Positions 1-64,000 of a DNA stretch of 64,000 bases are shown here, piece after piece. Within the stretch, counting starts at the first letter, position 1. The number at the start of each line of letters is the position of its first letter. The notes under the pieces are model-generated. The model did not search any database, was not told the origin of the DNA, and worked only from the letters and a program-made list of their open reading frames with translations. The position numbers and the translations under genes are program-made. Source of the DNA: Planctomycetota bacterium (GTDB taxonomy: Bacteria; Planctomycetota; MHYJ01; WSZJ01); assembly GCA_038060895.1 (NCBI GenBank), contig JBBTCT010000018.1, positions 46,928 through 110,927 on the forward strand, read 5' to 3'.

Positions 1-1054
1 ACCGAAGCGAGTCCCTCCGCGCGATCAGCTCCTTGAGGTCGATGAGCAGGTCCTGCAGCCACAGGCAAGCGCGCCGCCCCACCGTCGTCACCTGCGCGGG
101 CTGAAAGTGCGTGAAACCGAGGCAGGGAGTGTTCTTCCACTTCGCCGCAAAGTCCGCGAGCGCCCGGCATGCCCTCGCCACCTTCGGAATCAGCAGCCCC
201 AGCGCTTCCCGCATCACGATCAGGTCCGTGTTGTCCACCACGAACATGCTCGTCGCGCCCAGGTGGATGATCCCCGCCGCGCCCGGCGCCTGCTCGCCGT
301 AATGGCGGATGTGCGCCATCACGTCGTGCCGCGTCTCGCGTTCGATCTCCGAAGCCCGGCTCGCGTCCACACGGTCGCGCGCCGACTTCAGCTCGCCGAT
401 CTGCGTCTCCGTGATCGGCAGTCCCAGCTCCTTCTCCGCCTCCGCCAGCGCAATCCAAAGGTCGCGCCACGTCGTAAACCGCTTCCTGTCCCCGAAGAGC
501 TCGATCATCCTCCGCCCCGCATACCGCTGAGTCAGCGGGTTCACCCAGTCCGTCGCCGTCCCTCCCGGGGTGACGTTGCGCGGCACCGCGGGAAGGGGAG
601 TGAGCGGCCGCGATGACGACGGCCGCACCCCACGACGTACTTCGGCCTTGTCGTAATCCTGCGGCCCGTTTGCAGGCGCCACGGGCGGCGGCCGGTCCTT
701 CCTGCGGAACGAACGCGTCGCTTCGTCCCGGCTCTTGTACCGCTTCAGGAAATCGTTCAGCCCCAGCGTGTCGAACTGCGCCTGGACCCGCGTCCCAACC
801 TGCACCAGCGCGACCGACCCGCCCGCCGTTTCGTTCTCGTCCGTAAACGTCACGAGCATCGCAATCCCTACGCTCGCCACGAAATCCACCGCTTCCATGT
901 CGATCACGAAATCCCGCATCCCGCCGCGCCTCAGGTTTTCCAGCGCTTCCTGCAGAAGCGGAGTCCCCGACTGGTCGATTTTCCCGCGGAGCACGATGAG
1001 CCGCGCGTTCGAGTCCTCCGGGAGCCTCGAGACGGCGATATCGAGCTCGCTCAC
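1..1054 (-). CDS. purB: STAS domain-adenylosuccinate lyase fusion (3' end runs off window)
   Basis: Manual translation from GTG 1054 has no stop: MSELDIAVSRL...DMEAVDFVASVG... (STAS), Pro/Ser/Arg linker, then WVNPLTQRY...RHDVMAH...IIHLGATS...CLGFTHFQPAQVTTVGRR (PurB motifs). Start overlaps the upstream stop (GTGA). Confidence 0.88.
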   Translation of the reverse strand, partial: MSELDIAVSRLPEDSNARLIVLRGKIDQSGTPLLQEALENLRRGGMRDFVIDMEAVDFVASVGIAMLVTFTDENETAGGSVALVQVGTRVQAQFDTLGLNDFLKRYKSRDEATRSFRRKDRPPPVAPANGPQDYDKAEVRRGVRPSSSRPLTPLPAVPRNVTPGGTATDWVNPLTQRYAGRRMIELFGDRKRFTTWRDLWIALAEAEKELGLPITETQIGELKSARDRVDASRASEIERETRHDVMAHIRHYGEQAPGAAGIIHLGATSMFVVDNTDLIVMREALGLLIPKVARACRALADFAAKWKNTPCLGFTHFQPAQVTTVGRRACLWLQDLLIDLKELIARRDSLR

Positions 1055-1470
1055 TGGATCGTCGCCTTCTGCGCCGGCAGCCAGAGCGCAATCGCGACGT
1101 AGACCCCGAGGACAAGCAGGAGCAGAGTCGAAACGAGCCAGACGCGGGTCAGGCGCCGCGGCATCACGAGTTCGGCGAGGACGAACGCGCCGAGAGGCAG
1201 GAAGAGCAGCGCGCCCAGCTGCGCTACGGCGCCGAAGAGCGGCTTCGAAAATGCCGGAATCACGCTTCCGCCGATTTCAAGGCGCGACGCCAGCGCATTG
1301 ACGTGATAGACGCTCCAGCCCGCAAGCGTTCCGTAGAGAAGAAGGGTCAGCCCGAGGTACGAATAGTGAACCGCCGGTTCCGCGCGATCGTTCCCGGTCT
1401 GCGGCGTCGCCCCCGGCAGCCCCGCCGGAGTCGGATTCGCCTGTCCCGCCGGCATTGTCTCGTCAGTCAC
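1051..1470 (-). CDS. small membrane protein (about 3 TM helices)
   Basis: Hydrophobic segments in ORF 1051..1602; GTG at 1470 overlaps the end of the upstream gene. Confidence 0.65.
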   Translation of the reverse strand: MTDETMPAGQANPTPAGLPGATPQTGNDRAEPAVHYSYLGLTLLLYGTLAGWSVYHVNALASRLEIGGSVIPAFSKPLFGAVAQLGALLFLPLGAFVLAELVMPRRLTRVWLVSTLLLLVLGVYVAIALWLPAQKATIQ

Positions 1471-1741
1471 GCGGCCTCCCCGCTCCTGCTTCCTCGAGCA
1501 TCCGGGCAAAACGCGCGGGTTCCATCCGGAACTTGCACGCCAGCTGACCGTCGATGAAGGCCTGCGGCACCGACTCCGCGTACTCCGCCGCCAGCGCCGC
1601 ATCTTCCAGCACGTTGACCACCTCGACCTCGAACCCGTACCACATCAGGAACGCCTCGGCCGCCCCCTTCATCTCGTCACAAAGAGGGCAGCCGGGTCGT
1701 GAGAGGATCTTGACGCGGACGTCAGTGCTTGGGGAACTCAA
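1463..1741 (-). CDS. glutaredoxin-like protein (DUF836/NrdH-like)
   Basis: SRPGCPLCD CxxC motif, VPQAFIDG cis-Pro motif; start uncertain (TTG 1741). Confidence 0.8.
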   Translation of the reverse strand: MSSPSTDVRVKILSRPGCPLCDEMKGAAEAFLMWYGFEVEVVNVLEDAALAAEYAESVPQAFIDGQLACKFRMEPARFARMLEEAGAGRPRD

Positions 1742-2585
1742 ACTTCGCCTCGTTCTCCTTCCACCACGCCTTCCACTTGTCCGCCACCGCCCAGCGGTCT
1801 TCCTTCCCCGCATACATCTTGTAACCCATGTCGAACCCCGTTCCCCACTTCAGCCCCTCGATCGCCATCATCCGGATCTCGGGAACCTCGCTGTACAGGA
1901 AGTCGATCAGTGACTTCACGCCGTCGCGACACTCCGCTCTCGTCAGCGCATCGGCCAGCATCACCCTCCATGCTTCCGTGCCTTCGTTGGAGTGCTTGAG
2001 AAGCGCCTGCCGGGTCGCGTCGTGCGGATCCCACGCGGACATGATCTTCAGCAACTCGCCGCGAACGCTTCCGTCGCTGAGATACGGCTCCAGGATGGGT
2101 GCGGCCTCCGCCGGCTTCGATTTCGTGAGAACCAGGATCGCGTTCGGCCGGGAGGGTGACTGAAGCTTGCGGACGAGGAGGACGAGGTAGGGAAGCAGCT
2201 TGTCCGAAGGAAGGGCCAGTCCTTCCTCGATGGCCTTTTCGGGCTTCAGCTCATGAAGCGCCTTGAGGTACGCGTCGATATTGGCGCGGACCACGGGGTC
2301 CATCGGGGTGCCGGCGAGCGCGCTTTCGAGATCATCTCCGCTCAGCGGACGAGAGGGGGGCGAGAGCGCGTCCACCTTCCGCTGCAGCACGGTCATAAGC
2401 TGGTTGAGGGCGCGGACATCCCGTTCGAGTTCCGCGACGTGCTTGATCATCTCGCGCACGGTGTTGTCGGAAGCGGCCTGCCGCTCCGCGACGTTGTCCA
2501 ACCCCACGGAAACCTTTTCGACGTCGCCGGGCGTCGCACAACCCGCTGCGGCAACGGCAAAGAGCAAGGCAGAGAACTTCTTCAC
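1722..2585 (-). CDS. lipoprotein with coiled coil and HEAT-like repeats
   Basis: Lipobox AAAG-C after signal peptide; C-terminal LIDFLYSEVPEIRMMAIEGL...WKAWW HEAT-like segment. Confidence 0.75.
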   Translation of the reverse strand: MKKFSALLFAVAAAGCATPGDVEKVSVGLDNVAERQAASDNTVREMIKHVAELERDVRALNQLMTVLQRKVDALSPPSRPLSGDDLESALAGTPMDPVVRANIDAYLKALHELKPEKAIEEGLALPSDKLLPYLVLLVRKLQSPSRPNAILVLTKSKPAEAAPILEPYLSDGSVRGELLKIMSAWDPHDATRQALLKHSNEGTEAWRVMLADALTRAECRDGVKSLIDFLYSEVPEIRMMAIEGLKWGTGFDMGYKMYAGKEDRWAVADKWKAWWKENEAKFEFPKH

Positions 2586-2697
2586 GGGCGATCCTCCAAG
2601 TCGCGGCGTTGGCCGCGTGTGTCCCCCCGGGGACGAAGGGCTGAGCGTCGGGCGAAGGGGGGATTGTAGTGATCTGCCGCTCGTTCGGCCAGAGCGA

Positions 2698-2819
2698 CTC
2701 ATAGCGTGAGAAACAATCCGGTGGGTCAGGCTGCGTCGGCCCAGTGGTGGTTGTTTGCAGGGCTCTTCTTTTTCGGGCCGACTCCGCCCGACCCACCGGA
2801 TTGTTTCTCACGCTATGAG
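2698..2819. repeat. long intergenic inverted repeat/hairpin (30-bp perfect arms)
   Basis: ctcatagcgtgagaaacaatccggtgggtc ... gacccaccggattgtttctcacgctatgag, inner stem gtcggccc/gggccgac. Confidence 0.9.
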
Positions 2820-2892
2820 GGAAAACGACTCTTCTGAACGAAGTGTCTGAACATTCCTCATCGCGGGCCCGATTTCAGCACGCAGTTTTCCC

Positions 2893-3013
2893 AGCGCGCG
2901 TGAACCTTGCGAGCGACGGCGAGCGGTCGGGGCTCGCGGCACGGCGTCGAGCCTTTCCGACGCCGGGCCGCGAGGTCCGACCGCCGACGGCGTTCGCAAG
3001 GTTCACGCGCGCT
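2893..3013. repeat. long intergenic hairpin (20-bp perfect outer arms, loop AGCCTTTC)
   Basis: agcgcgcgtgaaccttgcga ... tcgcaaggttcacgcgcgct, paired almost throughout; core similar to 59801-59889. Confidence 0.9.
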
Positions 3014-4077
3014 CACCACTTGATCGCGACTTCGCGCTTGCCCCGCTTGACGGTGCCTACGATGGCGGCGGTCTCGCCGGATTCCTGCAGCCGGCGGACG
3101 ACGGCCTTCGCGTAGTACGGATCGACGATCATGACCAGTCCCAGGCCCATGTTGAAGACGCGGACCATTTCGTCGTCCGGGATGCCGCCCTTCTCCTGCA
3201 GGAAGCTGAAAATGCGCGGGACGGGGATTTCGCCGATCTTGATTTCGACGTCCACGTCCGGAGGAATCACGCGCGGGACATTTTCCACGATCCCGCCGCC
3301 CGTGATGTGAGCGATTGCTTTCACCACCTTCTTTGTCCGGTAGGGCGCAAGCACGTGTTTCATGGACCGGACGTAAATCCGGGTCGGCGTCAGCAGTTCC
3401 TCGCCGAGCGTGCCGCGGAGCCCTTCGATCCGGTCCTCGAGCTTCAACCCCGCTTTTTCGAGAAGGACCTTGCGCACGAGGGTGAAGCCGTTCGAGTGAA
3501 GCCCGCTCGACCCGACGCCGATCACCGCGTCGCCGACGCAGACCGATTTCCCGTCGATGATCCGGTCGCGTTCCACGATTCCCGTGCAGAATCCGCCCAT
3601 CTCGTATTCGCCTGTCCCATAGTCGTCAGGGTGCTGCGCCGTCTCGCCGCCGAGCAGAACACAGTCCGACAATTCGCAGCCGCGAACCAGGCCCTTCACC
3701 ACGTCCAGCATCAGCGCCTCGTCCATTGGCCCGACGGCAATGTAGTCGAGGAAGAACAGCGGCTCGGCACCGGAGACGATGAGGTCGTTCACGCTCATGG
3801 CGACCAGGTCGATCCCGACCGTGTCGTGCTTCCCGGTGGCCTGCGCGATCTTCAGTTTCGTTCCGACTCCGTCCGCGCAACCGACCAGGACGGGGTCCTT
3901 GTATTGCTTCTTGAAGAGGTTCGCGGGGCCGTTCAGGGCGAAGAAGCCGGCGTACCCCCAGTCGTTCTGGATGACGCGCGGGTTGTAAGTGCGGCGCATG
4001 AGGCCGAAGAGTTTGTCGATGAAGCGGTCTTTGGCGACCGTATCGACGCCGGCGTCCTTGTAGGTCATGCGCGCCAT
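3013..4077 (-). CDS. purM: phosphoribosylformylglycinamidine cyclo-ligase (AIR synthase)
   Basis: TYKDAGVD, DGVGTK, GGETA, SSGLHSNG, HITGGG, FNMG motifs. Confidence 0.97.
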   Translation of the reverse strand: MARMTYKDAGVDTVAKDRFIDKLFGLMRRTYNPRVIQNDWGYAGFFALNGPANLFKKQYKDPVLVGCADGVGTKLKIAQATGKHDTVGIDLVAMSVNDLIVSGAEPLFFLDYIAVGPMDEALMLDVVKGLVRGCELSDCVLLGGETAQHPDDYGTGEYEMGGFCTGIVERDRIIDGKSVCVGDAVIGVGSSGLHSNGFTLVRKVLLEKAGLKLEDRIEGLRGTLGEELLTPTRIYVRSMKHVLAPYRTKKVVKAIAHITGGGIVENVPRVIPPDVDVEIKIGEIPVPRIFSFLQEKGGIPDDEMVRVFNMGLGLVMIVDPYYAKAVVRRLQESGETAAIVGTVKRGKREVAIKW

Positions 4078-4121
4078 GGATCGTGGGCTCCTGTTGATTG
4101 CGGGCGCGGGATGCTAACCGA

Positions 4122-4210
4122 GGGAGGAGGTAGTTGGTAGGAGGTAGGGGGTAGTAAAGACGCGCGTGCCCAAAGTGCCGTAACTACCCCCTACCCACTA
4201 CCCCCTGCCC
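4122..4210. repeat. inverted pair of short tandem heptamer repeats (GGTAGnn)
   Basis: ggaggtagttggtaggaggtagggggtag ... ctaccccctacccactacccc between purF and purM. Confidence 0.7.
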
Positions 4211-5634
4211 TAGCATTTCTGCTGTTCGTGCTGCAACTTCTCGAATTTCTCATTCACCGGGACGCGGTAACTCCCGCTGTAGCAGGCGGTGCAGTAGTGA
4301 TCCTTCGGGCTCGACACCGCGCCCAGAAGTCCCTCAAGCGAGAGGTATCCCAGCGAGTCGAGGTCGAGATGCCGCCGGATCTCCTCGACATTCATGCGCG
4401 CGGCGATCAGTTCCTCCGGATTTGGGAAGTCGATCCCATAGAAACACGGATGGGCGATCGGCGGGCAGGAGATGCGCATGTGGACCTCCTTCGCTCCCGC
4501 CTGCCGCAGCATCTTGACGCGGCCGCGGCTGGTCGTGCCGCGGATGATCGAGTCATCGACGACCACAACGCGCTTCCCGCGCACGACCTCGGCGATCACG
4601 TTGAGCTTGAGCCCGACCCCCGAGATGCGCGCTCCCTGTGTCGGGGCGATGAAGGTGCGCCCGATGTAATGGTTGCGGACGAAGCCGTGGTCGAGCGGGA
4701 TTCCCGACGCATGCGAGAAGCCGAGCGCCGCGTCGTTCCCGCTGTCGGGGATCGGCACCACGATGTCTCCCTGCGCGGGATGCTCCTTCGCCAGCGCCCG
4801 CCCGAGATTCATGCGCACCCCGTGCACGTTGTCGCCGAAAACACGCGAGTCCGGGCGCGCAAAGTAGACGTGCTCGAAGATGCAGTGCGCAGGCGTCTCG
4901 GGCTTTTCGTGGAAAAAGAACGAACGCTCGCCCTTCGAGGAAAACTCCACCACCTCTCCCGCCTTGACGTCCCGCACGTACTTCGCGCCCACGATGTCCA
5001 GCGCGCACGTTTCGCTCGCCACCACCGGCACGCCGTCCAGCTCCCCGATGCACAGCGGACGGAACGCGTGCCGGTCCCGGATCGCGTAGAGCCGGTCCTT
5101 CGAGAGGATGAGAAGCGAAAACGCGCCGCGAAGCTGCCGGAGCGCGCGGATCATCCTCTCGTCCTCCGATCCGTCCCAGGGCTGCGCCAGCAGGTGCATG
5201 ATCGTCTCGCTGTCGGTCGAAGTCTGGAAAATCGACCCGCGCGACTCAAACTCACGGCGAAGCTGCCCGCTGTTCACGAGGTTCCCGTTGTGCGCGATCG
5301 CGAGCGGACCCGCGGCGTAGTTAAAGAGAAGCGGCTGCGCGTTCTGGATCGTGCTCGACCCCGTCGTGCTGTAGCGGACGTGCCCGATGGCGACCGGATT
5401 GCGCAGCGAAGCGAGGACTTCATCCGTAAAAATGTCGCCGACCTGTCCCATTTCCCGGTGCGCCAGGAGATTTCCGCCGCTCGTCGAGCAGATCCCCGCG
5501 CTTTCCTGTCCGCGATGCTGAAGCGAGTAAAGCCCGTAGTACGTCTTGTGCACCGCTTCCGGGTGCCCGTAGATCCCGAAGAGCCCGCAGAATTCCCGCG
5601 GCCCTTCACCCGTCGCGTCGCGTTCGTCGCTCAT
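4210..5634 (-). CDS. purF: amidophosphoribosyltransferase (Fe-S type with propeptide)
   Basis: CGLFG N-terminal nucleophile after short propeptide, QHRGQE, VDDSIIRGTT, Fe-S cysteines (HCIFE, PCFYG, CTAC). Confidence 0.97.
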   Translation of the reverse strand: MSDERDATGEGPREFCGLFGIYGHPEAVHKTYYGLYSLQHRGQESAGICSTSGGNLLAHREMGQVGDIFTDEVLASLRNPVAIGHVRYSTTGSSTIQNAQPLLFNYAAGPLAIAHNGNLVNSGQLRREFESRGSIFQTSTDSETIMHLLAQPWDGSEDERMIRALRQLRGAFSLLILSKDRLYAIRDRHAFRPLCIGELDGVPVVASETCALDIVGAKYVRDVKAGEVVEFSSKGERSFFFHEKPETPAHCIFEHVYFARPDSRVFGDNVHGVRMNLGRALAKEHPAQGDIVVPIPDSGNDAALGFSHASGIPLDHGFVRNHYIGRTFIAPTQGARISGVGLKLNVIAEVVRGKRVVVVDDSIIRGTTSRGRVKMLRQAGAKEVHMRISCPPIAHPCFYGIDFPNPEELIAARMNVEEIRRHLDLDSLGYLSLEGLLGAVSSPKDHYCTACYSGSYRVPVNEKFEKLQHEQQKC

Positions 5635-5681
5635 GATCCCCCAGTAGATCGACTTTCCGACTTCGTTGCAAATCTGCCGCT

Positions 5682-6209
5682 TCAGGCGTCTTTCAGTTCC
5701 CTGGCTACTTCGGCTTCCCATTTCCTCCACGGGTCGAGGACGAGCGACTTCCTGAAGTGTTTTCTTGCGAGCCGGGGCATTCCCTCGCGCTTATAGGTCA
5801 TTCCGATGTGGAAATGGGCGTCGGGGTCGTCGCGGTCGAGTTTGAGGACGGAGCGCAGCTTGATGCGTGCGCGCGGGTATTCGCCGCGGAGGTAATAGCC
5901 GAACGCGCTGAGGAATCGTTCGCGTTTTCGCTCGTCGAGCGCCCTCCTGCGCCGCCAGACGAGGATGCGAAGGAGGTCGAGGGTGGCATAGAGCCAGATG
6001 ACGCCGGCTGCGACAGCGCAGCCGCGGGCGTCGACCCGGGTTCCGAGGGCGCCCAGGACCGGCGAAACTGCCGTGGCGTTGGCGAAGAACGTGAACCACA
6101 CGAAGAACCAGAGGCCGCGGCCGATCCGGCCCAGGACGACATGGCCGACACCGGGGAGAACGAATCCCAGGCAGGCGGCGAGCTTGGTGGTTCTGGAAAA
6201 ATCAGGCAT
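5682..6209 (-). CDS. membrane protein with C-terminal TPR
   Basis: LPGVGHVVLG TM motif, 2-3 TM helices, TPR DPDAHFHIGMTY...LVLDP. Confidence 0.8.
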   Translation of the reverse strand: MPDFSRTTKLAACLGFVLPGVGHVVLGRIGRGLWFFVWFTFFANATAVSPVLGALGTRVDARGCAVAAGVIWLYATLDLLRILVWRRRRALDERKRERFLSAFGYYLRGEYPRARIKLRSVLKLDRDDPDAHFHIGMTYKREGMPRLARKHFRKSLVLDPWRKWEAEVARELKDA

Positions 6210-6234
6210 GACCGCCGCGATCCTCGCCCACGTG

Positions 6235-6993
6235 TTACTTCGACATGCGCATGGCGGGGATCGGGTCCGAGCCCGTGTACTGGCGCTCCCAGGACCGGAT
6301 GTGGTCGATGCGAAGGGCTCGCTCCGCGACCTGGTAGTCCTCGCCCGTGATCGGAACGGCCTTCATCGGGGGGGTCACTCCCTGGCCGTTTTTCTTCGAA
6401 GGCGCCCAATCCTCCGTAAACAGCAGCGAGATGCGGTCGGTCGGCGCAAGCGCCGCGGTTCTCCCGGGAGGCGCCGTGTAGCGCTTTGTGTTGCCCGTGC
6501 TTCGGACCAGTTCCGGCGGCGCGTCGCCGACGGGAGCGGCCACTTCAACTCCCGCGCCGGTGGAAAGCCCGTAGTACTTCTTGAGCGCGTCCTGGACTTC
6601 CGCCTCAGGCGCGACCACGACCTTGACCTTCAGCCCGGTCGATTTCCTCACGTCCACCACGGCCGCGCGATTGAAGAAATTCGCCTTGGCAATGAACACG
6701 ATCCCCGCGGCTTTCTCGACCGGTACGATTTCGTGCTTTTCCGCCAGTTCCTTCGAGACGCAGGCGATCACGTCCGCCGCGATGTTCAGCGAAGCGATCG
6801 ATACGTGGGGAATCTGGTATGTGGCTGCCAGAAACCGGGCCAGCTCGCCCCGTGCGGGAGCGCCGGCGCCAACCAGCGCGGCCAGGATGGGGGAGCCTTT
6901 ACGCTCTTCCCCTGCGCGCGCAATGTCTTCAGCAAGAACGGCGCCTTCCTCGATCAGGATCTCGCCGACACGCTGAAGGTCTTCACCGGCCAT
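6235..6993 (-). CDS. MshEN/GspE N-terminal-domain protein without ATPase
   Basis: RVGEILIEEGAV MshEN-like motif; AEKHEIVPV...ANFFN...VVAPEAEV T2SSE_N-like core; no Walker A motif. Confidence 0.75.
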   Translation of the reverse strand: MAGEDLQRVGEILIEEGAVLAEDIARAGEERKGSPILAALVGAGAPARGELARFLAATYQIPHVSIASLNIAADVIACVSKELAEKHEIVPVEKAAGIVFIAKANFFNRAAVVDVRKSTGLKVKVVVAPEAEVQDALKKYYGLSTGAGVEVAAPVGDAPPELVRSTGNTKRYTAPPGRTAALAPTDRISLLFTEDWAPSKKNGQGVTPPMKAVPITGEDYQVAERALRIDHIRSWERQYTGSDPIPAMRMSK

Positions 6994-7136
6994 GTGCTTC
7001 TCCGGGAGTGGGTTCGTGGAGAGCCTGATTATAAGGGGAAGCGAGCGGACCTTCCAATTCAAATCGAAGTTCAACCCGCCAGCAGGGCCCCGCCAGGCCC
7101 TGAATCTCTCTCGCCTCGGAAGTCATTGTCCTTCTG

Positions 7137-7253
7137 AAGTTTGCGAGTACGCGGGGTGTGGATCGCGGGGGCGCAGGGGAGCCGGGCCGGAGCCGTTCCC
7201 GGCCCGTGCGACCCGGAGCCCCCGCGATCCACACCCCGCGTACTCGCAAACTT
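7137..7253. repeat. long intergenic hairpin (36-bp perfect arms, loop AGCCGTTC)
   Basis: aagtttgcgagtacgcggggtgtggatcgcgggggc ... gcccccgcgatccacaccccgcgtactcgcaaactt. Confidence 0.9.
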
Positions 7254-7280
7254 GACCGGCCCCTCCCGCCGCTGCTAGCA
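7252..7280 (+). promoter_or_regulatory. sigma70-like promoter
   Basis: TTGACC-N17-TAGCAT upstream of 7404. Confidence 0.55.
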
Positions 7281-7403
7281 TTTCCCGAGCGTCGTGCCGA
7301 GCCGCGCCCGGGGCGGAGGTGAACGGCAGACGCAGACCGGGCGGGGCGCGCCCCCTTCCCGGCCGACAGGCCTGCTCCCTGGCGTCCGACAACTGGAGGA
7401 TGC

Positions 7404-8426
7404 ATGCCGGATCTCACCTGGGACGTTCAGAAAGTCAATCAGCAGGCCGCCGTCATCATTCTGTCCGGCTCCATCGATGCCAAGACGGTCCCGTCCTTCC
7501 AGGAACAGATGAACAAGGTCAAGGATGACGGGGTCATCAAGTTCGTCCTCGACATGGAAGCCATCAAGTACGTGAACTCGACGGGCCTCGGGTTCCTCGT
7601 CAACCTCGCCGATTCGCTCGACCCGCGCGGCGGCGGCATCGCCCTCGTCAAGCTCCACCCGAAGGTCAAAGTCGTTTTCGACATGCTCGGGCTCAATGCG
7701 TTCTTCAAGATCTTCGGCAGCCGCAACGACGCCGTCGCTTCCATGACGGGCGCGGGCAAGAAAGAAACCGTGGAGTCCGCCCCTGCCCCCGTCGCCACTG
7801 CAACCGCGCCGCTGCCCCCGTCACAGCCGCAACCCGCCACGCTGGCGCGCGGAACAACGCAGTCCTTCGCCCCCGTCCCCCAGGGCGAGGAAGTCGCCGT
7901 CTCCGGGCAGCAGCTCGAGTGCGCTTCCTGCAAGGCCACCCTCCTCGTTCCCGAGCCCGGCAACTACAAGTGCCCCCGCTGCAGCGCGATCTTCACCTAT
8001 ACGCGCGACGGCAAGGCCAACTTCCTCCCGCGCCGCCGCCTCACCCCGATCCAGATGACCCTGACCTGCTCGCCCGAGTGCACCGAGGGACTCGTGACAA
8101 TGGCGGGGCTGCTCGCAAAGCGCGCCGGGTTCAACGACGGCCTGGCGAAATCCATGGAAGCGAGCGTCCGGGAATCCGCTTCCACGATCTGCGACAAGGC
8201 GTACGGTTCGAACGAGCAGGCGACGTACCAGGTGCTGATGGTTGCGAGCGACAACGAGGTGTCGATCAAGTTCAGCGACTACGGCAAGAAGATCGAAGCG
8301 GACATGCGCGACGCGAGCGGGAAGTCGGTGTTCACCGTGACGCGGCAGTCGATGGACGTGTTCGACCTGAAGGCGCATCCGAAGGGCGGGAACATCCTGA
8401 CCTTGAGCAAGAGAGCGAGCGCTTAA
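7404..8426 (+). CDS. STAS (anti-anti-sigma) + Zn ribbon + degenerate anti-sigma HATPase-like domain
   Basis: LDMEAIKYVNSTG STAS motif; CASC...CPRC; C-terminal RESASTICDKAY / FSDYG / MD..GGNILTLSK resembles the RsbW fold; GGAGG RBS. Confidence 0.8.
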   Translation: MPDLTWDVQKVNQQAAVIILSGSIDAKTVPSFQEQMNKVKDDGVIKFVLDMEAIKYVNSTGLGFLVNLADSLDPRGGGIALVKLHPKVKVVFDMLGLNAFFKIFGSRNDAVASMTGAGKKETVESAPAPVATATAPLPPSQPQPATLARGTTQSFAPVPQGEEVAVSGQQLECASCKATLLVPEPGNYKCPRCSAIFTYTRDGKANFLPRRRLTPIQMTLTCSPECTEGLVTMAGLLAKRAGFNDGLAKSMEASVRESASTICDKAYGSNEQATYQVLMVASDNEVSIKFSDYGKKIEADMRDASGKSVFTVTRQSMDVFDLKAHPKGGNILTLSKRASA

Positions 8427-8453
8427 GGCGGGACGGGAGTCGGGAGAAACGAC

Positions 8454-8484
8454 AAGGACCTGCGGAAACGCGGGTCCTTTTTTT
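8454..8484 (+). terminator. rho-independent terminator
   Basis: aaggacctgcg-gaaa-cgcgggtcctt followed by a T tract. Confidence 0.8.
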
Positions 8485-8491
8485 CGGCGCG

Positions 8492-10234
8492 CTACGCCCG
8501 AAGGTCGCGAATCGCCTGGAGCGTGAGCAGGACGCCGATCAGGACGATGAGTGCGCTTGACGCGACGGCGAGGCGTCGCAGCCACGGCCCGCTGGCCTCC
8601 ATCCGGGCGGCCATGTACTTCTTGGCGGAAATCAACAGGACGCCGATCACGGTGAGGACGCCGCCCAGGCCGAGTGAGAACGCAGTGAGGAGGATCAATC
8701 CCCACCCGACGCGCTGCACGGACAGGGAGAGGACGAGGATGAGGATGCCGGCGGGGCAGGGGACCATGCCGCCCAGGATGCCGGTGGTGATGAGGTCCCA
8801 CGCGGTGATTCCCGGGGCATCGAGGGGCTGAAGGGTCTCGATGGCGTCCGCATTGCCGGCTTCGGTTTCGCGAGTTTCCGTGGCCACCGCGTGGCCGGAA
8901 TGATCGTGAGTGTGGCCGTGTCCGTGGTCATGATCGTGTGAATGAGCGTGATCGTGTCCGTGGTCGTGCGCGTGGACCAGCCCGTGCAGGTGGTCGTCCC
9001 CGTGCGAGTGACCGTGCCCGGGGAGATGCGTATGCCCGCCCGGACCGTGTGCGTGACCGAGGCCGAAGCGCCAGCGGGAGTAGAAGAGCCACGATCCCAT
9101 GCCGATGATCGTGATGCCGCTGAAGAGCGAGATCCACCTGGCGACTCCTTCGTCGCTGACTTTCCAGAACAGGAGGGCGAGCCCGACGGCGAGCACAACG
9201 CCGACGTGCGCCAGCGTGACCGTCAAGCCGAGCAGGAGCGCGTGACTGAGCCGGCCGTGTGAACCGACGAGGTACGCCGCGACGAGGGTTTTCCCGTGCC
9301 CGGGGCCGATCGCGTGCGCGGCGCCATAGCCGAACGCGATCAGGATCATGATGAGTGCAAGCCCGATCGGCGGCGACGCGTCTCCTTTGATGAACGCACG
9401 GATCCGGTCGTCCCAGGCGCGATTCAGTTTTTCGAACCATCCACGCGGCGGTGGCCGGTCTGACAGCTGTCCGGTCGTCATGTCCACCCACTTGCCGTCG
9501 GTCGTGAAGAAGTCCCCCGGCCGATCCAGCGTCCCGGGAACCTCAAACCAGAGCGGGAAAATGAACCCCCGGGCCATCGGCGCATTCCGGCCCGTCCCCA
9601 CCGTCGCGAACGATTCCGTCGAGCCCGGCGGCTGGCCGATCGCGATGTTGCCTTCGCGGATCACCCGGCCGACAAGCAGCGTGGCGTAGCGAAGCGGGTT
9701 GCTGTACGTCAGGATCGCGACGTACTTCTTCCCCGGGACGGGAGTGAAGTCCTTGACCGTCCATTGGAAATTCATTTTCACGCGGCCATCCGTGGTGGTG
9801 CGGTCCCCCCCGATGTCCGCGGCCTCCTTCTCGAGCTTCATGGAGCACACCGCAGCCTTGCCGTCGTCCCCTTCGATTTCGAGCAACAGGCCGTACTCGT
9901 TGACCAGTGCTCGGGTTCCAGCGAGGACCAGCGCCAGTTCTTCATCCGAAATCGACTTGTCCTGCGACTCGTCCGCCACCTGGCGCCATTCGAGCGCCGA
10001 GAGATCCGTGAACTGCATCCAGAGGTCCACCAGCAGCTTGTCGTGGTGGATCTGCAATTCCACCGACGTCGAGAACCCCTTCACCCGCGGGTCCGTCAGG
10101 TCGTGCGCCCACATTTCTTCCGTGCGGACATCCGCGGGATCCGACTCGGCCGAGACCGGGCCGGCGAGGGCGCACAACAACAGGAGAAGGCGCTTCACAA
10201 TCGCGAGTATCGTCCGAACCCTGCCACCGGGCAA
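8492..10234 (-). CDS. RcnA/HoxN-family nickel/cobalt transporter with large N-terminal exported domain and His-rich loop
   Basis: GAAHAIGPGHGKT, His-rich tract, GMVPCP; signal peptide; start uncertain. Confidence 0.85.
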   Translation of the reverse strand: MPGGRVRTILAIVKRLLLLLCALAGPVSAESDPADVRTEEMWAHDLTDPRVKGFSTSVELQIHHDKLLVDLWMQFTDLSALEWRQVADESQDKSISDEELALVLAGTRALVNEYGLLLEIEGDDGKAAVCSMKLEKEAADIGGDRTTTDGRVKMNFQWTVKDFTPVPGKKYVAILTYSNPLRYATLLVGRVIREGNIAIGQPPGSTESFATVGTGRNAPMARGFIFPLWFEVPGTLDRPGDFFTTDGKWVDMTTGQLSDRPPPRGWFEKLNRAWDDRIRAFIKGDASPPIGLALIMILIAFGYGAAHAIGPGHGKTLVAAYLVGSHGRLSHALLLGLTVTLAHVGVVLAVGLALLFWKVSDEGVARWISLFSGITIIGMGSWLFYSRWRFGLGHAHGPGGHTHLPGHGHSHGDDHLHGLVHAHDHGHDHAHSHDHDHGHGHTHDHSGHAVATETRETEAGNADAIETLQPLDAPGITAWDLITTGILGGMVPCPAGILILVLSLSVQRVGWGLILLTAFSLGLGGVLTVIGVLLISAKKYMAARMEASGPWLRRLAVASSALIVLIGVLLTLQAIRDLRA

Positions 10235-10287
10235 GCGCAGCCCGGATTCCTCTCGACTTGCCCCGGACGCTCGGGTAAATTCCCTGC

Positions 10288-10524
10288 ATGATCACGCTCG
10301 TCGGGATTTTCGGACTGGGCGGCACCGAAATGGTCGTCATCTTCGGGCTCGCCGTCCTGCTTTTCGGCGCCGCCAAGCTCCCTCAGCTTGCCCGAAGCAT
10401 GGGCAAGAGCATCAACGAGTTCAAGAAGGGGATGTCCGAGGGAGGTAAGGAAGAAGAGGGCGAAAAGAAGGACGAGGACGCGCCCCGGAAGAGCGAAGAA
10501 GCCCCCTCGGGGAAGAAGGAATAG
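10288..10524 (+). CDS. tatA: twin-arginine translocase TatA/E
   Basis: LLFGAAKLPQLARSMGKSINEFKKG. Confidence 0.95.
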   Translation: MITLVGIFGLGGTEMVVIFGLAVLLFGAAKLPQLARSMGKSINEFKKGMSEGGKEEEGEKKDEDAPRKSEEAPSGKKE

Positions 10525-10651
10525 GACCGATTCGCGGCTGGCATTCGCCGCCGCGCGGACCTTGGATGCAGTCACGCCATTCAGCGGCTTGTGCGCTTCC
10601 GCCACCACGGCGGATCAGAGGTTCGCGTTGCCCTGATGGGGGCTCGGCCTG

Positions 10652-11722
10652 ATGGAAATCGCGCTTCTCACCCGCAAGCTGGACGTGCGCGGCTCGACGA
10701 TCTACACGCTGAATCTCGCGACGCAGCTCGTGGCGCGCGGCCACGGCGTCCGGCTGATCTGCGGGGGCGGGAGGCTGCTGCCAGATTTCGAGCGGGGGGG
10801 CGTGCCGGTCGTGTTGTTCCCCGGGCTGGGGGACTCAACGGACCTGTTTCTCACGCGGAAAATCGCGCGCAAGATCCGCGAAAAGCCGCCGGCCCTCCTC
10901 CACGTCATGAGCCCCGCCGCCGCGTCTACAGGCGCTTCTGTCGCAAAGGCCGTTGGCATCCCGTATTTCATCAGCGTGCACTCGCCGCTCGAGCAGGTGC
11001 GGATGGCGACGAGTTCGAAGTACCTGCGCGGCGTCCTGGTGGCGAGCGAGTCGGTGCGCGAAAGCCTGGTCAACGAGACGCGGGTAAGGAAGGACCTGAT
11101 CCGCGTGGTGCTGCCGGGGGTGGACGTGAAGCGTCTGAAAGAGACGCCGCCGTTCTCTTCGGAGGGCGCGCCGGTGGTCGGGATTCTAGGGCCGCTGGAG
11201 ACCGTGCGAGGGCACGACACGTTTCTGGAAGCGGCGAAGGTGATCCTCGTGTCGCATCCCGAGGTGCAATTCCTCGTGATCGGCGAAGGGCCGGAGGAGG
11301 AACGGCTGCGCAAGAAAACGGAGGAGCTCGGGATCCGCAAGAACGTCACGTTTCACGCCGACCCGGACAATTACTTTACCGTGCTCTCGGGAGTGGACAT
11401 CTTCCTGATGCCGTTCCTTCAGATCGGGCTCGGCAACACCGTGCTCGAGGCGATGGCGTGTGGCAAGCCGGTGGTCGCCAGCAGCGTCGGGGGCGTGTTC
11501 TACGTCATCAAGGAGAACGAGACCGGCCTCCTTCGCCCCAAGAACGACCCGCCTGCGTTCGCGGAGGCCGTGTGCGCCCTTCTCAGGGACCGCGACAAGG
11601 CGCGCCGCATCGGCCACGCCGCTCGCCTCCACGTCGAACAGAATTTCACCGCCGAGCGCATGGCCGCCGAGACGCTCGAGGCCTACCAGCGCGCGCTGGA
11701 GTCCGCCGCCCCGAATGGATAG
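10652..11722 (+). CDS. glycosyltransferase family 4
   Basis: GLGNTVLEAMACGKPVVASSVGG GT-B signature. Confidence 0.93.
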   Translation: MEIALLTRKLDVRGSTIYTLNLATQLVARGHGVRLICGGGRLLPDFERGGVPVVLFPGLGDSTDLFLTRKIARKIREKPPALLHVMSPAAASTGASVAKAVGIPYFISVHSPLEQVRMATSSKYLRGVLVASESVRESLVNETRVRKDLIRVVLPGVDVKRLKETPPFSSEGAPVVGILGPLETVRGHDTFLEAAKVILVSHPEVQFLVIGEGPEEERLRKKTEELGIRKNVTFHADPDNYFTVLSGVDIFLMPFLQIGLGNTVLEAMACGKPVVASSVGGVFYVIKENETGLLRPKNDPPAFAEAVCALLRDRDKARRIGHAARLHVEQNFTAERMAAETLEAYQRALESAAPNG

Positions 11723-12680
11723 CCGGGACTGCTCCGTGATCGTCGTCTCGTGGAACACGCGCGAGCTTCTGGAAGCGTGCCTGGCGAGCGTGCGGTCAAA
11801 GGCGGCGGGGGCGGAGATCGTCGTGGTAGACAATGCCAGCGAAGACAAGTCCGCCGAAATGGTGCGCGACCGGTTTCCGGAAGCGGCGCTCGTCGCCAAC
11901 CCTTCGAATCGCGGATTCGCGCGGGCCGTAAATCAGGGGATTGCGCTGTCGAAACGGCCCGTAGTCCTGCTGCTGAATCCCGACGCGACGCTCACCGAAG
12001 GAGCGGTTGACGAACTGCTCCGCGCGATGGACGCGGACCCGAAAATAGGAATCGCCGGCGCGCAGCTCCTCGACGAGGACGGCGAACGCCAGCACTCGTT
12101 CGACGGCTTCCCCTCGCTGGCGACCGAGTGCCTCAACAAGTGGCTCCTCCGCACCCTCTTCCCGGGCCGCTTCCCCGGCAAGCGCCTCGCGTTCGACGCC
12201 GTCACCGACGTCGACAGCGTCATCGGCGCCTGCCTCGCCGTTCGCCGCTCCACCATCGATCGCGTCGGCGCGCTCGACGAGCGCTTCTTCGTTTTCCTCG
12301 AGGAGACCGACTGGTGCCTGCGCATGAAGCGCGCGGGGCTCCGGGTGGTCCACGTCCCGGCGTCGCGCGTCGTGCACCTCCAGGGGAAATCGAAAGCCCG
12401 GCGCCCTGTTCTCGCGCGCATCGAGTACCTCCGCTCCCTCTTCATCTATTTCCGCAAGAACTCCGGCGCCGTGGCCTGGCTCGTTCTCCACGCCGCGCGT
12501 TTCTTGAAATCCGCCGTCAACGCCCTATTCTGCGGAATAGCCATGCTCCTCACCCTCGGCCTCGTCCCGTCGCTTCGCCGCCGCTGCGCGATCCACGCCG
12601 GCCTTTTCGGCTGGCAGATCCTCGGCTGCCCGCGCTTCATCGGCCTTCAGCCCCCCGACCTGCCCGAGGCCGTCCGATGA
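11715..12680 (+). CDS. glycosyltransferase family 2 (WbbL-like)
   Basis: SVIVVSWN, VVDNASED, LLNPDA, LDERFFVFLEETDWC. Confidence 0.92.
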   Translation: MDSRDCSVIVVSWNTRELLEACLASVRSKAAGAEIVVVDNASEDKSAEMVRDRFPEAALVANPSNRGFARAVNQGIALSKRPVVLLLNPDATLTEGAVDELLRAMDADPKIGIAGAQLLDEDGERQHSFDGFPSLATECLNKWLLRTLFPGRFPGKRLAFDAVTDVDSVIGACLAVRRSTIDRVGALDERFFVFLEETDWCLRMKRAGLRVVHVPASRVVHLQGKSKARRPVLARIEYLRSLFIYFRKNSGAVAWLVLHAARFLKSAVNALFCGIAMLLTLGLVPSLRRRCAIHAGLFGWQILGCPRFIGLQPPDLPEAVR

Positions 12681-14110
12681 GCGGCAGCATCGACCTGGAT
12701 GTCGCCGGCGCCCGGTGGACGGTGGATCCGTCCGACCCGGAGGCGGCGCAGCCGGCCTTCCTCCAGAAAGTCGCGGACGGCACCGGCGACCTGCTGAAGG
12801 AAGTTCGGATCAAGCGCCTCCTTCGAATCCGCTCGGCGAGCGGGCGTCCCTACCTCGTGAAACACTACCGCGGACGCTCCTTCGTAGATTCCCTCAAGAA
12901 CTTCTGGCGCGGCTCCGCGGCGTTCGAGGAATACGAACTGGTGCTGGAGGCGCTGAAGCGCGGGATCCCGACGATCGCGCCGGCGTTCTTCGGCGAACGC
13001 GGGCACGACTCCTGGATCGGATTCCCCGAATTGCTCGAACTCATCCCCGCCGACAAGTACCTCCGCGGGCAGCGCAACGATATCCCTTCGGCAGGGGAAC
13101 CGCGCAAACGCCTCGTCCGCGCGTACGGGCGATTCGCCCGCCGCGTGCACGACCTCGGGCTGGACCAGGACGACTTTGACCCCAACAACGTGATGTTCCG
13201 CGTCACACCCGACGGGGCGCCGCACTTCGTCATCGTGGACTTCGAACGCGCGTCGTTCGCGGCCCCGGACCTGGCGCGCCGCGTGTGGCTCCTCGCGAAG
13301 ATGAACCGCTTCGACGGCGCTTCCATGACTGACCGGCTTCGCTTCCTCGCCGGTTATTGCGAGGGCGCCCCGCGGATGCACCTGAAGGGGACCGCCTCGT
13401 CGATTCTGTCCGAGCATCGCAAGGTGCTGCTGCGCGATCTGTCGCGCGGCTCACGCAACGCTACCGAGGAATCACGCAACATCGGCCGCATCGAGACCGG
13501 CTATTTCCGGAAGAAGATCGGCCGCGAGTCCGGCGACGGGCTGAACGAAGAAACGGCACGCGGTCTCGCGCAGGTCGCCCCGGGACTGTTCGGGGAGCCG
13601 TTCGCCATCGCTCCGACGGGCGCCCGCATCGTCCGCGTCGAGGCAGGCAAGGAAGGCGAACTCTGGCGTGCCGCCAACGCCTGCCTTCGCGCCGGGTTGC
13701 CCGTGCTCCCGCCCCTCGCTCACGGCGCCGGCTGGATCGCCTTCGCCGGGCTGGGGCGCGACCTTCCGGATTTCCTTGGCGGCCATCGCGGCCGTCCTGA
13801 ATTCGGTCAAGCCCTCGAACAGCTGGGCCGCTCCTTCGGCCGCTTCGAAACCCTGGGACTCGACGTCCCGGGCCCATTCCCCCCGGACCCGCTCACCATC
13901 TTCGTTCACGACGGCCGGGTGCTCTTTACCTGCCTCGGCCCCCTGGGAGAACCCGCAGGCAGCACGAGGACTGGCGTGGAAGAGCGGCTCGCGGCCGTCA
14001 CCGCCCCCCTGCGAAAGCGGTTCGACCTGACGCGCGCCGACGAAGAGCGCTTCGTGGAGGGCCTGCGCCGCGCAGGCGGACACACCGGTGTTTCCCGGAA
14101 GCCTCACTGA
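12677..14110 (+). CDS. LPS kinase-like protein (Kdo/WaaP/InaA family)
   Basis: YLVKHY, HDLGLDQDDFDPNNV, IVDFE, TDRLRFLAGY; ATGA-coupled to the GT2 gene. Confidence 0.8.
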   Translation: MSGSIDLDVAGARWTVDPSDPEAAQPAFLQKVADGTGDLLKEVRIKRLLRIRSASGRPYLVKHYRGRSFVDSLKNFWRGSAAFEEYELVLEALKRGIPTIAPAFFGERGHDSWIGFPELLELIPADKYLRGQRNDIPSAGEPRKRLVRAYGRFARRVHDLGLDQDDFDPNNVMFRVTPDGAPHFVIVDFERASFAAPDLARRVWLLAKMNRFDGASMTDRLRFLAGYCEGAPRMHLKGTASSILSEHRKVLLRDLSRGSRNATEESRNIGRIETGYFRKKIGRESGDGLNEETARGLAQVAPGLFGEPFAIAPTGARIVRVEAGKEGELWRAANACLRAGLPVLPPLAHGAGWIAFAGLGRDLPDFLGGHRGRPEFGQALEQLGRSFGRFETLGLDVPGPFPPDPLTIFVHDGRVLFTCLGPLGEPAGSTRTGVEERLAAVTAPLRKRFDLTRADEERFVEGLRRAGGHTGVSRKPH

Positions 14111-14159
14111 GGGTGGGCGGGATTCTCCGAACTCGCTTCTTCCGGCGAGCGATACAATC

Positions 14160-14188
14160 TTGCGACGCGTGAGCCGTGCGACTAGTAT
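14160..14188 (+). promoter_or_regulatory. promoter of tRNA-Thr
   Basis: TTGCGA-N17-TAGTAT, 11 nt upstream of the tRNA. Confidence 0.6.
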
Positions 14189-14199
14189 TCGCGCCGCTT

Positions 14200-14272
14200 G
14201 CTGGGCTAGCTCAATTGGCAGAGCCCGTGTTTTGTAAACACGAGGTTGCGGGTTCAAGTCCCGCGCCCAGCT
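14200..14272 (+). tRNA. tRNA-Thr(TGT)
   Basis: Cloverleaf GCTGGGC...GCCCAGC, anticodon loop TTTGTAA, TTCAAGT T-loop. Confidence 0.96.
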
Positions 14273-14273
14273 T
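14229..14273 (+). repeat. attL core (45-bp direct repeat)
   Basis: gttttgtaaacacgaggttgcgggttcaagtcccgcgcccagctt is identical to 26250-26294. Confidence 0.95.
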
Positions 14274-14298
14274 AGACTTACGTCAATTTGGTTCTCCC

Positions 14299-14367
14299 GG
14301 CACCGTCCTAGGCACCGTTCATGCCTCCGATTCCGCCTAAACCGCCTTGCTCTCCGTGGCACCGTCC
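14299..14367 (+). promoter_or_regulatory. putative integrase arm-type sites (left)
   Basis: GGCACCGTCC 14299-14308, GGCACCGTTC 14311-14320, GGCACCGTCC 14358-14367. Confidence 0.65.
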
Positions 14368-15494
14368 GAGCCGGGGGACAGGTTGAGAACCTCGCTCAGG
14401 CCTTGAATCGCACGGAGAGCATTTGACGGGTGCGCGTGCGCGTAGTGCCGAGCCGTCACGCGGACGTCGGAGTGCCCGAGGACCCGGGAGATATCGAGAA
14501 TCGGCGTTCCCTTCATGGCGAGCAAGGTCCCCGTAGTGTGCCGGAGAACGTGCGTTCCGATATGGCCCCGCTTCTCCGCCGGGATCGCATCGCCCGCGCC
14601 CCGAACCGCCCGCTTGAGTGCCCGCTTGACCGCTTCGCCAGTCAGGGGCCGACCGTCCCTCTGCCGGAGAATCGGTGACGTCGTTTCGTCCAACGGAGCC
14701 GGAGAGGTCGCGCGTAGATTGCTCAGGACCGCGTGAGCGTCGGGGGTCAGGGGGATTTCCCGAGCCCGGGAAGTCTTGGCGGTCTTGGCGACAATAACAA
14801 GCGACCGGCGGGACAGGTCAACGGCACCCCAGGTCAATCCGAGAAGCTCGCCCCGGCGGGCTCCGGTCGAAACCGCGACCACGAGGAACGGCTTGAACCA
14901 GTCCTCCGCCGCGTTGACGAGCGCCCGAACCTCGGCGGGCTCTAGGTAGAGTTGCCGCTCCCTGCCCGCTTCCGAGAAGCGAGGAATCCGGCGGACCGGG
15001 TTTCCTTCGACGAGCGACCGACGTTCGGCCCACTTGAAGAACGTGCTAAGAACCGAGAGGTAACGATTCATGCTCGCCCCGCTCGTGCCCGCCTTCAACC
15101 GAGCATCGCACCACTTTTCGAGGTCGGCGCTCGTCACGGCGGAGAGGTTCTTCCCGCCCCAAGATTCGCGGAGCATGAAGTCGAACTTGTCCGAGTGCCC
15201 TTTGTGGGTAGACGGCTTGAGCCGCGGGCCGACCGCTTCAAGGAACATCGGCGCGGCTTCCCGAAGGGTCAGGGTTGAGCCCGTTACTTCGTTGAAAATC
15301 CGCCCGAGCGTCTCGTCGAGTCCCGCTCCCTCGGCGAGCAGGGATTCAATCGCGGCGAGTTTCCGCGTTGCGTGAGCCCGCGTTGGCCCCGCGTTCCGCA
15401 TGATTTCCCGCCCCTCAGCGTGGAACACAACGTAGTACCCCGGCCTTCCGGCACGTCGCTTGACCTGTCCGAAGTCGCGTCGAGACTGACTCAT
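14337..15494 (-). CDS. int: tyrosine recombinase/integrase
   Basis: STGARRGEL (R), K, HVLRH, LGH, HY catalytic residues; SAM-like core-binding domain. Confidence 0.96.
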   Translation of the reverse strand: MSQSRRDFGQVKRRAGRPGYYVVFHAEGREIMRNAGPTRAHATRKLAAIESLLAEGAGLDETLGRIFNEVTGSTLTLREAAPMFLEAVGPRLKPSTHKGHSDKFDFMLRESWGGKNLSAVTSADLEKWCDARLKAGTSGASMNRYLSVLSTFFKWAERRSLVEGNPVRRIPRFSEAGRERQLYLEPAEVRALVNAAEDWFKPFLVVAVSTGARRGELLGLTWGAVDLSRRSLVIVAKTAKTSRAREIPLTPDAHAVLSNLRATSPAPLDETTSPILRQRDGRPLTGEAVKRALKRAVRGAGDAIPAEKRGHIGTHVLRHTTGTLLAMKGTPILDISRVLGHSDVRVTARHYAHAHPSNALRAIQGLSEVLNLSPGSDGATESKAV

Positions 15495-15688
15495 GCCTTG
15501 CCCCCTTTCCGCTGAGCGCCCGAACCGCCCTCGCGCGTGGCGAGGTAATCGGAGAGCGCAATCCTCAGAAAATCACTCAACCCCCGGCGATCCGCTTCCG
15601 CCGCCTTTTCGAGCGCGGCGCGAAGCTCCGTCGGAACGCGAACGACGAGCGTTTCACTCATCCCCTTCTCCTCCGGTTTGTGTTTCAT
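15491..15688 (-). CDS. ribbon-helix-helix (CopG/Arc-like) regulator
   Basis: TLVVRVPTELRAALEKAAEADRRGLSDFLRIAL; alternative ATG at 15661. Confidence 0.8.
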   Translation of the reverse strand: MKHKPEEKGMSETLVVRVPTELRAALEKAAEADRRGLSDFLRIALSDYLATREGGSGAQRKGGKA

Positions 15689-15695
15689 GCAACAC

Positions 15696-15724
15696 ATTGT
15701 ATCGCAACGTATCGCACAAGTCAA
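15696..15724 (-). promoter_or_regulatory. promoter of RHH-int with overlapping direct repeats
   Basis: TTGACT-N17-TACAAT on the minus strand; TGCGATAC repeated twice across the spacer and -10. Confidence 0.75.
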
Positions 15725-16473
15725 GCGACAATCTGGGGAGGAAGTGATATCACTCGCTCGGCGACAGGCTCAACGCGGAGGCGGTACGCGCGCGTTGGGT
15801 TCGCGCGAGCCGGGCCGGGAAGCGAGGGCGGAGAGAGCGAAGCGAGTCGATTTGCCGCATTTCGCCCATTCGCGGGACCCGCGCACCGAATAGGTAAACC
15901 CGGACCCCCGTTTGCGGGCGGACTGGCAACGCGCCGGAGTCGCGGATTAGATCGGTTTTCGCGAGGTTCCATCGGCCTGCTTGGATAGGTTGCGCGGGAG
16001 TCTCGCGCGGCGGAATGAGAATGAAGCGAGCGGTCCGGGCGCGTCCCCTGCCGCACGTCCTCGCGCTCTAACCCGCAAGGCCGGGCCGCTCGCTCCGGCG
16101 GGACGATATCACGGGGCGCGGGGTGGCGAGCGGGCGAACCGGTGCGGGGCAGGTGGAAGGCGTCGCGGGTCCTCCGCGCTTGCCCTGTATGTCCCCGCGG
16201 AGAGAGCCTCTCCCGACGAAATCAAAACCCCGGTCGGGTCGGCTCGATACGTCCAATGGTAGGGCTCAGGGTATGGCAGGGAGGGAACGCAACCCGACCG
16301 GGACACAAATTCTACGAAGGTCCGGGAGACCGGCAAGTAAGCGGAGGGGCCGGGGGAGGGTCGCGGTCATCAGGTCCATTTCCGTTCGCGTTCGGAGTCC
16401 CGTGTCCCATACGATCCACCGACGGGGGAAGCGGCTCGACCTTTCTAAGTGGCACTCTAGGAAGCGCGAAAAC

Positions 16474-17457
16474 ATGGAGATGACTCCTCGCGAGGCGTTC
16501 GACGCAAGCCTCGAAGATTTCAGGGGCTTTCAGGCGGAGATCGCCAAATTTGGCCTCACTTGGCTTCAGAAGCTATCTGCCCACATGAAGCCGTCGGTGG
16601 GTGCTCAGCAACTTCGCGAGATCGCCGACCAAGAGGCTGGGAGACTCATGCGGTACATCATCCTTCGAGTAGGCGCAGGCATTCCCGAATCGAACACTCG
16701 CGCGAAGGCGCTCCCCGCACTCTTCTACCGAGGGCTATTCCCAGAGACGGGCCCTGCGGAAACCCTAGCTCAGATTGCGGACTACAGAGCCGACGGTCCG
16801 GTTGCGTTCTCTCGCTGCTTGTTCAAGCGGAGCGGCATGATCCCACCGCTTGAGTTGCAGGTTCTCGCGGCGAAGCAGACGAAGGGCCAGATGGACGACT
16901 ATGAGAAGATTTTTCGCCTTTTTGCGGAGGGTCTCGCCGAGAAACACGGTCTCCCTGACACACTGGATGCAGAACCGGCCCAGAGGGGACGTCCTGTCGC
17001 GGTCGATGAGATTGAGGAAATCAGTCCGCTGAGAGGGGCCGAGTCAGCGACGGACCAGCGCGCCGCTTGGGAGCTTCTGAGTTCCGCGATGCGCTCCGGA
17101 GCCGTGGACATAGGAGTTCGCGAGAATCACGCGAACAATCTCCTGGCGAACACAAGCTCGACAGGAGCGGGACTAAATTACATCTTTTCCGTCGGATGTC
17201 TGGCAGTACCGGTCGTTTTCTACTTCGGGGGCTGGAAAATCGGACTCGCCGTACTGGTCCCCCTTGCGCTGATCTACCAGCTCATCGGAGTCATGGCCCG
17301 TTCACGAGTGCGGCGATTCGCGATGGAGGACCGGATCTTATTTCACACGATGATCGAAACGGATTCGATTCGACCAAGGATCAACCCGAACGCCTTTCCG
17401 CCTCCATTCACCGCGGAGGAGTTGGCAAGGCTCATCGACCAATCTCGACCGCGCTAA
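16474..17457 (+). CDS. hypothetical cargo protein with two C-terminal TM helices
   Basis: ORF with protein-like composition from ATG 16474; TM pair YIFSVGCLAVPVVFYF / IGLAVLVPLALIYQLI. Confidence 0.7.
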   Translation: MEMTPREAFDASLEDFRGFQAEIAKFGLTWLQKLSAHMKPSVGAQQLREIADQEAGRLMRYIILRVGAGIPESNTRAKALPALFYRGLFPETGPAETLAQIADYRADGPVAFSRCLFKRSGMIPPLELQVLAAKQTKGQMDDYEKIFRLFAEGLAEKHGLPDTLDAEPAQRGRPVAVDEIEEISPLRGAESATDQRAAWELLSSAMRSGAVDIGVRENHANNLLANTSSTGAGLNYIFSVGCLAVPVVFYFGGWKIGLAVLVPLALIYQLIGVMARSRVRRFAMEDRILFHTMIETDSIRPRINPNAFPPPFTAEELARLIDQSRPR

Positions 17458-17544
17458 AGTTCGCCCGTCGAACAGGTCATCCCTCCGCGAGTCCAGTTCC
17501 ATCGCCGAGGAACCGTTCCGTCGAGAACCGGAAGAGTGTCCCGG

Positions 17545-18279
17545 CTACTTCTCCATTGCGCGTCGCTTCTCAATTCGCTCTTTGGCTTTGCGAGCGAAAT
17601 CCTCATCGGATGCTGAGTCCTTGAACAGGTCCTTGAACGGGTTAACCCGGCTCGCCGCGAAGCTGTCGCGGCATGCCGACTGGACTCGCAGGATCATTGC
17701 CAAATAGCGAAGCCGCTTTTCCTCCTGGGGAGCGGTCCCGAGGTCCTCAAGGACCGAGTCTTCGACTTCCTTCCAGAGAGCCCCTCTCGCATCGTCGGTT
17801 TTCACCTGAAGAAACGTCTGAATCCATGAGACTTCGCTTTCAGGAAGAGGGCTCTGGAGTCGAAGTAGGTTGGACAGGCCGCTCGGTTGCAACTTGATGC
17901 GGTCCATGTAAAGGGCGTGCATGACGCCTTCGGAGGGAGTCGAGTGGTAGGCCACGCGGTTCATCGACCATCGGAAACTAGAACTTTGCTCGGACAGATT
18001 CAGGTTGCCACGCTCTCCGTCGATGGTGTACCACGTGACCCTTCCATCGACCGCTTGAGCCTCCCACAACTCCGCACGCGCCGCCGCCGCTTCGATGATT
18101 TGTTGAATTGAGTCTTCCTTCGCCTTCCTCTCCGCTGAGAAGCGCGCTTCCAGTTCTTGCCGCTCGTCGCGCCGTTTGGAATACAGCACGCCACCAACCG
18201 AGACGCCAGCAACCGAGACGATGGCAAGCGCCAAGAATCCATATGCTCGCTTCAGTCGTGGCTCCATGCTCCCGATCAT
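17545..18279 (-). CDS. hypothetical membrane-anchored cargo protein
   Basis: N-terminal TM helix then coiled coil; start uncertain (18279 or 18267). Confidence 0.65.
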   Translation of the reverse strand: MIGSMEPRLKRAYGFLALAIVSVAGVSVGGVLYSKRRDERQELEARFSAERKAKEDSIQQIIEAAAARAELWEAQAVDGRVTWYTIDGERGNLNLSEQSSSFRWSMNRVAYHSTPSEGVMHALYMDRIKLQPSGLSNLLRLQSPLPESEVSWIQTFLQVKTDDARGALWKEVEDSVLEDLGTAPQEEKRLRYLAMILRVQSACRDSFAASRVNPFKDLFKDSASDEDFARKAKERIEKRRAMEK

Positions 18280-18385
18280 ACCTTCCGGGATGTCCGATTC
18301 TCGGAACGTGTACGGCAGGAAATCGAGCGAGTAGGCTTGTCCCGGAAGCTCACGCTCTTGCGTCGCATCATTCGGAGGAAGGTCC

Positions 18386-18784
18386 GTGGAGATTCCGTTC
18401 GCGATGTTTGCCGACCACGTCAGTACGACGAACGACGGCAAGCTGAACATCCTCGGCGTCTTTGAGACTGTCAAAGTCTCCGCCGGGTCAGCGCTGGCCC
18501 AGTGCTTCCTCCTCTATCGCGTCGAAGCTAATCGCGAGGAATTGCTGAATCCGCAGGCCGTGGCGGCATCCGTCCACAAGCCGGACGGAACCGAAGTGAT
18601 GAGGTTCGAGACTTCCTTGATGTTCGGAAATGTCAGCGGATCGCCTGCGGGAACTGTTTTTCGGGCGAACGTCGCCCTGTGCCTTCAGGGCGTGAGATTC
18701 GACATAGCGGGCGAATGGAAGGCGCGATTCATGGGCGGGGGCGGGGAACTTGCCCAGATCACTCTTCTGGTTGAATTGCGGTAG
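18386..18784 (+). CDS. DUF6941-like protein
   Basis: AMFADHV...DGKLNILGVF N-terminus and F..AGEW C-terminus, recognised from memory of the family. Confidence 0.7.
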   Translation: MEIPFAMFADHVSTTNDGKLNILGVFETVKVSAGSALAQCFLLYRVEANREELLNPQAVAASVHKPDGTEVMRFETSLMFGNVSGSPAGTVFRANVALCLQGVRFDIAGEWKARFMGGGGELAQITLLVELR

Positions 18785-18807
18785 AGGCCAAACGTCCGGA
18801 GCGTGGC

Positions 18808-19059
18808 ATGGTAGGGTCTGCCGCCAAGAAACTTCTCGACCAGATGCGGGCCACCTCGGCGGGATGGTCCGAACAGGACTTCTCGCGCTTGTTCCTCGGC
18901 TACGGCTTCGACAAAAAGGGCGGCGGCGGTCACACGAAATACTCCCACCCTCGCTATCCTGCGTTGCTCATCACGGTGCCTCGTCACCGAAAATTGAAGA
19001 ATTGGGTAGCCCGAGAAGCCGTTAAACTGATCGAGAAGCTGGAGGCCCTCGGAGGTTAG
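18808..19059 (+). CDS. hicA: HicA-family toxin
   Basis: GFDKKGGGGHTKYSHP...ITVPRH dsRBD-like fold. Confidence 0.85.
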   Translation: MVGSAAKKLLDQMRATSAGWSEQDFSRLFLGYGFDKKGGGGHTKYSHPRYPALLITVPRHRKLKNWVAREAVKLIEKLEALGG

Positions 19060-19063
19060 CCGC

Positions 19064-19480
19064 ATGAAGAGCAAAGAAGGAAAGAGCAAGGTAGTGGGAG
19101 TCATCGTCGGAACAAAAGGCCGAGTGCAGCACTTCGGCGTTGAGTTGAGTCTTGAAACCGACGATGACGGGAGTAGCTACTACCTCGCTCGGTCCATCGA
19201 AATTCCTGGATGTATGAGTGATGGATCTAGCATCGAAGAAGCGCTGATGAACTTGGGGGACGCGATTCAGCTCTGCCTTACCACGAGCGAGAGTGCGACG
19301 TCAAAGCGAGCGCCCATCGACAAGGGTTATGGTTCGGACTTGTTCGTAAAGGGAGCAAGTTTGCAGCTCTTCCAAACGAAGTCCTCATCCTCCCCTGCGT
19401 CTGCGGTCTCTGGTCCGATTGCGGAATCCAACCTGTATCCGCTGCCGACCAGACGTGGAGCGCTGGCGAACGCAAAGTAG
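19064..19480 (+). CDS. hicB: HicB-family antitoxin
   Basis: YLARSIEIPGCMSDGSSIEEALMNLGDAI motif. Confidence 0.85.
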   Translation: MKSKEGKSKVVGVIVGTKGRVQHFGVELSLETDDDGSSYYLARSIEIPGCMSDGSSIEEALMNLGDAIQLCLTTSESATSKRAPIDKGYGSDLFVKGASLQLFQTKSSSSPASAVSGPIAESNLYPLPTRRGALANAK

Positions 19481-19570
19481 GCGTCGAGTGAAGGGCCGTT
19501 CGGAGAGTCTCAGGCTCAAGCTCCCCTTATGGCGCGAGAGGCTTCGATGGCCACGGCGAGCCGCACAGGT

Positions 19571-19798
19571 TCATGGCCCAAGCTTCCTTCCGGCAGCGCG
19601 CTTCCGGTAGGGGCGGTATCCCTCCGCAAGCCGCTCGCGCCTGAGCTTCTCCACCGCGTCGAGGGGGACACGGATTGCACGGCCAAAGCGAAAGGAGGGA
19701 AGGACCCCGGCCCTGACCATTCTGTAGATCGTGGTCTGGCTTACTTCGAGAAGCCGGGCGACAGTCCTCATGCTTGCATCGATGGAGTGATCGGGCAT
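19571..19798 (-). CDS. excisionase-like HTH protein
   Basis: VARLLEVSQTTIYRMVRAGVLPSFRFGRAIRVP (HTH_17-like). Confidence 0.85.
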   Translation of the reverse strand: MPDHSIDASMRTVARLLEVSQTTIYRMVRAGVLPSFRFGRAIRVPLDAVEKLRRERLAEGYRPYRKRAAGRKLGP

Positions 19799-19967
19799 GA
19801 CGGGCTCCAAGTAGGGGGAGGGAGGCACGAATCGGAGGGGCGGTCATTAGGTGCATTCCCCGTGAAAAAAGGGGGGTCCACGGTGGATCGTTCCACCGAC
19901 TGAGCTTGGTAGACTGCGGCAGCAGGGCATGGGGAGTTTCTGGCCGCATAAGTCGGAAGAGAGAGCG

Positions 19968-20189
19968 ATGGGAACAGCCGAGCGAATCGCGGGATGGCTA
20001 ACGCCCCTCCTAATCCTCGGTCACATTTTCGCCTTCTTCGGCGTGGCAATTCGCCTCTGGGACCACGGCGCTTGGTTTTGGATTTGGATTTGTGGAGGTG
20101 GTGAGATCGCCTGCGGGACGGCATACGCCATAGTGACGTGGCCGATTGCTTGGGTGCTGGCGGGTATCTCAAAGCTGCTTGGAGAGTGA
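19968..20189 (+). CDS. small membrane protein
   Basis: 73 aa, Trp-rich hydrophobic helices, purine-rich RBS. Confidence 0.5.
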   Translation: MGTAERIAGWLTPLLILGHIFAFFGVAIRLWDHGAWFWIWICGGGEIACGTAYAIVTWPIAWVLAGISKLLGE

Positions 20190-20217
20190 CTTCGCTCCCG
20201 CCTCAACGAGGGAGAAG

Positions 20218-20619
20218 TCACGCCCGCGCCTTGATCGTGGCGACAAGGATCGTTGAGGAAAACTTCAACATGCCTGTTAGCGCCTCCGCCCTTTGAAGCG
20301 GCGTCATCTTCGAGTCCGGGTCGGAAATCAATTTCAGGACGAAGCAGAGCGCCGCCTCAATTTCGTCCGGGCAGGGAAGAGCCTTCTTCGTCTCGCTCCA
20401 ATCGAACCGCTTGTCCCTCTCCGCGACTGGATTGGGGACGCGGATTTCGTAGCGCCTGAAGTCGTCGTCCTCCTCGATTTCCTCTTCCTCGCCCCCGGCT
20501 TCGGTCTCCGGTTCCGGCGGCGTCAGGACTTCCTTCAGGTGCGAGCCAAGCGTCCCCTCCCGCGCCCGCTCGCTCGCCCGGCGGTTGTAGGCGTTGACTT
20601 CCTCGTTAGACATGGCCAT
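20218..20619 (-). CDS. hypothetical protein
   Basis: Acidic ORF overlapping the end of the upstream HTH gene. Confidence 0.55.
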   Translation of the reverse strand: MAMSNEEVNAYNRRASERAREGTLGSHLKEVLTPPEPETEAGGEEEEIEEDDDFRRYEIRVPNPVAERDKRFDWSETKKALPCPDEIEAALCFVLKLISDPDSKMTPLQRAEALTGMLKFSSTILVATIKARA

Positions 20620-20860
20620 TCGATGCCCCCTTCCGGTTCTCACGCTTCCAAGGCTTCGCGGGCGCTTCCAGTTGGCCCCGTAGCCAAGCGTCGAGGGCCG
20701 GGATAACAACGCGCAGATTCCTTCCGATCCGAACGGCCTTGATTTCCCCTGAGTAGATCAGCCGCTCAACCGTCCGCGTACAGCACTCCAAGGCTTGCGC
20801 CGTCTCGCGGATCGTTGCGAAGTTCCTTCCGTCTCCAAGCGTTTCAACGCGCGGAATCAT
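20606..20860 (-). CDS. excisionase-like HTH protein
   Basis: TIRETAQALECCTRTVERLIYSGEIKAVRIGRNLRV. Confidence 0.85.
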   Translation of the reverse strand: MIPRVETLGDGRNFATIRETAQALECCTRTVERLIYSGEIKAVRIGRNLRVVIPALDAWLRGQLEAPAKPWKRENRKGASNGHV

Positions 20861-20863
20861 TCG

Positions 20864-21262
20864 CTATCCGTCCTTTCGAGTGGGGGGAGGAACGAAGCGA
20901 ATCCCTTTCCCGGACAACGCTGCACAGTTTTTTCCGGAGAGCGCCGAGGACAAGCCGGGCTCCGGGAAAGCGTGGACAGAATGGACACAATTCGACCCTC
21001 TCTGAATTCTGTCCATTTCGTCCAAGGTTCCGGAGCCCCCTTCCCGGATTTCAGCCTCCCGGCGGGAGAGTTCGGCGCTTGCCTCTTGAAGCCAGCCGAC
21101 GAGTTCGAGCAGAGCGGCCTTGTGATCGCGAACGCGGGCGAGCAGGTCCGGGGTCAGCGCGGCTGTTTGGCCCCTGACTCGAAGCTCGCCTTCCTCCACG
21201 CGAAGCCGGATGCCAGCGGCGTAGAGGTCGGCGACGATGTTGGAGGGATAGGGCAGGGTCAT
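20864..21262 (-). CDS. primase-associated small protein (TubC N-terminal docking-like)
   Basis: LYAAGIRLRVEEGELRVRG...LTPDLLARVRDHKAALLEL. Confidence 0.7.
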   Translation of the reverse strand: MTLPYPSNIVADLYAAGIRLRVEEGELRVRGQTAALTPDLLARVRDHKAALLELVGWLQEASAELSRREAEIREGGSGTLDEMDRIQRGSNCVHSVHAFPEPGLSSALSGKNCAALSGKGIRFVPPPTRKDG

Positions 21263-21365
21263 ACCGTGATCTCCTCGTCGCCACTTTCCGGGGCTGGTGG
21301 ATCGCCCCCTGTCGGCTCTTGTTCCCGAGGTTGGGTGGCAGGGGTCGGGACAGAATGGACAGAAT
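20974..21365. repeat. 9-bp iterons (GGACAGAAT), putative replication origin
   Basis: Copies at 20974, 20983, inverted 21006, inverted 21015, 21348 and 21357. Confidence 0.65.
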
Positions 21366-24066
21366 CCGCTGCAACCGCCTGCGGGGCGTGTTCGGCAACC
21401 TGGGGGTGAACGTCGAAGACGGCGGAGGGGGGGCGGCCCGGTCCCTTGCGCGTCGGCGCGGGTTGCTCCCGGAGGAAGCCGTGCGCGACAAGGGCATCGA
21501 GGGGCGCGTCAACGCCGTCCACGCTGTCAACCGTCCCACGAAGAGCGCGGTACGCATCGCGTCGGGAAATCGTCAGCGCGCGCGAATCCGCAAGGAAGAC
21601 GAGCAGCTCGCACGCGGCCTCAATGTTCGGGTCCATGCCCATAGCGCCATGCGCGGCGCGAGCGTGCGCTTCGGCGTAGCGCGCGAGCTTGACTCCCCGC
21701 TCCATCGTCGCGGAGGTGACGGGCGCGCCCATGGACTTGCCCGGCCCGATGCTGTCCCCGCAATGAAGAATCCCGGCGACACGAAGAGCGAGCCCGCGCG
21801 CGCGGTTTGCCCAGTCGCGCAGGTGCGCCAGGTCGCCACCCGGCTTCATGCGCGCTTCAACGTCGGCGGCGTATTCTCCGAGAGTAACTTGCGCTTCGGG
21901 CGCGAGCTTGAGCGTCAGGACTTCGGGGCGAACCGTCGAGCCCGGCGGAGCTTGCGGCAGAGGCAGGGTGAGCAAGTCCTTCACGCGCGCGCCGTACGCT
22001 TCGTGCGCGTCGAAGTCACGATGCCGGGGCTTCCACTCGCGGGAACCAATCCTCGTTACCGGCTTCGAGTAGAACAGGCGGGCAAGTAGGCCACGTCCAC
22101 GGAGTTCGCGCCGAGCGCCGAAGCCAGAGAGGATTTCCGGCTGGACCGTCAGCCCCACCGTGAGAAGCGGCTCCCGAAGAATCACGGGCGGACGCGATAT
22201 CCGATCCACGCGCACGCGGTCCCCGCCGTAGGCTCCGAGGAACAAGTCGAGATTTGCCGGGCCATCGTTGTAGCGCCCGGTCACGGTTTCGATAACTCCG
22301 CCCTCTGCCGCCGCAAAGAGCATCCGCTCCCCGTTCGCTTGCATCAGGTCGCCGAGCTTCTCCGGCGTCACGTCGCCAACGGTGAGAATCGGCGCGGACG
22401 GGATGACGTGCGCCCCCAGCACAAGCTCTGCCTCGCGGAGCGCGGACTCTGCCGTTGCCTTCGCATCCTTCGTTGCGTTCAACAGCGCTTTCTCTGCCGC
22501 CTTGACCTTTGCTCCAAGCACCCGCTGTTCTGCCTTCGCGTTCGCAATCTTAGGTTCCGCATTGCTCGCTAGGGTCCGCTCGAATTCCCAAACTGGCGCC
22601 AGCACCTTCCCGAAAACCGCTGACTTCATTTCGCCGGAAGGCAGGACCAAAACGATGTAGAGGTTGAGAGGTTCCCTCCATCCCGGCCACGCTTCGATCT
22701 GGTACTTACCGGCCAGCGCGGACGCGGCAACCGCTAGCCCGAGCAACGCGGGCAGGTCCGGCGGGCATTGGAGAGATTCCGCCAACGACTCCGCCGAATC
22801 GCCGAGCCACTTGGGGAGAGTGTCGAGCGAGAAGGCGGGCAGGTTCGCTTCCGCGATCATGGGAATCGGATCGCCCCACGGTTCGGGGGCGGTGCTAGTC
22901 GCGGTCGTCCCGTTCGCTCCGGCCTTGCCATTTCGCGGCGTCCCGTAGCCGAGAGCGAGCAGCGCCTTCGCCGCTTCGGAATCTCTGCCGCCGTGCCGGA
23001 GCCGGGAGAAAACCTGCGACGGGCTGTAGCTCTTGTTCACTTCGAATTCGGAGACGTTCGAGCTGAAAGCGTGGAGGAGCGGCCCGCCCTCCGAGGTCTT
23101 GTTATGTCCCAGCGTCGCGCACCTGCCGTCGCCGCCGGGCCGGGTCCAACTCGATTCCCCGTCACGCTCCACGCCGTACCGCTTCCATCCCGCCCCTTCG
23201 AGCAGCGCGGCCACGTCGCCGCGAGAATTGAAATCCTCAAAGGGAGAGAGCCCTTCACCCTCCGCCCGCGCCTTCATCGCCGGATTGTTCTTTTTCTCTT
23301 CCGCCGGGACGAGCCGTGCGACGGCTTCGAGCTTCTCGCGGGAGACGATGCCGAGCGAACCGGGGGAGACGTAGACGAGTGCGGCGAGCCGGTGCGGACG
23401 TTCGGGAGTAGAGCTACCCTTCCGCGCAATCGTTCCGTAGAGCTTCGCGATTCGAGACGCGTTGAAGCAAGACGGATCGACCTTGACCTGATCGGTTCCG
23501 AAACGAGCGTTGAGCGCGAGCAGGACACGGCGGAGCAGGTCTTTCGAAGCCTCGTCGTTCGGCAGGTCCAAGGGGTAGAGAACGTGCGCGCCATTGCCGG
23601 AGAGGGCGCGGACTCCCGCCACCCACCCTTGTTCACTCTCAAGCCAAGTCCGCGCTGTCCTGGCTATCTCGCACGCTGCTTTGACTTCTGCTTTCGTTGA
23701 GGAGATTCCGGCCCGCCGTGTCGCGTCGAAATCGAGGTACAGCCAGCGGACCCGGAGAATGTCCGCGTCTTGCGTCGTGGACTTCGCGTAGTCGTGAAGC
23801 TTGTTCACCTCTGCGAGCGCGAGCAGGTCCGGCGACACGGGATTCAAGACCTGATAAATGCCCTTCGCCGTCGCGCGCGCTTCGAGCTTGGCAACTTCGG
23901 CGGCGACTTTCGCGGGATCGTTGAAGAATCCCGCCGCCGTGAAGGGCTTGCCGCTTCCGCGCGTCGAGGAACAGTCGAGCGCCCGCACCTCGAAGACGGA
24001 GCCGGATTCATGGAACAGGCGAAGTGTCCGCTCAATTTCTGCGGGATTGATGGTAAGCGCGGTCAC
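21259..24066 (-). CDS. AEP-type primase-polymerase fused to DUF3987/YfjI helicase-like domain
   Basis: WLYLDFD, SGNGAH, DPSCFNASRI; WREPLNLY..PSGEMKS, DVTPEKL, VDRISR, GLLAR. Confidence 0.88.
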   Translation of the reverse strand: MTALTINPAEIERTLRLFHESGSVFEVRALDCSSTRGSGKPFTAAGFFNDPAKVAAEVAKLEARATAKGIYQVLNPVSPDLLALAEVNKLHDYAKSTTQDADILRVRWLYLDFDATRRAGISSTKAEVKAACEIARTARTWLESEQGWVAGVRALSGNGAHVLYPLDLPNDEASKDLLRRVLLALNARFGTDQVKVDPSCFNASRIAKLYGTIARKGSSTPERPHRLAALVYVSPGSLGIVSREKLEAVARLVPAEEKKNNPAMKARAEGEGLSPFEDFNSRGDVAALLEGAGWKRYGVERDGESSWTRPGGDGRCATLGHNKTSEGGPLLHAFSSNVSEFEVNKSYSPSQVFSRLRHGGRDSEAAKALLALGYGTPRNGKAGANGTTATSTAPEPWGDPIPMIAEANLPAFSLDTLPKWLGDSAESLAESLQCPPDLPALLGLAVAASALAGKYQIEAWPGWREPLNLYIVLVLPSGEMKSAVFGKVLAPVWEFERTLASNAEPKIANAKAEQRVLGAKVKAAEKALLNATKDAKATAESALREAELVLGAHVIPSAPILTVGDVTPEKLGDLMQANGERMLFAAAEGGVIETVTGRYNDGPANLDLFLGAYGGDRVRVDRISRPPVILREPLLTVGLTVQPEILSGFGARRELRGRGLLARLFYSKPVTRIGSREWKPRHRDFDAHEAYGARVKDLLTLPLPQAPPGSTVRPEVLTLKLAPEAQVTLGEYAADVEARMKPGGDLAHLRDWANRARGLALRVAGILHCGDSIGPGKSMGAPVTSATMERGVKLARYAEAHARAAHGAMGMDPNIEAACELLVFLADSRALTISRRDAYRALRGTVDSVDGVDAPLDALVAHGFLREQPAPTRKGPGRPPSAVFDVHPQVAEHAPQAVAADSVHSVPTPATQPREQEPTGGDPPAPESGDEEITV

Positions 24067-24377
24067 TTGAGTTTCTCCGAATTGAGCGGGCTGGGCGCGC
24101 GTTCGAGAACTTCGACCTCGTAGACCTTCGCGCGCACCTGATCGAAACCGGTGAATGTGATGCGAACGCGGTCGCCGATGCATGGATCGGCGGCTCTCCA
24201 CGCGGCGCGCAGGCGCGGAGGGATGTAGACCGCTTGCAGGATCGACCCAGCGTCGATGAACGCGCGATCCAGCAGCCCAAACCGGGCGCGGACGTCGCGC
24301 TTTACGGCTATGACGCACCCCAAGAGCGAGTCTCCCGGGACCTGGAACCTGTAGCGCAGAAGTGTCGATGTTTTCAT
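24063..24377 (-). CDS. putative OB-fold ssDNA-binding protein
   Basis: F..PGD.L.G...P.IGD.V.I.F.G...K.Y.V pattern; GTGA-coupled to the primase. Confidence 0.5.
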   Translation of the reverse strand: MKTSTLLRYRFQVPGDSLLGCVIAVKRDVRARFGLLDRAFIDAGSILQAVYIPPRLRAAWRAADPCIGDRVRITFTGFDQVRAKVYEVEVLERAPSPLNSEKLK

Positions 24378-24524
24378 CTCAGGGACTCCGAAGGCAGGGT
24401 TGCGAGGGCGGAGGGAAGGTCCAAGTGGGAGGTGAGGTTCACGGGCGGGCTCGATCCACGCCGAGCCGAACGTAGCCAAGCGCCCACTTCAGCAGGGGGG
24501 ATTCGAGAAGGTTGGAGTTCGAGT

Positions 24525-24848
24525 TCACGATTCCTTCCCGTCTCCGCTGCGCTCGTGCGGCAGAGGGTAGGCCTTCCGCAACGCGTCGAGGATCGCCGGG
24601 TTGCCGACCCTTGCCCTTGCTGGGGCTCGGACTGTGATTTCACGGCGGCGGAGCGCGTCGAGAAACGACACTCTCCGGAGGAGCAGCCTGCGACCGCATC
24701 GAGTGAAGGGGCCGCAGAGTCCCTTCCGGATCGCCTTCCATGCGGCGTCTACGCCGACACCCAGGACGCGGGCCACGTCCTCGACGCGCAGGATTTCAGG
24801 CAGACAGGCGCGAGCAACGTCTACTTCGAACGAGGTTTCGTTTTCCAT
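24525..24848 (-). CDS. AlpA/excisionase-like HTH protein
   Basis: LPEILRVEDVARVLGVG...AIRKG..GPFTRCGRR. Confidence 0.75.
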   Translation of the reverse strand: MENETSFEVDVARACLPEILRVEDVARVLGVGVDAAWKAIRKGLCGPFTRCGRRLLLRRVSFLDALRRREITVRAPARARVGNPAILDALRKAYPLPHERSGDGKES

Positions 24849-24890
24849 ACCCCCTTACGGGGGCAAAGACTCCCGACTTGAAGAAGAATT

Positions 24891-26021
24891 TCAGAATTCC
24901 GAGGGGCCTATTTCCCGAGTCAACCAAGCCTCTTCCGCGGAGAGCGCATGGCTCAGGGAGTCGGGGCGGATCGTCGGGTGCCGAGCGAGCAAGTCAGCCG
25001 GTGACACGGAGGTTTCGTCCGGTATGCCGTGGCGTCCCAGCAGCAGCTGAAGCAGGTTCGCACGGACCACCCGAACGGCCTCGGACCTGCTTTCGATCCT
25101 CGACCGCTGCCTGCAAAGTTCCCGCAATCGCTCTACTTGGCGACAGACAATCCGCTTGCGTTCTTCGTCCTCGACCGGAATTGTCCCTTCGACTCCGCCG
25201 CCGACTTGCTCCAAGTTCTCGACCTGATACTCCCTCGACACAAGTCGGAGCAGTACCTCGCGAATCCGGTCAGCCGTGACGCGGATTCGAAAAGCTCCCC
25301 CACGTTGGCGGGTAAGAAATGGGCCTCCGGCACGGAGAATCCCCGCGACCGTCTCTTGCCGAATGTCCTCATCCGGAAGTTCGCAACGCAGCGACTTGAC
25401 GCTCTTTCGGACTCGATAATCGCGATCCAGCCGCCGGGCCGTCTTGCTTCGTGCCGAGTGAAACAGGGCTTGGTTGAAGGGGTCTTGGAGGGAGCCGTAG
25501 CGAATCTGATCAACGGCGTCTAGGTCTTCGGACCAAATGCCCGGGCCGAAGTCGAGAACCTTGAACTGAGCGAGCATCCGGCCGTACTTCGAGCGATCCT
25601 CGCGGCATCGCTGATCGGTCAGAGCGTCCCACGCAACCCAGGCTCGCATGAGGTCTTGCCGATTCTGTCCCGGCCGGAGCAAGCTACGCTCGCGAATTTC
25701 ATCGCCGAGGATGGAAAAAAAGCGGGTGCAGACGCGAACGATTTGCAACCGGCGAACTTCGTAGGTGAGGTACGTCTCGGCGGGCATGGAATCCCAAATC
25801 TCTCGTCGGATGATCCCGCCAAGCTCGTCTATGCGGGTCAGACCATAGGTCGTGTAGGTATCGAGCCAAGCGAGCGCCATCTGTCGCGTGAACTTGACCC
25901 TCGATACCGACGTGATCGGCCGGTAAAAGGGTCGCTTACTTTTGGGGGGTTCCACGTCTCGCCCTTCCGTGAAAGCGGGCCGAGGAAGTCGGGGGCGAGT
26001 CCGACTTACCTCGGTCCGCAA
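24891..26021 (-). CDS. hypothetical protein, possibly ECF-sigma-like regulator
   Basis: 376-aa ORF; EDIRQETVAG and a C-terminal HTH-like segment; start uncertain. Confidence 0.5.
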   Translation of the reverse strand: MRTEVSRTRPRLPRPAFTEGRDVEPPKSKRPFYRPITSVSRVKFTRQMALAWLDTYTTYGLTRIDELGGIIRREIWDSMPAETYLTYEVRRLQIVRVCTRFFSILGDEIRERSLLRPGQNRQDLMRAWVAWDALTDQRCREDRSKYGRMLAQFKVLDFGPGIWSEDLDAVDQIRYGSLQDPFNQALFHSARSKTARRLDRDYRVRKSVKSLRCELPDEDIRQETVAGILRAGGPFLTRQRGGAFRIRVTADRIREVLLRLVSREYQVENLEQVGGGVEGTIPVEDEERKRIVCRQVERLRELCRQRSRIESRSEAVRVVRANLLQLLLGRHGIPDETSVSPADLLARHPTIRPDSLSHALSAEEAWLTREIGPSEF

Positions 26022-26088
26022 GCCTCGCGGGGAGCTACCCCGCGTCAGTCATTCTACCGTCAGAGCAGAGCCAACTAGCATCGAGGTT

Positions 26089-26110
26089 GGCACCGTCCCC
26101 GGCCCCGTCC
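26089..26110 (+). promoter_or_regulatory. putative integrase arm-type sites (right)
   Basis: GGCACCGTCC-cc-GGCCCCGTCC, same 12-bp period as the left pair. Confidence 0.65.
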
Positions 26111-26249
26111 GCGCATCGGTTCTCTTCGGCTGAGGTCGGTCCACGTCGGTTTGAACGTGAACCTCCGTTCGGCTTCAAGCGTTGACCCTGCAAGGGTTTC
26201 CCTCTAGGATTCCGCCCGCCGCGGGGTTGAATCCGCGACGGGCGAAACG

Positions 26250-26294
26250 GTTTTGTAAACACGAGGTTGCGGGTTCAAGTCCCGCGCCCAGCTT
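26250..26294 (+). repeat. attR core (3' half of tRNA-Thr)
   Basis: 45-bp identity with 14229-14273. Confidence 0.95.
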
Positions 26295-26416
26295 CGAATC
26301 GAGGTGAGGGAGTCGGTGGAGGCTGCGTCGGGCGGCGGGCAGGGCGATGGCGGAGAACTTCAGCATTTGGCGCCGCCCGACTCCGCCTCCACACGACTCC
26401 CTCACCTCGATTCGAA
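26293..26416. repeat. long hairpin (23-bp perfect outer arms)
   Basis: ttcgaatcgaggtgagggagtcg ... cgactccctcacctcgattcgaa; shares ggctgcgtcgg/ccgactccgcc with 2698-2819. Confidence 0.9.
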
Positions 26417-26434
26417 ATTGAACGACCCGGCGTA

Positions 26435-26464
26435 TTGACAACAGGCGTTTTGACCTTCAAGAAT
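26435..26464 (+). promoter_or_regulatory. promoter of tRNA-Tyr/Gly
   Basis: TTGACA-N18-AAGAAT. Confidence 0.5.
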
Positions 26465-26473
26465 TCGTGACTC

Positions 26474-26555
26474 GGGCAGATACCCAAGTGGCTAAAGGGG
26501 CCAGACTGTAAATCTGGTGGCTATGCCTTCGGGGGTTCGAATCCCTCTCTGCCCA
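26474..26555 (+). tRNA. tRNA-Tyr(GTA)
   Basis: GGGCAGA...TCTGCCC A, anticodon loop CTGTAAA, long variable arm. Confidence 0.96.
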
Positions 26556-26575
26556 TCGAAACGCGCCATTCACGC

Positions 26576-26648
26576 GCGGGTGTAGCTCAATTGGCAGAGC
26601 GCCAGCCTTCCAAGCTGGCCGTTGTGGGTTCGAGCCCCATCACCCGCT
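26576..26648 (+). tRNA. tRNA-Gly(TCC)
   Basis: GCGGGTG...CACCCGC T, anticodon loop CTTCCAA. Confidence 0.96.
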
Positions 26649-26933
26649 TCAGGTTCCGACTTTTCTGACGGCCCGACGATGAGGGCTGATGATCGAGCGT
26701 TTCCGCCGCACAGTTCGCGCAATTTAAGGAACAGTGCGCCCGAGAGGGCCGTGTTTTTTCGTTTCTTGACGAGCGAAGCTAACTGGTTTTTGCCGTGTCG
26801 GAGAAGGAAGTGGTTCTGTTTTGGTCCAGCCAGTCAGCCTGCAGCGGCCCTAACTTTCGCGCGAGCGGTTCGTCCGTAACTTGCAGCCCCTCAGAGGCTT
26901 TGCTATTTTGCCGCCCCCTTGAGAGGAGGGCAC

Positions 26934-28082
26934 ATGTCCCGCAACATCTTCATCACGGCCACGCGGCCGAACGAAGGCAAGACGGCGCTCACGCTCGGGC
27001 TCAGCGCCGCGTTCGTGAAAAAGGGCAAGCGCATCGGGTTCATCAAGCCGGTCGGGACCGCGGACATCGACGCGGGGAATTCCCGGTCAATCGATGAGGA
27101 CACGCTCCTCATCGAGCGCGCCTGCCGCGTGCACTGCAACATCGAGGACATGAACCCCGTGACGCTCAAGCCGGGGTTCCCGGACCAGTTCGCGACGCCG
27201 GCGGCACGGCAGGGACTCATCGACCGCGTCAGGCGCGCCTACGACCGCGTCGCACAGGACAAGGAATTCGTCGTCATCGAAGGCACCGGCCACGCGGCGG
27301 TCGGGTCGAGCTGGGGCGTCTCCAACGCGGACATGGCCAAGCTCCTCAACGCCAAGGTCCTCCTCGTCGCTTCCGGCGGCGTCGGCCAGCCGATCGATGA
27401 CATCCTCCTCAACAAGAAATTCTTCGAGGCCCAGGGCGTCGGCCTCCTCGGCGTCGTCATCAACAAGGTCTATCCCGGCGAAATGGAGCGCATCGACAAG
27501 GTCGCCCGCAAGATCCTCGCCGAACACGACGTCGCCCTCCTCGGCGCCATCCCCTACGAGCGCGACCTCTACACGCCCACCGTCCTCCAGGTCCTCGAAA
27601 CGCTTCGCGGCGACCTCCTCAACGGCGAGTCCGCCCTCAACACCCGCATCGGGAACGTCCTCATCGGCGCCATGACCCCTCATAACGCCATGGACAAGTT
27701 CGAGGGCTCCTGCCTCCTCATCACCCCCGGAGACCGCGAGGACATGATCCTCGCCGCCCTCTCCATGACCCTCGTCGACCAGAAGAACCGCTTCTGCCTC
27801 GCAGGCCTCGTCCTCACCGGGGACATCTACCCGCGCAAGAACATCCTCGAGATCATCAAGAGGACGGGCGTGCCGGTGATGGTCGTGAAGAGCGACTCGT
27901 ACGCGACGGCGAGCCGGGTGAACAACCTGGTAGTGAAGATCAGCCCGTGGGACAGCGCGAAGATCAACTACATCGTGGACCTCGTCGGGAAATACGTGGA
28001 GGTCGACGAGGTGCTGAAGCGGATTGCGGAGGACGGCGGCGGGCCGAAGAGGGGGAAGAGTGGCGACAAGAAAGCCGAGTAG
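26934..28082 (+). CDS. Pta N-terminal-like protein (AAA_26 + DRTGG)
   Basis: NEGKT, GFIKPVG, IEGTGH, ITPGDRED; no PTA catalytic domain. Confidence 0.85.
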   Translation: MSRNIFITATRPNEGKTALTLGLSAAFVKKGKRIGFIKPVGTADIDAGNSRSIDEDTLLIERACRVHCNIEDMNPVTLKPGFPDQFATPAARQGLIDRVRRAYDRVAQDKEFVVIEGTGHAAVGSSWGVSNADMAKLLNAKVLLVASGGVGQPIDDILLNKKFFEAQGVGLLGVVINKVYPGEMERIDKVARKILAEHDVALLGAIPYERDLYTPTVLQVLETLRGDLLNGESALNTRIGNVLIGAMTPHNAMDKFEGSCLLITPGDREDMILAALSMTLVDQKNRFCLAGLVLTGDIYPRKNILEIIKRTGVPVMVVKSDSYATASRVNNLVVKISPWDSAKINYIVDLVGKYVEVDEVLKRIAEDGGGPKRGKSGDKKAE

Positions 28083-28890
28083 CGGGCCGAAGGCCGTGCT
28101 GGACGTCGCGGTGGGCGGCGCGTGCGGCAAGATGGGGGAGCGCATCCTCGCCGTCCTGGCGGGCGAGGCCGGGTGCCGGCTGGCCGCGGCGATCGAGCGC
28201 GAGGGGCACCCGGGAGCGGGGAAGGATGTCGGGGAAGCGCTGGGGCAGGCGAAGCGCGGCGTGCCGCTCGAGTCGGCGCTGTCGCGCAAAGTGGACGTGC
28301 TCATCGACTTCTCGCACTTTTCAGCGACGGCGGCCCGGCTTGCGGAGTGCGTGAAGCTCGGCGTGCCGATGCTGGTGGGGACGACCGGCCTCGAGGCGGC
28401 GACGCGCGAAGCACTGCAGGCCGCGGGGAAGAAGATCCCCGTGTGCGTCGCTTCGAACGTGTCCGTCGGCGCGAATCTTCTGTTCAGGCTGGCGGCCGAG
28501 GCGGCCAAGGTTCTTGGCGACGCGTACGACGTCGAAATCGTGGAAGCGCATCACCGCATGAAAAAGGACGCGCCTTCGGGCACGGCGCTCACGCTGGCGC
28601 AGCGCGTCGCGGAGGCACTCGGGCGCGATCTTGAAAAGGAGCGCCGCGACGGGCGCAAGGGGGACGTCGGGGCGAGGACGACCGGCGAGATCGGGATCCA
28701 TGCGGTTCGCGCCGGCGACATCGTCGGCGAGCACACGATTACTTTCGCGGGACTCGGGGAGCGCATCGAGATCGTCCATCGCGCTTCAACCCGGGATACT
28801 TTCGCTCGCGGCGCGGTCCGTGCGGCCTGCTGGCTGGCGGGGGCGAAAGCGGGGTACTACAAGATTGAGGAAGCGCTCGGGATGGAGTAA
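28060..28890 (+). CDS. dapB: 4-hydroxy-tetrahydrodipicolinate reductase
   Basis: GACGKMG, IDFS, GTTG, EAHHRMKKDAPSGTA. Confidence 0.97.
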   Translation: MATRKPSSGPKAVLDVAVGGACGKMGERILAVLAGEAGCRLAAAIEREGHPGAGKDVGEALGQAKRGVPLESALSRKVDVLIDFSHFSATAARLAECVKLGVPMLVGTTGLEAATREALQAAGKKIPVCVASNVSVGANLLFRLAAEAAKVLGDAYDVEIVEAHHRMKKDAPSGTALTLAQRVAEALGRDLEKERRDGRKGDVGARTTGEIGIHAVRAGDIVGEHTITFAGLGERIEIVHRASTRDTFARGAVRAACWLAGAKAGYYKIEEALGME

Positions 28891-28897
28891 GCGGTCG

Positions 28898-29170
28898 CTA
28901 CTTGATCTTCTCTTCCATCATGCGTCCGGGCTTGAACGTCACCACGCGTTTCTCCGCCACGAAGACCTCGGCTCCCGTGCGGGGATTTCGCGCCTTGCGC
29001 GCCTTGCGCATCTTGACCTCGAACACGCCGAAATTACGAAGCTCGATACGTCCGTTGGCGATCAGCGTCTCGAGGATGGCATCGAACGTCCCCTGGACGA
29101 CTTTCTTCGCGTCGACCTGTGAGAGCGTGAAGCGGTCGGCGAGGGTCTTGACGATGTCCTTCTTCGTCAC
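28898..29170 (-). CDS. HU/IHF-family DNA-binding protein
   Basis: IELRNFGVF...ARNPRTG...VTFKPG. Confidence 0.95.
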
Positions 29171-29447
29171 GGGGGAGCCTCCTTAACTTGCGTCGGGGCG
29201 TCGCTTCTAAAGCGCGGAACTAAAACGATTTAAGTACAGAGGAAGAACATAAGCCTCTTGCGGGGGGCGAGTCAAGCGGCTTTTTTTGCAAATCGCTCGC
29301 AAGTCGTTATGGCGAAGGGATTTCGTGGAAGCGTGATGCCGCCGGCGGTTTGTCCCGGCCGATGGCGATGCCGCCGCAACTTCCCTTCCCACGGAGTCTT
29401 GCGATGGAACCCGCTCCGCGGCGGTCGCGCGTGGGTATGATCCCGGA

Positions 29448-31595
29448 ATGGCCGCTTCCACCCGAACTTCGCTGGCGCTCAAGGGAATGACCTGCGCGAG
29501 TTGCGTGGGGCGCGTCCAGACTGCGCTGGCGGCGGTCCCCGGGGTGTCCCGTGCGAACGTCAATCTGGCGACGGAGCGCGCCACGGTCGAGTCGGAGGGC
29601 GTCGATCCGGTCGCGCTGGTTGCGGCGGTGCGTGGCGCCGGGTACGAGGCGTCGCTGGTCGAAACGGGGGCGCCTCCGGCCGCGGCGGAGGCTGCGCGCG
29701 GCGACCTCCGTCTGCCGGTCGCGCTCGCTGGAGCGGCCGCGCTGATGGCGCTCTCGATGGACGAGATGTTCCTCGGCCACGGACGCCATTTCGTTCCCGA
29801 CCCTCCACTCCGGTGGATCCTGCTCGCGATCGCCACTCCGGTCCAGCTGTGGTGCGGTTGGCCCTTCCTGCGCGGCGCCATCGCCTCGGCCAGGCACTTC
29901 GCCGCCGACATGAACACGCTCGTCGCGGTGGGCACCTGGTCGTCGTTCCTCGTCTCGTTCGCGGCGGCGCTCGGCCACGGCCATGGTTTTTATTTCGAAA
30001 CCGGCGCGACGATCATCGCGCTGATCCTGCTCGGGCGAACGCTCGAACACCGTGCCCGGCGGCGCGCCGGAGCGGCGATCCGCAAGCTCATGGAACTGCG
30101 GCCCGCGACGGCGCGCGTCGTCGTCGCGGGGACGGAATCGGAGGTGCCCGTCGAGCGGGTCCGCGCCGGAGACCTCGTGCGCGTCCGCCCTGGCGAGCGG
30201 CTCGCCGTGGACGGCGAGGTCGTCGAGGGCGAGTCGCCGATCGACGAATCCATGGTCACCGGCGAATCCATGCCCGTCACCCGTCGCCCCGGCGACCCCG
30301 TCACCGGCGGCACCGTCAACGGAAGCGGCTCGCTGCTCTTCAAGGCCACGCGCGTCGGCGGCGAAACCCTGCTCGCGCAGATCGTCCGCGCGGTCGAGGA
30401 GGCGCAGACGCGCAAGGCGCCGGTCGAGCGGTTGGCCGACCGGGCTGCGGGCGTCTTCGTGCCCTTCGTTCTCATCGCCGCCGCCGTGACTTTCGCCGGC
30501 TGGTGGATCGCGAAGAACGACCCCGCCGCCGGTTTTCTCCCGGCCGTCGCGGTCCTCGTCATTGCATGCCCCTGTGCTCTGGGCCTGGCAACGCCGACCG
30601 CGGTGATGGCCGGCATCGGCCGCGGCGCGGAAAAAGGGATTCTCATCCGGGGCGGGGAAGCGCTGGAAGTCGCGCACAAACTGAGGACGATCGTCTTCGA
30701 CAAGACGGGCACGCTCACCGAGGGCCGCCCCGAGGTCGTTGACGTCCTGACGCTCAGTCCAGACTTCCTCCCACTCGCGCTCGCCGCAGAAAAGCGCAGC
30801 GAGCACCCGCTTGCCCGCGCCATCGTCCGCTTCTCAGAAAAGAAAACATCGGGCTCCCCCGAGCCCGACGATTTCTTCTCGTACTCGGGAAGCGGTGTCG
30901 AAGCGACCCTCCAGGGACGCACCGTCGTCGTGGGCTCGCCGGAATTCCTCGCCGGCCGTGGAATCGACGTCGCCCCCGCCGGGACGTTCGTGATGCGGAA
31001 CCGCGTCGAGGGGCGCACCGTCGTGGCGGCAGCCATGGAAGAGCGCCTGCTCGGCGCCTTCGCCGTCGCCGACCCCGTCCGCCCCGCCGCCCGCGAAGCC
31101 GTAGATTCCCTCAAGCGCCGCGGACTTGCCGTCGTCATGCTCACCGGCGACAACGCCGTCACAGCAGAATCCGTCGCAAAGGCCGCCGGCATCGACCGCG
31201 TCGTCGCCCAGGTCCTCCCGAAGGAAAAGGCCGCGAAGATCACGGAGCTCCAGTCCGCCGGCCCTGTCGCCATGGTCGGCGACGGCATCAACGACGCCCC
31301 CGCCCTCGCCACCGCCGACGTCGGCATCGCGATGGGCACCGGGACGGACATCGCGGCCGAAGCGGGACACATCGTGCTGGTGCGGGGCGACATCCGCGAC
31401 GTGGAGACGGCCATCAACCTGAGCGCGCGCACCCTGCGCACCATCCGCCAGAACCTGTTCTGGGCGTTCTTCTACAACCTCGTGCTCATTCCCGCCGCGG
31501 CGCTCGGCTGGCTCAACCCGATGCTCGCGGCGCTTGCAATGGCGTTCTCGAGCGTGAGCGTGGTGATGAATTCGCTGAGGTTGAGGCGGGCTTAG
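29448..31595 (+). CDS. copA: Cu(I)-exporting P1B-type ATPase
   Basis: GMTCASC, TGES, CPC, DKTGT, SEHP, GDGINDAP, YN and MAFSS. Confidence 0.93.
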   Translation: MAASTRTSLALKGMTCASCVGRVQTALAAVPGVSRANVNLATERATVESEGVDPVALVAAVRGAGYEASLVETGAPPAAAEAARGDLRLPVALAGAAALMALSMDEMFLGHGRHFVPDPPLRWILLAIATPVQLWCGWPFLRGAIASARHFAADMNTLVAVGTWSSFLVSFAAALGHGHGFYFETGATIIALILLGRTLEHRARRRAGAAIRKLMELRPATARVVVAGTESEVPVERVRAGDLVRVRPGERLAVDGEVVEGESPIDESMVTGESMPVTRRPGDPVTGGTVNGSGSLLFKATRVGGETLLAQIVRAVEEAQTRKAPVERLADRAAGVFVPFVLIAAAVTFAGWWIAKNDPAAGFLPAVAVLVIACPCALGLATPTAVMAGIGRGAEKGILIRGGEALEVAHKLRTIVFDKTGTLTEGRPEVVDVLTLSPDFLPLALAAEKRSEHPLARAIVRFSEKKTSGSPEPDDFFSYSGSGVEATLQGRTVVVGSPEFLAGRGIDVAPAGTFVMRNRVEGRTVVAAAMEERLLGAFAVADPVRPAAREAVDSLKRRGLAVVMLTGDNAVTAESVAKAAGIDRVVAQVLPKEKAAKITELQSAGPVAMVGDGINDAPALATADVGIAMGTGTDIAAEAGHIVLVRGDIRDVETAINLSARTLRTIRQNLFWAFFYNLVLIPAAALGWLNPMLAALAMAFSSVSVVMNSLRLRRA

Positions 31596-31849
31596 CGTCT
31601 TGGAGGCACCCGTCGGAACCGAAAATGCGCGCCTCGGCCCTCGGCGCAATAACCAAATGACGAGATCGGTCGAGCTCGTCGTGGTTTGCGCAATACGGAC
31701 CGAATCTTACTCTCGTCCTCCCCTCGAGTTCCCCGAATGCCGATTTGCTTCATCATCGACTCGGGAGCGAGGCCGAGCAAATCCGCGCTGTTGGCAACGA
31801 TCGCGGCCGTCGTCAAAAAGTCGCTGTAATCCGAGCTGCCTGGGAGCTC

Positions 31850-32788
31850 CTACTTGATGGCTTGGGGCGTTCTCTCCCATACCTTTCGGAGTACGGTTTC
31901 CAGGCGGTCGCGCACTTCCTGGTCCGCGTGACTCTTCATCAGGTCCGCGATCACGGCCGCTGCCGACGCCCCCTTAGCAACGATCGCGTCGCTCGCGCTC
32001 AGCCGCTCGTTCGTGTCCTTCGACACGAGGTGGTCGGCGAGCGCGCGGACCCTGTCCTCGTCCTCCTTGGCGAGCTTCGGCGGGCTCGTCGCCGCGAGCT
32101 CGGCCAGGATCTCCTCGACCTCGGGGCGCATGACGTAGACGTACTCGAACGTCACTCGCGGGTTCTTGAACTCGCGCACGCGGATGTGAACGTAGCCGCC
32201 CTCGCCGCTGCGGAGGCGGAAGCCGTTGGTGGCGGGCTGTGTCTCTTTGAGGTCCACCTCGCCGGCCTGAAGCGCCTCTGCCATCTCCTTGCGCTTTGTC
32301 GCGTCGATTTTTCCGAAACCCTCCGGGACGCCGGGGGCGATGCCGTGGAGGCCGCGGATGGTGATCATCGAAGCGCCGCCCGCGGAGCGGACGATCGCGA
32401 CGTCGCCCTTGTGGCCTTCGCCGACTTTGTCCTCCTCGAAGCGCCACGTTTCGCGGCCGAAGCAGTCGAGCTGGAACTGGCCGATTTTGAAGTACGTCGG
32501 GAACGCGCCGGCGACGCCGCGGTGGATGATCTTGTCCTCCTTGTTGATGCGGGCGCGGATCTCGAGTGAGTAGAGCTTGAATCGTTCGGCGTCAAAGGTG
32601 CAGGAGGCTTCGCCCGTCTTTGCGATTTCCTTCTCAATGCCGGGCTCGACGAGGAAGACGTGGTACTGGTCGACGTCCTCATTTTTCGGCCAGGTCACGG
32701 TGAGCTTGCCATCCTTGAACGTGCTCTTGAGGTCGTCGGCAACGGAGGGGAGGCAGAGGAGGCTGGCGAGTGCGAATGCGAGGCGCAT
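31850..32788 (-). CDS. exported protein with C-terminal HEAT-like repeat
   Basis: Signal peptide; RALADHLVSKDTNERLSASDAI...DQEVRDRLETVL. Confidence 0.7.
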   Translation of the reverse strand: MRLAFALASLLCLPSVADDLKSTFKDGKLTVTWPKNEDVDQYHVFLVEPGIEKEIAKTGEASCTFDAERFKLYSLEIRARINKEDKIIHRGVAGAFPTYFKIGQFQLDCFGRETWRFEEDKVGEGHKGDVAIVRSAGGASMITIRGLHGIAPGVPEGFGKIDATKRKEMAEALQAGEVDLKETQPATNGFRLRSGEGGYVHIRVREFKNPRVTFEYVYVMRPEVEEILAELAATSPPKLAKEDEDRVRALADHLVSKDTNERLSASDAIVAKGASAAAVIADLMKSHADQEVRDRLETVLRKVWERTPQAIK

Positions 32789-33027
32789 GAAGCGGGGTCT
32801 CCGGGAGGGGAGTTTCTAAAGATTCCGGTTGCGGAAGGCGGCCGTTCGATCCTGAAGGACATCGATCCATAAGTGATTGTAGGCGAAGGGCTTGCGTTGC
32901 GAGAAGCGACACCTGTCACGTCAACTACAAAAACACATCAGCTTGTGATAACCGAGCCCCTTCTGGACATCCCCCTCCCGCGAAAATAAAATCTCCACTT
33001 CACCCTTTCCCCCCGGAGACCCTTGAC

Positions 33028-34491
33028 ATGATCAAAGTCTCTTCCACCAAGCGCCTCGACCGCACCGACGTCCTCATTCTCTTTGCCGAGGAGCCGTCGT
33101 CGAAGGACGTCAGGGCGCTTCACAAGTGGGACGCGCTCTCCGGGGATTCGAGCCGGCGGCTGGCCGCGGCGCTCGAGAAGGAGAATTTCCGGGGCAAGGT
33201 GGGGCAGACTTTCGTGTGGCACGCGGGGGACTCCCGCGCGGAGCGCGTCATCGTCGCGGGCGTCGGAAAGGCGGCGACGCGCGACGTGGACCTGACGATC
33301 AGGGCGGCCGGCGCGGCGGCGAAGAAGGCGAAGGAGATCGGTGCCACGAAGGTGATGTGCGCGCTTCCGCCGGCAGGCAAGCTCGGCGAGGAACGCAACG
33401 CGCAGGCGGTGACGGAAGGGCTGATCCTGGGCGCGTACGAGTTCGACAAGTACCGGCAGCCGAAGGAGACGAAGGCGTTTGAGGCGGCCGAGATTCTCGG
33501 CGCGCCGGAGCGGGCGGTGAAGCTCGCGGAGATTTTTTCGCGCGCGACCGTTTACGCGCGGGATCTCGTGAATACGCCGGCCGGCGACTGCGCGCCGCGG
33601 CATCTTGCGGAAGCCGCGAAGCGGCTGGCCGGGTCGAACGTGAAGGTGACGGTGTGGGGGCAGAAGGAGATCGAGAAAAAGGGGATGGGCGGGCTGATCG
33701 GGATCGGGAAAGGCTCGGACGAGCCGTATCACTTCATCATGCTGAAGTGGGAGGGGAAGAAGGGCTCGAAGAAGGTCGCGATTCTCGGGAAGGGGATTAC
33801 GTTTGATTCGGGCGGGCTGTGCATCAAGCCGGCGGACGGGATGGGGACGATGAAGTGCGACATGAGCGGCGCGGCGGCGGTGCTGGCGATGTTCAGCGCG
33901 CTGCCGGACCTGAAGCCGGACTGCACGGTGTACGGCTACATTCCCGCGGCGGAGAACATGACGGGCGGGAGCGCGGTGAAGACGGGCGACGTCCTGCGCA
34001 CGGCGAGCGGGCGGACGATCGAGGTGAACAACACCGACGCCGAAGGGCGCGTCGTCCTTGCCGACGCGATGGTCATCGCGCGCGAGGACAAGCCTGACGA
34101 GATGATCGATCTCGCGACGCTCACGGGCGCCTGCGTCGTCGCGCTGGGCGACCAGGTCGCCGGCATGTTCTCCAACGACGACAACCTCGCCGCCGGCCTC
34201 GACGCCGCTTCCAAGCGCGCCGGCGAGCGTCTCTGGCGGATGCCGATCGTCGCCGAATACCGCGACCTCCTCCGGTCCGACATCGCCGACATCAAGAATT
34301 CCGGCGGCCGCGGCGGCGGCGCGATCCAAGGGGCGCTCTTCCTGCAGGAATGGGCGGGGGACCAGCCTTGGGCGCACCTGGACATCGCGGGGCCGGCGTG
34401 GACTGACAAGGGGATGTCCTTCTGCCAGCCGGGAGGGACCGGGTTCGGGGTGCGGACGTTGCTTGAGTACGTGACGGCGCAAGGAAAGTAG
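33028..34491 (+). CDS. pepA: leucyl aminopeptidase (M17)
   Basis: GKGITFDSGG, MKCDMSGAA, NTDAEGR, HLDIAG. Confidence 0.96.
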   Translation: MIKVSSTKRLDRTDVLILFAEEPSSKDVRALHKWDALSGDSSRRLAAALEKENFRGKVGQTFVWHAGDSRAERVIVAGVGKAATRDVDLTIRAAGAAAKKAKEIGATKVMCALPPAGKLGEERNAQAVTEGLILGAYEFDKYRQPKETKAFEAAEILGAPERAVKLAEIFSRATVYARDLVNTPAGDCAPRHLAEAAKRLAGSNVKVTVWGQKEIEKKGMGGLIGIGKGSDEPYHFIMLKWEGKKGSKKVAILGKGITFDSGGLCIKPADGMGTMKCDMSGAAAVLAMFSALPDLKPDCTVYGYIPAAENMTGGSAVKTGDVLRTASGRTIEVNNTDAEGRVVLADAMVIAREDKPDEMIDLATLTGACVVALGDQVAGMFSNDDNLAAGLDAASKRAGERLWRMPIVAEYRDLLRSDIADIKNSGGRGGGAIQGALFLQEWAGDQPWAHLDIAGPAWTDKGMSFCQPGGTGFGVRTLLEYVTAQGK

Positions 34492-34547
34492 GGAGTGAGG
34501 AGTGTTGAGGGTTGAGCAGGGAGCAGGGAGGAGTCGGGAGATTTGAG

Positions 34548-34796
34548 ATGACCGCGATCTCTGAACTTGGACCATCGCTTGTGATCGGGGCTACCTTTAC
34601 GGCCTTCTCCGCCGTGAAGTTCTATGGCCTCGCCCGCGGCATCGAGGGCGGAGGCGGCAAGCCGCTTCAGACGCGCCTCTGCGGATCCTGACCGACCTGG
34701 CCGTCGTGGGCGCGGTTCGCGGCCCCGGTCGTGATGCTGGCCATCGGGCTGGCTAACTTCGGCTACGCCATCGCCGTCCTGTCGCGCAGCTCGTGA
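34548..34796 (+). CDS. candidate small membrane selenoprotein (CxxU), 82 aa
   Basis: GGGAG RBS; MTAISELGPSLVIGATFTAFSAVKFYGLARGIEGGGGKPLQTRLCGS-TGA(34689)-PTWPSWARFAAPVVMLAIGLANFGYAIAVLSRSS; GC3-rich codons on both sides of the TGA; hairpin 3' of the TGA. Confidence 0.7.
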
Positions 34797-34799
34797 GAC

Positions 34800-36005
34800 T
34801 TAGCAGGCGCAGATTCCTCCGAACATGGAGGGGCCGCGCCTTCTCGACCGCATTCGCTGCGCGTAGCGTGAAAGTGTCAGTGCGCGGGATTTGCGTGGCG
34901 AAATCGGCGCGAGGCGGGCGACGATGAGGCACGCGATGCAGGCGAGGAAGAGCGTGCCGGCGGCAATGGCGAGAGTCCGGAGGGCGGATACGGTCCAAGG
35001 GTCGAGGCGCGGAGGCCTTGCCGGATTGGATCGCGGCGGCTCGGGCCGCGGCTCGGCCGCAATCAGCTCGGCCTCGCCGATCGGAAGTTCCGCGAAGTCC
35101 CCCGCCGCGGCCCGCGAGATCCCGCACCTCCTGCACTCCGCCAGGACTTCCGCAATGCCTGGCTCCCGTCCTTCGAGCACCAGCCTCCATTCGACTCGCT
35201 GAAACCCGGTGCGCCACCTTTCCGCTGTCGAAACATTGCGCCGGATGGCGGCCATCGCCGCGTCAATACTCGCTTCCGCACGCCCCGAACCCACGCGCCA
35301 GAGGAAAAACGTCGTCTCGAGGCGCCTGCTCAGTTCGCTCTTCGCCGGGTGACCGAGGTCGAGCGCCCGGACCCAGGCCCAGATCGCCAGGTTCTGAGCG
35401 CCCCGGCGGCTGAGTTCGTCGCCCAGGACGAGCATGGCGTCGGGGAAGCGCGGGCAGCGGGTGGCGAGCAGGAGGAGGCGGAAGTAATCGACGCGGGGCC
35501 CGGCGCCCGGCGTTGGCCAGGTCGAGTACGGCTCGTCCAGAAAGCCGATGTTCCGCTGAGAAGCGCTCCACCGCAGCGCCCGAAGATGAAAATCGCCGAG
35601 GCCCGGGCAGACGTCCTGGTTGCGCAGAAGCGCCGCCGACAGCGATTCGGCGGCGCTCAGGAATCCGCCCGCGCGCTCCCGCAGGTCCGCAAGAAGCGCC
35701 GCGGCGCCGGCGTTTCCTGGGTCGAGCTGTTCGATCGAGGCGAGTACGGTGCCAGCCTCGCCGTCGCGTCCCAGCGCCGCCCGGGCTTCCGCGAGAAACA
35801 GCCGCGTCGGCAAATCCATAATGTTCGACCGGAGCCTTGTGTCCAAACGGACTTCCCGAAGCGTCCAGTATGTCTCGCCGTGCGAGGGAACCTGACCCGA
35901 GACCAGGTCGAACACGTCTTCCGGCTCCGCAGCCGCCGATGGCGGGCAGGCCCGGGAAAACGAACCGGACAGAATCGTGGCAAGCAGGGCGAGCCGAATC
36001 GTCAT
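34800..36005 (-). CDS. exported TPR-like protein with C-terminal TM helix
   Basis: Signal peptide, TPR-like helices (PDAMLVLGDEL...NLAIWAWVRALDLGHP). Confidence 0.7.
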   Translation of the reverse strand: MTIRLALLATILSGSFSRACPPSAAAEPEDVFDLVSGQVPSHGETYWTLREVRLDTRLRSNIMDLPTRLFLAEARAALGRDGEAGTVLASIEQLDPGNAGAAALLADLRERAGGFLSAAESLSAALLRNQDVCPGLGDFHLRALRWSASQRNIGFLDEPYSTWPTPGAGPRVDYFRLLLLATRCPRFPDAMLVLGDELSRRGAQNLAIWAWVRALDLGHPAKSELSRRLETTFFLWRVGSGRAEASIDAAMAAIRRNVSTAERWRTGFQRVEWRLVLEGREPGIAEVLAECRRCGISRAAAGDFAELPIGEAELIAAEPRPEPPRSNPARPPRLDPWTVSALRTLAIAAGTLFLACIACLIVARLAPISPRKSRALTLSRYAQRMRSRRRGPSMFGGICAC

Positions 36006-36128
36006 TCCTGTGCGAACGAAAGCCCGGGTGCGCGGTTCAGCTCTTCCGCGTGAGGATCATCTCGACGAACCGCAACGCGCGCTTCCCACCTCTTGCGGGA
36101 ATTCAGGCATCCAGCATCTCCCGAAACA

Positions 36129-36344
36129 TCACTTCCGGACCGCGGCCAGTCCCATGTCGAGGAGCGTCTGCTTTCCCTTACCGCCGCAGCCGTTGCAGCG
36201 AAGGTCGACGACTTCGCCTATTTTCACGCCGGCGATGCCGTGGCACCGCTCGCAGGTGCGGAGCGGGACGAAAATCGCCGCGGCCAGGAGGCCCGCCCCG
36301 GCCAGGACAAACAGGAAGCGGCTTCCGCCTTTTTTGCTGCTCAT
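36129..36344 (-). CDS. small membrane-anchored DnaJ-type zinc-finger protein
   Basis: TM helix then CERCHG...CNGCGGKG. Confidence 0.7.
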   Translation of the reverse strand: MSSKKGGSRFLFVLAGAGLLAAAIFVPLRTCERCHGIAGVKIGEVVDLRCNGCGGKGKQTLLDMGLAAVRK

Positions 36345-36390
36345 GCGCCCCATCCTACCGCCGCCGGGGGGCGGGTACAATCCGCGCCCC

Positions 36391-37023
36391 GTGCCATCCT
36401 TCCTGTCCCTCTGCGTCTTCGCGCGCCGCCCCGAGCGCGGCAAGGTCAAGACGCGCCTTGCCGCCGAGATCGGGGAGGAGGCGGCGCTGGAGGCGTATCG
36501 CGACTGCCTGCGGGCGACCTCGGCCCGGGTGGCGGAAGCGGCGCCGCAAGGGGCGCAGCGGGGGCCCTTCGTGTTCGGGACGCCGGACGGGTGCTCGGTG
36601 GACCTGGCGGCGTACTTCCCGCGATGGAGCGCGTTCATGGATCAGGGGGACGGCGACCTGGGCGAACGGATGGCGCGTGCTTTCCGGAGGCTGTCACCGG
36701 CGGTGCTGGTGGGGACGGACTCGCCTGACCTGCCGCTGGAGTATTTTGAACGCGCGTTCAAGGATCTGGAGACGCACGATGTCGTGATTGGTCCCGCGGA
36801 AGACGGCGGTTACGTGCTGATCGGGATGCGGGAACCGCGCGAAGAGCTTTTCCGGGGGGTGCCGTGGTCGTCGCCGGACACGCTGAAGGTGACGCTGGAG
36901 AAGGCGAAGGGACTGAAAGTATCGCTCCTGCCGGCGTGGTATGACGTGGACACGAAAGCCGGCCTCGAGAGGTGGAGAGGTCGCCCCATCGTCCCGGCTG
37001 GCCCGAAAACGAAAAAGGCATGA
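36391..37023 (+). CDS. DUF2064/TIGR04282-type transferase
   Basis: GKVKTRL, QGDGDLGERM, GTDSPDL, GPAEDGGYVLIG, DVDT. Confidence 0.9.
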   Translation: MPSFLSLCVFARRPERGKVKTRLAAEIGEEAALEAYRDCLRATSARVAEAAPQGAQRGPFVFGTPDGCSVDLAAYFPRWSAFMDQGDGDLGERMARAFRRLSPAVLVGTDSPDLPLEYFERAFKDLETHDVVIGPAEDGGYVLIGMREPREELFRGVPWSSPDTLKVTLEKAKGLKVSLLPAWYDVDTKAGLERWRGRPIVPAGPKTKKA

Positions 37024-37104
37024 GCCACAGAGGACACAGAGGCCGCAGAGAAAACTCCCAATTGTCGGATGGGCTTTCTCTGTGCTCTCTGTGTCCTCTG
37101 TGGC
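37024..37104. repeat. inverted nonamer tandem repeats (CACAGAGGA)
   Basis: gccacagaggacacagaggccgcagag ... ctctgtgctctctgtgtcctctgtggc. Confidence 0.8.
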
Positions 37105-37144
37105 AACGCCCTTTCCTTTGCCCCCCATGTGGGCGCCTCGCAGC

Positions 37145-37837
37145 GTGAGTTCTTCGCCCAGGATCGCCGTCGTCATTCCCGCGCTGAACGAGGAGAAGTC
37201 GCTCCCCCTCGTCCTCGCCGCCCTTCCGAAAGTCGACGACGTCATCGTGGTGGACAACGGCTCCACCGACCGCACCGCCGACGTCGCGCGCACCGGCGGC
37301 GCCCGGATCGTGAGCGAATCGCGGCGTGGCTACGGAAGCGCCTGTCTCGCGGGAATCGCCGCCCTTCGCGAGCCCGACATCGTCGTCTTCGTGGACGCGG
37401 ACTTCAGCGACCACCCCGACGAGTTGCCGCTTCTCGTCGCACCGATCGCGGAGGACCGCGCGGACATGGTGATCGGCTCTCGCGCGCTCGGGAACCGCGA
37501 GAAAGGCGCGCTGCTTCCCCAGGCCCGCTTCGGCAACATGCTCGCCTGCTTCCTGATGCGCGTGATCTACGGCCACCGCTACACCGACCTCGGGCCGTTC
37601 CGTGCGATCCGCCTCTCTTCCCTCCGGAAAATCGGCATGCGCGACCGCAATTTCGGGTGGACCGTCGAGATGCAGATCCGCGCGCTGCGACACGGCCTGC
37701 GCGTCACGGAAGTCCCCGTCAGCTACCGCAAGCGCGTCGGCGTCTCGAAAATCACCGGAACGCTCTCCGGCACGCTGCGTGCAGGGTATAAGATCCTCTT
37801 CACCATCTTCCGCCACGCATTGTCGCGGAAGGGGTAA
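37145..37837 (+). CDS. glycosyltransferase family 2 (DPM1-like)
   Basis: IPALNEE, VDNGSTD, DAD, TDLGPFRAI. Confidence 0.92.
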   Translation: MSSSPRIAVVIPALNEEKSLPLVLAALPKVDDVIVVDNGSTDRTADVARTGGARIVSESRRGYGSACLAGIAALREPDIVVFVDADFSDHPDELPLLVAPIAEDRADMVIGSRALGNREKGALLPQARFGNMLACFLMRVIYGHRYTDLGPFRAIRLSSLRKIGMRDRNFGWTVEMQIRALRHGLRVTEVPVSYRKRVGVSKITGTLSGTLRAGYKILFTIFRHALSRKG

Positions 37838-37845
37838 CGTCAACC

Positions 37846-39111
37846 ATGATGGCCCTTCGTAAAGCGGCTTTCCTTGCGTTCGCGCTCGCCGCGCTTCCCG
37901 CGCCGGCGTACGAACTCTGGTACAAGGACCGCGTGCTCTTCGACGACCTGCCGCTGAGAGAGATCGAGGATGGAGCTTCCCTCACGTTCAAGGTCATCCC
38001 TCAGGGCAAGTACCGCTTCGGCTGGTGCGCCGTCACGTACCCCGACGGAACGACGGGGAGCTTACAGGACGCCGAAATAAAAAACGGGAAGGCGACGCAG
38101 AAGGTGAAGTTCGACCAGGGGAAGGGGAAGTACGTGGTGGAGTTCCTGATGGAGGGGCCTCTCGGGCCGGCGGTGGGGGCGATCTTTCACTACTGGGTCG
38201 GGGTGCCGGAGGAGAAGGAGGAAGTCCGGGACTTCAAGTGGGACGTGCGAGGCGCGGAGGAGATCGAGAAGGACGTCTTTGACCGGATCAACGCGTTCCG
38301 GAAGACGTGCAAGGCGCCGGAGGTGAAGTGGGACGACCGGATCTGCGCGATCGGGCGGGAGCACTGCGACGACATGATCGAGGGGCGTTACTTCGCGCAC
38401 ATTTCGCCGAAGCACGGTGACCTGGGGACTCGGGCGAAGGTGAAGTACGGGTGGAAGAACGTGATCTGGGGGATGCCGGACCGCGGCTACGTGGAGAAGC
38501 CGGACGGACCGATTTTCATCGGGGAGGACATTGCGTACGACAACAACCCCGCGGGGGCGATGGATGCGTGGCTCGGCTCGCCGGGGCACCGCGCGGTCTT
38601 CATGAACAAGTTCGTGACGCACTGCGGGGTGGGAGTGAAGAAGTACGAGGCGATGGAAAACGGATTCCTCGTGCGGAAGATCTATTTTGTGGCGGCGTTC
38701 GCGCTTTACGCGGACACGAACATCGAAAAGGCGGAGAAAGAAGCGGAGCTGCGTCGGGTCGAGGCGAAGGCTCTTCCGCAGTTCGAGCGTGCGCAGGCGC
38801 TGGAGGCGATCGACCCGCCGGCGGCGGTGAAGCAGTACGAGGAGCTTGCCGCGAAGTTTCCGGACTCGGCGAGCGGGCGGAAGGCGGCGGCGCGGGCGAA
38901 GGAGCTGACAGGCGCGCCGGACTGGGCGGAAACGGTGAAGAAGGCAGATGGCCGGCGGGAAGCGCGGCAGTGGATGGATCGGGCGAAGATGCTGATCGAC
39001 AACAAGCGGCCCGACAATGCGAGGACGTGGCTGGAAAAAGTGGTCGCGGGGCATCCCGGGACGCCGGAGGCGGAGGAGGCGCGGCGGTTGATCAAGACGC
39101 TGCAGGAGTAA
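37846..39111 (+). CDS. exported CAP/SCP-domain protein with C-terminal TPR-like region
   Basis: INAFR, HCDDM..YFAH, GEDIA, WLGSPGHRA, GVG. Confidence 0.85.
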   Translation: MMALRKAAFLAFALAALPAPAYELWYKDRVLFDDLPLREIEDGASLTFKVIPQGKYRFGWCAVTYPDGTTGSLQDAEIKNGKATQKVKFDQGKGKYVVEFLMEGPLGPAVGAIFHYWVGVPEEKEEVRDFKWDVRGAEEIEKDVFDRINAFRKTCKAPEVKWDDRICAIGREHCDDMIEGRYFAHISPKHGDLGTRAKVKYGWKNVIWGMPDRGYVEKPDGPIFIGEDIAYDNNPAGAMDAWLGSPGHRAVFMNKFVTHCGVGVKKYEAMENGFLVRKIYFVAAFALYADTNIEKAEKEAELRRVEAKALPQFERAQALEAIDPPAAVKQYEELAAKFPDSASGRKAAARAKELTGAPDWAETVKKADGRREARQWMDRAKMLIDNKRPDNARTWLEKVVAGHPGTPEAEEARRLIKTLQE

Positions 39112-39232
39112 GGGGATAGGGTTGGGATTTGGAGTTGTCGTGGCCTTTTTTTCGCATTTCCAACAATACGGCAGCTCTCTCCCCGTTCCTGATGCAAGGG
39201 GGACGACCAGACCTCACACTGGGAGACAGCCG

Positions 39233-39778
39233 ATGCTTCACAGAATTTTCGCCGGGTTGCTGGCCTGCGCGTTCCTGGCCACGCACGCCGGCGCGGATGG
39301 ACCGCCGCCGCCGCCGAAGCCGCCAAAACCGCCGCCGCCGCCTGCTGGGGGTGACCCGGGGGACGAAAAGCCGAAGCCGCCGAAAAAAAAGAAGGGCAAG
39401 AAGCCGCCTCCTCCGCCGAAGGACGGCGAGAAGCCGCCGATGCCCCCGCCTCCTCCCCCCCCGAAGGACGGCGAGGGGGGCTGACCCGACATGGATGACG
39501 GCGGGAAACCGCCGATGCCTCCGGACGGAGGCACGGGTGACGAAAAGGATGGGAAGAAACCGAAGCCGCCGAAGGGCGCCAAGGGCGGAAAGCCGCCGCT
39601 GCCTCCGCTCCCGAAGGACGGAAAAGGCCCGAAACCGCCGCTCCCGCCTCCGCTTCCTCCGCCAGACGGCGAGGGCGACCCCGATGGTCCGAAGCCTCCT
39701 TTGCCGCCGAAGCCGCCGATGCCTCCTGCCGAAGAGGGTGAGGGCGAGGAAGAGGATCCGATGGACGATCTCAAGTAA
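39233..39778 (+). CDS. exported Pro/Lys-rich low-complexity protein with in-frame TGA at 39482 (possible pseudogene or sequence error)
   Basis: Signal peptide MLHRIFAGLLACAFLATHAGA; the two ORF halves share frame and repeats (KPPMPP). Confidence 0.6.
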
Positions 39779-39805
39779 TCCTAAGTCCCGACAGGACCTT
39801 CGCTT

Positions 39806-39837
39806 CGGGCCCGGCTTCGGCCGGGCCCGTTTTTTTT
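39806..39837 (+). terminator. rho-independent terminator
   Basis: cgggcccggc-ttcg-gccgggcccg followed by T8. Confidence 0.9.
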
Positions 39838-39920
39838 GTAAGGTCCCGTAACGTTTTTCTTCCCCCCCCGTCCTTCTAGGCGTCGGGGGGACCAGAAAAA
39901 CCAACTCAGCGAGGTCGAAA

Positions 39921-40514
39921 ATGAACCGGATTCTCACGATCGCTGCGCTCGCGCTCTTCGTGTTCGGGACTAATGGCTACGCCGAAGACGACAAGCGGGC
40001 CGAGCCCGGATCTGACGGCAAAGCCGAGGGCAAAGAGGGAAAAGTAGACGAGAAGAAGGACCGCGAGGCGCGGGCGTGGGCCGAGAAGAAGGCCGCCGAG
40101 TTCAAGCGCTGGAGCGACGAGAAGAAGAAGTGCGAACGCGACGGGCATCATCGCTGCGGAGCGGGCGCGCGGAAGGGCTGTGAGAACCGCGATTGCGAGC
40201 GGAAGGGCCACAGGAAGTGCCAGGACGAAGCCCGCGCGAAGTGCAAGGGCGCGTGCGAGGAGATTCGCGCGAAGGCGAAGAAGGACAAGGCCGTTGACAT
40301 CAAGGGTGACGAGAAGAAGAAAATCGATGCGAAGCCGGGCGACATCGTTCCTGGCGGCAAGAAGGACGGCGACGGGAAGTGCGACAAGGACGAAAAGCCT
40401 GCGGATGGCGACGGGAAGTGCGACAAGGGCTGCGACGACAAGGCGAAGGACGAAGAGAAGGCAAAGGACGAACCGAAGGACGAGGAAGGCGACGGCCTGG
40501 GCGACCTGAAGTAA
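39921..40514 (+). CDS. exported Lys/Asp/Glu/Cys-rich low-complexity protein
   Basis: Signal peptide, DGDGKCDK repeats, GAGG RBS. Confidence 0.75.
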   Translation: MNRILTIAALALFVFGTNGYAEDDKRAEPGSDGKAEGKEGKVDEKKDREARAWAEKKAAEFKRWSDEKKKCERDGHHRCGAGARKGCENRDCERKGHRKCQDEARAKCKGACEEIRAKAKKDKAVDIKGDEKKKIDAKPGDIVPGGKKDGDGKCDKDEKPADGDGKCDKGCDDKAKDEEKAKDEPKDEEGDGLGDLK

Positions 40515-40534
40515 CGGTTCGCAGCGCAAACTCG

Positions 40535-40562
40535 AAGGCCCGGCCAAAAGCCGGGCCTTTTT
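40535..40562 (+). terminator. rho-independent terminator
   Basis: aaggcccggc-caaaa-gccgggcctt followed by T residues. Confidence 0.8.
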
Positions 40563-40592
40563 ATATTGGGTCGCGTCCGACTCGCTCCGGAC

Positions 40593-42089
40593 TTAGCGAA
40601 CCGACTGGATCGCCGCGTTGCACCACTCGAGGACTTTCGCGGGGCAGATGCCCAGCGCGATCGTCGCAATCGACGCCAGTCCGAGCCCGAGAACGGCGCC
40701 CCAGCGGTCTTCACCCTTCGGGAATTCCTCGCCCTTCGCGGGATCGCGCATGTACATCGCGACGACGATCTTCAGGTAGTAGTACGCGCTCACGACGGAA
40801 GCGGCGATGCCGGTGATGGCCAGCCAGAGGAATTCACGGTTCTGGATCGCTTCGCGGAAGATGAGGAACTTGCCCATGAATCCCGCAGTGGGGGGGATTC
40901 CGGCGAGGGATGCCATGAATAGGGTCATGGCGGCGGCCGCGGCGGGACGCCGGGAGGCGAGGCCGGAGAACTGGGAAATGTCCTCCAGTTCGCCGCCTTC
41001 GCGGGCGAGCAGCGAGATCAGGCCGAAAGACCCGGCGGTCATGACGACGTACGCGATGACGTAGAAAAGGACAGCGGCGGCCGCGTGTTCCGTTTCGCTC
41101 GCGACGACGATGCCCACCAGGATCACGCCCGTATGGCCGATCGAGCTGTACGCGAGGAGCCGCTTCAGATTCGTCTGCGCCAGCGCGCACACGTTTCCAA
41201 CGACCATGGTGGCGGCCGCGAGGAAAGCCAGCGCTCCGCCCCACTCAAGACCGAGGTGCGGGAACGCGACCGTGGCGCTTCGAAGGAGCGCCGCGAACAC
41301 GCCCGCCTTGACGACGCCGGCCATGAAGCCGGTGACGGGCGCGGGGGCGCCTTCGTAGGCGTCGGGGGTCCAGGCGTGGAAGGGGACGGCGCCGACCTTG
41401 AAGGCGGCGCCGACGAGAAAGAGCGCGAGGCCGGCGGCGAGGAGAGGCGTATTGGCGGGGACGCGGGCGAGCGCGTCGAGGCGGAGAAGGGAAGACTGGG
41501 ACGGAGACTGGAGGATGCCCTCGGTGCCGCCGGTCGTGACGACGGCGCCATAGAGGAGGGCGATGCCGAAGAGGAGGAAGCCGGTGGAGAAGGCGCCCAT
41601 GATGAAGTATTTCATCGCTGCCTCGGTGGACTTCTCGCGGTCGCGGGTGATGCCGGTGAGGCAGTAGACGGCGATGGACATGATCTCGATGCCGAGGAAG
41701 ACGGACATGAGGTCGTTGGCCTGGGCGAGCATGACGGCGCCCGCTGCGGCGGTGAGCATGAGGCCGTAATACTCGCCGAAATCGATGCCGGAGGAGCGGA
41801 CGTAAGAAGCGCTCATGAGGACGGAGAGGGCGGTGGCGGCGCAGGCGGCGAGGCCCATGACGACGGCGAGGCCGTCGATGCGGAGCGCGCCGCCAAAGGC
41901 TTCCTCGTTGCGGCCCCAGAGCGACAGCAGGGAGATCGCCGCGGCGACGGTGCCGCCGAGCGAGATGAACGGAAGGGCGCCGCGCTCGATCTTGCCGGAG
42001 TAAAGGTCGGCCGTGACGGCGACCGCGGCGGTGCCGAGGAGGATGAGGACGGGGCTGAAGAGCTGGAGGTCGTGGGCGCCGAGGGTCAT
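40593..42089 (-). CDS. nuoN: NADH-quinone oxidoreductase subunit N
   Basis: EAAMKYF, FKVGAVPFHAWTPDAYEGAP, KRLLAYSSI. Confidence 0.96.
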   Translation of the reverse strand: MTLGAHDLQLFSPVLILLGTAAVAVTADLYSGKIERGALPFISLGGTVAAAISLLSLWGRNEEAFGGALRIDGLAVVMGLAACAATALSVLMSASYVRSSGIDFGEYYGLMLTAAAGAVMLAQANDLMSVFLGIEIMSIAVYCLTGITRDREKSTEAAMKYFIMGAFSTGFLLFGIALLYGAVVTTGGTEGILQSPSQSSLLRLDALARVPANTPLLAAGLALFLVGAAFKVGAVPFHAWTPDAYEGAPAPVTGFMAGVVKAGVFAALLRSATVAFPHLGLEWGGALAFLAAATMVVGNVCALAQTNLKRLLAYSSIGHTGVILVGIVVASETEHAAAAVLFYVIAYVVMTAGSFGLISLLAREGGELEDISQFSGLASRRPAAAAAMTLFMASLAGIPPTAGFMGKFLIFREAIQNREFLWLAITGIAASVVSAYYYLKIVVAMYMRDPAKGEEFPKGEDRWGAVLGLGLASIATIALGICPAKVLEWCNAAIQSVR

Positions 42090-43675
42090 TTGCGCGAATC
42101 TCCCGGGCCGGGCGCTTCCAGTGGCGTCATGAGGGCGCGATGGCGGTTCTCCGCTTCACGCCGTTCGTTTTCGTGCCGGATCGCCGCGCGGATCTGGCGG
42201 TTGTAGTTCTCGACGGTGGGGGCGACGCGATTGAGAAAGACGTTGGGCGCGACGCCGATGGCGAAGATGAGGACGAGCAGCGGGAGGAGCGTGGCCCACT
42301 CGCGGCCGCGGAGGTCGCCGAGGTGTTCGTTTTCTTCGTGGGTGACCCGGCCGAACAGGACGCGCTGGGCCATCCAGAGCATGTACGCGGCGCCCAGGAC
42401 GACGCCGGTGGAAGCGAAGATGGCCGGAAGCTTCTTCACCTGGAAGGTGCCGAGCAGGATCAGGAACTCCCCGATGAACCCGTTGGTGCCCGGGAGGCCG
42501 ATGGAACTGAGCGTCACGATGATCAGCACCGCTGCGTACCACGGCATGACCTTCGCAATCCCGCCGAAATCCTCGAGGAGGCGCGTGTGTCGGCGCTCGT
42601 AGAGGACGCCGACGCAGAGGAAGAGGGCGCCCGTCGAGATGCCGTGGTTCACCATCTGGAGGATCGATCCGGAGAGCGCCTTGTCGTTCCAGACGAACAT
42701 CCCCAGAACGCAGAAGCCGAGGTGCGCGACCGACGAGTACGCGATCAGTTTCTTCATGTCCTCCTGCGCGAGGCACATGAGCGACCCGTAGATCACGCCG
42801 ATCACGGCGAGCACGATCATGATCGGCGCGAACTCGGCGGCGGTGCCGGGGAAGAGCGGGATGGCGAAGCGCAGGAGCCCGTAAGTCCCCATCTTGAGCA
42901 GCACTCCCGCGAGAATGACGGAGCCCGCGGTCGGCGCTTCGACGTGCGCGTCGGGGAGCCAGGTGTGAAGCGGCCAGATCGGGACTTTGACGGCGAACGC
43001 GAGGGCAAACGCGAAGAAGCACCAGCGGGCGGCGGAGACGGTGAGCGGGAGGGGCTCGTTGCCGGCCGGGTTGAGGGCGGCGCGCAGCGTCTCGAGATCG
43101 AAGGTCTGGGCGCCCGATTTGAAGTACAGGTAGATGATCGCTACGAACATCGGCAGCGAACCGACGATCGTGAACAGGAAGAATTTCAGCGCCGCGTACA
43201 CCCGGCGGCGGCCGCCCCAGACGCCGATGATCAGAAGCATCGGGATGAGCATGGCTTCCCAGAACACGTAGAAGAGGAGCAGGTCCTGGGCGACGAACGA
43301 CCCGATCATGGCGCTTTCGAGGATGAGGAAAGCGGCCATGTATTCCTTCACGCGGTCCGTGATCGACCAGCTTGCGAGGACGCAGATCGGCATGAGGAGG
43401 GTCGTGAGGATGACGAGGAGGACGGAGATCCCGTCCACGCCCACCTTGTAAGTCAGCCCGAGGGCCGGCACCCACGCGCGCGTCTCGACGAACTGCATTG
43501 CGGCGTTTCCGGGGCGGAACTGCGTCCAGAGGGGGATGGAGACCAGGAAGGTGAGGAGTGCCGTGAGAAGCGCGGCGAGCTTGGCCTCGCGGGCGTTTTC
43601 GCGCGGGAGGAGCGCGACCAGCGCGGCCCCCGCGACGGGAATGACGAGCAGTGCGGAGAGGATGGGGGCGCTCAT
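42086..43675 (-). CDS. nuoM: NADH-quinone oxidoreductase subunit M
   Basis: FYVFWEAMLIP, WLPDAHVEAPT, LLKMG, IAYSSVAH. Confidence 0.96.
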   Translation of the reverse strand: MSAPILSALLVIPVAGAALVALLPRENAREAKLAALLTALLTFLVSIPLWTQFRPGNAAMQFVETRAWVPALGLTYKVGVDGISVLLVILTTLLMPICVLASWSITDRVKEYMAAFLILESAMIGSFVAQDLLLFYVFWEAMLIPMLLIIGVWGGRRRVYAALKFFLFTIVGSLPMFVAIIYLYFKSGAQTFDLETLRAALNPAGNEPLPLTVSAARWCFFAFALAFAVKVPIWPLHTWLPDAHVEAPTAGSVILAGVLLKMGTYGLLRFAIPLFPGTAAEFAPIMIVLAVIGVIYGSLMCLAQEDMKKLIAYSSVAHLGFCVLGMFVWNDKALSGSILQMVNHGISTGALFLCVGVLYERRHTRLLEDFGGIAKVMPWYAAVLIIVTLSSIGLPGTNGFIGEFLILLGTFQVKKLPAIFASTGVVLGAAYMLWMAQRVLFGRVTHEENEHLGDLRGREWATLLPLLVLIFAIGVAPNVFLNRVAPTVENYNRQIRAAIRHENERREAENRHRALMTPLEAPGPGDSRK

Positions 43676-45684
43676 GCGGCCCCCAGGATGTAGAGGAAGT
43701 ACCCGAGGAGGAGCATGGCGCCGGCGAGGAACCAGACGGCATAGGTCCCGACCACTCCGTCCTGCAGGCGCCTGGCGGCTTCCGAAACTACTTCTGCAAC
43801 CAGGGCCGCGACGTTGATGAACATGTCGATAATCAGGACGTCGACAAAGATCCAGAGCGCGAACGCCGTCAGCTTCACGGGACGCACGACGACACGGTCG
43901 TAGGCCTCGTCGATGTAGAACTTGTCGCGGACGAGCGCGTACAGCTGCCCGAGCCCGGGCGACTTCTGGATCACTTCTGCCGGCAGCCCGGGACGCTTCA
44001 GGTAAATCCACAGCGCAAACCCGCTGACACCGAATGCGATGAGCGTCGAGACGACCATGAGCCCGCGCTCGGCCGAGTGATGGGATACGTGCTGGGCGGT
44101 CGCAATTTCGGGCCAGGCGGCGACGACGGGCTGGAGCCAGGCGGAGAAGTGCGCGCCTCCGTGGAGGGCGTGTGGAACGTTGAGGAATCCTGCGGCGACG
44201 GAGCAGATGGCGAGGACGATGAGGGGAAGCGTCATGGTCCAGGGCGATTCGTGGGCATGGGAATGCGCTTCGGCCGAACCGCGCGGGGCGCCCAGGAACG
44301 CCATGGTGAGGAGGCGGAACATGTAGAAGGCGGTCATTGCGCTGGCGACGGTGCCCAGCAGGCCGAGAACGAGGCCGTGTCCCACGTTCTGGCCCGTGAG
44401 GCAGCCTTCCCACGCCTTCCAGAGGATCTCGTCCTTCGAGAAGAACCCGGCGAAGGGCGGAATGCCGGTGATGGCGAGCGTGCCGATGAGCATGGTGGCG
44501 AAGGTGGCGGGAAGCTTGTTCTTCAGTCCACCCATGCGCCGCAGGTCCTGCTCGCCCGACAGGGCGTGGATGACGGACCCGGCGCCGAGGAAGAGGAGGG
44601 CCTTGAAGAAGGCGTGGGTGAAGACATGGAAGAAGCCGGCGGAGAACCCGCCGGTGCCGAGCGCGAGGAACATGAGGCCGAGTTGCGAGACCGTGGAGTA
44701 GGCGAGGACCTTCTTGATGTCGTTCTGCGCGAGCGCCATCAGGGCCGCGAAAACGGCCGTGGCGCCGCCGACGCCGGCGATGATGTCCATGGTGGGCGGA
44801 GCCATGACGAAAAGGTGCGAGAGGCGGCAGATCATGTAGATGCCGCTCGTCACCATCGTCGCGGCGTGGATAAGTGCGGAAACCGGTGTCGGGCCCGCCA
44901 TCGCGTCGGGGAGCCAGACGTAGAGCGGGATCTGCGCGGACTTGCCCGCAGCGCCGAGGAAGAACGCGAGCGTGATCGCGCCGACGAGCGACAGCTTCAC
45001 ATCGACGAACCAGATCCCCAGATCAAACGTGTGCAGCAACTTTTCCCGGATGTTCGAGTCGCCCAGGTTCGCGCGGATCGTCTCGTAGTCGAACGAGTGG
45101 AAGACCATGAAGATCGCAAAGAGCCCGAGCGCGAACCCGAAGTCGCCGATGCGATTGACGATGAACGCCTTGCGCCCCGCGTACGCCTTTTCGGGGTCCT
45201 CGAACCAGAACCCGATCAGCAGGTACGAGCAGAGGCCGACCCCTTCCCACCCGACGAACATCAACAGCAGGTTGTCGCCGAGGACGAGAAGGAGCATCGA
45301 GAACATGAAGAGGTTCAGGTACGCGAAGTACCGCGGAACGCTGGCGTCGTGCGCCATGTAGCCGGCGCTGTAGAGATGGATGAGCGAACCGACGCCCGTG
45401 ACGACGAGGAGCATGATCACGCTCAGCCGGTCGCACAGGAACGCGAACTTCACCTGCAGGTCCGACACGTCGATCCACGAGAACAGGTCCGCTTTCACGG
45501 CTTCGCCCGTCGAGAAGACCTCCCGGGCGACCGGAATCGAGAACAGGAAGGACGCGATCGCCGCAGCGACGCCGACGGCCGCGCCTCCGTTCCGGCCCAG
45601 ACGGCGTCCCAGCAGGCCGTTCGCCAGGAACCCGGCGAGGCACAGGAAGGGGACGACCGCGAGGCAGCGGGAGGCTTCGTTCAC
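43672..45684 (-). CDS. nuoL: NADH-quinone oxidoreductase subunit L
   Basis: GKSAQIPLYVWLPDAMAGPTPVSALIHAATMV. Confidence 0.96.
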   Translation of the reverse strand: MNEASRCLAVVPFLCLAGFLANGLLGRRLGRNGGAAVGVAAAIASFLFSIPVAREVFSTGEAVKADLFSWIDVSDLQVKFAFLCDRLSVIMLLVVTGVGSLIHLYSAGYMAHDASVPRYFAYLNLFMFSMLLLVLGDNLLLMFVGWEGVGLCSYLLIGFWFEDPEKAYAGRKAFIVNRIGDFGFALGLFAIFMVFHSFDYETIRANLGDSNIREKLLHTFDLGIWFVDVKLSLVGAITLAFFLGAAGKSAQIPLYVWLPDAMAGPTPVSALIHAATMVTSGIYMICRLSHLFVMAPPTMDIIAGVGGATAVFAALMALAQNDIKKVLAYSTVSQLGLMFLALGTGGFSAGFFHVFTHAFFKALLFLGAGSVIHALSGEQDLRRMGGLKNKLPATFATMLIGTLAITGIPPFAGFFSKDEILWKAWEGCLTGQNVGHGLVLGLLGTVASAMTAFYMFRLLTMAFLGAPRGSAEAHSHAHESPWTMTLPLIVLAICSVAAGFLNVPHALHGGAHFSAWLQPVVAAWPEIATAQHVSHHSAERGLMVVSTLIAFGVSGFALWIYLKRPGLPAEVIQKSPGLGQLYALVRDKFYIDEAYDRVVVRPVKLTAFALWIFVDVLIIDMFINVAALVAEVVSEAARRLQDGVVGTYAVWFLAGAMLLLGYFLYILGAA

Positions 45685-45995
45685 CAGCGCAAGCTCCTCA
45701 TCTCTTCCGTGTCCGTCGTCTTCCGGTTCCGGAACCAGGCAATGACGATCGCGAGCCCGACCGCCGCTTCCGCCGCCGCGACGGCCATCGTGAGCAGGAC
45801 GAACACATGGCCGGCGGGCGCCTGGGAAGACCCGGGGTAGAAGCGCGCGAACGACACGAACGCGATGTTCACGCCGTTGAGCATCAGCTCGATCGACATG
45901 AGGACGATGAGCACGTTGCGCCGTGCGATGACCCCGAAGACGCCGGTGGCGAAGAGGATCGCGGAGAGAAGGAGGCAGTTGTGAAGGGTCAGCAT
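45681..45995 (-). CDS. nuoK: NADH-quinone oxidoreductase subunit K
   Basis: RRN..IELMLN, AAAEAAVGLA. Confidence 0.95.
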   Translation of the reverse strand: MLTLHNCLLLSAILFATGVFGVIARRNVLIVLMSIELMLNGVNIAFVSFARFYPGSSQAPAGHVFVLLTMAVAAAEAAVGLAIVIAWFRNRKTTDTEEMRSLRW

Positions 45996-46543
45996 CAGTG
46001 TGTCCCTCCGTGGTCCTTCGGCGCGTCGACGGCGGGCCCCTCCGGCTTGCCGAGATTCTTCTTGGCCAGCACGACCGCCCCCATGGTGGCGGCCAGGATC
46101 AGCACGGACACCACTTCGAAGGGCAGCACGAACTCGGCAAACATCGTTCTGCCGACCTGTTCCGGCGAGCCAAACTCCGGGCCCACTTTGGGAAGCGCCT
46201 GGAACGGAGCGCGCAGCATGGCGGCGGCGATGAGGCCGAAGAGGACGGCGCAGCCGATGCCGGCAAGGAGCTGGAGGGGCCACGGTCGCTCGCCGCCGAT
46301 TTCTTCGCCGCGGAGGGCCAGGAGCATGATGACGAAGATGAAAAGGACCAGGATGGCCCCGGCGTAAACCATGAGCTGCATGAGGGCGAGGAACGGCGCC
46401 GCAAGGATCATCATGACGCCGCTGATGGCGCCGAAGAACAGGATCAGGGACAGGGCGGAGTACATCGGGTCCCGGCGCGAGACGGTGAGAAACCCGCCGA
46501 AGATCGCGAGGAACGAGAACGCGACGAAGAAGGCGTCTCTCAT
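45995..46543 (-). CDS. nuoJ: NADH-quinone oxidoreductase subunit J
   Basis: VYAGAILVLFIFVIMLL, PFEVVS. Confidence 0.95.
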   Translation of the reverse strand: MRDAFFVAFSFLAIFGGFLTVSRRDPMYSALSLILFFGAISGVMMILAAPFLALMQLMVYAGAILVLFIFVIMLLALRGEEIGGERPWPLQLLAGIGCAVLFGLIAAAMLRAPFQALPKVGPEFGSPEQVGRTMFAEFVLPFEVVSVLILAATMGAVVLAKKNLGKPEGPAVDAPKDHGGTH

Positions 46544-47562
46544 AGTTGCGCCACCACCCCGGTCGTCGCGATGTTCGCGAGGCCGAGCGGAATGAGCGTC
46601 TTCCAGCCGAGGTGCATGAGCTGGTCGAAACGGAAGCGGGGGAGGGTCCAGCGGACGACGATGAAGAAGAAGAGAAGGACGGAGACTTTGGCGAAGAAGA
46701 CTGCGATCGTCAGGAGGCTGAAGAGGATCCCGGTCTGGCCCGCGGGCATGCCTGGGAACGACCATCCGCCGAGGAAGAGCGTCGTGATCATGCAGCACGA
46801 GGAGAACATTGCCGCGTATTCCGCGAGGAAGAACAGGGAGAACTTCATGGAGCTGTATTCCGTGTGGTAGCCGCCGATCAGCTCCGCTTCGCACTCCGCG
46901 AGGTCGAACGGCAGCCTGTTGGTCTCGGCGAAGGCGGCGATGAAAAAGATCACGAACGCGACCGGCTGCTTGAGGGCATTCCACTTCGGCACGAAGCCCA
47001 TCCACGTTCCGGTCTGGTCGGCGACGATGACGTTGAGGTCGACGCTCTGGGACGTCATGAACACGCTGATCAGTGCGATCCCCATGGCGATCTCATACGA
47101 GAGGACCTGGGCGCTGGCGCGCATGCTGCCGAGCATGGCGTACTTGTTGTTGGAGGCCCAGCCGCCGAACGCGATGCCGTAGACGCCGAGGCCGGTGAGG
47201 GCGAGGAAGAGCAGCATGCCGACGTTGCCGCGGCAGACCTGCAGGTCGAGCTGGTAGTCGCCGATCGTCATCGGCGCGCCGAACGGGATGACGGTGGCGG
47301 TCATCGCCGCGGGGAAGAAGGCGAGTGCCGGCGCCAGGACGAAGAGAAACCTGTCCGCGCCGTCGGGGATCACGTCTTCCTTGAACAGCAGCTTGATGGC
47401 GTCCGCCAGCGGCTGAAACAGCCCGAACGGCCCGACGCGGTTGGGCCCTACGCGGTCCTGGATCAACGCGGAGATGCGGCGCTCCGCCCACACGAGTAGC
47501 GGAACGATCTGCATGACGATCGCGAAGACGCCGAAGGCGACGACGAAATCCCAGAAGCGGAT
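46540..47562 (-). CDS. nuoH: NADH-quinone oxidoreductase subunit H (probable ATC start at 47562)
   Basis: ERR..QDRVGPNRVGPFG, NRLPFDLAECEAEL; the TM1 frame extends upstream of ATG 47514. Confidence 0.93.
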   Translation of the reverse strand: MRFWDFVVAFGVFAIVMQIVPLLVWAERRISALIQDRVGPNRVGPFGLFQPLADAIKLLFKEDVIPDGADRFLFVLAPALAFFPAAMTATVIPFGAPMTIGDYQLDLQVCRGNVGMLLFLALTGLGVYGIAFGGWASNNKYAMLGSMRASAQVLSYEIAMGIALISVFMTSQSVDLNVIVADQTGTWMGFVPKWNALKQPVAFVIFFIAAFAETNRLPFDLAECEAELIGGYHTEYSSMKFSLFFLAEYAAMFSSCCMITTLFLGGWSFPGMPAGQTGILFSLLTIAVFFAKVSVLLFFFIVVRWTLPRFRFDQLMHLGWKTLIPLGLANIATTGVVAQL

Positions 47563-47628
47563 GGCGAAGACTCCTAAGCCGGGCCGATGACAACATCGTT
47601 TTTACCAACACCCCGCTCCGCCCGGCTT

Positions 47629-47662
47629 ACCCTGAGCGAGCCCGTAGGGCGAGTCGAAGGGT
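47629..47662. repeat. REP-like palindrome (CCCTGAGC...TCGAAGGG type)
   Basis: accctgagcgagcccgtagggcgagtcgaagggt between nuoG and nuoH. Confidence 0.55.
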
Positions 47663-47708
47663 CTACGTAACTTGCAGCCTGTTTCGTGAGAATCCTGTTT
47701 GACATGTC

Positions 47709-49352
47709 CTAAACCTTCACCGCCGTACGCGCCGGCACGCCGAGGTCCCCGACTTCGCGGTAGGTCAACTCGCGGAACGCCTCGACTTCTGCCCCGATCT
47801 GGCGGAAGACTCCGTCACCTGACAGGACACCCGAACCGCCGGGCGGATGCCGGTTCACGATTTCCTGCAGGATCTCGAGCGACGGCGCCGCATCCCCCGG
47901 CGGCTGGATCACCGGCCGGACCCTCTGCACGCGCCCGTCGACATTCACGAACGTTCCGTCCTGCTCCCAGTGCATCGTCGCGGGAAGGCGCACCTTCGCG
48001 TACTTCGACGCGGACGATGACTCGAGCACGTCCAGCACCACCAGCGTCTTGACGCGCGCGAACATCGCTTCCAGCTCCGGCGAAATCGCCAGCTCCGGCG
48101 CGCTGGAGACGACGAGAAGCGCGCTGACTTTCCCGGCCTCGAACTCCTTGCGCACGGCCGTCGCTCCGACCTCGACGGCAAGGTCCCCGAGAATCGCCCT
48201 GGCCCCGGCGCGGTTGGGGTTCCGGTCCGCTTCGATCACGAACCCGCCCTTGAACTGCTTCCGCTCACCGCCCGGCTTCTCAAGCGTCCCAACCGGGGCC
48301 TGCGCGTTGAGGAGTTTCATGAGGCGCTTGAAAAGAAAGAACTCCTCGTTCGTGTTCCACAGGCTGATGAGCCCCGCGACGGCGCCGCCCGCCGCCGACA
48401 GCCGTTGCCACGCCGCAAGCACCGCCTCCGCGCGCGTCACGCCCTTCCCGTCGACCTGCGCTTCGACGAGTCTTCCAGGAAGCGCGTGCTGCTTGTAGGA
48501 AAGGCGCCCGGCGTCGCACATCCACCAGTCGTTGACGGCGAGATTCTCGCGCGGCTTGAGGCGCGCGATTTCTTCGTTCAGCTGTTCGGCATCGACGTTG
48601 CAGCCGACCGAACAGCCGGCGCAGAGCGTCTTCTGTTCCTTCGTGAACCAGACGCGCGCCTTGTACTTGAAGTCCTCGCTGATGAGCGCGCCGACCGGAC
48701 AGACGTCCTCGGCGCACATCGAGAGTGCGTTGTCGAGCGGCCTGCCGGGGAACACGTCGACGACAGAATGGTCTCCGCGGTTGACCACGCAGAGCTCTCC
48801 GGTGCCCGAGATTTCGTCCGTGAAGCGCACGCACCGCGTGCAGACGATGCAGCGGCTTCCCCAGATCGAGATCGTCGGGCCGAGCGCCTTGGTGTGCTTC
48901 ATCTGCCGTTCTTCGTAGAAGCGGCCATGGCTGCGGCCGTGGGCGTAGGAATGGTCCTGGAGGTAGCACTCGCCGGCCTGGTCGCAGGTGGGGCAGTCGA
49001 GCGGGTGATTGATGAGCTCGAATTCCATGACGCCTTCGCGGGCCTTGATCACGTCGGGCGTCTTTGTCTCGACGGTCATGCCGTCGGTGATCTGGGTCAT
49101 GCAGGAGATGGCGAGCATGGGACGGGGAGGGGGCGGAGCCGGGGGCGTTTTCCCGTCGGGGCCGGGTTTCGGCGGCGGAGGAGCGGCGGGAGTGACGCGC
49201 ACGAGGCACATGCGGCAGTTGCCGGAGAGGGAGAGGCCGGGGTGATAGCAGAAGTAGGGGACTTCGGCGCCGTTGCGGAGGGCTACCGGGAGGACGGTTT
49301 CGCCCTTTTCCCCGGTGACCTGCTTGCCGTCGATCGTGAAGGTAATGGGCAT
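47709..49352 (-). CDS. nuoG: NADH-quinone oxidoreductase subunit G (short form)
   Basis: FCYH..GNCRMC, NHPLDCPTCDQAGECYLQD, RCIVCTRC..CPVGAL, CAGCSVGC..C. Confidence 0.93.
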   Translation of the reverse strand: MPITFTIDGKQVTGEKGETVLPVALRNGAEVPYFCYHPGLSLSGNCRMCLVRVTPAAPPPPKPGPDGKTPPAPPPPRPMLAISCMTQITDGMTVETKTPDVIKAREGVMEFELINHPLDCPTCDQAGECYLQDHSYAHGRSHGRFYEERQMKHTKALGPTISIWGSRCIVCTRCVRFTDEISGTGELCVVNRGDHSVVDVFPGRPLDNALSMCAEDVCPVGALISEDFKYKARVWFTKEQKTLCAGCSVGCNVDAEQLNEEIARLKPRENLAVNDWWMCDAGRLSYKQHALPGRLVEAQVDGKGVTRAEAVLAAWQRLSAAGGAVAGLISLWNTNEEFFLFKRLMKLLNAQAPVGTLEKPGGERKQFKGGFVIEADRNPNRAGARAILGDLAVEVGATAVRKEFEAGKVSALLVVSSAPELAISPELEAMFARVKTLVVLDVLESSSASKYAKVRLPATMHWEQDGTFVNVDGRVQRVRPVIQPPGDAAPSLEILQEIVNRHPPGGSGVLSGDGVFRQIGAEVEAFRELTYREVGDLGVPARTAVKV

Positions 49353-49380
49353 CAGTTCGCTCTCCGGAAGACGAACGACG

Positions 49381-49478
49381 AACTCCAAATCCCAACTCCA
49401 ACTCCAAATCCCAAAGAGACCATCCTTGATAAGGGTTGGGATTTGGAGTTGGAGTTGGGATTTGGGGTTGCCGTGGCC
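49381..49478. repeat. inverted tandem-repeat hairpin (TTGGGATTTGGAG); partial copy at 39112-39145
   Basis: aactccaaatcccaactccaactccaaatcccaa ... ttgggatttggagttggagttgggatttggggtt. Confidence 0.8.
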
Positions 49479-49485
49479 GTTTTTC

Positions 49486-50852
<1,367 letters not shown>

Positions 50853-50856
<4 letters not shown>

Positions 50857-51335
50857 CGGGACTCCTTCAACTTGCGGATCAGGTCCGGCACGGACTCGGC
50901 GGTCAGGTTCTCGTGGTAGTCGTCGTTGACCTGCACGCAGACGGCGGAGCCGCACGAAGCGAGGCATTCGACTTTCTTGAGCGTGAACATCCCGTCTTTC
51001 GTTGTCTCGTCCTGCCCAATGCCGAGCTCGGAAGCGAACTTGTCGAAGACGGCCTCGGCGCCGCGGAGCGCGCAGGGGAGAGTCGCACAGACCTGGACCA
51101 GGTGTTTCCCCGTTCCGGGGCGGCGGTAGTGGGTGTAGAACGTGAAGACGCCGAGAACTTTCGCGGGCGACACCTCGAGAATTTCCGCGACGTGCTCCAT
51201 CGCGTCGAAATCCACGCACCCGGCCTGCTCTTCCGCCATCCTCAGCGCGGGGAGAAGCGCCGCCTGCTTCTTCGGGTAGCGCAGGATGAGCGCGTTTAGC
51301 TTCGCGCGCCGTTCCGGGGTGAACGTGAAGCTCAT
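50853..51335 (-). CDS. nuoE: NADH-quinone oxidoreductase subunit E
   Basis: CATLPC...ECLASC. Confidence 0.95.
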
Positions 51336-52546
51336 CGGTCGAGCTCCCCGGCGATGACGTTGATCGAGCTCATCACCGCCACGAGGTCGCTGATCATCCC
51401 GCCGCGCACCATCTTCGGGAACGCCGTGTAGTTGATGAAACTCGGCGGACGGCAGCGCAAACGGTACGGGTTGCGCGTCCCGTCGCTCACGATGAACCAC
51501 CCGAGCTCGCCGTTGGGGCCCTCGGTGCTCGAGTAGATCTCGCCCGCCTGCGGCTTGAAACCGTGGCCGTGCATGATGAGCTTGAAGTGATGGATCAGCG
51601 CTTCCATGTCGTTGTAGACGCTGAATTTGTCGGGCAGCGCGAACTTCGTGTCGAGCGCCGTCACGGGGCCGGTCGGAATGTTCTCCAGCGCCTGCTCGAG
51701 GATGCGGAGGGACTGTCGCAACTCCGCCATTCGGACCTTGTAGCGCGAGTACACGTCCCCGTCAGGCGCAGTCGGGATGTCGAAGTCGTACTTTTCGTAT
51801 CCGAGGTACGGCTTCGCCTTCCGGACGTCGTAAGCGACGCCGCAGGCGCGCAGAAGCGGCCCGGTCAGCCCGTGAGAAATCGCGTCCTGCTTCGAAAGCG
51901 CGCCCACGCCGATGCAGCGCTTCAGAAAGATGCGGTTCTTGTTGAGCATCTTCTCGATCTCGTCGATCACGCCGGGGAAGTACTCGACGAACTTCTTCAC
52001 CGCCGGAATGAAGTCATCCGGGACGTCGCGCGACAGCCCTCCGACCCTCGTCCACGACGTCGTCAGCCGCCCGCCGGTCACCGCTTCGAAAATGTCGTAC
52101 AGCTTCTCGCGCTCGACGAACGTCCACAGCATGATCGAGAACGCGCCGAGGTCCATGGCCTGCAGCCCTATCGACAGCGCGTGGTCGCCGATGCGCCCGA
52201 GCTCGGCCATGATGACTCTCAGCACGCGGCAGCGCGGCGTGATCTCGATACCTAGCAGCTCCTCGACCGCCATCGCGAAGCCGATGTTGTTGTTGAGCGA
52301 GCTCATGTAGTTCAGGCGGTCCGAGAGCGTGATGAACTGGTTGTAGCTCCGGTACTCCGCCAGCTTCTCGAAGCCCGTGTGCAGGAAGCCGATGTGGGGA
52401 ATGACGTCCACGATCACTTCGCCGTCCACCTCGCACTCGAGGTGCAGCGTCCCGTGCGTCGCCGGGTGCTGCGGCCCGATGTTCAGCTTCATCGTCCGCG
52501 TTCCGAGCGTCCCCTTTCCCGCCACTGCCGGCGTCGCCGTGCTCAT
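51332..52546 (-). CDS. nuoD: NADH-quinone oxidoreductase subunit D
   Basis: NIGPQHPATHG, DRLNY, EGPNGELG, GELDR. Confidence 0.96.
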   Translation of the reverse strand: MSTATPAVAGKGTLGTRTMKLNIGPQHPATHGTLHLECEVDGEVIVDVIPHIGFLHTGFEKLAEYRSYNQFITLSDRLNYMSSLNNNIGFAMAVEELLGIEITPRCRVLRVIMAELGRIGDHALSIGLQAMDLGAFSIMLWTFVEREKLYDIFEAVTGGRLTTSWTRVGGLSRDVPDDFIPAVKKFVEYFPGVIDEIEKMLNKNRIFLKRCIGVGALSKQDAISHGLTGPLLRACGVAYDVRKAKPYLGYEKYDFDIPTAPDGDVYSRYKVRMAELRQSLRILEQALENIPTGPVTALDTKFALPDKFSVYNDMEALIHHFKLIMHGHGFKPQAGEIYSSTEGPNGELGWFIVSDGTRNPYRLRCRPPSFINYTAFPKMVRGGMISDLVAVMSSINVIAGELDR

Positions 52547-53055
52547 GACGGCTCCTCCACCGTGTACTTCGGGAAATTCGACCGCTCCCCGCGGCCCTTC
52601 AGCGGGTAGTCCTTCCGAAGCGGATGCCCGGTGTAGTTGTCCGGCATCAGGATCCGGCGCAGGTCCGGATGGTTGAGGAAGCGGATTCCGTAGAGGTCCC
52701 AGACTTCGCGTTCGAGCCAGTTGGCGTCCGCCCAGAGCGCGTTGACGGATTCGATTTCGCACCGCGCCTCGCTGACGTAGGCCTTCACGCGGAGCCTTTC
52801 GTTTCGCAGGAGCGAATAGAGCTGGTAGACGACCGCGAACCGCTCCGGGTGGTCGAGCCGCAGGTAGTCCACGGCCGTGAGATCGGTCAGCACGTCGAAA
52901 GGGCACTCCGCGTCGTCGCGAAGGGCGCGGAGCATTTCCATCGAACGGCCCGCCTTCACGGAGATCGCCACCTGTCCGCGGAATTCCTCCACGGAGAGAA
53001 TTTCGTCGCCGAATCTCTCTTTGAAGCGCGTGACGACGGGGTCGGTTGATTTCAA
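52543..53055 (-). CDS. nuoC: NADH-quinone oxidoreductase subunit C
   Basis: ANWLEREVWDLYGI...HPLRKDYP. Confidence 0.95.
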   Translation of the reverse strand: MKSTDPVVTRFKERFGDEILSVEEFRGQVAISVKAGRSMEMLRALRDDAECPFDVLTDLTAVDYLRLDHPERFAVVYQLYSLLRNERLRVKAYVSEARCEIESVNALWADANWLEREVWDLYGIRFLNHPDLRRILMPDNYTGHPLRKDYPLKGRGERSNFPKYTVEEPS

Positions 53056-53058
53056 AGT

Positions 53059-53547
53059 TCAGCTGCCGTGCCTGGTGTCGGAGAGCTTCTCCTTCGAGAC
53101 GATTTCCTGGATCTTGCGTACGCCGTCGATGAGGTTCTCCGGGCGCGGCGGACAACCCGGGATGTAGACGTCCACCGGGATGAACTGGTCCACCCCCTGG
53201 ATCAGCGTGTAAGTATCGAACACGCCTCCCGACGAAGCGCACGCGCCCATCGAGATGCACCACTTCGGCTCGGGCATCTGCTCCCAGATCTTCAGCAGCA
53301 CCGGCATCATCTTGATCGAGATGCGGCCCGACACGATCATCAGGTCGGCCTGCCGCGGCGAAAACCGGATGACTTCCGAGCCGAACCGGCTCATGTCGAA
53401 TCGCGAGGACAGCGTCGCCATCATTTCGATGGCGCAGCACGCGGTCCCGAACGGCATGGGCCAGAGGGCGTTCCCGCGGGCCCAGTTCACAAGCGCCGAA
53501 ACGCGGGTTGCGAGAGCGCCGTCACCGAGGAGTTTTTCTAGTCCCAT
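53059..53547 (-). CDS. nuoB: NADH-quinone oxidoreductase subunit B
   Basis: [22 protein letters not shown]. Confidence 0.96.
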
Positions 53548-53894
53548 TCGAGGGCTCCCCGCTTCCAGACGTAGGCCAGGCCTGCGGCGAGCACACCGAC
53601 GAAAATCCCCATTTCGACGAGCCCCGCGACGCCGAGAGACTTGTGAATCAGGGACCAGGGGATGAGGAAAACGGTTTCGATGTCGAAGAGGATGAAGAAA
53701 ATGGCGACGAGGTAGTAGCGAACATTGAAGCGACCGTGGGCGGACTCGAGCAATGGGACGCCGCACTCGTAAGGCTCGGTCTTGCCCTTTCCTTTGCGCT
53801 TCGGGCCGATGAGCGAGGAAGCGATGATGGCCCCGGCGCCGGTCAGAACGGCGAGAAGGGCGTAGAAGGCGAGGGGGCCGTAGTCGTGGAGCAT
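53538..53894 (-). CDS. nuoA: NADH-quinone oxidoreductase subunit A
   Basis: PYECG, FDIE, KRGALEW. Confidence 0.96.
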
Positions 53895-53925
53895 GGTGGA
53901 AGTGTCGGGCGGCTGAAGTTCGTGG

Positions 53926-53954
53926 AATTATAAGGGGAGGGGGAGGGGCGTCTA
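53926..53954 (-). promoter_or_regulatory. nuo operon promoter
   Basis: TAGACG-N16-TATAAT on the minus strand. Confidence 0.55.
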
Positions 53955-54141
53955 TGTTTGAAGGCTCGGCAATGAAGCGGCAGACTTGCCGAAGCGGTGA
54001 GTGCGGAACGACTTTGCGTTGACAGGAACAAATTCCCGCGCGGAGACTTCCCCGACTGAACAGGACTTGACACCGTTTGCTCAAATTAAGAAACTTAATC
54101 AAACGCCACAACACCTAACCCCGTGAGCTAACTCCTTAACC

Positions 54142-55818
54142 ATGAAAAACTTCCACCTTGCCTGCCTCGGCCTGACCTTCGCCGCTTCGCTGTCTTGCGC
54201 CCAGGTACCTCTCCCTCCTCCTAATCCCGATGTCAAAATCGATGAAGGCGTCATCGACGTCTACCAGGGTGGGGTGCGCTGCGCCGTCGAGAGCTTCACC
54301 ATCGTTCGCACGGGCAACGGCGACATCGAGATCCACGGCGAGGCAACTCTCGCGCTGCCAGACCGCGCAGGCGGCTCTGAAAAGTGGACGTTCTACCCCA
54401 TGGTCCGCTACGGCGGGCGCGGTCTCAAATTGTACGAGCTGCGCGCCAAGTACCCCACGGGGCCGGGGACCACGGATGTCCGCTTCGATGGCGCCCAGTG
54501 CACCTGGTCGTTTCAGGGACCGAATAACCAGCAGGTCGGCCCGACCCCGGTGCCTCTGCCTCTCGACGGCATCCTCATCGACAAGCGCATCATGTCACAC
54601 TTCGCATACTTCGGATTAATCCCGGGCGACAAGACGCGCCTGTCGCTGGATCCCGACACGGCGCGCGTTGCCGAAGTCAGGATTTCGGATCCGGTGCCCG
54701 CGAGGATCGAAACTCCGCTCGGCAATTTCCTCTGCGAGCGCGTGCTGGTCACGACGGGGGCTTTCGGCGCGAACATCTGGCTCAACCCCGAGGGATTCCT
54801 GCTGCGCGTGGAGATTCCCCACTTCGGCCTCGTGGCCGTACGGCGTGGCTGCTACGGGTTTCCGGGGATTCGAGGTCGCGGTGTCGAGGCGGAAGAACCC
54901 GCGCTGCGGGAGATCCGGGTGCAGAACGGCCGCGCCCAGCTCGCAGGGTCCCTTTACACTCCCGACGGCGCCGGCCCTTTCAATACGGTTCTGATCATCA
55001 GCGACTCCGGCGCCCAGGACCGCAATGGCAACCAGCCTGGCACGACGCTTTCCTGGAACCATCATCGAGACTGGGCCCGCGCCTTCCGCCGCGCCGGGGT
55101 CGCGGTCATCTCCCCTGACGACGCGGGAGTCGGCCTGTCGGTCCCGGGCCGCGACGAAGAGACAATTTCGGATTCCGTGCTGCACGGGCGCGCGCTCCTC
55201 GCCTGGGCCCGCAAGGAGGCCGCGCTCCAGGGCGGCAAGGTCGGCGTCCTGGGCCACGGTGAAGGTTCTCTCGTCGCCCTTCAGCTGCTGAAAAACGGCG
55301 ACGCCGACTTCGCCGTCCTCATCGGCGCCCACGGAAGAATGATGGGGAGCATTTACCTTTCGCAGGAAGAAGCGGAAATGAGGCGCCAGGGAGTACCTGA
55401 AGCGGTGATCAAGGACAAGCTGGTGGAGGATGCGGAGATTCAGCGGCTGTGGCTCGATACGAAGATTCAGCTCTGGGCGCCTCCGGCGGTCCCCGAGCAG
55501 TTCGTTCACATGGGAGCCCCGCGCGCCTGGTTCCGCGACCTGATGAGCTTTGACGTGATCAAGATCGCCGCGGAAGTGAAAGGACCGGTGTTCATCATTC
55601 ACGGCGAAGCGGACGCCCAGATCCCGGTCACGGACGGCGAAGCGCTTGCCAAAGCGCTGACGGACGCGAAGAAGGACGTGACGTTCAGGAAGTATCCCGG
55701 GCTGGATCACCTCCTGATGAAGACGATCAATGGCGAAATCGGCGACTCGGCCGACCCGGATCGGAAGGTGGACCCGGACGCTGCCGATGAGATGGCGAAA
55801 TGGGTGAAGGGAAGGTAG
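54142..55818 (+). CDS. exported alpha/beta-hydrolase-fold protein with N-terminal beta domain
   Basis: SDSGAQDRNG, GHGEG, HGEADAQI, YPGLDHL. Confidence 0.85.
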   Translation: MKNFHLACLGLTFAASLSCAQVPLPPPNPDVKIDEGVIDVYQGGVRCAVESFTIVRTGNGDIEIHGEATLALPDRAGGSEKWTFYPMVRYGGRGLKLYELRAKYPTGPGTTDVRFDGAQCTWSFQGPNNQQVGPTPVPLPLDGILIDKRIMSHFAYFGLIPGDKTRLSLDPDTARVAEVRISDPVPARIETPLGNFLCERVLVTTGAFGANIWLNPEGFLLRVEIPHFGLVAVRRGCYGFPGIRGRGVEAEEPALREIRVQNGRAQLAGSLYTPDGAGPFNTVLIISDSGAQDRNGNQPGTTLSWNHHRDWARAFRRAGVAVISPDDAGVGLSVPGRDEETISDSVLHGRALLAWARKEAALQGGKVGVLGHGEGSLVALQLLKNGDADFAVLIGAHGRMMGSIYLSQEEAEMRRQGVPEAVIKDKLVEDAEIQRLWLDTKIQLWAPPAVPEQFVHMGAPRAWFRDLMSFDVIKIAAEVKGPVFIIHGEADAQIPVTDGEALAKALTDAKKDVTFRKYPGLDHLLMKTINGEIGDSADPDRKVDPDAADEMAKWVKGR

Positions 55819-55918
55819 CGGGGGGCGGCCTCGGACGATTACGGAAATTGAATCTTCTTCGGATTTCATCCAGAATCACGCGGTCGCAGTTCTCCTCCCG
55901 TGCCATCCGGAGTGCCCC

Positions 55919-56509
55919 ATGGTCGAGCAGGTTCTCGTCGTCCCACGCACGGACCTGTTCGGCCTGACGCACAATCCCCACGGGTTCGACACCCGCAGCC
56001 TCGGCTTCTACCGCGAACGAATCGCCCGCTTCTCGCGCTTCGTCGATCGCCCCGCCGCCGAGGAGGATCCGTCGCTCAAGCAGATCATCCCGTACGCGAT
56101 GGTCCGTTGCGGAAAGCGCATCCTGACCTTGACGCGGCTTGCGAAGCAGACCGAAAAGCGCCTTCACAACAAGGTCTCGATCGGCGTCGGCGGCCACATC
56201 AACCCGGACGGCGGGCTGGAGGGAATCGTCGAGCGAGGGCTGAAGCGCGAGCTGGATGAAGAGCTCGACATCCGGTCGGAAACGAAAATTCGTCCCGTGG
56301 GCTACATCAACGACGATTCCTCCCCCGTCGGATCGGTGCACTTCGGGCTCGTCTTCGAAGTGCTCGCGGCGACAGAGGACGTCAAGGTGCGCGAGACCGA
56401 GATGATGGAGGGCGGGTTCAAGGAGGCGGCAGAACTGGCGGCGCTGGCCGAGCGGATGGAGACCTGGTCTCGCTTCCTGGTCGATAACCTCCCGGCAATT
56501 CTTTCCTGA
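55919..56509 (+). CDS. NUDIX-family phosphoesterase (COG4112/YmaB-like)
   Basis: AEEDPSLKQIIPY, EKRLH..SIGVGGHIN, RELDEE, VGSVHFG. Confidence 0.88.
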   Translation: MVEQVLVVPRTDLFGLTHNPHGFDTRSLGFYRERIARFSRFVDRPAAEEDPSLKQIIPYAMVRCGKRILTLTRLAKQTEKRLHNKVSIGVGGHINPDGGLEGIVERGLKRELDEELDIRSETKIRPVGYINDDSSPVGSVHFGLVFEVLAATEDVKVRETEMMEGGFKEAAELAALAERMETWSRFLVDNLPAILS

Positions 56510-56583
56510 GCGCGCGCTAAAAAAGCGATCGACGGCGCGAGGCACGATCGCGCGATGGCGATCGCTTTTTTAGCGCGCGCTCA
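56507..56583. repeat. inverted repeat spanning both convergent stop codons (25-bp arms), possible terminator
   Basis: tgagcgcgcgctaaaaaagcgatcg ... cgatcgcttttttagcgcgcgctca. Confidence 0.8.
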
Positions 56584-57684
56584 TCCGAAGACCGCCGGCA
56601 AAATGGAAGTGCTGGTCCCGCGCGCTTCTGCGATGTTGACGACCGTGCCGTCCGAGACAAGCCCGATGACGCCGGCCAGCGGATGATTCACAGGCCTGCG
56701 CATCGCGACGCCGCCGCGCTTCATCGTCATCTCCGCTTCCGCCGTCCCGTTGGACCTCAGGCGGCGGAGCGTGAATTTCCGGAACGACCAGAAGCCCACC
56801 AGGGCGCCGTCGTCGATGGGGACGACCCATTCGAGGCGCGACTCCGGCTCGAACTGTGCGACGGCGGGTTCGCCAAGAAGCTCGTAGAGCGCAAGGCGCG
56901 CCGGGGCGTCGCGGGAAAGGCCGGAAGCGGGGCCAAGGAAGGCCGGGACCTTGCGATGGGCGAGTTTGTTTCCTTCGAAGGCGAAGCACTCGAGCACGCC
57001 GCGGCTTGTGTGCACCCAGAGTCGCTCGCGGATCCAGAAGACTCTGCCTGCCATTTCGCCGCCGCCGGGAATCCAGGGCGTCTTGGTGACCGGCTTGCCG
57101 TCGGCCAGGAAACAAACCGCGCCGGCCTTTTCCTCCTTCAGCATCAGCGACTCCACCTCCGCCGCCAGCACCCCCGCCGACACCTCGACCGGCGTTGACA
57201 TCCAGTCCATCTTCCGTCCGATGGGGAAGCGGTGAATTTCGTTCCCGTCCCAGCGCCAGGCGAACGACATGCGGCCGGGCCCGGTGCCGCGAGAAGCGCC
57301 GATCCACAGGTAAGGACCGATGGCGTTGGGGCGGTCCGCGTAACACTCCCAGTCGAACTCGTCGAGTGTCTGCGGTTCGCCATCGCCGAGCAGCACGAGC
57401 CGCGAACGGTGCTGGTAGTGCCCTCGATCCGCCTGTCGCGAATCGGCGATCGCGGTCAGCGTGTGCTGCTTCCAGAAGACCGGAAGCCAGATGGGGCTAT
57501 GGAAGCGGCGTTCGTCCAGGACTTCGCCGGCGAGGTCGAACGTCGTCCACGTCGAGCCCATGAGCCCGGGCTTTTTGAGGTCGTGGTCTCCCGTGACGGC
57601 GTGGAGGCGCCCGTCGGGGCGGATTCCCAGTTCAAGTCCGCGCCCGGGGAAACGGCAGACTTCGTCGAGGACGAGTTCGCGCAT
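56581..57684 (-). CDS. hypothetical protein (beta-rich)
   Basis: Long ORF with coding-like codon usage; start uncertain. Confidence 0.65.
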   Translation of the reverse strand: MRELVLDEVCRFPGRGLELGIRPDGRLHAVTGDHDLKKPGLMGSTWTTFDLAGEVLDERRFHSPIWLPVFWKQHTLTAIADSRQADRGHYQHRSRLVLLGDGEPQTLDEFDWECYADRPNAIGPYLWIGASRGTGPGRMSFAWRWDGNEIHRFPIGRKMDWMSTPVEVSAGVLAAEVESLMLKEEKAGAVCFLADGKPVTKTPWIPGGGEMAGRVFWIRERLWVHTSRGVLECFAFEGNKLAHRKVPAFLGPASGLSRDAPARLALYELLGEPAVAQFEPESRLEWVVPIDDGALVGFWSFRKFTLRRLRSNGTAEAEMTMKRGGVAMRRPVNHPLAGVIGLVSDGTVVNIAEARGTSTSILPAVFG

Positions 57685-57746
57685 AAGGGCAGTGGGTAGG
57701 TGGTAGTGGGAGGAGGCAGGCACGGCCGGCCGGCGCGAGGGGAGCG

Positions 57747-59732
57747 CTACGTTGCCCGGAGGACCTCCTCGATAGCGTCCGGGTTGTCCACGCTGGCAAC
57801 GTCGCCAAGGTCCTGGCCCAGGAACTTCTTCTTGATCACGCCGCGGACGATCTTCGCCGAGCGCGTCTTGGGGAGCATTCGGACGAACTTCACGAGTTCC
57901 GGACGAAGGGTCTTCCCGAGGTGCTTGACGACCTGTTCCGACAGTTCTCTCCGGAGCTTCTCGGTCGGCTCGAAACCCTTCTTCAAGACGGCGAAACAGA
58001 CGAGCGCTTCACCCTTGATGTCGTGCGGAACGCCGATTGCCGCGGCCTCCGTGACGGCGGGGTGCTCCATGAGGGCCGCTTCCACCTCGGCCGGACCCGT
58101 TCGCTTGCCCGCGATCTTGATGGTGTCGTCGGAGCGGCCGAAGAGGAACCAGAATCCGTCCTCGTCGATCTTGGCCCAGTCGCCGTGGTACCAGACGTTT
58201 GGCCACTTCGAGAAGTAGGTGTCGAGGTAGCGTTGCGGGTCCTTGAGGAATCCCTTGGTCATCGAGGGAGCGGGCTTCTTGCACACCAGGTGCCCGATGC
58301 CGCCGCGGATCGGCTGGCCGGCCTCGTCGAAGACATCGACGTCCATGCCGAGGCCCGGGCCGCGAAGGGTGCAGGGCTTGAGGGGCGTGATGGGAAGCGG
58401 AGCGAGGAGACAGCCGACGATTTCGGTCCCGCCGCTGATATTGATGATGGGGCAGCGCGTGCCTCCGACGTTTCTGAAGAACCAGGACCAGGACTCGGGG
58501 TCCCAGGTTTCGCCGGTCGAGCCCAGGATGCGCAGGGTGGAGAGATCGTGTCGCTTGACCCATTCCTCGCCGTGAGTCATGAGGAGGCGGACCGCGGTCG
58601 GGGAGATCCCGAGGTGCGAGACGCGCTGGTCCTCGACGATGTCCCAGAGGCGGTCGGGCTGGGGGTAGTCGGGCGCGCCTTCGTAGATGACGAGCGTCGC
58701 GCCGAAGAATGTGACGCCGATCATTTCCCACGGGCCCATCATCCACCCGATGTCGGTCACCCAGAAGAAGACCGAGTCCGGCTTGACGTCGAAATAGTAG
58801 CCGAGTTCCTTGGCCATCTGGGCGAGGCACCCGGCATGAGTGTGGACCGTTCCCTTCGGTTTTCCGGTCGTGCCGCTCGTGTAGATGATGAGCGACCGGT
58901 CCTCGGCTTCGAGCGTCGCCGTTTTGCAGTTCGTGACGGCGCGACCGACGATTTCGTGCCACCACAAGTCGCGTCCCCGCGTCCACGGGCAATCCGCGCC
59001 GAGGCGGCGCAGCACGATCATATGCGCGAGCAGGGGACACTCCTTCGCCGCCTCGTCCGCTTCCTTCTTGATCGCGACCGCCTTGCCGCGCCGCACGCCG
59101 TAGTCCGCCGTGATCAGGACCCTGACCTCGGCGTCCTGCAACCGCACCGCTAGGGCCTTCGCGCCGAAGGCGCTGAAGATCGGGACCGCGACCGCGCCGA
59201 TCTTCAGGCACGCAAAAAACGCCGCGACAACCTCGGGCACCATCGGCATGTAGATCCCGACCGCGTCCCCCTTTCCGATGCCCAGCTCCTTCAACGCCGC
59301 CGCGCAGCGGCAGACTTCGTCGTTCAGCTCCTGGTAGGTCCACTTGCGCACATGCCCGTCGTCCATCACGCCAACCAGCGCTGTGTTCCCCGCCCGCTTC
59401 GACAGGTGCCGGTCGATGCAGTTGTCCACGATGTTCAGCTGCCCGCCCACGAACCACTTCGCCCAGGGGAAGCCCTTCGAGTCGTCCAGCACCTTCCGGT
59501 ACGTCGCCTGCCAGTTCACGCCGAGGTCCTTCAGGCACGCTTCCCAGAACCACGAGACATCGGCGGAGCAGCGGCGGATCAGGTCGTCGTAGGTGGCAAT
59601 GCCGTGCTTCTTCATGAAGCGCGTGATGTTGGCGTCGGCGACAGCCTTCTCGGTCGGCTTCCAGACGATCTGCGCGGCCGCGGGCGCTGCAGGACTCTTC
59701 GCGCCAGGTGACGGTTTCGACTTCTTGCTCAT
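57747..59732 (-). CDS. acs: acetyl-CoA synthetase-like AMP-forming ligase
   Basis: YTSGTTGKPKG, TDIGWMMG, SGGTE, GRSDD, LPKTRSAKI. Confidence 0.9.
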   Translation of the reverse strand: MSKKSKPSPGAKSPAAPAAAQIVWKPTEKAVADANITRFMKKHGIATYDDLIRRCSADVSWFWEACLKDLGVNWQATYRKVLDDSKGFPWAKWFVGGQLNIVDNCIDRHLSKRAGNTALVGVMDDGHVRKWTYQELNDEVCRCAAALKELGIGKGDAVGIYMPMVPEVVAAFFACLKIGAVAVPIFSAFGAKALAVRLQDAEVRVLITADYGVRRGKAVAIKKEADEAAKECPLLAHMIVLRRLGADCPWTRGRDLWWHEIVGRAVTNCKTATLEAEDRSLIIYTSGTTGKPKGTVHTHAGCLAQMAKELGYYFDVKPDSVFFWVTDIGWMMGPWEMIGVTFFGATLVIYEGAPDYPQPDRLWDIVEDQRVSHLGISPTAVRLLMTHGEEWVKRHDLSTLRILGSTGETWDPESWSWFFRNVGGTRCPIINISGGTEIVGCLLAPLPITPLKPCTLRGPGLGMDVDVFDEAGQPIRGGIGHLVCKKPAPSMTKGFLKDPQRYLDTYFSKWPNVWYHGDWAKIDEDGFWFLFGRSDDTIKIAGKRTGPAEVEAALMEHPAVTEAAAIGVPHDIKGEALVCFAVLKKGFEPTEKLRRELSEQVVKHLGKTLRPELVKFVRMLPKTRSAKIVRGVIKKKFLGQDLGDVASVDNPDAIEEVLRAT

Positions 59733-59800
59733 GGCGACGAAGGATAGCGCGGGCTTCGCGGGGGGCGGAAGCAAAACGGAAGTCAGAGCGCGCGAAGAAT

Positions 59801-59889
59801 TCGAGTGTCGTCGGGGGTCCGACCTCGCGCCCCGCCGTCGAGTTATTCCGACGGCGGGATGCGAGGTCCGACCGTGTGACGGCGCTCGA
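59801..59889. repeat. intergenic hairpin (loop AGTTATTC), homologous to 2893-3013
   Basis: ggtccgacctcgc..cgccgtcg-agttattc-cgacggcg..gcgaggtccgacc. Confidence 0.85.
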
Positions 59890-59904
59890 TTGTTTCGGGC
59901 GCTC

Positions 59905-62043
59905 TCACCGCAGCTGACGGATTAACTCCTCCGGTGTCGAGATGGGGAGCCCGCAGGTCTCGCCGACGCAAACCCATGCTCGGGCCTTGTCGCCGGGCTC
60001 TCGGCCGAAAAAGAGAGGGATCTCCTTCGCTTCGTCCGTCGCGCCCGTTGCGAAGGCGATCACGCGATTGGGGCACCAGGCTTTTCTCGCGGCCGTGGCA
60101 AGCGCTTCGAAATCGGGCGAGCCCGGCTTTCCGCTGATGACGATCTCGCGACGGTCGCGCAGCAGGAAGGCGGCGGCTTTCAGCATCTCGGGCTGGGCGA
60201 GGGCCGCACCCTCGAGCCGGTCGCGGAAGATGCCCATGGCCTTCGCGGCCCTTTGACGCAGTGCGTCATCATCCGTGAACTCCGCGAGGCGCAGCAGGGT
60301 CATGCAGGCGACGGAAATGCCGGAAGGGACGGCGCCGTCGTAGGCGTCCTTGCGGCGGGCGATGAGCTTTTGCTGGTCGGTCGCCGTCGAGAAAAACGCG
60401 CCTCCGTCGGCGTCTTCGAAAAGGCGGATCATTTCCGTGGCAAGCCGGCGCGCTTCGCGGAAGTACTCGAGCTTGCCGGTGGCTTCATACAGGTCGAAAA
60501 GGGCGGCCGAGAACATCGCGTAGTCGTCGAGGAACCCGGTGACCGTCATCGCGCCCTGCCGGTACCCGCGCAGGAGCCGGCCGTCTTTGACGCATTGCGT
60601 CATCAGGAAGCGCGCGGCCTTCTCCGCGGCGTCGCGGTACCTCGGCTCGCCGAGCGCGCCGGAAGCGTACGAGAGCGCGGAGATCATGAGGCCGTTCCAC
60701 GCGACCAGGATCTTGTCGTCCAGGTGCGGCGGAATGCGCTTCTTGCGCGCTTCGTAGAGTTGCGCTTTCGCCGGCTTGAAGCGCTTCTCCGATTCTTCGT
60801 CGTAATTCGGGACATGGAGCGCCGAAGTGCCGTGCTCGAAGTTTCCGTCCTTTGTGACCCCGAAGTAGGAGCAGAACGCAGCGCCTTTTTCGTTTCCCAG
60901 GATTTCCGAGATCTGCGCGGGAGTCCAGACGAAGAATTTCCCTTCCTCCCCCTCGCTGTCGGCGTCGGTCGCGCACCAGAACGCCCCCTCCGGCGCGAGC
61001 ATCTCGCGCAGGACATAGTCGAAGACCTCGCGGGAGATGCGCTCGTAGTACGCGTTCCCCGTCACGACGGCTGCTTCGGCGTACACACGGGCGAGCTGGG
61101 CGTTGTCGTAGAGCATTTTCTCGAAGTGGGGGATGAGCCAGTGTTCGTCGGTGGAGTACCGCGCGAATCCGCCCCCCGCCTGGTCGTAAATGCCCCCGCG
61201 CGCCATGGAGTCGAGCGTCTTCGTCACGACGTTCATCGCGGCCTTGTCATCCTTCGCTTCGCGCAGCAGGTACCCGAGCGCCATCGCGGGCGGGAATTTG
61301 GGCGCGCTCCCGAAGCCGCCATTGTCGGGATCGAACCGCGCGAGGATTTGTTTTACGGCCGCAGGCAGAAGCTTCGCATCCAGGTCAGTCGGGCCGTCCG
61401 GCTTGCCCGTGTTAGCGAGGTACTGGACGAGCATGTCCCCCTGCTTCTCGATCTCGTCGCGCTTTTCGCCCCACAGGGTGTGAATGCGATCCAGCAGCGT
61501 CGGGAACCCCGGCCGTCCGTGGCGGTCGTCCGGCGGAAAATACGTCCCGGCGAAGAACGGTTTCCCTTCGGGCGTCAGGAAGACGCTCATCGGCCAGCCT
61601 CCGCCGCCGTTGTTCATCGCCTGCACGGCTTCCATGTAGATCTCATCCACGTCCGGTCGTTCCTCGCGATCAACCTTGATCGAAACAAAGTACTCGTTGA
61701 GGATTTTCGCGGTGTCCTCGTTCTCGAAGCTCTCGCGCTCCATCACGTGGCACCAGTGGCAGGTGCTGTATCCGACGCTCAGGAAGACCGGCTTTCCCTC
61801 TTTCTTCGCCTTCGCGAACGCTTCATCTCCCCACGGGTACCAGTCCACCGGGTTGTGCGCGTGCTGCAACAGGTAGGGGCTCTTCTCCTTCGCCAGGCGG
61901 TTCGTGTGCTTGTGCGGCACGGGAGTCTCCTCGGGTGTTGCGGCTTCGGCGGGCGCCGGCCCGGCATCCTGTTTCGGCGGAGGGTCGCAGGCGGACAGAA
62001 GCGCCGCGAGCAGGGCCGACCCGATGCCACGTAACGAGGCCAT
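59905..62043 (-). CDS. YyaL/SSP411 thioredoxin-domain lipoprotein
   Basis: [39 protein letters not shown]. Confidence 0.93.
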
Positions 62044-62114
62044 TCGTGAAACGTCCTCTACCAGCAGATCGGTGTCAACGCAAACCTCGGCGGCACGTAT
62101 ATTTCAGGCACCCC

Positions 62115-63386
62115 ATGAGAAAAATCCTCTTCCTGGTCCTTTGCGCGCTCCCCGCCCTCGCGGACGACGCTTCCGAGCTTTCCGACCGGCTGAAGAAGCT
62201 GCAGTCTGAGGAAGCGACGCGGCGGCTGCCGCTGGCGGAGCACTGTGCGAAGTGCAAGATGTGGAAGGAGGCGAACGCGGAGTATGCGCGGCTGATCGAG
62301 CTGGCACCGGACAACGCTTCGGTCCAGGAGAAGGCAAAGAAAGCCGCTGAGATGGCGGAGATTTCGCAGGCGCGACCGGCGAAAGGGGAGCAGGAGGCGT
62401 ACAAGTCGGGGCAGGCGGCGCTGGGCAGGGACATGTCGAAGAAGTACTGGGACCTGGCGTTGTGGGCGGCGGGGAAGGCGCTGCGGGAGGACGCGGAGCG
62501 GATCGCGGGGATGGCGGAGCGGCTGGACGAAGGGATGGGGATCGGGGAATCGCCGCAGGCGAAAAAGTTCTACGACGCGCTGTACCCGGACGGTGACGAG
62601 CGCAAGAAGGCCGTGGACGTGCTCAACGAGTACCGGAAGAAATGCGGCCTGCCGCCCTGCGTGTTCAGCGCGACGATTTCGGTGGGCGCGCAGCGCCACG
62701 CGGAATACCTCGTGAAGAACGAGGGCCATCCTTCGACCGAGGGACTGGGCGCGCACAACGAAGATCCGAAGCTGCCGGGGTACACGCCCGAGGGCGAGCA
62801 CGCCGGCGGCGCAAGCGACATCGGCCAGATTTCGCCCGTGCCGAGCATGATCAACATGCTCGGGACCTTCTATCACCGGATCCCGCTTCTGAGCCCCCGT
62901 CTCAAGAAGGTCGGGATCGGCTGGCAGCTCAAGCCGGACTCGACCGATCATGGCTGGTGCGTGATCGACTGCGGCTCGGGCGTCGGGCCGAGAAATGACA
63001 AGCTGCTGGAGCTGGTGGCCTACCCCGCGCCGGGCGCGAAAAACGTCCAGAGGGCGTTCGACAACGAGCTTCCCGACCCGATCCCGCAGGGCGAGGACGA
63101 CAAGAATGGAGAGGCGATCACCCTCTCGTGGTTCGGGGAAGGACAGATTTCAGGCGGCGAGATGGAAGTCAAGGTCAACGGGGCCGTGGTTGAAGGATGG
63201 TTCTCGACCCGCGAGAAGCCTGCGCGCAAGGACCACGGAAACGGCAATTCGCTGTGTTTCATCCCGAAAGACGTGCTGCCTCCGAATGCGAAAGTCGAGG
63301 TGAATGCGAAGACTTCGATCGAGGGGAAACCCGTGACGAAGAGCTGGAGTTTCACGACCGGAACGCAGGAGCACGACGCCTATTAG
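62115..63386 (+). CDS. exported CAP-domain protein with N-terminal TPR-like and C-terminal Ig-like regions
   Basis: LNEYR..GL, AQRHAEY, AHNEDP..PGYTPEG, FYHRIPLL, WSFTT. Confidence 0.85.
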   Translation: MRKILFLVLCALPALADDASELSDRLKKLQSEEATRRLPLAEHCAKCKMWKEANAEYARLIELAPDNASVQEKAKKAAEMAEISQARPAKGEQEAYKSGQAALGRDMSKKYWDLALWAAGKALREDAERIAGMAERLDEGMGIGESPQAKKFYDALYPDGDERKKAVDVLNEYRKKCGLPPCVFSATISVGAQRHAEYLVKNEGHPSTEGLGAHNEDPKLPGYTPEGEHAGGASDIGQISPVPSMINMLGTFYHRIPLLSPRLKKVGIGWQLKPDSTDHGWCVIDCGSGVGPRNDKLLELVAYPAPGAKNVQRAFDNELPDPIPQGEDDKNGEAITLSWFGEGQISGGEMEVKVNGAVVEGWFSTREKPARKDHGNGNSLCFIPKDVLPPNAKVEVNAKTSIEGKPVTKSWSFTTGTQEHDAY

Positions 63387-63408
63387 CCACATTGCCTGGA
63401 GAGAGATC

Positions 63409-64000
63409 ATGAAACGCCTTCTCGCCCTCGTGTTCGCCAGCTTGTCCGCCGCCGTCCTCCTCGCCGAGGACGCCGCTTCCGAGTACGCGAAGCGCGCGAA
63501 GAAGCTTGCCGACGAAGAAGGCCTGAGCCATGTCTCGCTGGCGACGCACTGCGAGAACGCAAAGATGTGGAAGGAAGCGGTGGAGCACTGGTCCTGCGTG
63601 ATGGATTTCTTCCCCGACAACAAGGAAGGCGCGGAGCATCTGAAGAAGGCGGAGGAGCGCGCGGACCTGGTGGTCAGCCGGCCTTCGGCGGCCGATGCGG
63701 CGACGTATGCGAACGGACTGGCGTCGATGAAGAAGACGATGGCGAAGAAGTGGCGCGATCTGGGTGCGTGGGCAAAGTCGAAGGGGCTGGAGGGGGAGGA
63801 AGCCGAGGCGACTTCCCGCGCTGAGGACTTCGAGGCGGTGAAGAAGACGTCGAACTCTCCCAAGCAGGCGGCGATCGACCTCCTGAACCGGGAGCGGAAG
63901 AAGCTGAAGCTGGCGCCGGTGGAACTGGGGCCGGAGCTGTCGGACGGGGCGCAGAAACATGCCGACTACCTGATCAAGAATGACGCGCACCCCACGACGA
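63409..64000 (+). CDS. paralogue of the upstream CAP-domain protein (partial)
   Basis: MKRLLALVFA signal; LATHCENAKMWKEA, LNRERKKLKL, GAQKHADYL match the previous gene. Confidence 0.85.
   Translation, partial: MKRLLALVFASLSAAVLLAEDAASEYAKRAKKLADEEGLSHVSLATHCENAKMWKEAVEHWSCVMDFFPDNKEGAEHLKKAEERADLVVSRPSAADAATYANGLASMKKTMAKKWRDLGAWAKSKGLEGEEAEATSRAEDFEAVKKTSNSPKQAAIDLLNRERKKLKLAPVELGPELSDGAQKHADYLIKNDAHPTT

Follow-up and report, generated by a model that had tools for sequence, protein, structure and literature searches.

Introduction

Cysteine (Cys) is the usual counterpart of selenocysteine (Sec) in the homologues of selenoproteins, and in E. coli fdhF the SECIS is a hairpin that lies immediately 3' of the UGA and carries a small apical loop. 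MerF and MerE are small transporters of mercury (Hg). A 2026 review lists 119 prokaryotic selenoprotein families in its Table 1, all of them with a Pfam, NCBIfam, cd or PTHR identifier, and few of the listed families are membrane proteins; the same text gives as the bacterial SECIS consensus a small apical loop, 16-37 nt from the UGA, with G and then often G/U in its first two positions (PMC13188914). Among the entries of that table are the CxxU selenoproteins (SelW-like, AhpD-like and DUF1858) and a putative MerT-like selenoprotein (PF02411, C/SxxU). New selenoprotein families from the deep-Sep paper (PMC12013277) now have NCBIfam identifiers.

The DNA analysed here, referred to below as the window, is a stretch of 64,000 nucleotides from the draft genome (G000; 47 contigs, 86.5% complete) of a member of the Planctomycetota, and the locus under study is a short frame, interrupted by one TGA, that follows pepA. 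The genome has one copy of PSD1 (PF07587), a number that is uninformative as to its phylum. We note that it resembles the CxxU selenoproteins, as these appear in Table 1 of the review (PMC13188914), in having a UGA at a conserved redox-type Cys position for which Cys-forms exist, a coding-region hairpin directly 3' of the UGA with an early G in its loop, and sel genes in the genome. Whereas the SelW-like and AhpD-like proteins are soluble and have a thioredoxin-like or AhpD-like fold, the window protein is predicted to be an all-helical, two-pass membrane protein. In this respect it is closer to the MerT-like selenoprotein, which according to the same table (PMC13188914) is likewise a small membrane protein with a Cys/Sec pair at the membrane, and to the YgaP-like transmembrane domain (PF11127, formerly DUF2892), which has about 65-80 residues, two transmembrane helices and a conserved Cys beside a small residue or Pro. 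Everything that can be tested for a bacterial SECIS/SelB-dependent selenoprotein was found for this gene, namely an aligned UGA, a frame that continues beyond it, a stem-loop and the machinery.

A reading frame with an internal TGA downstream of pepA

The pepA gene (33028-34491; Peptidase_M17) is separated by a 56-nt spacer from an ATG (34548-34550) that opens the frame, and the features that we assign to it are collected in Table 1. Translated with TGA as U, the product has 82 residues, MTAISELGPSLVIGATFTAFSAVKFYGLARGIEGGGGKPLQTRLCGS-U-PTWPSWARFAAPVVMLAIGLANFGYAIAVLSRSS, and codon 48 stands in the context ...QTRLCGS-U-PTWPSW..., between two hydrophobic helices. The purine-rich region upstream is made up of GGAGGAG (34527-34533) and GGGAG (34536-34540) and ends 7 nt before the ATG. 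The GC content at third codon positions (GC3) is 0.74 in the first half of the frame and 0.97 in the second, compared with 0.59 and 0.61 in the two other frames (and 0.90 in pepA), so both halves carry the third-position GC bias of real genes. The preliminary description of this locus had claimed a frame led by a ribosome-binding site and containing a single internal TGA after pepA, with host-like codon usage and one hydrophobic helix in each half, and had taken TGA to be an ordinary stop elsewhere in the window; the coordinates, the frame, the purine-rich run, the codon usage, the helices and the use of TGA as a stop all proved to be as described.

Table 1. Features of the locus, in positions of the window
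Feature	Coordinates	Strand	Basis
Purine-rich, putative ribosome-binding region, GGAGGAG ... GGGAG	34527..34540	+	Read directly from the sequence
Whole gene, probable selenoprotein	34548..34796	+	82 codons and stop; homologues span both halves
Predicted transmembrane helix 1, residues 4-29, with invariant K24 and G27	34557..34634	+	AlphaFold2 helix 4-29; hydrophobic window 11-29
Basic loop, residues 30-52: GG motif, short helix 40-45, C45-G-S-U48-P-T-W51	34635..34703	+	Predicted cytoplasmic
UGA probably read as Sec, residue 48	34689..34691	+	Aligns with the invariant Cys of Cys-form homologues
SECIS-like hairpin region	34699..34725	+	Window folds; family hairpin and frozen synonymous sites
Predicted transmembrane helix 2, residues 53-81, with invariant G67; overlaps the SECIS-like region	34704..34790	+	AlphaFold2, hydropathy, conservation
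True stop codon, TGA	34794..34796	+	Homologues stop at the equivalent place with TGA, TAG or TAA

In the public protein sets the gene product is present only as a truncated protein of 47 aa (P0104), and a homologue search of these sets with the product gave five matches, none of them named. On comparative sequence evidence we consider it very probable that the gene after pepA is a genuine, unannotated selenoprotein gene whose in-frame TGA encodes Sec, and this degree of confidence applies to the selenoprotein gene and not to its function. It is the comparative evidence, and not the fold energy of the window itself, that lifts the feature above chance.

Conservation of the TGA and of the sequence beyond it

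A six-frame protein search that read through stops, made in 61 genomes (G000 and 60 relatives), gave strong matches in five of them (E 1.8e-49 to 1.6e-14), the remaining rows being noise-like (E ≥ 0.002). Each of the five contains exactly one in-frame TGA, and each alignment covers both sides of it. When a profile of the five copies was run against 401 genomes of the phylum, six strong matches were obtained (E ≤ 1.7e-20), again with one TGA each; a weak row (E 7e-4, two TGAs) was dropped on inspection. The carriers of the Sec form are eight genomes (G000, G001, G007, G008, G010, G078, G092 and G176), which span several families and include one of low GC content (G092). In all eight copies the TGA is kept at this codon, within [RKQ][LI]-C-G-[ST]-TGA-P-[TDS]-W, and a second hydrophobic helix follows. 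The first ~20 codons have been lost from the copy of G007, which is joined at that point to a truncated pepA; either this copy is decaying or the assembly is chimeric here. The distribution is patchy, with the gene found in 5/56 genomes of the class and 3/8 of the genus; genomes without a match are 81-94% complete, and we therefore read them as genomes in which the gene was not found, not as genomes from which it is absent. The classes around G078 and G176 yielded no further carriers among the genomes searched (1/4 and 1/18, respectively).

The metagenome DNA was searched with a pattern that required GG at codons -14/-13 and then [LI]-C-G-[ST]-TGA-P-x-W, with nothing fixed beyond the W codon. 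This pattern forces the motif, and the sample is thus silent on members that lack CG[ST]-TGA-P-x-W. It matched 95 metagenome stretches, 80 of which were fetched; the family is encoded before and after the TGA in 78 of these, the other two (L128 and L133) being chance matches to the motif. Frames are broken in 8/78 loci, comprising six contigs of one lineage with the same N-terminal damage, L109, which has an extra G in a G-run, and L139, which has an odd N-terminus. The remaining 70 loci provide 62 distinct full-length proteins of 73-129 residues, 12 of these being long forms of 122-129 aa in which there is a third hydrophobic segment. At codons +10 to +25 the residues are kept (P, L and G are each present in 58/59 sequences) while the codons vary freely among synonyms, with an entropy of 1.3-2.2 bits, and this argues for protein-level selection past the UGA.

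Cysteine homologues and invariant residues

A profile search of 1.84 billion representative proteins gave 96 matches at E ≤ 0.001, of which 37 were at E ≤ 1e-10, and the 96 representatives were sorted by script and by eye. At least 37 of these are full length with Cys at the Sec column, and ~5 more are Cys-type variants that fall outside the regular expression used for classification. Another 38 (43-113 residues long) stop exactly at ...[CV]G[ST], the residue preceding the UGA, and one further representative (P0094) ends ...FGT. Four representatives look frameshifted, and P0072 is a repetitive false match. A locus search with a Cys-type pattern (5-sequence alignment) produced one true Cys-form, L064, from a Planctomycetota MAG, together with four short chance-like matches. 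The preliminary description had expected that homologues of a true selenoprotein would keep TGA or have Cys at this codon and would be conserved past it, and the genome copies, the metagenome loci and the database proteins bear this out on each count.

In an alignment of 65 sequences the only invariant columns are K24, G27, C/U48, P49 and G67, and the same columns are invariant in a 29-sequence alignment. Since the C/U48 column is invariant across alignments, Sec would occupy the one indispensable Cys position of the family. A true selenoprotein is usually recognised by Sec at just such an indispensable Cys column. C45 varies: a number of Cys-forms are without it or have a Cys six residues upstream instead, but in most members, the window protein included, Sec has as its partner a Cys at three residues' distance on the upstream side (CxxU).

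A conserved hairpin immediately after the UGA

The 57 nt from the UGA onward were aligned for 75 distinct sequences from 86 loci. The majority share a six-pair hairpin, AGCCGC-[A/G]GU[C/U]U-GCGGCU, with loops (AGUCU, GGUCU, AGUUU or GGUGC) that start 26 nt from the U of the UGA, and across the family the loops ([A/G]GU[C/U]U, GGUUC, GGUCC and similar) begin 22-26 nt from that U. Divergent members have differing stems at an equal distance, their loops containing GGU or GU; for instance, the stem is GACGACC-GUU-GGUCGUC in G176, AUGC-AGGUCG-GCAU in the low-GC genome G092 and GAGCCGC-UGGCU-GCGGCUC in G078, all in the same place after the UGA. As a stem-loop 3' of the UGA, with a loop start within 16-37 nt and an early G, the family hairpin has the properties of a SECIS. 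It shares with the fdhF SECIS and with the bacterial consensus of the review (PMC13188914) a G and then G/U in the first loop positions, but differs from both in its stem, which is specific to the family (AGCCGC/GCGGCU) and is replaced by another GC-rich stem in the subclade of the window.

Over the 75 sequences the hairpin is paired in 94.4% of 444 cells, compared with 21.5-49.3% when the partners are slid by 1-3 columns, and the observed percentage is reached by 7/500 shuffles. Double changes are present in four pairs, a number reached by 0/500 shuffles, and involve 6/444 cells. Owing to the near-invariance of the stem, the score for covariation is modest (0.128 against 0.114). The only Cys-form for which DNA was read, L064, is without the hairpin, and as a member of a different subgroup it is an imperfect control. 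An Rfam scan of 34400-34900 at E ≤ 10 returned three chance rows and no SECIS family. On the coding side of this region, some of the conservation of the nucleotides could be due to the conserved peptide S-R-S-L-R-L, which would not, however, account for the freezing of synonymous sites.

For these sites we compared the 59 sequences with the shared peptide P-x-W-x-S-R-x-L-R. Ser at codon +5 is written AGC in 47 cases and AGT in four, and never TCN; Arg at +6 is CGC in 59/59 and Ser at +7 is AGT in 43/43; Leu at +8 is CTG in 40 and TTG in 13, and Arg at +9 is CGG in 58/59. The codon entropy amounts to 0-0.8 bits at +5 to +9, and to 1.4-2.2 bits for the Arg, Ser, Leu and Gly codons elsewhere in the genes. 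Synonymous choice is frozen only at the codons of the stem, a pattern in the aligned sequences that indicates RNA-level selection limited to the stem.

The copy in the window belongs to a small subclade (G000, G007 and the metagenome locus L084) that is marked by the peptide PTWPSWAR and by a GC-rich stem of its own, and here three overlapping hairpin registers are possible. Register A is the core of the minimum free energy (MFE) fold, with the loop GCG at nt 24-26 (34712-34714); in L010, L011 and L084, respectively, it forms 9/9, 7/9 and 7/9 pairs, at -10.5, -3.8 and -3.9 kcal/mol. Register B, which is consistent with the family, consists of GGGCGC / GCG(G)CCC around the loop GGUUC at nt 26-30 (34714-34718), so that 34708-34713 pair with 34719-34721 and 34723-34725 and G34722 is bulged; in the same three loci it forms 6/6, 6/6 and 5/6 pairs (-8.6, -8.6 and -3.2 kcal/mol). 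Register C, with the loop UGGG at nt 19-22, is the hairpin that the preliminary description had put forward as the SECIS. It can indeed form, with 7/7 pairs in L010 (-6.2 kcal/mol), but it is the weakest of the three registers and retains 5/7 and 4/7 pairs in the two closest relatives, L011 (-1.5 kcal/mol) and L084 (+0.7 kcal/mol). The 52 nt after the UGA have an MFE of -20.7 kcal/mol (z +0.67), and 152/200 dinucleotide shuffles fold equally well or better; the fold being no better than that of shuffles, the case for a SECIS in the window is built on position, loop content and analogy with the family. By that analogy the SECIS of the window is more likely the overlapping hairpin with the loop GGUUC (register B) or the MFE register A, with B favoured and then A.

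Selenocysteine machinery and probable decoding of the UGA

The genome of the window encodes SelA (448.7 bits), SelB (310.7 bits, or 344.3 with its neighbours in frame) and SelD (364 bits), and has a tRNA-Sec (71.7 bits vs a cut-off of 47), all four being above their curated cut-offs; the Sec machinery, the presence of which the preliminary description had left as a check on its proposal, is thus in place. Its selD provides an internal control, as this gene has an in-frame TGA of its own (SSCAG-U-ASK) followed by a GG-loop hairpin, GGUCC-GGC-GGACC. SelA was found in 8/8 genomes that carry the Sec form, a co-occurrence that discriminates weakly, since SelA was found in 290/401 genomes of the phylum. 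SelA was not found in G434, a 4.4-Mb MAG (completeness not given) with a Cys form.

We propose that the gene would be decoded via the SelB/SECIS route to yield an 82-residue, two-pass inner-membrane selenoprotein. On arrival of the ribosome at UGA-48, the hairpin in the following ~40 nt of the mRNA would recruit SelB with Sec-tRNA(Sec), and Sec would be inserted at this codon in place of termination. The residue would thereby be placed at the invariant [C/U]-P-x-W Cys site, within the compact basic loop that leads into transmembrane helix 2, and the recoding hairpin would also encode the start of that helix.

Alternatively, the UGA might be translated as something other than Sec, either by near-cognate read-through (Trp, Cys or Arg) or through a lineage-specific reassignment. 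Such a reading could call upon the database homologues that have R (three representatives), W (one) or G (one) at the Sec position (P0020, P0028, P0031, P0045 and P0057), by codons one base away from TGA. We regard it as very unlikely, given that the residue aligned with the UGA in homologues is Cys, that the genome combines a complete Sec machinery with a Sec-type selD, and that immediately behind the codon the RNA is under selection for a hairpin with the loop and spacing of a bacterial SECIS, as the review describes them (PMC13188914). A reassignment is also opposed by the use of TGA as a normal stop nearby, where it terminates a Pfam-supported DUF2064 gene (35977-37023) as well as the selenoprotein gene itself.

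That same ordinary use of TGA in the genome could be turned into an argument that the TGA of codon 48 is a real stop, in which case the product would be a 47-residue single-helix peptide and the conserved 3' sequence would be a separate short ORF or an RNA/terminator region. The gene callers agree with this, as seen in the 47 aa of P0104 and in the 38/96 representatives that end there. Yet the full-length homologues with Cys at the TGA column continue into the same second helix, the post-TGA residues are kept in frame with synonymous change free, and the junction offers neither a start codon nor a ribosome-binding site for a second ORF; with the TGA aligned, in addition, to the only invariant Cys of the family, we hold a genuine termination at this codon to be extremely unlikely.

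An independent contig from run X8, a run not flagged as a possible source of the assembly, covers 34615-34765 across the TGA with 0 differences, so the codon is TGA there and not the TGC or TGT that the preliminary description had named as evidence against its reading. The draft state of the assembly (47 contigs, 86.5% complete), the 5'-truncated copy of G007 and the broken frames of 8/78 family loci could raise the suspicion that a gene for a CxxC membrane protein is decaying here into a pseudogene, or that the metagenome-assembled genome contains an error of assembly or sequencing. Either has a negligible probability when the same TGA recurs in eight genomes, 78 metagenome loci and the X8 contig, and purifying selection acts on a frame that is otherwise intact.

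Relation to described families

In Pfam and NCBIfam release 20.0 no family scored above its cut-off for the product or for 20 of its Cys-form relatives, and the only Pfam row for the product at E ≤ 10 was DUF5822 (E 0.32, below cut-off). The [C/U]-P-x-W family, as we designate it, is absent from Table 1 of the review with its 119 families (PMC13188914), of which all but the five with cd/PTHR identifiers were covered by these scans. The NCBIfam identifiers of the deep-Sep families (PMC12013277) gave no match to the product. A search of the full-text literature on membrane and CxxU selenoproteins, on the motif strings, on SECIS elements in Planctomycetota and on the soil selenoproteome, its scope being the papers without their supplements, returned no description. 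The statement of the preliminary description that this is not a described selenoprotein family thus holds for Pfam, NCBIfam and the 119-family inventory (PMC13188914). We are confident that the gene founds, or belongs to, an undescribed family of small membrane selenoproteins within the known SECIS-decoded CxxU class.

The resemblance to PF11127 does not extend to the sequence, as none of the five carriers among the 13 genomes searched (G000, G001, G007, G008 and G010) showed a six-frame match to this domain at the locus; the two true PF11127 proteins of G008 differ in that their Cys comes after helix 2, in an unrelated motif.

Membrane topology and possible function

An AlphaFold2 model of the protein (mean pLDDT 88.3, pTM 0.67) has helices at residues 4-29, 40-45 and 53-81, and the Kyte-Doolittle hydrophobic windows (11-29 and 57-80) agree with the two long ones. 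In the model Sec is located just before helix 2 and after the short helix 40-45, and a bridge connects residues 33 and 47. The mean numbers of K+R and D+E residues (n=65) are 3.83 and 1.17 in the loop, 0.69 and 1.25 in the N-terminal tail, and 0.77 and 0.18 in the C-terminal tail. From the basic charge of the loop, and by the positive-inside rule, we infer that the CxxU loop probably faces the cytoplasm, with both termini directed outward.

A search of the PDB with Foldseek gave no match at E ≤ 0.001. The best rows were KcsA chains (E 0.9-5, TM-score 0.44), and this structural match, not being significant, led us to set aside a KcsA-like two-TM pore-loop protein. We likewise set aside a CxxC/CxxU oxidoreductase of thioredoxin fold, as the model is all-helical and no Pfam or NCBIfam match was found. 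In the ESM Atlas a natural Cys-form (P0010) hit unnamed clusters only, with scores ≤ 0.85, and we treat these hits as leads only.

Pfam searches of 113 ORFs around the eight genome copies identified no neighbour conserved beyond the genus or close kin, and when the ORFs around the 78 metagenome loci were clustered and 133/263 representative ORFs searched with Pfam, no partner recurred outside close relatives. Linkage to pepA is confined to the genus and one near-identical metagenome contig (L084), and only in G008 and L074 is a Thioredox_DsbH gene adjacent. P-type ATPases found nearby are of differing subtypes, a heavy-metal P-type ATPase 3 kb upstream being present only in the source genus. 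With gene neighbours conserved at most within the genus, our proposals on function are drawn from motif and topology.

From these we infer that residue 48 may act as a membrane-tethered selenol/thiol centre. We give about an even chance to its being a thiol/selenol redox centre that would cycle through a Sec48-Cys45 selenenyl-sulfide. A second and more tentative possibility is a site for the binding or hand-over of soft metals or metalloids (Hg, Cu, As or Se) of the MerT/MerF type, for which the MerT-like selenoprotein is a plausible model. A MerT protein proper was rejected, neither PF02411 nor any other mer family matching at E ≤ 10 and none matching in the 20 Cys-form relatives, and the mer systems differ also in their motif and in the order of their helices; no mer or metal operon is consistently nearby here. 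Some other function of Sec48 seems to us rather unlikely.

At a still lower level of probability, and as frank speculation, the family might represent a new minimal class of integral-membrane selenoenzymes, in which putative two-helix oligomers would hold selenols at the boundary of lipid and cytoplasm, positioned by the re-entrant short helix and the C-G-[ST]-U-P loop. If so, the selenols could reduce lipid hydroperoxides or quinone-derived oxidants, and would then constitute a bacterial membrane counterpart of GPx4-type chemistry. Alternatively, within the same speculation, the selenols might form the lining of a passage for soft metals or chalcogens, for instance Hg, Cu or selenide. The succession of TM1, short helix, loop and TM2, and the weak KcsA-like rows, would be compatible with such a class.

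Significance and occurrence

The [C/U]-P-x-W family is small, membrane-embedded and without a known domain, and is common in metagenome contigs (95 pattern matches). About 40% of its sequence clusters (38/96) are at present meaningless public stubs that end at the UGA, and recognition of the family corrects their annotation. The family is also a new and well-sampled training case, with a very clean hairpin, for gene finders and SECIS models. Its recognition singles out, in a protein family otherwise uncharacterised, one invariant residue as the site of chemical activity, and provides a tractable 9 kDa model for the role of a selenol at the bacterial membrane.

The word "soil" is absent from the text of the review (PMC13188914), and the family is widespread in soil and groundwater. 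No RNA run is among the listed sequencing runs that contain the window stretch; the stretch occurs in 11 DNA runs from five studies, from groundwater or an aquifer where the source is labelled. Among the Cys-forms of the database, one (P0021) is fused to a histidine-phosphatase domain.

Sec-type SelD of the same genome

The genome that carries the selenoprotein gene supplies its own example of UGA recoding. Its selD, on contig C2 and outside the window, has an in-frame TGA, and reading of the sequence at this locus revealed a GGUCC-GGC-GGACC hairpin 3' of that codon. SelD of this bacterium is of the Sec type, and selD, with its TGA and hairpin, acts as a positive control within the genome for the recoding of UGA.

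Features in the neighbourhood of the selenoprotein gene, and selD
Feature	Location	Strand	Remarks
selD with in-frame TGA	contig C2:48628-49548 (locus L055)		outside the window; context SSCAG-U-ASK
Heavy-metal P-type ATPase	window 29448-31595	+	HMA + E1-E2_ATPase + Hydrolase; also at L058 in genus-mate G001
401-aa ORF	window 34800-36005	-	convergent to the selenoprotein gene; without Pfam match

Gene neighbourhood

The convergent ORF ends 4 nt past the selenoprotein stop codon, so close that a terminator could hardly fit in between. Two genes separate the P-type ATPase gene, 3 kb upstream, from the selenoprotein gene, an arrangement kept only within the genus (the window and G001). ATPases near two metagenome copies of the selenoprotein gene cluster with that of the window; as the one scanned (L093) is of a different subtype, we claim no functional link between ATPase and selenoprotein. 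In two related loci (L060, from another genome of the phylum, G008, and L074) a divergent Thioredox_DsbH (DUF255) gene adjoins the selenoprotein gene, and no such gene was found beside it at the other loci looked at.

Variant, damaged and joined copies

Five database homologues carry another residue exactly at the Sec position: Arg in P0020, P0028 and P0031, Trp in P0045 and Gly in P0057. Each of the corresponding codons is one base from TGA, and these proteins could be point mutants of the Sec-form, products of sequencing error or gene calls that assumed a different genetic code. The 62 distinct Sec-form proteins include 12 long forms of 122-129 aa (loci L077, L081, L082, L091, L094, L095, L097, L107, L119, L138, L148 and L150), each with three hydrophobic segments and a C-terminal tail that is basic. 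In the Cys-form homologue P0021 (269 aa), a histidine-phosphatase domain (His_Phos_1, PRK06193-like) is joined to the C-terminus; the fusion could be real or a gene-calling merge.

Six metagenome contigs (L089, L090, L101, L131, L132 and L153) share damage to the N-terminal half, with a shortened helix 1 and an altered frame, and retain the CGT-U-PTW motif, the hairpin and helix 2; repetitive sequence follows the gene in each. This copy may have been pseudogenised within one lineage. Finally, in the genus-mate G007 (contig C259, about 2970-3350; L011/L057) pepA lacks its 3' end and the selenoprotein gene its first ~20 codons, and the two genes are joined, as a result of a deletion or of chimeric assembly; the remainder of the selenoprotein gene is intact, with its TGA present.
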